Source of the DNA: an uncultured virus (IMG/VR IMGVR_UViG_3300027396_000015)
Lineage: Duplodnaviria > Heunggongvirae > Uroviricota > Caudoviricetes
Virus record (IMG/VR): IMGVR_UViG_3300027396_000015
Length of the DNA: 20,000 nt
Strand: one strand, 5' to 3'
Shown in pieces: positions 1 through 20,000 of this stretch. The position numbers and the translations under genes were made by a program. Each line of letters starts with the position of its first letter. Positions within the stretch are counted from its first letter, which is position 1. The notes beneath the pieces were generated by a model. That model ran no database searches. It worked only from the letters and a program-made list of their open reading frames with translations, and was not told the DNA's origin.

Positions 1-1476
1 TACTATCGGTTCTTTATAGATAACTCCATCTGTACCAAACAAATTAGTCGTGCTGTATTTTCCTGTAGAATCTTTTAGGTCAAAATAACGGCTAATACCA
101 CTGCTAACTCTGTTAACAGATTTAATTTTAACAACTTCTTGATTAACACTTAGTGGAAGAATATTATAATCTTCACCGGTGATCATTCGACTCTGTGTAT
201 AATAAGTTGCAGGAGCATTGTTTTTAATTTCGTCAGATGTTTCTGCAATAGTCGCATTAGTAACTGTATATTTTAATCCTAATGCAACGGTTACAACTTC
301 CTTCTTTCCTGAGCGACTGATGTAAGGAATATCAATGGTAACGTTTTTAATATCTGCTGGATTAATAGAATAAGACTGTCCATTACTTGTTCTGTAATAA
401 ACTTTAAAATTACCTTGTGGTAAATTTCCAAAAGTTCCATCAGAAAAGATTAATCTAATACGATCCAATGAACGTGTAAGCACAGAGTAAACATCTCTAA
501 TATTCTTAGAAAGACTATTGTAAATGATGTTGTTGCCTTCAACAGAATCAACTTTAGTCCATAGTGTGGATTCAAAACCAATACTGTCAAGTCCGTATAA
601 CCACACGTCTGTGTTGTTTACGTTAGGACTGTCAATGTCTAATGTTTCACTAGTGCTTGGTCGTTCAATTGTAAATGTACTTTCTTGTAATGTACCTTGA
701 CGGAAATGTACAAAGAAACCTGTGTTACTACTAGGAGGACCGCCGCCATCATCTCTGTATAAGAATGCTAGACTGTTTGTTGGAAACGGAGGTTCTTCAT
801 AGATAAAGTTTGCTCCAGAAAATGATGTAGATACTACTTCGAAATCAATATTTCTACCATCAATATTTTTGCTAAATCCGTAGATAGGCACTTCAGTATT
901 TGATGCGTTGAATCGATATTGTTCGCAAGGAACACCACTAATTGTTGCGCTGTCTGTTGGTTTTCCAAATTGGCTGGTTTCTGGCAACGAAGCATTGATT
1001 ACTTTAATAAACTGCTCGTACCAATTGCTGTTAGCACTGTCATTCCATACAATAGTCTGATTGGATAAATCTCTGCCGTTGCTGTCAATAACAGATTCTG
1101 TTGTAGATATAGAAGTGAACTTTAAAAGTCCGTTGGCTGGCTGATTGCGCTTAGGGTTGTAGGATAGTAAACGTGCTAGACGTAGCACACTTTCACGACG
1201 TTCTGCTAGTTCAAGGAAGTTATCACGAGCGTTTAAATCAAATCTAAATGCTAGGTTTTGTCCCAAGAAAGCAATAAGGTCAATAAGGGCCAAGTATTCA
1301 CTTGACTCAATATAATCGTTAAAATCTTCTGGATAATTTTCACGTAGATACGTGATCATAGTACGACGAAGGTTGTCAAAGTCGTACGATTTAAAGTCTG
1401 CGTTTTTAAAGCTCTGGTATACTCGTTTCCAGTCTTCTGCCGCTATTAGTTTATTTTGTCTATCTACACTTGCCAT
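1..1476 (-). CDS. gp6: Baseplate wedge subunit, T4 gp6-like (3' end runs off the window)
   Basis: Not in the ORF track. Manual translation from ATG at 1476 gives MASVDRQNKLIAAEDWKRVYQSFKNADFKSYDFDNLRRTMITYLRENYPEDFNDYIESSEYLALIDLIAFLGQNLAFRFDLNARDNFLELAERRESVLRLARLLSYNPKR. This matches the gp6/baseplate-J N-terminus pattern (DFD..R...L...F.DY...A..RESV..LA..L.Y.P). It has a GAGGG RBS and sits next to gp25. Confidence 0.85.
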   Translation of the reverse strand, partial: MASVDRQNKLIAAEDWKRVYQSFKNADFKSYDFDNLRRTMITYLRENYPEDFNDYIESSEYLALIDLIAFLGQNLAFRFDLNARDNFLELAERRESVLRLARLLSYNPKRNQPANGLLKFTSISTTESVIDSNGRDLSNQTIVWNDSANSNWYEQFIKVINASLPETSQFGKPTDSATISGVPCEQYRFNASNTEVPIYGFSKNIDGRNIDFEVVSTSFSGANFIYEEPPFPTNSLAFLYRDDGGGPPSSNTGFFVHFRQGTLQESTFTIERPSTSETLDIDSPNVNNTDVWLYGLDSIGFESTLWTKVDSVEGNNIIYNSLSKNIRDVYSVLTRSLDRIRLIFSDGTFGNLPQGNFKVYYRTSNGQSYSINPADIKNVTIDIPYISRSGKKEVVTVALGLKYTVTNATIAETSDEIKNNAPATYYTQSRMITGEDYNILPLSVNQEVVKIKSVNRVSSGISRYFDLKDSTGKYSTTNLFGTDGVIYKEPIV

Positions 1477-1494
1477 AATCAGCCCTCGATATTA

Positions 1495-1502
1495 TATTTA
1501 TC
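1495..1502 (-). promoter_or_regulatory. Late promoter GATAAATA (gp6)
   Basis: ATAAATA core upstream of the gp6 RBS and ATG. Confidence 0.65.
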
Positions 1503-1525
1503 AAGTCTAAAAAGTGGGTAGATTA

Positions 1526-1969
1526 TTAACTGAGGATGTTATTTTCTTCGTCAAATCTGAAGCGTAGTTGTTCAGAAATATTATAAGGCAAATAAGTTAA
1601 GTTACATTCTACTTGAATGCCGCTTTCATATTGGCTTACTATAAGGCTATCTACTTTAACTCTAGGGTCGTAGTTCATTATCTGTGTAACGTTTTCTGCA
1701 ATAATATCTTTTAATTCTTCTGTTAAAGGATCGAATAAAAGGTCCCAAATAATACAACCAAACTCAGGATTTTCTAATTTTTCACCCTGTCTAATATGTA
1801 GATGATTCACAATATCCTGCTTGATTAGACTTAAATCATATAGTGTAAAACTACCTGTTGGGTTGCTAATTGTGCTTAGTCCGCGGTACGCTCGGCCCGT
1901 TGGAACGGCATCTGGTATTCCGTTTTGAGGGATTACACTTCTACCTGAGACTGAGTTATAAGTTGCCAT
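1526..1969 (-). CDS. gp25: Baseplate wedge subunit / sheath initiator, gp25-like (GPW_gp25 family)
   Basis: IKQDIVNHLHIRQGEKLENPEFGCIIWDLLFDPL...YDPRV is the typical gp25 motif (GER..P.FG..L..LLF.P...EPR). Confidence 0.9.
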   Translation of the reverse strand: MATYNSVSGRSVIPQNGIPDAVPTGRAYRGLSTISNPTGSFTLYDLSLIKQDIVNHLHIRQGEKLENPEFGCIIWDLLFDPLTEELKDIIAENVTQIMNYDPRVKVDSLIVSQYESGIQVECNLTYLPYNISEQLRFRFDEENNILS

Positions 1970-1976
1970 AGTTTAA

Positions 1977-1984
1977 TATTTATT
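1977..1984 (-). promoter_or_regulatory. Late promoter AATAAATA (gp25)
   Basis: ATAAATA core 7 nt upstream of the ATG at 1969. Confidence 0.6.
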
Positions 1985-1986
1985 TC

Positions 1987-3381
1987 TTATTTTTTTGATA
2001 TCTTTTTGAAGGTATCAACGATTTTAGACTGTGTTCCATCTGTTACACTTGCACTAGAACTAGAGTCTGTTTTAGCAGGAGTATGGCCTGCTGGATTTAA
2101 ATTTTCATGTCCTGACCACGGTTCGTGCTGTGGAATTCGCTTGGGCGCACTAGCCGATCCGCAGGTCGATGCCGCAGGGCCGTTCATATGAATTTGGCTG
2201 GCTGTTTCAACATGGTTGCCGCCGGCACTGATATTGCTCTGTCCGCTAACTGTTAATTTGCTGTCTGCACCTACAGACACTAACCAGTCTGCACCCGTTT
2301 CCGTGTGCATTTTTTCTCCGGCAATTAAATTTATATTTCTACCGGCTTTCATATTAATATCTCTGTCTGCTGTAATATTTAGGTCGTTTTTAGTATGGAT
2401 ACTAATGCTGTCTTCGGCAAAAATATCTATCTTTCCGTTGCTAGTCAATTCGATCCAAGTAGTACCTCGAGCATTACCTATGTAAATTAAATCTTCACTA
2501 TTGTGTAAAAGAATCTGATGTCCAGTTCTTGTCCTAATACGAAATAATTCATTGTGAGGTATATCTTTGCTGCCGCCTTTGTCATCTACAGACACATAAT
2601 TAGAAGCAGTTTCTGAAGCATGTCCTGTTCGTAGATAATTTTCATCGCCGTCATCCATTACTAAAGTTGTGCCGCCTAAACGACTAACAAAGGCTCCTTT
2701 AACAGGATTTTCTTTTGTTCCAACTGTACCGCGTGCCTGTCCAGATAATCTATCTACAGGCCCTGGGGTACTAATACCAAATACATTACTTGGGCTTTCT
2801 CTGCGAGCAGAGCTAGTTGTTATGCCTCTAATTTCATCTGTTAGTAAACCTTGTGTGCTTAATACTCCTGTAAACGGATGTACAGGTTTTTTAATTTGTG
2901 TAGCATCAGGTTGATTTCCTGTATTAAGTTTTTTATTGTATTCTGCTACAGGTTCTTTTGCTGGAGGAATTTTTGTATTCAATTCCGTTGCGGCAATTCC
3001 AGGAATCATAAAATTCATGTATTCATCCTGAACACAGCCTAGCCAGAAACCTTTGCTAGTATCGCCTTCAATAAAAATAACAACAACTATTCCTCCTTCA
3101 GTTGGCGGCACCATCCACATACCGTAACTTTTTTGTGTGTCGTCATAGGTATTATTTTTTCCCACATGCTCTAAACTAGTAACACCATAAAATGGACTTA
3201 GATACTGTACAGGATATGTGCTACCTTCACTGTTTGGTATATTACCAACATCACGCAATAACTGTACATGGAGTGTGCCCATATATTTGTTATCTTCATT
3301 TCTAACTACTCTTGCCAAGTGAGGGCCTGGATCAACTCTTCCACCGCTTACTTCATTACTTCTATTATTTTCATTAGACAT
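1987..3381 (-). CDS. Baseplate central spike, gp5/VgrG-like (OB-fold plus beta-helix, no lysozyme domain evident)
   Basis: The N-terminal OB-fold-like segment reads ARVVRNEDNKYMGTLHVQL...YGMWMVPPTEGGIVVVIFIEGDTSKGFWLGC. It is followed by RTRTGHQILLHNSEDLIYI and beta-helix-like repeats (DSISIHTKNDLNITADRDINMKAGRNINLIAG). Located in the baseplate cluster. Confidence 0.75.
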   Translation of the reverse strand: MSNENNRSNEVSGGRVDPGPHLARVVRNEDNKYMGTLHVQLLRDVGNIPNSEGSTYPVQYLSPFYGVTSLEHVGKNNTYDDTQKSYGMWMVPPTEGGIVVVIFIEGDTSKGFWLGCVQDEYMNFMIPGIAATELNTKIPPAKEPVAEYNKKLNTGNQPDATQIKKPVHPFTGVLSTQGLLTDEIRGITTSSARRESPSNVFGISTPGPVDRLSGQARGTVGTKENPVKGAFVSRLGGTTLVMDDGDENYLRTGHASETASNYVSVDDKGGSKDIPHNELFRIRTRTGHQILLHNSEDLIYIGNARGTTWIELTSNGKIDIFAEDSISIHTKNDLNITADRDINMKAGRNINLIAGEKMHTETGADWLVSVGADSKLTVSGQSNISAGGNHVETASQIHMNGPAASTCGSASAPKRIPQHEPWSGHENLNPAGHTPAKTDSSSSASVTDGTQSKIVDTFKKISKK

Positions 3382-5816
3382 TATGCGCCGCCTCTTGGTC
3401 TTCCTGGAATTGGTATTCCTGTATTAGTGTATTCAACTTGACTTTCTCTCGATCCTTTAGAAACAGAATCGATTGACTTCTTAGCAGTTTCTCCTGGACG
3501 TTGTGTTAATGATTTACCTTCGTCTGTGTTAGGCGGTAATACATTTTCACCTTTATATCCAGTATGATAAACTCCAGTATTACCTGTCTTAGGATCTGTC
3601 CAAGTAAATCTGCCGCCGCTATTTCCTGCACTCTTTCTTGCAGATGCAAATGCCTGTGCAAACGTTTGTTGTTTTGGAGGTTCAGGTTTGTTTGTTGCTT
3701 GTTCTGCTACAGGAACTTCTTGTTTTTTAACATCTTGTTTAGTTTCAGCCGGTGCTTCTTTAACTGGTTCTTGTATTGGTCTGCGTATTGCTTTTAATGT
3801 TTGTGTAAATTTTCCGCCTTTAAAGACGTTTGTAACTTCTTGAACATTATACAACCCACTAAATCCTGCATTTTGAACACCAGACATAAAGTCCATGTTT
3901 CCGGTGATAGAATTATAATCCGATGGTGTTCTAAAATTAACGATAACATCGACTTCGCCACTTTGATAATTCATTGCGCCACTGGATGTTTCATTAAAGT
4001 TTGCAGGAATGTCACTGAAATTTCCCATACCACTATCGGCAATATAGTAAGGGTCTCCTAGTATTTCTATGTCTGCTGTCATTAAATCTGCTTGACTGTT
4101 TAGTAATGCTTCGTAAAAGTTTTTAGCAACTAAACTACGATAGTCATCGTTTGGACCGCCACCAGCATTTTTATATCTTCTAAATGTTTCGCCTACAGGA
4201 ACAACTGGAGCACCTTTTTCAACAGCATTTTTGTTTGCTTCGTCGTTGGTCGGTTGTCCTGCGGAACCTACGCCTTGGCCATTAATTTGCGGGTACACCG
4301 CGCCGGATAGTGCGTTTTTATCTGCATAAGCCGTTGTAAACAATCCTGCTTTTAATTGAATATTAAAAGTAAGAATATCTACGTTTTTGCCAGTGTAAAT
4401 GTAATTGTATTCTTTAACTGCATTCTTTTTTAATTCATCGTAACCCTGTGGCTGTGCGCCTGGAGGTTTAAATCTGTGCTCGTGTACAAGATATTCAACA
4501 ATTTTAAAAACATAAAGTTTAGGAATCTTTGCCCTGTTATTGTTTCCAGGCTGTGGCTTTAAATTGAATACCTGTGTTTCAATTCTAAACCATTTTTTAA
4601 ATCCCATTTTGTCTGAAGGCGCCGTTGTGTTTGTTTTACAAAATTCGCTCATCAACAATACTTCTGTAATAGCATTAACTATTGTTGTGCCTTGGCCAAA
4701 TTTAAAAACTTTATCCTTAGGATCGTAGACGTTGTCTTTTCTAGAGTTAGGCTTGTCTGGGTCTTTTTGTATTTGATCTTTAGGTTTTAATTGACTGTCT
4801 CCGCCAGTGTCTAGGTCAAATCCCATTTTTGATTTACCTATATCGTTTAAAGATTCTGAATTCTGCACGAGCATTTTTACAGATCCTGCTGTGCCGCCCA
4901 CAGAGTTACTACTTTTGTTTAATGTTAATTTTTCTTGAACTTTTTTATCTTTTGATTCCGACGATGGATTAACTGTTGCTGATTGTCCAGCATCATCTTG
5001 AATTTCTGTAGATGATATCTGTGCGCCGTCTTTAGGAAAGATTATAACAATTTCGTCTGGAACATATTCTTCTTTGCCTGTTTCACTTCCTTGTTTGGCC
5101 ATTTCTTTTGTACGCTCATTGGCCCATCTTTGCAGACTATTAGTACCCGACTGTAATATTTCCTGAACTGTTGTGCCGCTGATTTTTATATCTGATTTTA
5201 ATGTGTTTACTTCGTCTGACAGTGCAGATTCGTTGTAAGGAATGGCTGTGCATTTATATCGACAACCAGAGGCAGAAATATCCATTTCTATCTGTCCCCA
5301 AGTAAAAGGAATGTGTCGATTTAAAACGTCGTCTACAGGAATAATATTTCCTGCGCTGTCATAGCCAATAAATTCTATGGTTAACAAAAAAGGCATTTCT
5401 GTATAGTTAACCATCATACCTTGATCCGATTGTGCGGCGGCGGCTAATTGTAATGTCTGTAAAAACATTCCTAAACTATAAGGTTCAAATATTTCAAAAC
5501 TTATATTTGTAGAGTTTGTTCCTTTAGTTCTTTTATCGTAGGTTATTAAACTACCTATTTCAATGTTGTCAATATAAAAGTCGTATTTTCCTGTTGGGTT
5601 TGCCGCTGAAGTATATGCAGTCATAACTCTGTTGTCGGGTCTGCCTGCACCGCTACGTAAAATAATCTGTCCTAGTTGATTATTTTTATAACTTGTAGAT
5701 GATTCTGGAAAATTTATTTGTTCACTAGTTAAAGCACTAATTGTAAAAATGCTGTTATAGGAAGAAAATTTTTCCAGTACATTTCGTTTAATACCGATAC
5801 TGTCTGTTAAAGGCAT
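3381..5816 (-). CDS. Large baseplate hub / tail protein (gp27 / late-control-D-like), with a low-complexity C-terminal extension
   Basis: 811 aa, directly upstream of the spike gene with a TAATG stop/start overlap. The C-terminal part has the hub-type pattern ADIEILGDPY...FSGLYNVQEVTNVFKGGKFTQTLKAIR. Confidence 0.6.
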   Translation of the reverse strand: MPLTDSIGIKRNVLEKFSSYNSIFTISALTSEQINFPESSTSYKNNQLGQIILRSGAGRPDNRVMTAYTSAANPTGKYDFYIDNIEIGSLITYDKRTKGTNSTNISFEIFEPYSLGMFLQTLQLAAAAQSDQGMMVNYTEMPFLLTIEFIGYDSAGNIIPVDDVLNRHIPFTWGQIEMDISASGCRYKCTAIPYNESALSDEVNTLKSDIKISGTTVQEILQSGTNSLQRWANERTKEMAKQGSETGKEEYVPDEIVIIFPKDGAQISSTEIQDDAGQSATVNPSSESKDKKVQEKLTLNKSSNSVGGTAGSVKMLVQNSESLNDIGKSKMGFDLDTGGDSQLKPKDQIQKDPDKPNSRKDNVYDPKDKVFKFGQGTTIVNAITEVLLMSEFCKTNTTAPSDKMGFKKWFRIETQVFNLKPQPGNNNRAKIPKLYVFKIVEYLVHEHRFKPPGAQPQGYDELKKNAVKEYNYIYTGKNVDILTFNIQLKAGLFTTAYADKNALSGAVYPQINGQGVGSAGQPTNDEANKNAVEKGAPVVPVGETFRRYKNAGGGPNDDYRSLVAKNFYEALLNSQADLMTADIEILGDPYYIADSGMGNFSDIPANFNETSSGAMNYQSGEVDVIVNFRTPSDYNSITGNMDFMSGVQNAGFSGLYNVQEVTNVFKGGKFTQTLKAIRRPIQEPVKEAPAETKQDVKKQEVPVAEQATNKPEPPKQQTFAQAFASARKSAGNSGGRFTWTDPKTGNTGVYHTGYKGENVLPPNTDEGKSLTQRPGETAKKSIDSVSKGSRESQVEYTNTGIPIPGRPRGGA

Positions 5817-5817
5817 A

Positions 5818-6117
5818 TTATAATCCTAACACATCGAATAAACTAGATTTTTTAGGAATGTAAATTTTTACTCCAGATCTAAAATCAAAAATTGGATCTT
5901 TTATAGTGTCCATATTACGTTGCATGAACACCCACCATAATTTAGTAGAGCCATACAAGTCATATGCTAATAAATCAGGTCTGTGATTGTACTGCGGTTC
6001 AATTGTATAAACCCAATCGTCTGGCTCTGCACTAACTGGGCGCACATTGATAGGTGCAAGAAATCCTGGAAGTTCTTGTGTTTTAAACCACGGGCTTTTA
6101 TTGTTATACGTTACCAT
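5818..6117 (-). CDS. Baseplate wedge protein, gp53 / tail-X LysM-like
   Basis: YTIEPQYNHRPDLLAYDLYGSTKLWWVFMQRN...GVKIYIP is the RPD.LA..LYG...WW gp53/LysM-like signature. Confidence 0.8.
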   Translation of the reverse strand: MVTYNNKSPWFKTQELPGFLAPINVRPVSAEPDDWVYTIEPQYNHRPDLLAYDLYGSTKLWWVFMQRNMDTIKDPIFDFRSGVKIYIPKKSSLFDVLGL

Positions 6118-7004
6118 TAAATGAATCCTGATTTATTGTTACCTGAACCAAGTACATAGTCTCCTTTGATAAACTTATCAAGGCTAAAGTTTCTAACTTG
6201 TTCTCTACTGTACAATGGCTGTACTGTAACTGTAATTGTACTTTTAACTGGTGCCCACGCGACACCTTGTCCTACGCTGGATCCTGGAATGTTAATTCCA
6301 ACTAAAGATGCTGCCTTTGATACTACACCTGCACTAGGTGCGCCGGCAGATAGTCCTGTAGAAATATAATCACAATCATTAGGTAATTCTATTGAAAAGT
6401 TTGTAACTACCACAGGCACATCTTTGAATACATAATCTCCGTATCCGTTAAGTTTTAATACTGGAGGAGGTGCTCCTGCATTTGTGTCAGAACCGAATGC
6501 CATCTTTGTTACTGATTTTAGATAATGTACTGCGGCAATCCAGTATGCGGCTTCCACAGCATCTTCGCAGAAAAACTGTCCTGTAATTGTCATTGCATCA
6601 ACTTTGCTGTTTTCATAAGACAAGAAAGGATAATTATTGTGTACAGGTGTCATTGGCTGGTAGTTTGCCGTATGTTGCATCTGTATTGAGGGCGTAAAAG
6701 GAAACACCATACCATTGGTTTCTATCAACGGACGCATAATAGAACTAGATTTATATGCTGGGTTAGTTGGGAGGCTTAAACGCACTCTCCAATCTCTACT
6801 TGCAGATGAACTAAAAATTGCAGATGCTGGATTACTTTTTGCGCCTGTTTCTCCGCCCGGGAGTAAATTAACGCTACGTAATGCCGCGCCAAACCCTTCC
6901 GTTTTTAATGTGTTTACCGTATTCCCGATAGTACCCAATGTACCGGCTACAGAGCCAGCAATAGATCTAGCACCGCTAACAAAATTGTTTAAGTCTAATG
7001 GCAT
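6117..7004 (-). CDS. Tail tube initiator / baseplate tube-cap-like protein (gp48/gp54-like)
   Basis: FPFTPSIQMQHTANY...ITGQF...PPPVLKLNGYGDYVFKDVPVVVTNFSIELP resembles contractile-tail tube-fold initiator proteins. First gene of the baseplate operon, with an AAGGA RBS. Confidence 0.55.
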   Translation of the reverse strand: MPLDLNNFVSGARSIAGSVAGTLGTIGNTVNTLKTEGFGAALRSVNLLPGGETGAKSNPASAIFSSSASRDWRVRLSLPTNPAYKSSSIMRPLIETNGMVFPFTPSIQMQHTANYQPMTPVHNNYPFLSYENSKVDAMTITGQFFCEDAVEAAYWIAAVHYLKSVTKMAFGSDTNAGAPPPVLKLNGYGDYVFKDVPVVVTNFSIELPNDCDYISTGLSAGAPSAGVVSKAASLVGINIPGSSVGQGVAWAPVKSTITVTVQPLYSREQVRNFSLDKFIKGDYVLGSGNNKSGFI

Positions 7005-7026
7005 TTTTGGTTATCCTTGTTAAACA

Positions 7027-7034
7027 TATTTATT
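7027..7034 (-). promoter_or_regulatory. Late promoter AATAAATA (baseplate operon)
   Basis: ATAAATA core 22 nt upstream of the ATG at 7004. Confidence 0.7.
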
Positions 7035-7061
7035 GACTTTATTAAGTGCATAGTTTATAAT
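7033..7061 (+). promoter_or_regulatory. Sigma70-type promoter for gp55
   Basis: TTGACT (7033-7038), 17-nt spacer, TATAAT (7056-7061). Confidence 0.8.
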
Positions 7062-7085
7062 TTATAGTGAGGAGTCATAATTATA

Positions 7086-7916
7086 ATGAAAAAAGTTAAC
7101 TACCTGAATAACAAAGATTTGTTATCCGAGATACACAAAAGTAAGAACTCTTACTGTAGTTTTGTTAAGCCAGAGTACCATCAATACGACTTAATACTAC
7201 CAAGTTTAGAAAAAATTAACATTAGAACCATCGCAGAAGCCAAAAGAGTTAAGGCTAAACGACAGCAACAACAAGCATTTGAAGCGGCTAAAGCCGTAAA
7301 CCCCAAAGTTAAAGTAGCCGAGTTTGAAGTAGATTATAAGAAAATTGAAAAAACTGATTTAGTTTTTAGAATTATGACTTACGATCACATTCCGCTAGAA
7401 CCTGGGCGTAAACGTACACCAAAAAGTCAGGCGGATCATAGAGAGAAAGTAAATTTTCCAGCGTTCCAGCACTGGAAATTTGACGACAATGACGAACTAA
7501 TATGTGTAGGTAAAAGCCACTGGAAGGGCGGAATGATTAAGGGCAAGTTCAGTAAAGATCATGGTCAAATTACAGACACACTAGCCCGTATGTATATCAA
7601 ACTCTGCGAACGATATGCTACCAGAGGTAACGTTAGAGGTTATACTTACAATGACGAAATGAAGGGTCAAGCAATCCTTCAACTTACACAAATAGGATTA
7701 CAATTTGATGAAAGCAAAAGTGATAACCCTTTCGCATATTTTACCGCGGCAGTCACGAATTCGTTTGTCCGTGTCATTAATATCGAAAAGAAAATGCAAA
7801 ACATCCGAGACGATATCTTGCAAGAAAATGGTATGAACCCAAGTTACACCCGTATGATTAATCAAGAATACGATAACGCAATGAAACGAGAGAATACACC
7901 GGCCGCAGAAGATTGA
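7086..7916 (+). CDS. gp55: Late-transcription sigma factor, T4 gp55-like
   Basis: N-terminal VNYLNNKDLLSEIHKSK, plus ERYATRGNVRGYTYNDEMKGQA and FDESKSDNPFAYFTAAVTNSFVRVINIEKK motifs. Upstream of gp47/gp46 as in T4-like phages. GAGGAG RBS. Confidence 0.9.
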   Translation: MKKVNYLNNKDLLSEIHKSKNSYCSFVKPEYHQYDLILPSLEKINIRTIAEAKRVKAKRQQQQAFEAAKAVNPKVKVAEFEVDYKKIEKTDLVFRIMTYDHIPLEPGRKRTPKSQADHREKVNFPAFQHWKFDDNDELICVGKSHWKGGMIKGKFSKDHGQITDTLARMYIKLCERYATRGNVRGYTYNDEMKGQAILQLTQIGLQFDESKSDNPFAYFTAAVTNSFVRVINIEKKMQNIRDDILQENGMNPSYTRMINQEYDNAMKRENTPAAED

Positions 7917-7942
7917 CACGGCTGTTGTATTTTTGCTATAAT
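7913..7942 (+). promoter_or_regulatory. Sigma70-type consensus promoter for gp47-gp46
   Basis: TTGACA (7913-7918), 18-nt spacer, extended -10 TGcTATAAT (7934-7942). The -35 overlaps the gp55 stop codon. Confidence 0.8.
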
Positions 7943-7959
7943 AACCAAAAAGGATTATA

Positions 7960-8964
7960 ATGTTTAAAAAAGTTGCGTGTTTTACAGACATACACTTTGG
8001 ATTAAAATCGAACTCTAGTACACATAATCAGGACTGCGAAGAATTCGTAGATTGGTTTATTGCTGAGGCTAAAAAGGAAGGATGTGATACTGGCATCTTC
8101 CTAGGCGATTGGCATCACAATCGAAACAGTCTTAATATGTTGACTATGCACAGTTCAATCCGCTGTTTAGAAAAACTGGGCAAGGCATTTGATCAGTTTT
8201 ACTTCTTTCCAGGCAATCACGACTTATACTATAAGGATAAGCGTGATGTACACTCAGTTGACTGGGGCAGACATATTCCAGGAGTAACTGTTATCAGCGA
8301 AATTACTACCATAGATGATGTTACACTAGTTCCTTGGTTAGTAGGCGATGAGTGGAAAAAGATGGAAAAGTTAAAAAGTCGTTATGTGTTTGGACACTTT
8401 GAACTTCCGTTGTTTATGATGAACGCAATGGTGCAGATGCCGGACCACGGTGAGTTACAGGCCAGCAACTTTAAGAACCCTGAATATGTATTCAGCGGGC
8501 ACTTTCATAAACGCCAAGCAAAAGAAAATATTGTTTACATTGGTAATGCGTTTCCGCACAACTATGCAGATGCTTGGGACGACGACAGAGGCATGATGAT
8601 TTTAGAACACGGAAAGAAGCCTGTGTATAAAGTTTGGAACGATGCTCCTAAGTTTAAGACTGTAAAACTGAGTCAACTTATTGACGAATCCGAAACACTA
8701 ATTCTTCCTAAAACATATCTACGTGTAGGTATTGATATTGATATTAGTTTCGAAGAAGCCAGTTTTATTAAAGAAACATTTATGGCTCAGGAAAATATCA
8801 GAGAACTTACATTAATTCCTGAGAAGAAAGACGTAGAAATTAACACTAACCTTGATGTCCAACAGTTTGAAAGTGTAGATCAAATTGTTAGTAATCAAAT
8901 TGCCAGCATACAAAGCGACACATACGATCCTAAAGTATTACTCGCGATTTATAATAACCTATGA
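7960..8964 (+). CDS. gp47: Recombination endonuclease subunit, Mre11/SbcD-like (T4 gp47)
   Basis: Metallophosphoesterase motifs DIHFG, LGDWHH, GNHD, GHFE and SGHFH. Confidence 0.93.
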   Translation: MFKKVACFTDIHFGLKSNSSTHNQDCEEFVDWFIAEAKKEGCDTGIFLGDWHHNRNSLNMLTMHSSIRCLEKLGKAFDQFYFFPGNHDLYYKDKRDVHSVDWGRHIPGVTVISEITTIDDVTLVPWLVGDEWKKMEKLKSRYVFGHFELPLFMMNAMVQMPDHGELQASNFKNPEYVFSGHFHKRQAKENIVYIGNAFPHNYADAWDDDRGMMILEHGKKPVYKVWNDAPKFKTVKLSQLIDESETLILPKTYLRVGIDIDISFEEASFIKETFMAQENIRELTLIPEKKDVEINTNLDVQQFESVDQIVSNQIASIQSDTYDPKVLLAIYNNL

Positions 8965-10742
8965 TTAGAATAAAAGACTTAACAGTTAAAAATTTCATGA
9001 GTGTAGGTAATGCTACACAGGCAGTAGATTTTGGTAAAGAACAACTTACCCTCGTCTTAGGCGAGAACTTGGACCAAGGAGGTGACGATTCCGGCTCTCG
9101 AAACGGCACGGGTAAGACCACTATCGTAAATGCACTAAGTTATGGGCTTTACGGACAGGCGTTGACTAACATTAAGAAGGATAATCTTATTAACAAGATT
9201 AATTCTAAGAATATGTTAGTTACTGTTGAGTTTGAAAAAGACGGACGTTTATACAGAATCGAACGTGGGCGCAAACCTAACATATTAAAATTCTATGTCG
9301 ACGAGCAAGAACAAGAAAATGCAGATGTAGATGACGAAGGTCAAGGCGATAGTCGAGAAACACAGAAAGATATTGATGAATTACTAGGCATGAGTCATGA
9401 TATGTTCAAGCACATTGTTGCATTGAACACTTATACTGAGCCATTTCTTAGTATGCGGGCCAACGACCAGCGTGTAATTATTGAACAATTACTAGGTATT
9501 ACACTTTTAAGTGAAAAAGCAGAAACTCTCAAAGAGCAAGTACGTATTACTAAAGAAGAAATTACACAGGAAAGTGCTAGAATTGATGCTGTAAAGAAAA
9601 GCAATGATAAAATTCAAGAAAGCATCGACAGTTTAAAATTAAAACAAGCGGCTTGGCAACGTAGTAAAGATGCAGACATTAGTAAAATACAAAAAGCCAT
9701 AGATGAGCTGGCTGGCGTGGATATTGATGCAGAAATTGCACAGCATGAAAAGTTAAAAGTATATGACGAACAAGCGGCTAGAATTAAAAGTCTTAACAAA
9801 GAAAAGGCTACCTTAGAAACTGCTGTGATGCAGGCTGATAAAACTGTACGAAAGTATCAGAAAGAAGTAGAACGACTAGAACACAAGACTTGTCCTGCGT
9901 GTGAACAAGAACTGCACGATCATAAACATGAAGAAATGATTAAAGCGGCAGAGAAAAATCTCGCTGATGCAGATACATACTTGTCCAAGGTAGCGGGAGA
10001 TCTCGAGTTGATTATAAAGGAACTTGAGTCTATTGGAGACATCAACGGTCGTCCACAGACTTTCTATGACACACTAAACGAAGCCTATAATCATAGGTCT
10101 AATTTAGATAGCCTTGCTGTACAATTAAAAAATAAACAAGAAGAACGCGATACTTACCAAGAGCAGATTACTGAATTAGAGAATACTGCACTTCAAGAAG
10201 TAGCGTGGGACTCTGTTAACAGTTTAAATCTAATGAAAGAGCATCAAGAGTTTTTATTAAAACTGTTAACTTCAAAAGATTCGTTTATTCGTAAGAAGAT
10301 TATAGATCAAAATCTTGCTTACTTGAATAACCGTCTGACTTATTACCTTGATAAGGTGGGTCTACCTCACACCGTTGTATTCCAAAATGACCTAACGGTA
10401 GAAATAACCCAACTCGGGCAGGACTTAGATTTTGATAACCTGTCACGAGGAGAAAGGAATCGCTTAATCTTAGGATTGTCGTGGGCGTTCCGCGATGTCT
10501 GGGAATCATTATACCAGAACATTAATCTCTTATTCATAGATGAACTTATCGATAGCGGTATGGACGCCAATGGCGTTGAAAACTCTCTGGGTGTTTTGAA
10601 GAAAATGGGCAGAGAACGTAATAAGAACATCTATCTAATTTCTCATAGGGATGAATTAGTGGGTCGAGTGAACAACGTGCTCAAGGTAATAAAAGAAAAC
10701 GGGTTCACAAGTTATGCTAACGACATAGAAGTTTATGACTGA
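8961..10742 (+). CDS. gp46: Recombination ATPase subunit, Rad50/SbcC-like (T4 gp46)
   Basis: KNFMS start, Walker A NGTGKTT, long coiled coil with CPAC zinc hook, LSRGE signature, LFIDE Walker B and ISH. ATGA overlap with gp47. Confidence 0.93.
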   Translation: MIRIKDLTVKNFMSVGNATQAVDFGKEQLTLVLGENLDQGGDDSGSRNGTGKTTIVNALSYGLYGQALTNIKKDNLINKINSKNMLVTVEFEKDGRLYRIERGRKPNILKFYVDEQEQENADVDDEGQGDSRETQKDIDELLGMSHDMFKHIVALNTYTEPFLSMRANDQRVIIEQLLGITLLSEKAETLKEQVRITKEEITQESARIDAVKKSNDKIQESIDSLKLKQAAWQRSKDADISKIQKAIDELAGVDIDAEIAQHEKLKVYDEQAARIKSLNKEKATLETAVMQADKTVRKYQKEVERLEHKTCPACEQELHDHKHEEMIKAAEKNLADADTYLSKVAGDLELIIKELESIGDINGRPQTFYDTLNEAYNHRSNLDSLAVQLKNKQEERDTYQEQITELENTALQEVAWDSVNSLNLMKEHQEFLLKLLTSKDSFIRKKIIDQNLAYLNNRLTYYLDKVGLPHTVVFQNDLTVEITQLGQDLDFDNLSRGERNRLILGLSWAFRDVWESLYQNINLLFIDELIDSGMDANGVENSLGVLKKMGRERNKNIYLISHRDELVGRVNNVLKVIKENGFTSYANDIEVYD

Positions 10743-10962
10743 CGACATCAAAGACGACACTCACGACCAGTTAGTTAAAGCGTTTATCGAATATTCACGC
10801 TGGAACGAACGATTTGAACGTTATGGATACTTTGCATCCAGTCAACAGGCTCGCGAATATCTGCGAGACATACGCGATTTATGCACAAAAAGGCGAATGG
10901 AAATACAGGCACAGCGGCGATTAAACAAAAAGGCCAAAACGACACAAGATGATTCAGAGTAA
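10735..10962 (+). CDS. Small helical hypothetical protein (75 aa)
   Basis: ORF overlaps the gp46 stop and fills the gap to the next gene. No family recognised. Confidence 0.65.
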   Translation: MTDDIKDDTHDQLVKAFIEYSRWNERFERYGYFASSQQAREYLRDIRDLCTKRRMEIQAQRRLNKKAKTTQDDSE

Positions 10963-10977
10963 CTGGTATATATGTGC

Positions 10978-11421
10978 ATGTCGTGGCACTATCAAAATGT
11001 ATTAGTTGAAGAAATACCCGAAGGCGTTATAGGCTTTGTTTATCTCATCACTAACAACCAATCTGGACAGAAATATATAGGCAAAAAACTAGCACAGTTT
11101 AAGCGTACAAAACCACCACTCAAAGGCAAAAAACTCAAAAGACGTAGCACAGTAGAAAGCGATTGGCGCGAATATTGGGGCTCATCTGAGAGATTACAAG
11201 CAGACGTCCACGCACTAGGTCCAGAAAAATTCACAAGAGAAATACTTTATTTTTGCAAATCCAAGGCAGAAATGTCTTATCTAGAGGCAAGAGAGCAGTT
11301 CGAACGTAGGGTTTTAGAAACTGACGACTACTATAACGGTATTATTAATGTTAGAGTAGGCGGATCAAATATACTAAGACAGCGTTTATTAGAACAAGCA
11401 CAGGCAAAATCAAACGGTTAA
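10978..11421 (+). CDS. Stand-alone GIY-YIG family nuclease (Seg-like catalytic domain only)
   Basis: Motifs GFVYLITN...KYIGKK, YWGSS, FTREIL, YLEAREQ and YYN. The start is probably the second Met (10978, MSWHYQN) rather than 10972. Confidence 0.8.
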   Translation: MSWHYQNVLVEEIPEGVIGFVYLITNNQSGQKYIGKKLAQFKRTKPPLKGKKLKRRSTVESDWREYWGSSERLQADVHALGPEKFTREILYFCKSKAEMSYLEAREQFERRVLETDDYYNGIINVRVGGSNILRQRLLEQAQAKSNG

Positions 11422-11423
11422 TG

Positions 11424-11860
11424 GCTAGCGCAGGCTAAATTCGTGCGCTCTATACCTGGACCTCGGGTCGCAGGGACGGAATTCTCTTGCCGTTAAGAGT
11501 ACTCAGCAACTATCCTTAACAGGACGAGGATCGCAAATTGCCGCGGTTTTGCTGTTTTAAGAAGAAAAGGCTCAAGGAGAGGAGAAAAACCTCACGTAAG
11601 CAAGTATGATAGCGTATATTTGTTTACCGCCGTTGTGATAAGACGGAGCTCGTGGTACCGGACAACCGCCACTGTAATGCTCTAACGCTGTGTGACATTG
11701 TGCAACTCGGATAATGTTTTTAACTTTGCCCTGTGCGGGCGAAGTGTGACTGAACAATCTGGATAATGCTAAAGTGCTTCGCACTTAATAATGCTCTATA
11801 ATTAAAATAAAACAAATAGTTCGAGCGAAGCGATGAACAGATGAACGCAGTGAATCTTGA
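11424..11860 (+). ncRNA. Candidate large structured non-coding RNA (or structured cis-element) of unknown family
   Basis: The only long non-coding gap in the window. About 48% GC over 11461-11760 by manual count, whereas the other intergenic spacers are very AT-rich. At least 10 stems and 2 potential pseudoknots. G-U wobble pairs favour the + strand. Confidence 0.6.
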
Positions 11861-11864
11861 AGTA

Positions 11865-12095
11865 TTAGAAAAAGGGTAATCCTGATTTCTTAGTAGTTTC
11901 TAAATTCTCTTTGATAATATTCGATATGATTTCACGATCTTCATAGGATAATGCAAATGCGTCATCTATGGTGATGCTACCTCTCATATACCAGCACAAT
12001 TTAAACAATTCGGTTCTTATGGACTTTGCTTCTTTATCTAGCCCCTCAACTACTCTTAGTGCGTCTTCGAGTGTTAGGCTGAAGAGCTTTACGCG
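11865..12095 (-). CDS. gp51-like baseplate hub/tail assembly chaperone reading frame, probably expressed as a -1 frameshift extension of the gp26-like gene
   Basis: Not in the ORF track. Open frame RVKLFSLTLEDALRVVEGLDKEAKSIRTELFKLCWYMRGSITIDDAFALSYEDREIISNIIKENLETTKKSGLPFF*. The only in-frame ATG is at 11987. The frame is -1 relative to the upstream gene and begins at a slippery site. Confidence 0.7.
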   Translation of the reverse strand, partial: RVKLFSLTLEDALRVVEGLDKEAKSIRTELFKLCWYMRGSITIDDAFALSYEDREIISNIIKENLETTKKSGLPFF

Positions 12096-12955
12096 AAAAA
12101 ATTTGAAGCGTCTAGTCCTATAGGAGTTTCAAATTCAGCAGGAGCACCTTGAGCTTGCTCTTCTGCTGTAGTTTGAATTTTAAACGACGGCATTTGAAAC
12201 TTAATGCGTTGTTTTTCCAAGTGATCGATGATTTTAGTATAAAATTCTTTGTCAGCATTATCGATAAACTCTTTAATAAATGCTGGATCACTTACTTCGC
12301 CTTCAGGCGTAACAACTTTGACTAATCCATTGGCCACTGATCTCATGGTAATTTCAGTTAATGCTTTAAAACTCTTATTAAATTGAGCAATCTTTTGTTC
12401 TTCTGTTAGTTCTTGACTGTTAACAATAGTAAAAATTCGTTGTTCTTCTAAACTTTTTAAAGAACTTTTAGTAAATTCTTCATAGGATAATGGACGTAAA
12501 AATGCAGTTAATTCATCATTAATTCGAACTTCTGGATCAAATGTAGCATCTAACAGTTTATCTAACGCTAATCGTAGGTCAGTAGTATACGTTTTTGTTT
12601 CTGATATGTTTGGAATAGCAATATCTACATCAATTTGTTCGCCATATGTTGCAATACGAATAGCAATTAATATAGCATCAATATCAATACTAGGAATTGC
12701 CCAGGCATTTTTAATATTAGGCATACAACTTTGAATAACATCAACAGTACTTTGACCATTTAACAATGCGTCTGGTGTTTTAATAGAAATTTCATCTCTA
12801 GCAGTCATAGCATAAACTGGAAACTCCATATTTTGTGTAGGTTCTAACGTGCCTGGTGGATAAAAATTACCAGAACTAGGCAAACGAACATAGAGCTTCG
12901 GTTGTCTAAAGTACTTCTTCAACGGGTTTTGCGGTACTGCTACTTGATTTTCCAT
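12089..12955 (-). CDS. gp26: Baseplate hub assembly protein, T4 gp26-like
   Basis: PKLYVRLPSSG...VYAMTARDEI...IDIDAILIAIRIATYGEQID and the C-terminal ..NFF ending resemble the T4_baseplate/gp26 family. GGAG RBS and a perfect TATAAATA upstream. Confidence 0.75.
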   Translation of the reverse strand: MENQVAVPQNPLKKYFRQPKLYVRLPSSGNFYPPGTLEPTQNMEFPVYAMTARDEISIKTPDALLNGQSTVDVIQSCMPNIKNAWAIPSIDIDAILIAIRIATYGEQIDVDIAIPNISETKTYTTDLRLALDKLLDATFDPEVRINDELTAFLRPLSYEEFTKSSLKSLEEQRIFTIVNSQELTEEQKIAQFNKSFKALTEITMRSVANGLVKVVTPEGEVSDPAFIKEFIDNADKEFYTKIIDHLEKQRIKFQMPSFKIQTTAEEQAQGAPAEFETPIGLDASNFFA

Positions 12956-12969
12956 GTGTTTTTACTCCA

Positions 12970-12977
12970 ACTAAATA
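12970..12977 (+). promoter_or_regulatory. Late promoter variant ACTAAATA (tape-measure gene)
   Basis: TAAATA core in the intergenic region upstream of 13029. Confidence 0.6.
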
Positions 12978-12996
12978 ATATACTGCTGTGTCATTA

Positions 12997-13004
12997 TATT
13001 TATA
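12997..13004 (-). promoter_or_regulatory. T4-type late promoter TATAAATA (gp26-like gene)
   Basis: Exact T4 late consensus on the minus strand, 41 nt upstream of the ATG at 12955. Confidence 0.8.
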
Positions 13005-13028
13005 TACGCAGTTTTTGACGGAAAAATT

Positions 13029-15398
13029 ATGTCAGTAAAAGCCATAGTTCCTGGAGTAGGAACAGTTATTGTAGAAAACGCTGCCGAAGACTCGACTCTT
13101 AGACAGATACTTGCGGCAATTAATAAAAGCGGAATACCTGCAGGCGGAAAACCTGGTGCCACGCCCGGCGGTGGCGGTGGCGCAGGAGACAATGATGCTC
13201 GGGCTGAGCAAATGCGAAAAGGTGCTGAAACTGAAAAAGAATATAAGGCACGAATGAAACTAGCAGGAGATGCTGTATCTCTTGGTGCAGACTCATTTGC
13301 TAAAACATTTTCAAATACTACTCCTACAATTAAAGATTTTTCTGGTGTACTGGCACAAATGCCCGGCGCAAACATCAAGGGCGTTAGCGATGTAGTTCAG
13401 CAATTTGGCGGAACATTAGAAGATCAAATACAAATTTTTAGAACACTAAGTGGATCTGGTATTGACTTAGGTGATTCATTGTTACAAGCACAACTATCAG
13501 CAGGTGAAGCAAGACTTCCTTTAGAAATTTTTGGAAAAACTGTAAAAGAAAACAGCCAATCGCTGGCTATGGCGTTTGGATCTGCCACTGCTGGTGCTAC
13601 TAAGTTTGCTGAAACACAAGGCAAGTTTATGGCACAGAGCGGTCAAAAATTTGCCGCGCTTGGATTTAGTATGGATGAACTAGCAACATATAATGCTAGT
13701 TACATGGAACAACAACAACGCAACGGTCGCTTGTCAAAGATGAGCACTGATGAAATTGTTGCAGGTCAAGAAAAATATAACGAAGAACTAGACAGACTAT
13801 CAAAGGCAACAGGATTATCTAGACAACAGATAGATGAAGCCAATAAATCATCTCAACGTGATGCTAGAATGAAATTAGCATTAGGCAAATTAGATGCAGA
13901 CCAACAGGCGGCAGTTAATGCTAAAATTAAACAGTTAGAACAACTAGATCCAACTGGTAAAATGGCCGCAGGCTTTAAAGATATTATTGCTGGCGGTGGT
14001 GTTGCTGTAACTGCTGAAGCAAGACAATTTGCATTGACAATGCAAAGTGCAGGCGTTGATGCTAGTAAAATGGGCCGAGAAATTTTTAACGGATCTAAGT
14101 CTGCTGTCGACGATATGAACGCTGGATTTAGTAAAGCCGCCAAAGCCAGCGAAAATATCAGCGAAGGCGAAAGAAGAACAGCCGCCGCAATGGCAACTAT
14201 GGGTCAAATGACTCCAATGTTAGGTAAAGCAGTATTACAAGGCATGGGCGACTCGCAAAAAGCAGCCGCAATGGCCAAGGAAGAACAAGAAAAACGTCTG
14301 GCTGCATCTAAGACAGACCCAACAAGAGCAGTAGCAGGTTTAGATCAGACATTAACTAATGTACAAAATTCATTTAAGAAGTCATTTATTGAAAGTGGCG
14401 TACTAGATTTAACCGCAACTGGATTAAAATCGGCGGCAAGTGGTGCAGAAGCAGCCGCTGAAAAATTTGCTAAGTTAGATCCAGCCGCAAGAATTCCAGT
14501 ATTGTTTGGAGCCGCACTAGGTAAAGAGATTGCAGATGCTCTTATTAAGGCTGGTGTAGGTACTGCAATAGGTTATGCTGGTGCAAAAGCCGCTGGCATG
14601 GATTATAAAAAATATGAAGAAATGAAAAAAGGTGGCGGTGAACCTAAAGGTGGTGAACCTAAAACTCCTAAAGGAGAACCAGTTAAGCCAGGAGCAGCCG
14701 CAGAAGCCGCAGAAGATGTTGCAAAAGCCGGAAAACTAGAAAAAATTGTTTCCACTATAAAGAATCCATGGGCCTGGGCAATAGCAACAACAGCAGGATT
14801 AATCATTTATAAAGATGAAGTTGTTGATTTTCTAACTCCAGACTTTTTAAAGACAAAAACAAATGCGGCCGCTAATGCACAAACGGAAAATACTAAAAAT
14901 ACAGTACCTGGTGCAGAAATACCAAAAGCAAATGCACCAAAACCTCCAGAGACAAATGCTGCCGAACCTGTAGCAAAGTTAAATCAAGAAGTTAATGCAC
15001 TTAAAACGGCATTAAAGGATGTAGATTATTCAAAATTAATGTTCCCAGAGGCAGTGGGTTCAAGTATCGATGCAGGTGTTATTAAATTAAAAAATCTTAG
15101 AGAAGAAATTACTACAACAACTAGTGCATTTAAAGATTTGAATAACACTAATTTAGATCAACTGAATAATAACATTAATAAATTAAGCGAAACCATCAAG
15201 AGCTCTATGAAGTCTGAGCAAAAAGAAGGAGCACCTGGAAACGTAAAAGTATCCGATGCGTCCAGCAAAGAGATGGTAGACCTGTTAAATCAGTTAAATA
15301 TGAATATGAGTCAATTAGTCTCACATCAATCAGACGCTGTGGATTATTTGAGCAAGACAGCCAAATACACTAGACAAACTTCAAATAATAGTGCATAA
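13029..15398 (+). CDS. Probable tail tape-measure protein
   Basis: 789 aa, Ala/Gly/Lys/Gln-rich and mostly helical, with hydrophobic stretches (IPVLFGAALG; WAWAIATTAGLIIY). Adjacent to the gp26-like chaperone gene. Confidence 0.6.
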   Translation: MSVKAIVPGVGTVIVENAAEDSTLRQILAAINKSGIPAGGKPGATPGGGGGAGDNDARAEQMRKGAETEKEYKARMKLAGDAVSLGADSFAKTFSNTTPTIKDFSGVLAQMPGANIKGVSDVVQQFGGTLEDQIQIFRTLSGSGIDLGDSLLQAQLSAGEARLPLEIFGKTVKENSQSLAMAFGSATAGATKFAETQGKFMAQSGQKFAALGFSMDELATYNASYMEQQQRNGRLSKMSTDEIVAGQEKYNEELDRLSKATGLSRQQIDEANKSSQRDARMKLALGKLDADQQAAVNAKIKQLEQLDPTGKMAAGFKDIIAGGGVAVTAEARQFALTMQSAGVDASKMGREIFNGSKSAVDDMNAGFSKAAKASENISEGERRTAAAMATMGQMTPMLGKAVLQGMGDSQKAAAMAKEEQEKRLAASKTDPTRAVAGLDQTLTNVQNSFKKSFIESGVLDLTATGLKSAASGAEAAAEKFAKLDPAARIPVLFGAALGKEIADALIKAGVGTAIGYAGAKAAGMDYKKYEEMKKGGGEPKGGEPKTPKGEPVKPGAAAEAAEDVAKAGKLEKIVSTIKNPWAWAIATTAGLIIYKDEVVDFLTPDFLKTKTNAAANAQTENTKNTVPGAEIPKANAPKPPETNAAEPVAKLNQEVNALKTALKDVDYSKLMFPEAVGSSIDAGVIKLKNLREEITTTTSAFKDLNNTNLDQLNNNINKLSETIKSSMKSEQKEGAPGNVKVSDASSKEMVDLLNQLNMNMSQLVSHQSDAVDYLSKTAKYTRQTSNNSA

Positions 15399-15410
15399 TA
15401 GGAATTAATA

Positions 15411-17120
15411 ATGAGTTGGAAAAGACATTTCTCTCCAGTAACAACAGGCAACGTTAGCCCGATATCCGGCGCAGGCGGAAAGCCTGGTCCTGCACGATCC
15501 AACTATAGTTCCTATCTTCCAGATGTTTACACTGGTAGTCCAAATCGTGTTGAGCGTTATATGCAGTACGACACCATGGATTGGGACAGCGAAGTTAATG
15601 CCGCATTGGACATTCTAGCAGAGTTTTGCACACAGAAAAATAAAGAAAACGGTACACCGTTTACATTACAATTTAGAAATCGTGCTACAAATTCTGAAAT
15701 TAAAATTTTAAAGGAATACCTACAACAGTGGACTAAGTTACAAAAACTTGATACACGTATGTTCCGTATTGCACGTAACTTGTTCAAATACGGCGACGGA
15801 TTCTTTGTACGCGATCCAGAAACACAAAAATGGTATTACGTTGATCCGGGTAAAGTTGTAAAGATTATTGTTAACGAAAGCGAAGGCAAGAAGCCAGAAC
15901 AATACGTTATCCGCGACTTAAACATTAATTTACAGGATTTAGTTGTAACACAGATTAATCCTAATACACAAAATCAACAGCCTGGTGGTGCCGCTTATAC
16001 ACAAGGCGGCAGCGGTGCTCGCGGTATGACAGGATCATATCCTCAGCAGTCAGGAACACGTTTTAGCAAAAGTCAAAATGAATTTGCTATTGATGCTAAA
16101 CACGTTGTACATCTTAGTCTAAGTGAAGGCTTAGACAACAATTATCCTTTTGGTAATTCGCTGTTAGAATCTGTTTTTAAAGTTTACAAACAGAAAGAAT
16201 TACTGGAAGATGCTATTATTATCTATCGTATTCAACGTGCTCCAGAGCGTAGAATTTTCTACATTGACGTAGGCAATATGCCTAGTCACTTGGCCATGAG
16301 CTTTGTTGAAAGAGTTAAAAATGAGATTCATCAAAGACGTATTCCTAGTAGTACAGGCGGTGGCAGTGCTATTGATAGTGCTTACAATCCGTTGTCTATC
16401 AATGAAGACTACTTCTTTCCACAGACAGCAGAAGGTCGTGGAAGTAAAGTTGAAACGCTACCGGGCGGTACTAACCTGGGCGAAATCGACGACTTAAAGT
16501 ATTTTACTAACAAGTTAATGCGAGCTCTACGTATTCCTAGCAGTTACTTGCCTACAGGCGCAGATGACAGTCAAGCGGCATTTAATGATGGACGTGTAGG
16601 TACAGCATACATTCAAGAACTACGTTTTAACAAATATTGCGAGCGTTTACAAACGTTAATGATCAGTACATTTGATACAGAATTTAAATTATTCTTGTAT
16701 AACAAAGGTGTAAACATTGACTTTAGTTTGTTTGATATTCGTTTCCAAAGTCCACAAAACTTTGCCGCATATCGTCAAGCAGAGTTAGACAATCAACGTA
16801 TCAGTACTTTTGCACAGGTAGTAGCATTGCCATTTATTGCTAAACGGTTTGCACTAAAACGTTTCTTAGGTATGACAGACGAAGACTTAGCAGAAAACGA
16901 ACGTCTGTGGAAAGAAGAAAGCGGTATGGCCAAGTCTAACGCAATGGATGCCGCAGGAGAATTGCGTACAGCAGGTGTAAGCCCAACGGGCATTGCCGCA
17001 GATGCTAGTGCTATGGCAGGAGAAACACCAGCACCCGAAGGTATGGCACCTGAAGCAGGAGCAGAAGGCGGTGCGCCAGCACCAGGTGCCGCTCCCGCGC
17101 CAGCCGCTCCACCAGCATAA
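15411..17120 (+). CDS. gp20: Portal vertex protein, T4 gp20-like
   Basis: LLEDAIIIYRIQRAPERRIFYIDVGNMP, EDYFFP...GRGSKVETLPGG.NLGEIDDLKYF and LRIPSSYL are hallmark gp20 motifs. Confidence 0.96.
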   Translation: MSWKRHFSPVTTGNVSPISGAGGKPGPARSNYSSYLPDVYTGSPNRVERYMQYDTMDWDSEVNAALDILAEFCTQKNKENGTPFTLQFRNRATNSEIKILKEYLQQWTKLQKLDTRMFRIARNLFKYGDGFFVRDPETQKWYYVDPGKVVKIIVNESEGKKPEQYVIRDLNINLQDLVVTQINPNTQNQQPGGAAYTQGGSGARGMTGSYPQQSGTRFSKSQNEFAIDAKHVVHLSLSEGLDNNYPFGNSLLESVFKVYKQKELLEDAIIIYRIQRAPERRIFYIDVGNMPSHLAMSFVERVKNEIHQRRIPSSTGGGSAIDSAYNPLSINEDYFFPQTAEGRGSKVETLPGGTNLGEIDDLKYFTNKLMRALRIPSSYLPTGADDSQAAFNDGRVGTAYIQELRFNKYCERLQTLMISTFDTEFKLFLYNKGVNIDFSLFDIRFQSPQNFAAYRQAELDNQRISTFAQVVALPFIAKRFALKRFLGMTDEDLAENERLWKEESGMAKSNAMDAAGELRTAGVSPTGIAADASAMAGETPAPEGMAPEAGAEGGAPAPGAAPAPAAPPA

Positions 17121-17123
17121 ATA
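17116..17123 (+). promoter_or_regulatory. Late promoter CATAAATA overlapping the portal stop codon
   Basis: ATAAATA core 5 nt upstream of the ATG at 17129. Confidence 0.6.
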
Positions 17124-17128
17124 ATAAT

Positions 17129-17368
17129 ATGATCCTACGCGAACTATTTTATTTTAATCGTGAAACTGCTGAACTAGAGCAGGACGACAAGTACATGGCT
17201 AAACGTGATACTGATGTCCTTAATGGTTTAGAAGACACACGCAAGACTCGTTTAACTCTTGGTCAAATCAACGAGTTACGTAGAGCATCCGACCAACACG
17301 TCAAAGAAACTCAAGCAGAGCTAGAATTTATCGCTCGAATGTACGCGGCACCTCCACCAGCCGCTTGA
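17129..17368 (+). CDS. Small hypothetical protein in the head module
   Basis: 79-aa ORF right after the portal, starting MILRELF and containing DTRKTRLTLGQINELRR. Preceded by a late promoter motif. Confidence 0.7.
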   Translation: MILRELFYFNRETAELEQDDKYMAKRDTDVLNGLEDTRKTRLTLGQINELRRASDQHVKETQAELEFIARMYAAPPPAA

Positions 17369-17379
17369 TAAATTAATAC

Positions 17380-17955
17380 ATGAATCACGCCTTTGTGTTA
17401 GGCAATGGTCGTAGCCGTATGGCCATTGAACCTAACAGACTAAAAGCTCTTGGCAAATTATACGGCTGTAACGCATTGTACAGGGACTGTGACCCAGATT
17501 ATCTAGTGGCAGTAGATGCCAAAATGGTATTGGAAATCACAGATAAAGCAGTACACAGGCGTATCCCAGTATGGACTAACGTCAATACAAAACTTAAAAA
17601 TATCTACGATTTAAACTTTTTTAACCCGTCAAAAGGCTGGAGTAGTGGGCCTACAGCACTATGGCTGGCCAGTACACACGGCTACGATACAATCTATATT
17701 CTAGGCTTTGACTATAAAGGAATCAACGATAAACTAAACAACGTTTACTCGGATACTCCTAACTACAGACGCAGTACAGAACCTGCTACATTTCATGGTA
17801 ACTGGCAACGTCAAACCGAATCTGTTATTAAAGAATTTACTGATACTAAATACATTAGAATTACTGAACCTGGTGCATTAGAGTTCGGGTGGCAGAAATA
17901 CAAAAATTATAGTACAATGACTTATGATGAGTTTAAGTCTGTGATATTTTATTAA
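17380..17955 (+). CDS. MptE-like / Maf (DUF115)-type nucleotide-binding fold protein, possible glycosyltransferase
   Basis: AFVLGNGRSR, YGCNALYRD..PDYLVAVD and SSGPTALWLA...IYILGFDY match the GNGPS...N...D...G.D pattern of the DUF115/Maf and CstII-like sialyltransferase folds. Confidence 0.6.
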   Translation: MNHAFVLGNGRSRMAIEPNRLKALGKLYGCNALYRDCDPDYLVAVDAKMVLEITDKAVHRRIPVWTNVNTKLKNIYDLNFFNPSKGWSSGPTALWLASTHGYDTIYILGFDYKGINDKLNNVYSDTPNYRRSTEPATFHGNWQRQTESVIKEFTDTKYIRITEPGALEFGWQKYKNYSTMTYDEFKSVIFY

Positions 17956-17969
17956 AATTTCGTATTTTG

Positions 17970-17992
17970 AACCGGTTTGCACCGGTTTTTTT
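17970..17992 (+). terminator. Rho-independent terminator
   Basis: AACCGGT-TTGC-ACCGGTT hairpin followed by a T run, just after the stop of the 17380-17955 gene. Confidence 0.75.
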
Positions 17993-18000
17993 ATATACAT

Positions 18001-18008
18001 AGTAAATA
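18001..18008 (+). promoter_or_regulatory. Late promoter AGTAAATA (core-protease-scaffold operon)
   Basis: TAAATA core immediately downstream of the terminator and upstream of the 18061 RBS. Confidence 0.65.
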
Positions 18009-18060
18009 CATCGACAGCCTTGCGGGTGAATAACCCCATCACATATATAGGAGAACATAA

Positions 18061-18843
18061 ATGACTGATCGCGCAAAGTTCGAGCAGATGCTTGAATATC
18101 TAATTAATGAAGACAAACAAAAAGCCGAAGAATTGTTCCACGAACTAGTGGTAGCAAAATCTCGCGAAATTTACGAAAACTTGTTGGACGATGATCTACA
18201 ATTTGATCAACCAGCAGAAGAAGCATTTGGTTTAGAAGCTCAAGACGAGCCAGCAGCCGATTTACTAAGCGATATCGATGCCGATGAACCAGAAGATGAC
18301 ATGGACGGTGGCGAAGGTGGCGATGAAGAGCCAGCAACTGTAGGCGACCTAGACCTAATGAAACAAGACATTATCGATGCACTAACCGCAGAATTTGAAC
18401 AAATGATGGGTGGTGACAAAGGTGAAGAAGGCGGCGACGAATTCCCAGCAGGTGGATCAGAAGAAGGTCCAGAAGCACCTGAAGGCGAAGAAGGCGGCGA
18501 AGAAGAAGAAACTAAAGAAGACTACGTTGTAGAATACGTAGAAAAAGTAAGTGCTCCAAAGCACGGTGACAACGGTGCTAACACTAAGTCAATCGTAGCC
18601 GGTAAGAACGATATGGGTGGCACAGTTGCTAATATCGCTAAAGGCGGCGAAAGCAACAAAGGTGGTACACAAGGTGGTTTAGCAAATCCATCAACAAAGG
18701 ATTTGAATTCAGGTAACGTTAATGTGCCTGGTTCAAAAAATGCGACAAAACTTAATGCTCAAAGCAAAGGTCATGGCGCAGAGAAGAAAGGCGCAGGCGA
18801 AAGCGGCGCTGATACCAAGAGTATCATTGGTAGCAAAGGTTAA
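18061..18843 (+). CDS. Acidic prohead core / internal scaffold-like protein
   Basis: Very D/E-rich central region and G/K/N-rich C-terminus. Lies between portal and prohead protease, where T4 has its core genes 67/68. Strong AGGAG RBS. Confidence 0.5.
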   Translation: MTDRAKFEQMLEYLINEDKQKAEELFHELVVAKSREIYENLLDDDLQFDQPAEEAFGLEAQDEPAADLLSDIDADEPEDDMDGGEGGDEEPATVGDLDLMKQDIIDALTAEFEQMMGGDKGEEGGDEFPAGGSEEGPEAPEGEEGGEEEETKEDYVVEYVEKVSAPKHGDNGANTKSIVAGKNDMGGTVANIAKGGESNKGGTQGGLANPSTKDLNSGNVNVPGSKNATKLNAQSKGHGAEKKGAGESGADTKSIIGSKG

Positions 18844-18859
18844 TTAGGGTCTAATCTAG

Positions 18860-19492
18860 ATGAGTAATTTCTACTTACGTGAGAACCTAACATTCGACCA
18901 AGCCCGAATGGTTGTGGAGTCGGATGGCGACGGAGGCAAAAACCTTTATATGAAGGGTATTTGTATCCAGGGCGGCATTCGTAACGCAAATCAGCGTGTG
19001 TATCCTGTGAGCGAAATCGGCAGGGCTGTCAAAACACTAAACGACCAGATCACTGGTGGATATTCAGTTCTTGGCGAAGTAGATCATCCAGACGACTTAA
19101 AAATTAACCTAGACCGTGTAAGCCATATGATTACAGAAATGTGGATGGATGGCCCAAATGGTTACGGTAAACTTAAGATTCTTCCAACCCCAATGGGACA
19201 ATTAGTGAAAACTATGTTGGAAAGTGGTGTTAAGTTAGGAGTTAGTTCGCGCGGATCCGGAAACGTCAAAGAAGACGGATCCGGTGAAGTGTCAGATTTC
19301 GAGATTATTACAGTTGATGTAGTAGCTCAACCATCAGCCCCGGGTGCGTATCCAACGCCCATTTATGAGCATCTCATGAATAGTAAGGGCGGATATAAGG
19401 CACTAAGAATAGCACAAGAAGTACAAGGCGACGCAAAGGCACAGCAATACTTAAAAGAAAGCCTATTAAAAATAATAGGCGGACTCCAATAA
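18860..19492 (+). CDS. gp21: Prohead protease, T4 gp21-like
   Basis: GICIQGGIRNANQRVYP, LGEVDHP (catalytic His), LGVSSRGSG (catalytic Ser) and DVVAQPSAPGAY. Confidence 0.95.
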   Translation: MSNFYLRENLTFDQARMVVESDGDGGKNLYMKGICIQGGIRNANQRVYPVSEIGRAVKTLNDQITGGYSVLGEVDHPDDLKINLDRVSHMITEMWMDGPNGYGKLKILPTPMGQLVKTMLESGVKLGVSSRGSGNVKEDGSGEVSDFEIITVDVVAQPSAPGAYPTPIYEHLMNSKGGYKALRIAQEVQGDAKAQQYLKESLLKIIGGLQ

Positions 19493-19507
19493 CAAGGGAG
19501 AATCACA

Positions 19508-20000
19508 ATGTTGGATGCACTTAAATCATTATTTGAAAACAACGTGATTTCCGAAGAAATCAAAGCAGACATCGAGTCTGCTTGGAACGCCAGAATCGCT
19601 GAAAACCGCGAACAGGCTACTCAACAACTACGCGAAGAATTCGCGCAAAAATACGAACATGACAAACAAGTAATGGTCGACGCAATCAATAACATGATTG
19701 AAGATCGTTTATCTGTCGAAATCCAAGAGTTTACAGAAGATCGCGCACAACTAGCAGAGGCGAAAGCCAAGTATGCTGTTGCTATTCGCGAACACTCAAG
19801 TAAACTTAACGAGTTTGTATTGACTTCTCTTGCTAGAGAAATTTCTGAACTTCACGAAGATCAGAAAGTAATGTCTGAGAATTTTAGTAAGTTAGAGCAG
19901 TTTGTAGTCGAAGCATTGGCTAAGGAAATTGCAGACTTCTATGATGACAAGAAAGACTTGGCAGAAACCAAAGTTAAACTTGTTAAAGAAGCAAAAGAAC
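19508..20000 (+). CDS. gp22: Prohead core scaffolding protein, T4 gp22-like (runs off the window)
   Basis: Not in the ORF track. Translates as MLDALKSLFENNVISEEIKADIESAWNARIAENREQATQQLREEFAQKYEHDKQVMVDAINNMIEDRL..., an acidic coiled coil directly after gp21, with a GGGAG RBS. Confidence 0.8.
   Translation, partial: MLDALKSLFENNVISEEIKADIESAWNARIAENREQATQQLREEFAQKYEHDKQVMVDAINNMIEDRLSVEIQEFTEDRAQLAEAKAKYAVAIREHSSKLNEFVLTSLAREISELHEDQKVMSENFSKLEQFVVEALAKEIADFYDDKKDLAETKVKLVKEAKE

Follow-up and report, generated by a model that had tools for sequence, protein, structure and literature searches.

A covarying RNA of about 440 nt follows a single-domain GIY-YIG nuclease gene in uncultured freshwater T4-like phages

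The DNA studied here is a stretch of 20,000 nt (the window) of the uncultured virus IMGVR_UViG_3300027396_000015, the full record of which spans 270 kb. The genome is that of a freshwater T4-like jumbo phage. A gp46-like gene for an SbcC/Rad50-type recombination ATPase (8961..10742, + strand; Pfam AAA_23 and SMC_N) served as the upstream synteny anchor. It is followed by a small ORF of 75 aa (10735..10962, +), for which Pfam and PHROG searches gave no family match, and then by a nuclease gene (10978..11421, +) located where the gp47-gp46 block of recombination genes ends. At another locus, L050, a similar small ORF precedes a PD-(D/E)XK gene. The ORF list bore out an earlier claim that the only long non-coding stretch of the window lies directly after the nuclease stop codon (11422-11864). 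On its 3' side, this gap is bounded by a small conserved ORF on the minus strand (11865..12008), which is 47 aa long here and 72-96 aa in relatives, with homologues ending ...ENLETTKKSGLPFF in loci L005, L204, and L162. The flanking ORFs are separate genes and not exons of one gene.

The nuclease ORF is open from 10972 to 11421 (149 aa), and ATG 10978, giving 147 aa, is the likely start because homologues begin with MTWxY. Pfam family SegE_GIY-YIG (PF19835) matched residues 5-125 of the 149 with an E value of 3.5e-34 and 118.1 bits (cut-off, 25 bits). The PHROG match was phrog_447 (E 2.5e-37), and homing-endonuclease PHROG families matched too. In an alignment of 31 sequences, the GIY/YIG, Arg, Glu, and Asn columns were invariant; they correspond to Y24, Y35, G37, R89, E105, and N122, which we take to be the catalytic residues of the GIY-YIG family. 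The AlphaFold (AF2) model of the protein (pLDDT 88) contained just one C-terminal helix beyond the catalytic domain, and its top PDB matches were to the I-TevI catalytic domain, with a probability of 0.92-0.94 but an E value of 0.16-0.19. Neither Pfam nor the AF2 model revealed a second domain or a DNA-binding extension. These results agree with the initial description of the enzyme as a bare catalytic GIY-YIG domain of ~147 aa, PF19835 being its sole domain. The gene is single-copy in the 270-kb record.

We next describe the region behind the nuclease gene, from 11423 to ~11860 (+). This region of ~440 nt is non-coding and conserved in more than 100 distinct viral contigs, and nhmmer detected it in 208 of 250 collected sequences. 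Two overlapping pattern scans gave distinct counts of 106 cores (<94% identity) and 101 full-length class-A RNAs. Lengths modulo 3 were spread 46/30/25, and the 70-aa minus-strand ORF that the window carries within the region has internal stops in relatives. In the covariation structure built from 41 sequences, 86.5% of cells were paired, compared with 73.9% in shuffles, and 0 of 500 shuffles reached 86.5%; with slid partners, 38-45% of cells were paired. Compensatory changes were found in 48 of the 66 pairs, and two pseudoknots were both supported. G-U was far commoner than A-C in the well-aligned helices (286 versus 21 in a 13-bp stem), which agrees with the earlier assignment of the RNA, from its G-U pairs, to the + strand, that of the nuclease. 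The single window sequence folded no better than shuffles (z -1.53 on the + strand and -1.64 on the - strand), so that the support for the RNA is comparative and not thermodynamic. ARAGORN found no tRNA or tmRNA on the stretch, and a blastn search of 50,697 phage records with 11400-11900 as the query gave no match. These results indicate that the region specifies a conserved, non-coding, strand-specific, and covarying RNA with a terminator-like hairpin at its end.

The first part of the RNA belongs to a known family. As determined by cmscan, 11423..11557 (+) is Rfam RF01718, Polynucleobacter-1 (119.3 bits, E 8e-26; gathering score, 37 bits), matched over model positions 1-141 of 141 and present once in the 270-kb record. 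Covariation was observed in P1-P5 of this 5' domain with RNAalifold, and the Rfam alignment also supports four 5'-domain helices. Within 11300-12200, no other Rfam family at E<=10 came near its cut-off, and Intron_gpI had no match at its gathering score or at E<=10. The ARAGORN and Infernal scans agree with the earlier note, in which inspection by eye gave no match to tRNA, tmRNA, or group I core motifs. The ~300 nt on the 3' side of the RF01718 part belong to no Rfam family. They covary strongly, contain two pseudoknots and a GA/GNRA hairpin, and finish like a terminator. Because the covarying structure continues over these ~300 nt, the RF01718 motif makes up just the 5' domain of an RNA far longer than itself. 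The earlier note had called for an Infernal scan against Rfam and had suggested an undescribed RNA; the scan returned a known family in the 5' third and nothing for the rest, and the suggestion therefore fails for the first 135 nt and holds for the remaining ~300 nt. A second class of the RNA, class B, has the same 3' core as class A and a different 5' domain.

Where Weinberg et al. 2010 (PMC2864571) deal with Polynucleobacter-1, it is a motif of 141 positions and 16 sequences with one RefSeq match, in a Polynucleobacter genome, and their table rates it 'cis-reg: y, switch: ?'. A role of RF01718 as a 5' leader was tested at the loci and did not hold. In the window, no + strand gene follows the RNA, the next gene being on the opposite strand. 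At other loci, 290-370 nt separate the RF01718 part from the next gene, which comes after the terminator-like hairpin and can have either orientation. With this gene order, the RNA is not a 5' leader. A search of prokaryote genomes with the 5' pattern gave 10 matches, none of which was RF01718 by cmscan, and these are accordingly chance matches. For Polynucleobacter-1 and RF01718, our literature search found only Weinberg et al. 2010. It found no GIY-YIG-linked RNA of T4-like phages; the supplements of a 2023 survey of structured RNAs in viruses (PMC10690425) could list the region.

The core common to class A and class-B RNAs, entirely on the + strand, begins with an A-rich linker (11558..11595) that carries a conserved AAGGCAAAA and a small hairpin, H1 (11579-82/11590-93; 56-79% paired). 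Hairpin H2 follows (11596..11627), with 13 bp (11596-608/11615-27) that are 88% paired, 12 of the 13 pairs having changed on both sides. Pseudoknot PK1 joins the H2 loop (11609-11614) to 11686-11691; all six of its pairs have changed on both sides, and it is 95% paired. A nearly invariant CCGCCGUUG segment (11628..11645) contains one strand of pseudoknot PK2, in which 11633-11636 pair with loop 11662-11665; PK2 is 100% paired, three of its four pairs are compensatory (including UA 26 / CG 15), and the mutual-information pair 11634-11664 is UA in 75 and CG in 29. For a possible long-range helix between the CCGCCGUUG segment and GAYGG at 11475-79, the changes were one-sided only. The three-tier hairpin H3 (11646..11682; GAGC/GTGG/CGG) carries an invariant GGUACCGG...ACCGCC, its helices being 97-99% paired with 5 of 11 pairs compensatory. 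H4 (11723..11745; ACTTTGCCC/GGGCGAAGT), located between two repeat units described below, is 85% paired with compensatory changes in three of nine pairs. It is followed, beyond the second unit, by a variable hairpin, H5 (11772-86), and an A/U-rich linker whose length varies (together 11772..11818), a poorly alignable part that is 48-80% paired. Hairpin H6 (11819..11838) has a conserved GAGCGA(A)AGCGA top, where a GAA/GAAA loop and a stem of 2 bp are flanked by tandem G-A, presumably forming sheared G-A pairs. Both inner base pairs show compensatory changes and are 100% paired, and the outer stem covaries (UA 20 / CG 17). The conserved block ends 3' with a terminator-like hairpin, H7, and a short U run (11839..11860). 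All eight H7 pairs have changed on both sides; two of them are mismatched in the window, where a simple terminator scan gave no call.

Most of the stems proposed earlier from the single sequence were supported by covariation, namely the four 5'-domain helices, the 13-bp stem, GAGC/GTGG/CGG, and ACTTTGCCC/GGGCGAAGT. Support was weaker for GAGG/CCTC (H1) and AAGTGC/GCACTT (H5) because they are in length-variable regions. The proposed CCGT/ACGG stem (11630-46) was not upheld: it is 75% paired with one of four pairs compensatory, and 11633-36 pairs instead with loop 11662-65. The variable guide-like segment that was looked for at the suggestion of the earlier note was not found. The RNA has conserved structure on both sides, with P1 as its 5' end and the terminator-like hairpin as its 3' end, and its variable parts are loops, the A/U-rich linker, and a mirrored 4-base signature.

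This signature belongs to two repeat units of ~25 nt each. Unit A (11692..11716, +) reads GUGUGAC-N8-AACUC-GG-AU-A-A-U-G, and unit B (11746..11768, +), 52-54 nt after it, reads GUGUGAC-N6-AAUCU-GG-AU-A-A-U-G. Direct same-letter covariation between the units was observed at 11692, 11703-04, 11709, 11710, 11713, and 11715. Position 11709 equals 11761 as AA in 57 and GG in 49 of 106 cores, and 11713 and 11715 likewise equal 11765 and 11767. The four-base signature was identical between the units in 183 of 184 loci and occurred in 13 variants, with a fully identical run of only 8-10 nt. Watson-Crick pairing of unit A with unit B, as proposed by RNAalifold, was rejected: 97% of cells were paired with 0 compensatory changes, and two of the six pairs would be lost, with nothing to compensate for them, in signature variants GC, GA, and AC. 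Pairing of the variable middles of the units was also rejected, the longest helix being 3.47 compared with 3.35 +- 0.10 for shuffled partners. The same-letter mirroring of the units is not explained by ordinary base pairing.

A partner for the twin units was not found in the RNA, in flanks of +-3 kb, or in the 270-kb genome. No third site covaried with them in the core (best mutual information [MI] 0.15, versus 1.00 for the twin position) or in the 5' domain. Own-signature 7-mers were not enriched in the flanks, with 52 observed versus 48 +- 6 for shuffled signatures in the sense direction and 39 versus 41 +- 6 in the antisense direction; two extra copies of GGATAATG in the window are therefore attributed to chance. 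On the two strands of the 270-kb genome, 15 and 20 signature complements were counted, numbers comparable to the sense-strand counts for the 7-mer (20 and 15). No column of the nuclease was associated with RNA position 11709 (MI 0.20; null maximum, 0.27), and positions 11713 and 11715 gave only C-terminal, lineage-like signals.

The distribution of the RNA was assessed in loci sampled blind to it, through gp46 relatives at 60-100% identity; 57 of these loci had at least 1500 nt of room. GIY-YIG and RNA were found together in 52, a PD-(D/E)XK nuclease and RNA in two, and a PD-(D/E)XK nuclease and a divergent RNA in one. A nuclease occupied the slot in 56 of the 57 (53 GIY-YIG and 3 PD-(D/E)XK), and the remaining locus ends 1581 nt after gp46. 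None of the 55 RNA-bearing loci had an empty slot, and the sporadic presence among close relatives that marks Seg-type genes was not seen for the nuclease. The PD-(D/E)XK enzyme is PDDEXK_15 (phrog_244, annotated as resolvase-like) and has no DNA-binding extension. These results indicate that the RNA occurs in essentially every member of the phage clade, beside a small nuclease gene whose product has one of two unrelated folds.

Furthermore, we measured the distance between the two genes in 131 assessable loci. The GIY-YIG gene stood upstream of the RNA at a distance of at most 120 nt in 109 loci, 121-1300 nt in 13, and more than 1300 nt in one; a PD-(D/E)XK gene preceded the RNA in five, the GIY-YIG gene was elsewhere in two, and one locus had the RNA without a nuclease. 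An extra ORF lay between nuclease and RNA in 13 of the 131, and in L006 and L018 the RNA is kept behind unrelated inserted ORFs. The pair also stays together despite genes inserted between gp46 and the nuclease. The GIY-YIG family of this nuclease occupies other gene contexts in cultured phages, and neither the RF01718 motif nor the 3'-core pattern was found with the homologues of Melnitz (62% identity) and S-SRM01 (45%).

Sequence and expression data were searched for signs of how the RNA is transcribed. The gap between the nuclease stop codon and the RNA is 0-64 nt. No promoter-like site was found on the + strand in 10600-11423, and the one match to the T4 late promoter TATAAATA is elsewhere in the window. 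A terminator-like site lies inside the 5' domain (11527-11550). In four riverine metatranscriptome assemblies, the RNA region had a depth of 0-13, like the flanking genes, from contigs that give neither RNA ends nor strand; one RNA-library contig ends at 11421, a weak hint from a single run. Cumulative GC skew had just a shallow local minimum near the locus.

The reading that best fits these results, held with moderate confidence, is an independent, co-expressed, stand-alone phage RNA that acts in trans or as an RNP scaffold and carries twin docking sites. The locus comprises a fixed single-domain GIY-YIG nuclease gene and, after it on the same strand, a structured RNA gene whose 5' third is Polynucleobacter-1 and whose 3' two-thirds are a pseudoknotted core absent from Rfam. 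The RNA may be transcribed together with the nuclease operon, as suggested by the short gap and the lack of a promoter-like site, and then released; it would be neither a 5' leader nor a guide for the GIY-YIG enzyme. Since the units must match letter for letter, they are read as twin docking sites for one partner, which might be a dimer or two nucleic-acid copies. An independent large phage RNA had been one option of the earlier note, and its size, conservation, covariation, and shared strand with the nuclease fit that option. Against this reading, coverage of the RNA in the metatranscriptomes was no better than that of neighbouring genes, its single-sequence fold was not above shuffles, no twin-unit partner was found, and the 5' motif is rated probably cis-regulatory in the table of Weinberg et al. 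2010 (PMC2864571). The near-universal adjacency makes some coupling of nuclease and RNA likely, at least co-transcription, and also fits a nuclease-RNA pair or a cis-acting 3' untranslated region (UTR).

The foremost alternative, itself unlikely, is that the RNA acts in cis within the mRNA of the nuclease operon. As a long 3' UTR with structure, or as a 5' domain that resembles a riboswitch and has a terminator, it would determine how stable a potentially toxic nuclease mRNA is, or how it is processed or read through. The 0-64 nt gap, the missing upstream promoter, the terminator-like site at 11527-11550, the contig end at 11421, and the cis-regulatory rating in the 2010 table are all consistent with it. 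However, known 3' stabilisers need far less than 440 nt, two pseudoknots, and a large number of invariant unpaired bases, and the RNA persists behind inserted ORFs (L006 and L018) and without a nuclease (L158).

Ranking next, and doubtful, is an independent RNA gene beside which free-standing homing endonucleases of different families have parked, each invading one site next to a conserved target. In T4-type phages, one homing-endonuclease family is known to be replaced by another at the same site. The naming of the Pfam family after T4 SegE, the homing-endonuclease PHROG matches, the two nuclease families in one slot, and the occurrence of the GIY-YIG family elsewhere in cultured phages agree with this account. 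By contrast, the distribution was not sporadic (0 of 55 slots empty), the gene is single-copy, and neither nuclease has a DNA-binding extension. Endonuclease VII and PDDEXK_15 were not found in the 270-kb genome, and this result, together with the resolvase-like annotation of phrog_244, fits a core structure-specific nuclease.

Improbable, and placed after these two, is a nuclease-RNA ribonucleoprotein in which the RNA binds, aims, or controls the small nuclease and the twin units are programmable addresses that pair with DNA or RNA. A nuclease gene precedes the RNA in 130 of 131 assessable loci, insertions of other genes downstream of gp46 and ahead of the nuclease gene leave the pair intact, the enzyme lacks a DNA-binding domain of its own, and the signature varies among phages (13 variants). 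The earlier note had likewise proposed that the RNA guides or partners the GIY-YIG protein. This role is not supported, because unrelated GIY-YIG and PDDEXK_15 folds precede the same RNA, ORFs separate the two genes in 13 loci, and the Melnitz and S-SRM01 homologues have no RNA. The nuclease-less locus, the lack of any nuclease residue that tracks the variable bases of the RNA (11709 in particular), and the signature complements, not enriched in the flanks and comparable to sense-strand counts in the genome, argue in the same direction. Least probable of all is an origin primer RNA with a persistent R-loop, like ColE1 RNA II, in which the nascent RNA, through its unit A, would hybridize to the template DNA strand at unit B: this requires identical units, explains the same-letter covariation without a third site, and suits a position beside recombination and replication genes, but the GC skew minimum is shallow and the identical run is just 8-10 nt.

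Polynucleobacter-1, in Rfam since 2010 without an assigned function and with one bacterial genome match, now has a biological home: it makes up the 5' domain of a pseudoknotted RNA carried by essentially all members of a large group of uncultured T4-like phages from fresh water. The RNA has a fixed position beside a recombination nuclease, the presumed leader role of RF01718 is corrected, and a sister class with another 5' domain is added. The letter-for-letter mirroring is a type of covariation disregarded by standard tools for RNA structure; it points to some partner or an unusual fold, and the size of the RNA makes it amenable to cryo-EM. We give little credence to the bolder idea that the twin units are a pair unlike any described in natural RNAs. 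They might form a like-with-like parallel helix (A-A, G-G, U-U, and C-C at seven consecutive positions, 11709-15/11761-67) or be programmable address elements with which the RNA steers the recombination nuclease encoded next to it, or the formation of R-loops, to DNA of matching sequence. If true, either option would be an RNA-programmed DNA transaction in T4-like phages.

Several known systems resemble parts of this locus. In T4, segB sits in the tRNA cluster, beside stable-RNA genes. The nuclease shares the PF19835 catalytic domain family with SegB/SegE-type homing endonucleases, but is without a DNA-binding module, fixed in its clade, and interchangeable with PD-(D/E)XK. Group I introns with GIY-YIG ORFs (I-TevI) also combine a GIY-YIG domain, a structured RNA, and a T4-type phage, and I-TevI is the best structural match, whereas here no host gene is interrupted and the ORF stands before the RNA and not in an RNA loop. 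In IscB/TnpB with omega RNA (HEARO), a nuclease gene also lies beside a large structured RNA. Here, however, GIY-YIG is the sole domain, with no RuvC/HNH or RNA-binding domains, no transposon end, and no terminal guide, and the nuclease family is also found without the RNA. The match to Polynucleobacter-1 extends over the full model, and the habitat, fresh water and estuary (PMC2864571), is shared as well; the difference is that the motif here is the 5' domain of a ~440-nt T4-like phage RNA, behind a nuclease and with no regulated gene after it. Covariance models of GOLLD, ROOL, HEARO, and OLE had no match in the window or in 11 class-B loci. GOLLD and ROOL are phage-associated. As the parts of PMC12286853 on these RNAs present them, they are, like the RNA described here, large, ORF-less, and highly structured, with conserved unpaired bases, pseudoknots, and no assigned function, whereas the present RNA is smaller and has a fixed place in T4-like genomes and two mirrored repeat units.

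The entire window was scanned against Rfam 15, as the earlier note had proposed, and a single match was obtained. RF01718, the Polynucleobacter-1 RNA, was detected at 11423-11557 (+) over the full model from end to end, with a score of 119.3 bits (gathering score, 37 bits). A permissive scan of 11300-12200 gave three additional matches, all far under the cut-offs. The candidate that had been raised as a possible undescribed phage ncRNA is thus a known family at 11423-11557, and the remainder extends the motif. The table in Weinberg et al. 2010 (PMC2864571) lists the Polynucleobacter-1 motif from 16 sequences; the same source gives one RefSeq hit, in a Polynucleobacter genome, and the taxa "Burkholderiales, fresh water/estuary," with ratings of "y" as an RNA, "y" as cis-regulatory, and "?" as a switch. 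Our literature search found no mention of the motif beyond that paper.

The 20-kb window comes from an IMG/VR virus record of 270 kb and carries T4-type genes for baseplate proteins gp25, gp5, and gp53, portal gp20, the prohead protease, and the recombination nuclease pair gp47/gp46. Its portal protein places it closest, among cultured phages, to jumbo T4-like phages (~50% identity). The gp46 gene (8961-10742) is followed by a 75-aa ORF and then by the nuclease ORF (10972/10978-11421; 147/149 aa), in which residues 5-125 matched Pfam SegE_GIY-YIG (E 3.5e-34). An AlphaFold model built with 31 homologues (pLDDT 88.3) consisted of the GIY-YIG catalytic domain and a single C-terminal helix, in agreement with the earlier description of this ORF. 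The top structural match in the PDB was the I-TevI catalytic domain (probability 0.92-0.94, with weak E-values of 0.16-0.19), and a PDB sequence search gave no useful match. Directly after the nuclease ORF lies the sole long non-coding gap of the window (11422-11864), also as previously described. In the genome of the window, for which the record is ~71% complete, one PF19835 gene was found; genes for PDDEXK_15 and Endonuclease VII were not.

We examined how far the RNA extends beyond RF01718. When a pattern representing the 5' domain was searched, at least 120 viral contigs matched, and the 300 nt 3' of the motif were 68-83% identical to the window in 70 of the 72 other loci with sufficient flank. 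A pattern from this downstream part gave 119 further loci. A whole-block nhmmer profile matched 208 of 250 collected sequences, comprising 122 full-length RNAs with the RF01718 domain and the 3' core (class A), 23 with the 3' part only (class B), and 63 partial matches. The two pattern scans share contigs, and distinct core sequences were counted at <94% identity, giving 106 (87 class A and 19 class B); the median length of 101 distinct full-length class A RNAs was 447 nt. In class B, the core is retained from AAGGCAA on and is preceded by a different 5' domain of ~95 nt, and an Rfam scan of 11 class B loci gave no match whatever. The class A lengths were spread over all three residues modulo 3 (46/30/25), and a 70-aa minus-strand ORF of the window contained internal stops in relatives, indicating that the region is non-coding. 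Upstream of class B or divergent RNAs (L204, L158, and L144; class B, e.g., L175; all loci on related contigs), two to four TTAGGCACA-like words or one AGGCAAC ~10 nt before the RNA were observed, which could be promoter or protein-binding elements.

The single-sequence fold of the window RNA was not more stable than shuffles (z -1.53 and -1.64 for the two strands). The stems listed in the earlier note would therefore not exceed chance on their own, and the case for an RNA rests on locus comparison. RNAalifold analysis of 56 full-length sequences recovered the Rfam helices with compensatory changes. For the 3' two-thirds, a structure drawn from RNAalifold and mutual information was scored on an independent MAFFT alignment of 41 sequences. 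Paired cells amounted to 86.5%, compared with 73.9% in shuffled alignments (0/500 reached the observed value) and 38-45% with slid partners; the covariation score was 0.384 versus 0.167 and ≤0.09, respectively, and 48 of 66 pairs changed on both sides. Two pseudoknots were identified: one joins 11686-91 to the loop (11609-14) of the 13-bp hairpin (6/6 pairs compensatory, 95% of cells paired), and the other joins 11633-36 to the loop 11662-65 (3/4 compensatory, 100% paired). The 3' end consists of a hairpin whose top, GAGCGA(A)AGCGA, is conserved, and then a terminator-like hairpin closing the block, which had 8/8 compensatory pairs but contains mismatches in the sequence of the window. Most of the previously listed stems were borne out by covariation; CCGT/ACGG was weak and is replaced by the second pseudoknot. 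In well-aligned helices, G-U was far commoner than A-C, which fits a + strand RNA, the strand already assigned from G-U pairs. One locus, L083, lacks ~190 nt of the RNA core through a clean deletion that begins within the 13-bp hairpin and stops shortly before the repeat unit at 11746-11768; it may be a natural knock-down variant.

Two core units of ~25 nt (A, 11692-11716; B, 11746-11768) covaried by identity, not complementarity. Among 106 sequences, 57 had A and 49 had G at both 11709 and 11761; the position pairs 11713/11765 and 11715/11767 behaved in the same way. The four-base signature, found in 13 variants, was the same in both units at 183 of 184 loci, and the lone exception looks like a pattern-matching slip. 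The units were also mirrored in the locus L293, where the RNA is more divergent and follows a PD-(D/E)XK gene. Position 11709 shared at most 0.15 bit with other columns of the core and 5' domain, so lineage effects do not explain the mirroring. A Watson-Crick helix between the units, as predicted by RNAalifold, had zero compensatory changes and is broken by the rarer signatures; pairing between their variable middles was not above chance. No complement tracking the signature was found in the ±3-kb flanks or the genome, nor any nuclease residue tracking it. Three candidate readings remain: both units may be twin sites for one common partner, unit A of the RNA may pair with the template DNA where unit B is encoded, or the units may form a parallel like-with-like helix.

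Next, we evaluated the link between the RNA and the nuclease, which the earlier note had suggested might be guided or partnered by it. By tblastn, the GIY-YIG homologue stops 0-64 nt 5' of the RNA in most loci. Among 131 assessable loci, GIY-YIG lay ≤120 nt upstream in 109, 121-1300 nt upstream beyond an inserted ORF in 13, >1300 nt upstream in 1, and elsewhere in 2, probably an effect of the start estimate. In five, a PD-(D/E)XK nuclease (PF24608; phrog_244, "RusA-like Holliday junction resolvase") took its place, and one (L158) had the RNA without a nuclease. We also sampled by gp46, blind to the RNA. Among the best 80 loci, 57 had at least 1500 nt after gp46; these carried GIY-YIG and the RNA (52), PD-(D/E)XK and the RNA (2), PD-(D/E)XK and, by eye, a divergent RNA (L293), GIY-YIG on a contig stopping before the RNA could show (1), or neither on a contig stopping 1581 nt past gp46 (1). 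These results indicate that nuclease and RNA are fixed in the clade, not sporadic passengers, and they remain together even where other genes separate gp46 from the nuclease. The GIY-YIG family is also represented in 535 records of cultured phages, most of them cyanomyoviruses; in its nearest cultured members, Methylophilales phage Melnitz (62% identity) and Synechococcus phage S-SRM01 (45%), the gene contexts differ from that of the window, and both RF01718 and the core pattern are absent. A guide or partner role for GIY-YIG is not supported, given the PD-(D/E)XK alternates, the inserted ORFs, and these phages without the RNA. From the in-place swap and resolvase-like annotation, we infer that the two nucleases are interchangeable core structure-specific enzymes.

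Several neighboring features were also observed. Some relatives (among L075, L006, L018, L143, and L320) have radical SAM/SPASM genes between gp46 and the nuclease gene, or 257-296-aa ORFs of no known identity between nuclease and RNA. A small conserved ORF abuts the RNA at 11865-12008 (-); it encodes 47 aa from a TTG start in the window and 72-96 aa in relatives, has a conserved C-terminus (...ENLETTKKSGLPFF), and matched no Pfam or PHROG family. Downstream of the RNA, before the baseplate genes, a recurring opposite-strand cassette (L075, L018, L162, L163, and L209) encodes a DUF6614 protein, an arginyl-tRNA-transferase-like protein (weak ATE_C match), and proteins of 167 and ~346 aa. At 12971-13378 (-), a 135-aa ORF that overlaps the beginning of a 789-aa gene (13029-15398) in antisense matched no family and is probably spurious. 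Outside the window, at ~239.7-258.7 kb of contig G000, ARAGORN called one cluster of 32 tRNA genes, of which one, with a CTA anticodon, was labeled tRNA-Pyl and is possibly an amber suppressor; it also called a tmRNA-like gene encoding a 23-residue tag.

Part of the stretch was present in fifteen RNA libraries. In the four best, the assembled contigs, which cannot reveal RNA ends, strand, or expression level, covered the whole area at low depth with the RNA itself not enriched; deeper metatranscriptome contigs start at ~10355-10374 and end at 10678-11421. In 4/4 metatranscriptome assemblies, a high-depth contig (10341-10689; 32-101 versus 3-8 around it) has its start within the gp46-like gene, at 10341-10374, and in two runs sequencing-adapter letters lie directly at 10360 and 10374. 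This suggests an abundant RNA end inside that gene near 10341-10374. No TATAAATA late promoter was found near 10341-10689.

The earlier alternative of an independent large phage RNA holds as regards a conserved, covarying RNA. In the best reading, to which we give about an even chance, the RNA would be co-expressed with the recombination nuclease operon and would then act independently in trans. The finding is real and in part already catalogued as RF01718; the remainder makes that motif part of a large phage RNA, pseudoknotted and found throughout the clade, which has a sister class and is marked by a striking mirrored-repeat constraint.
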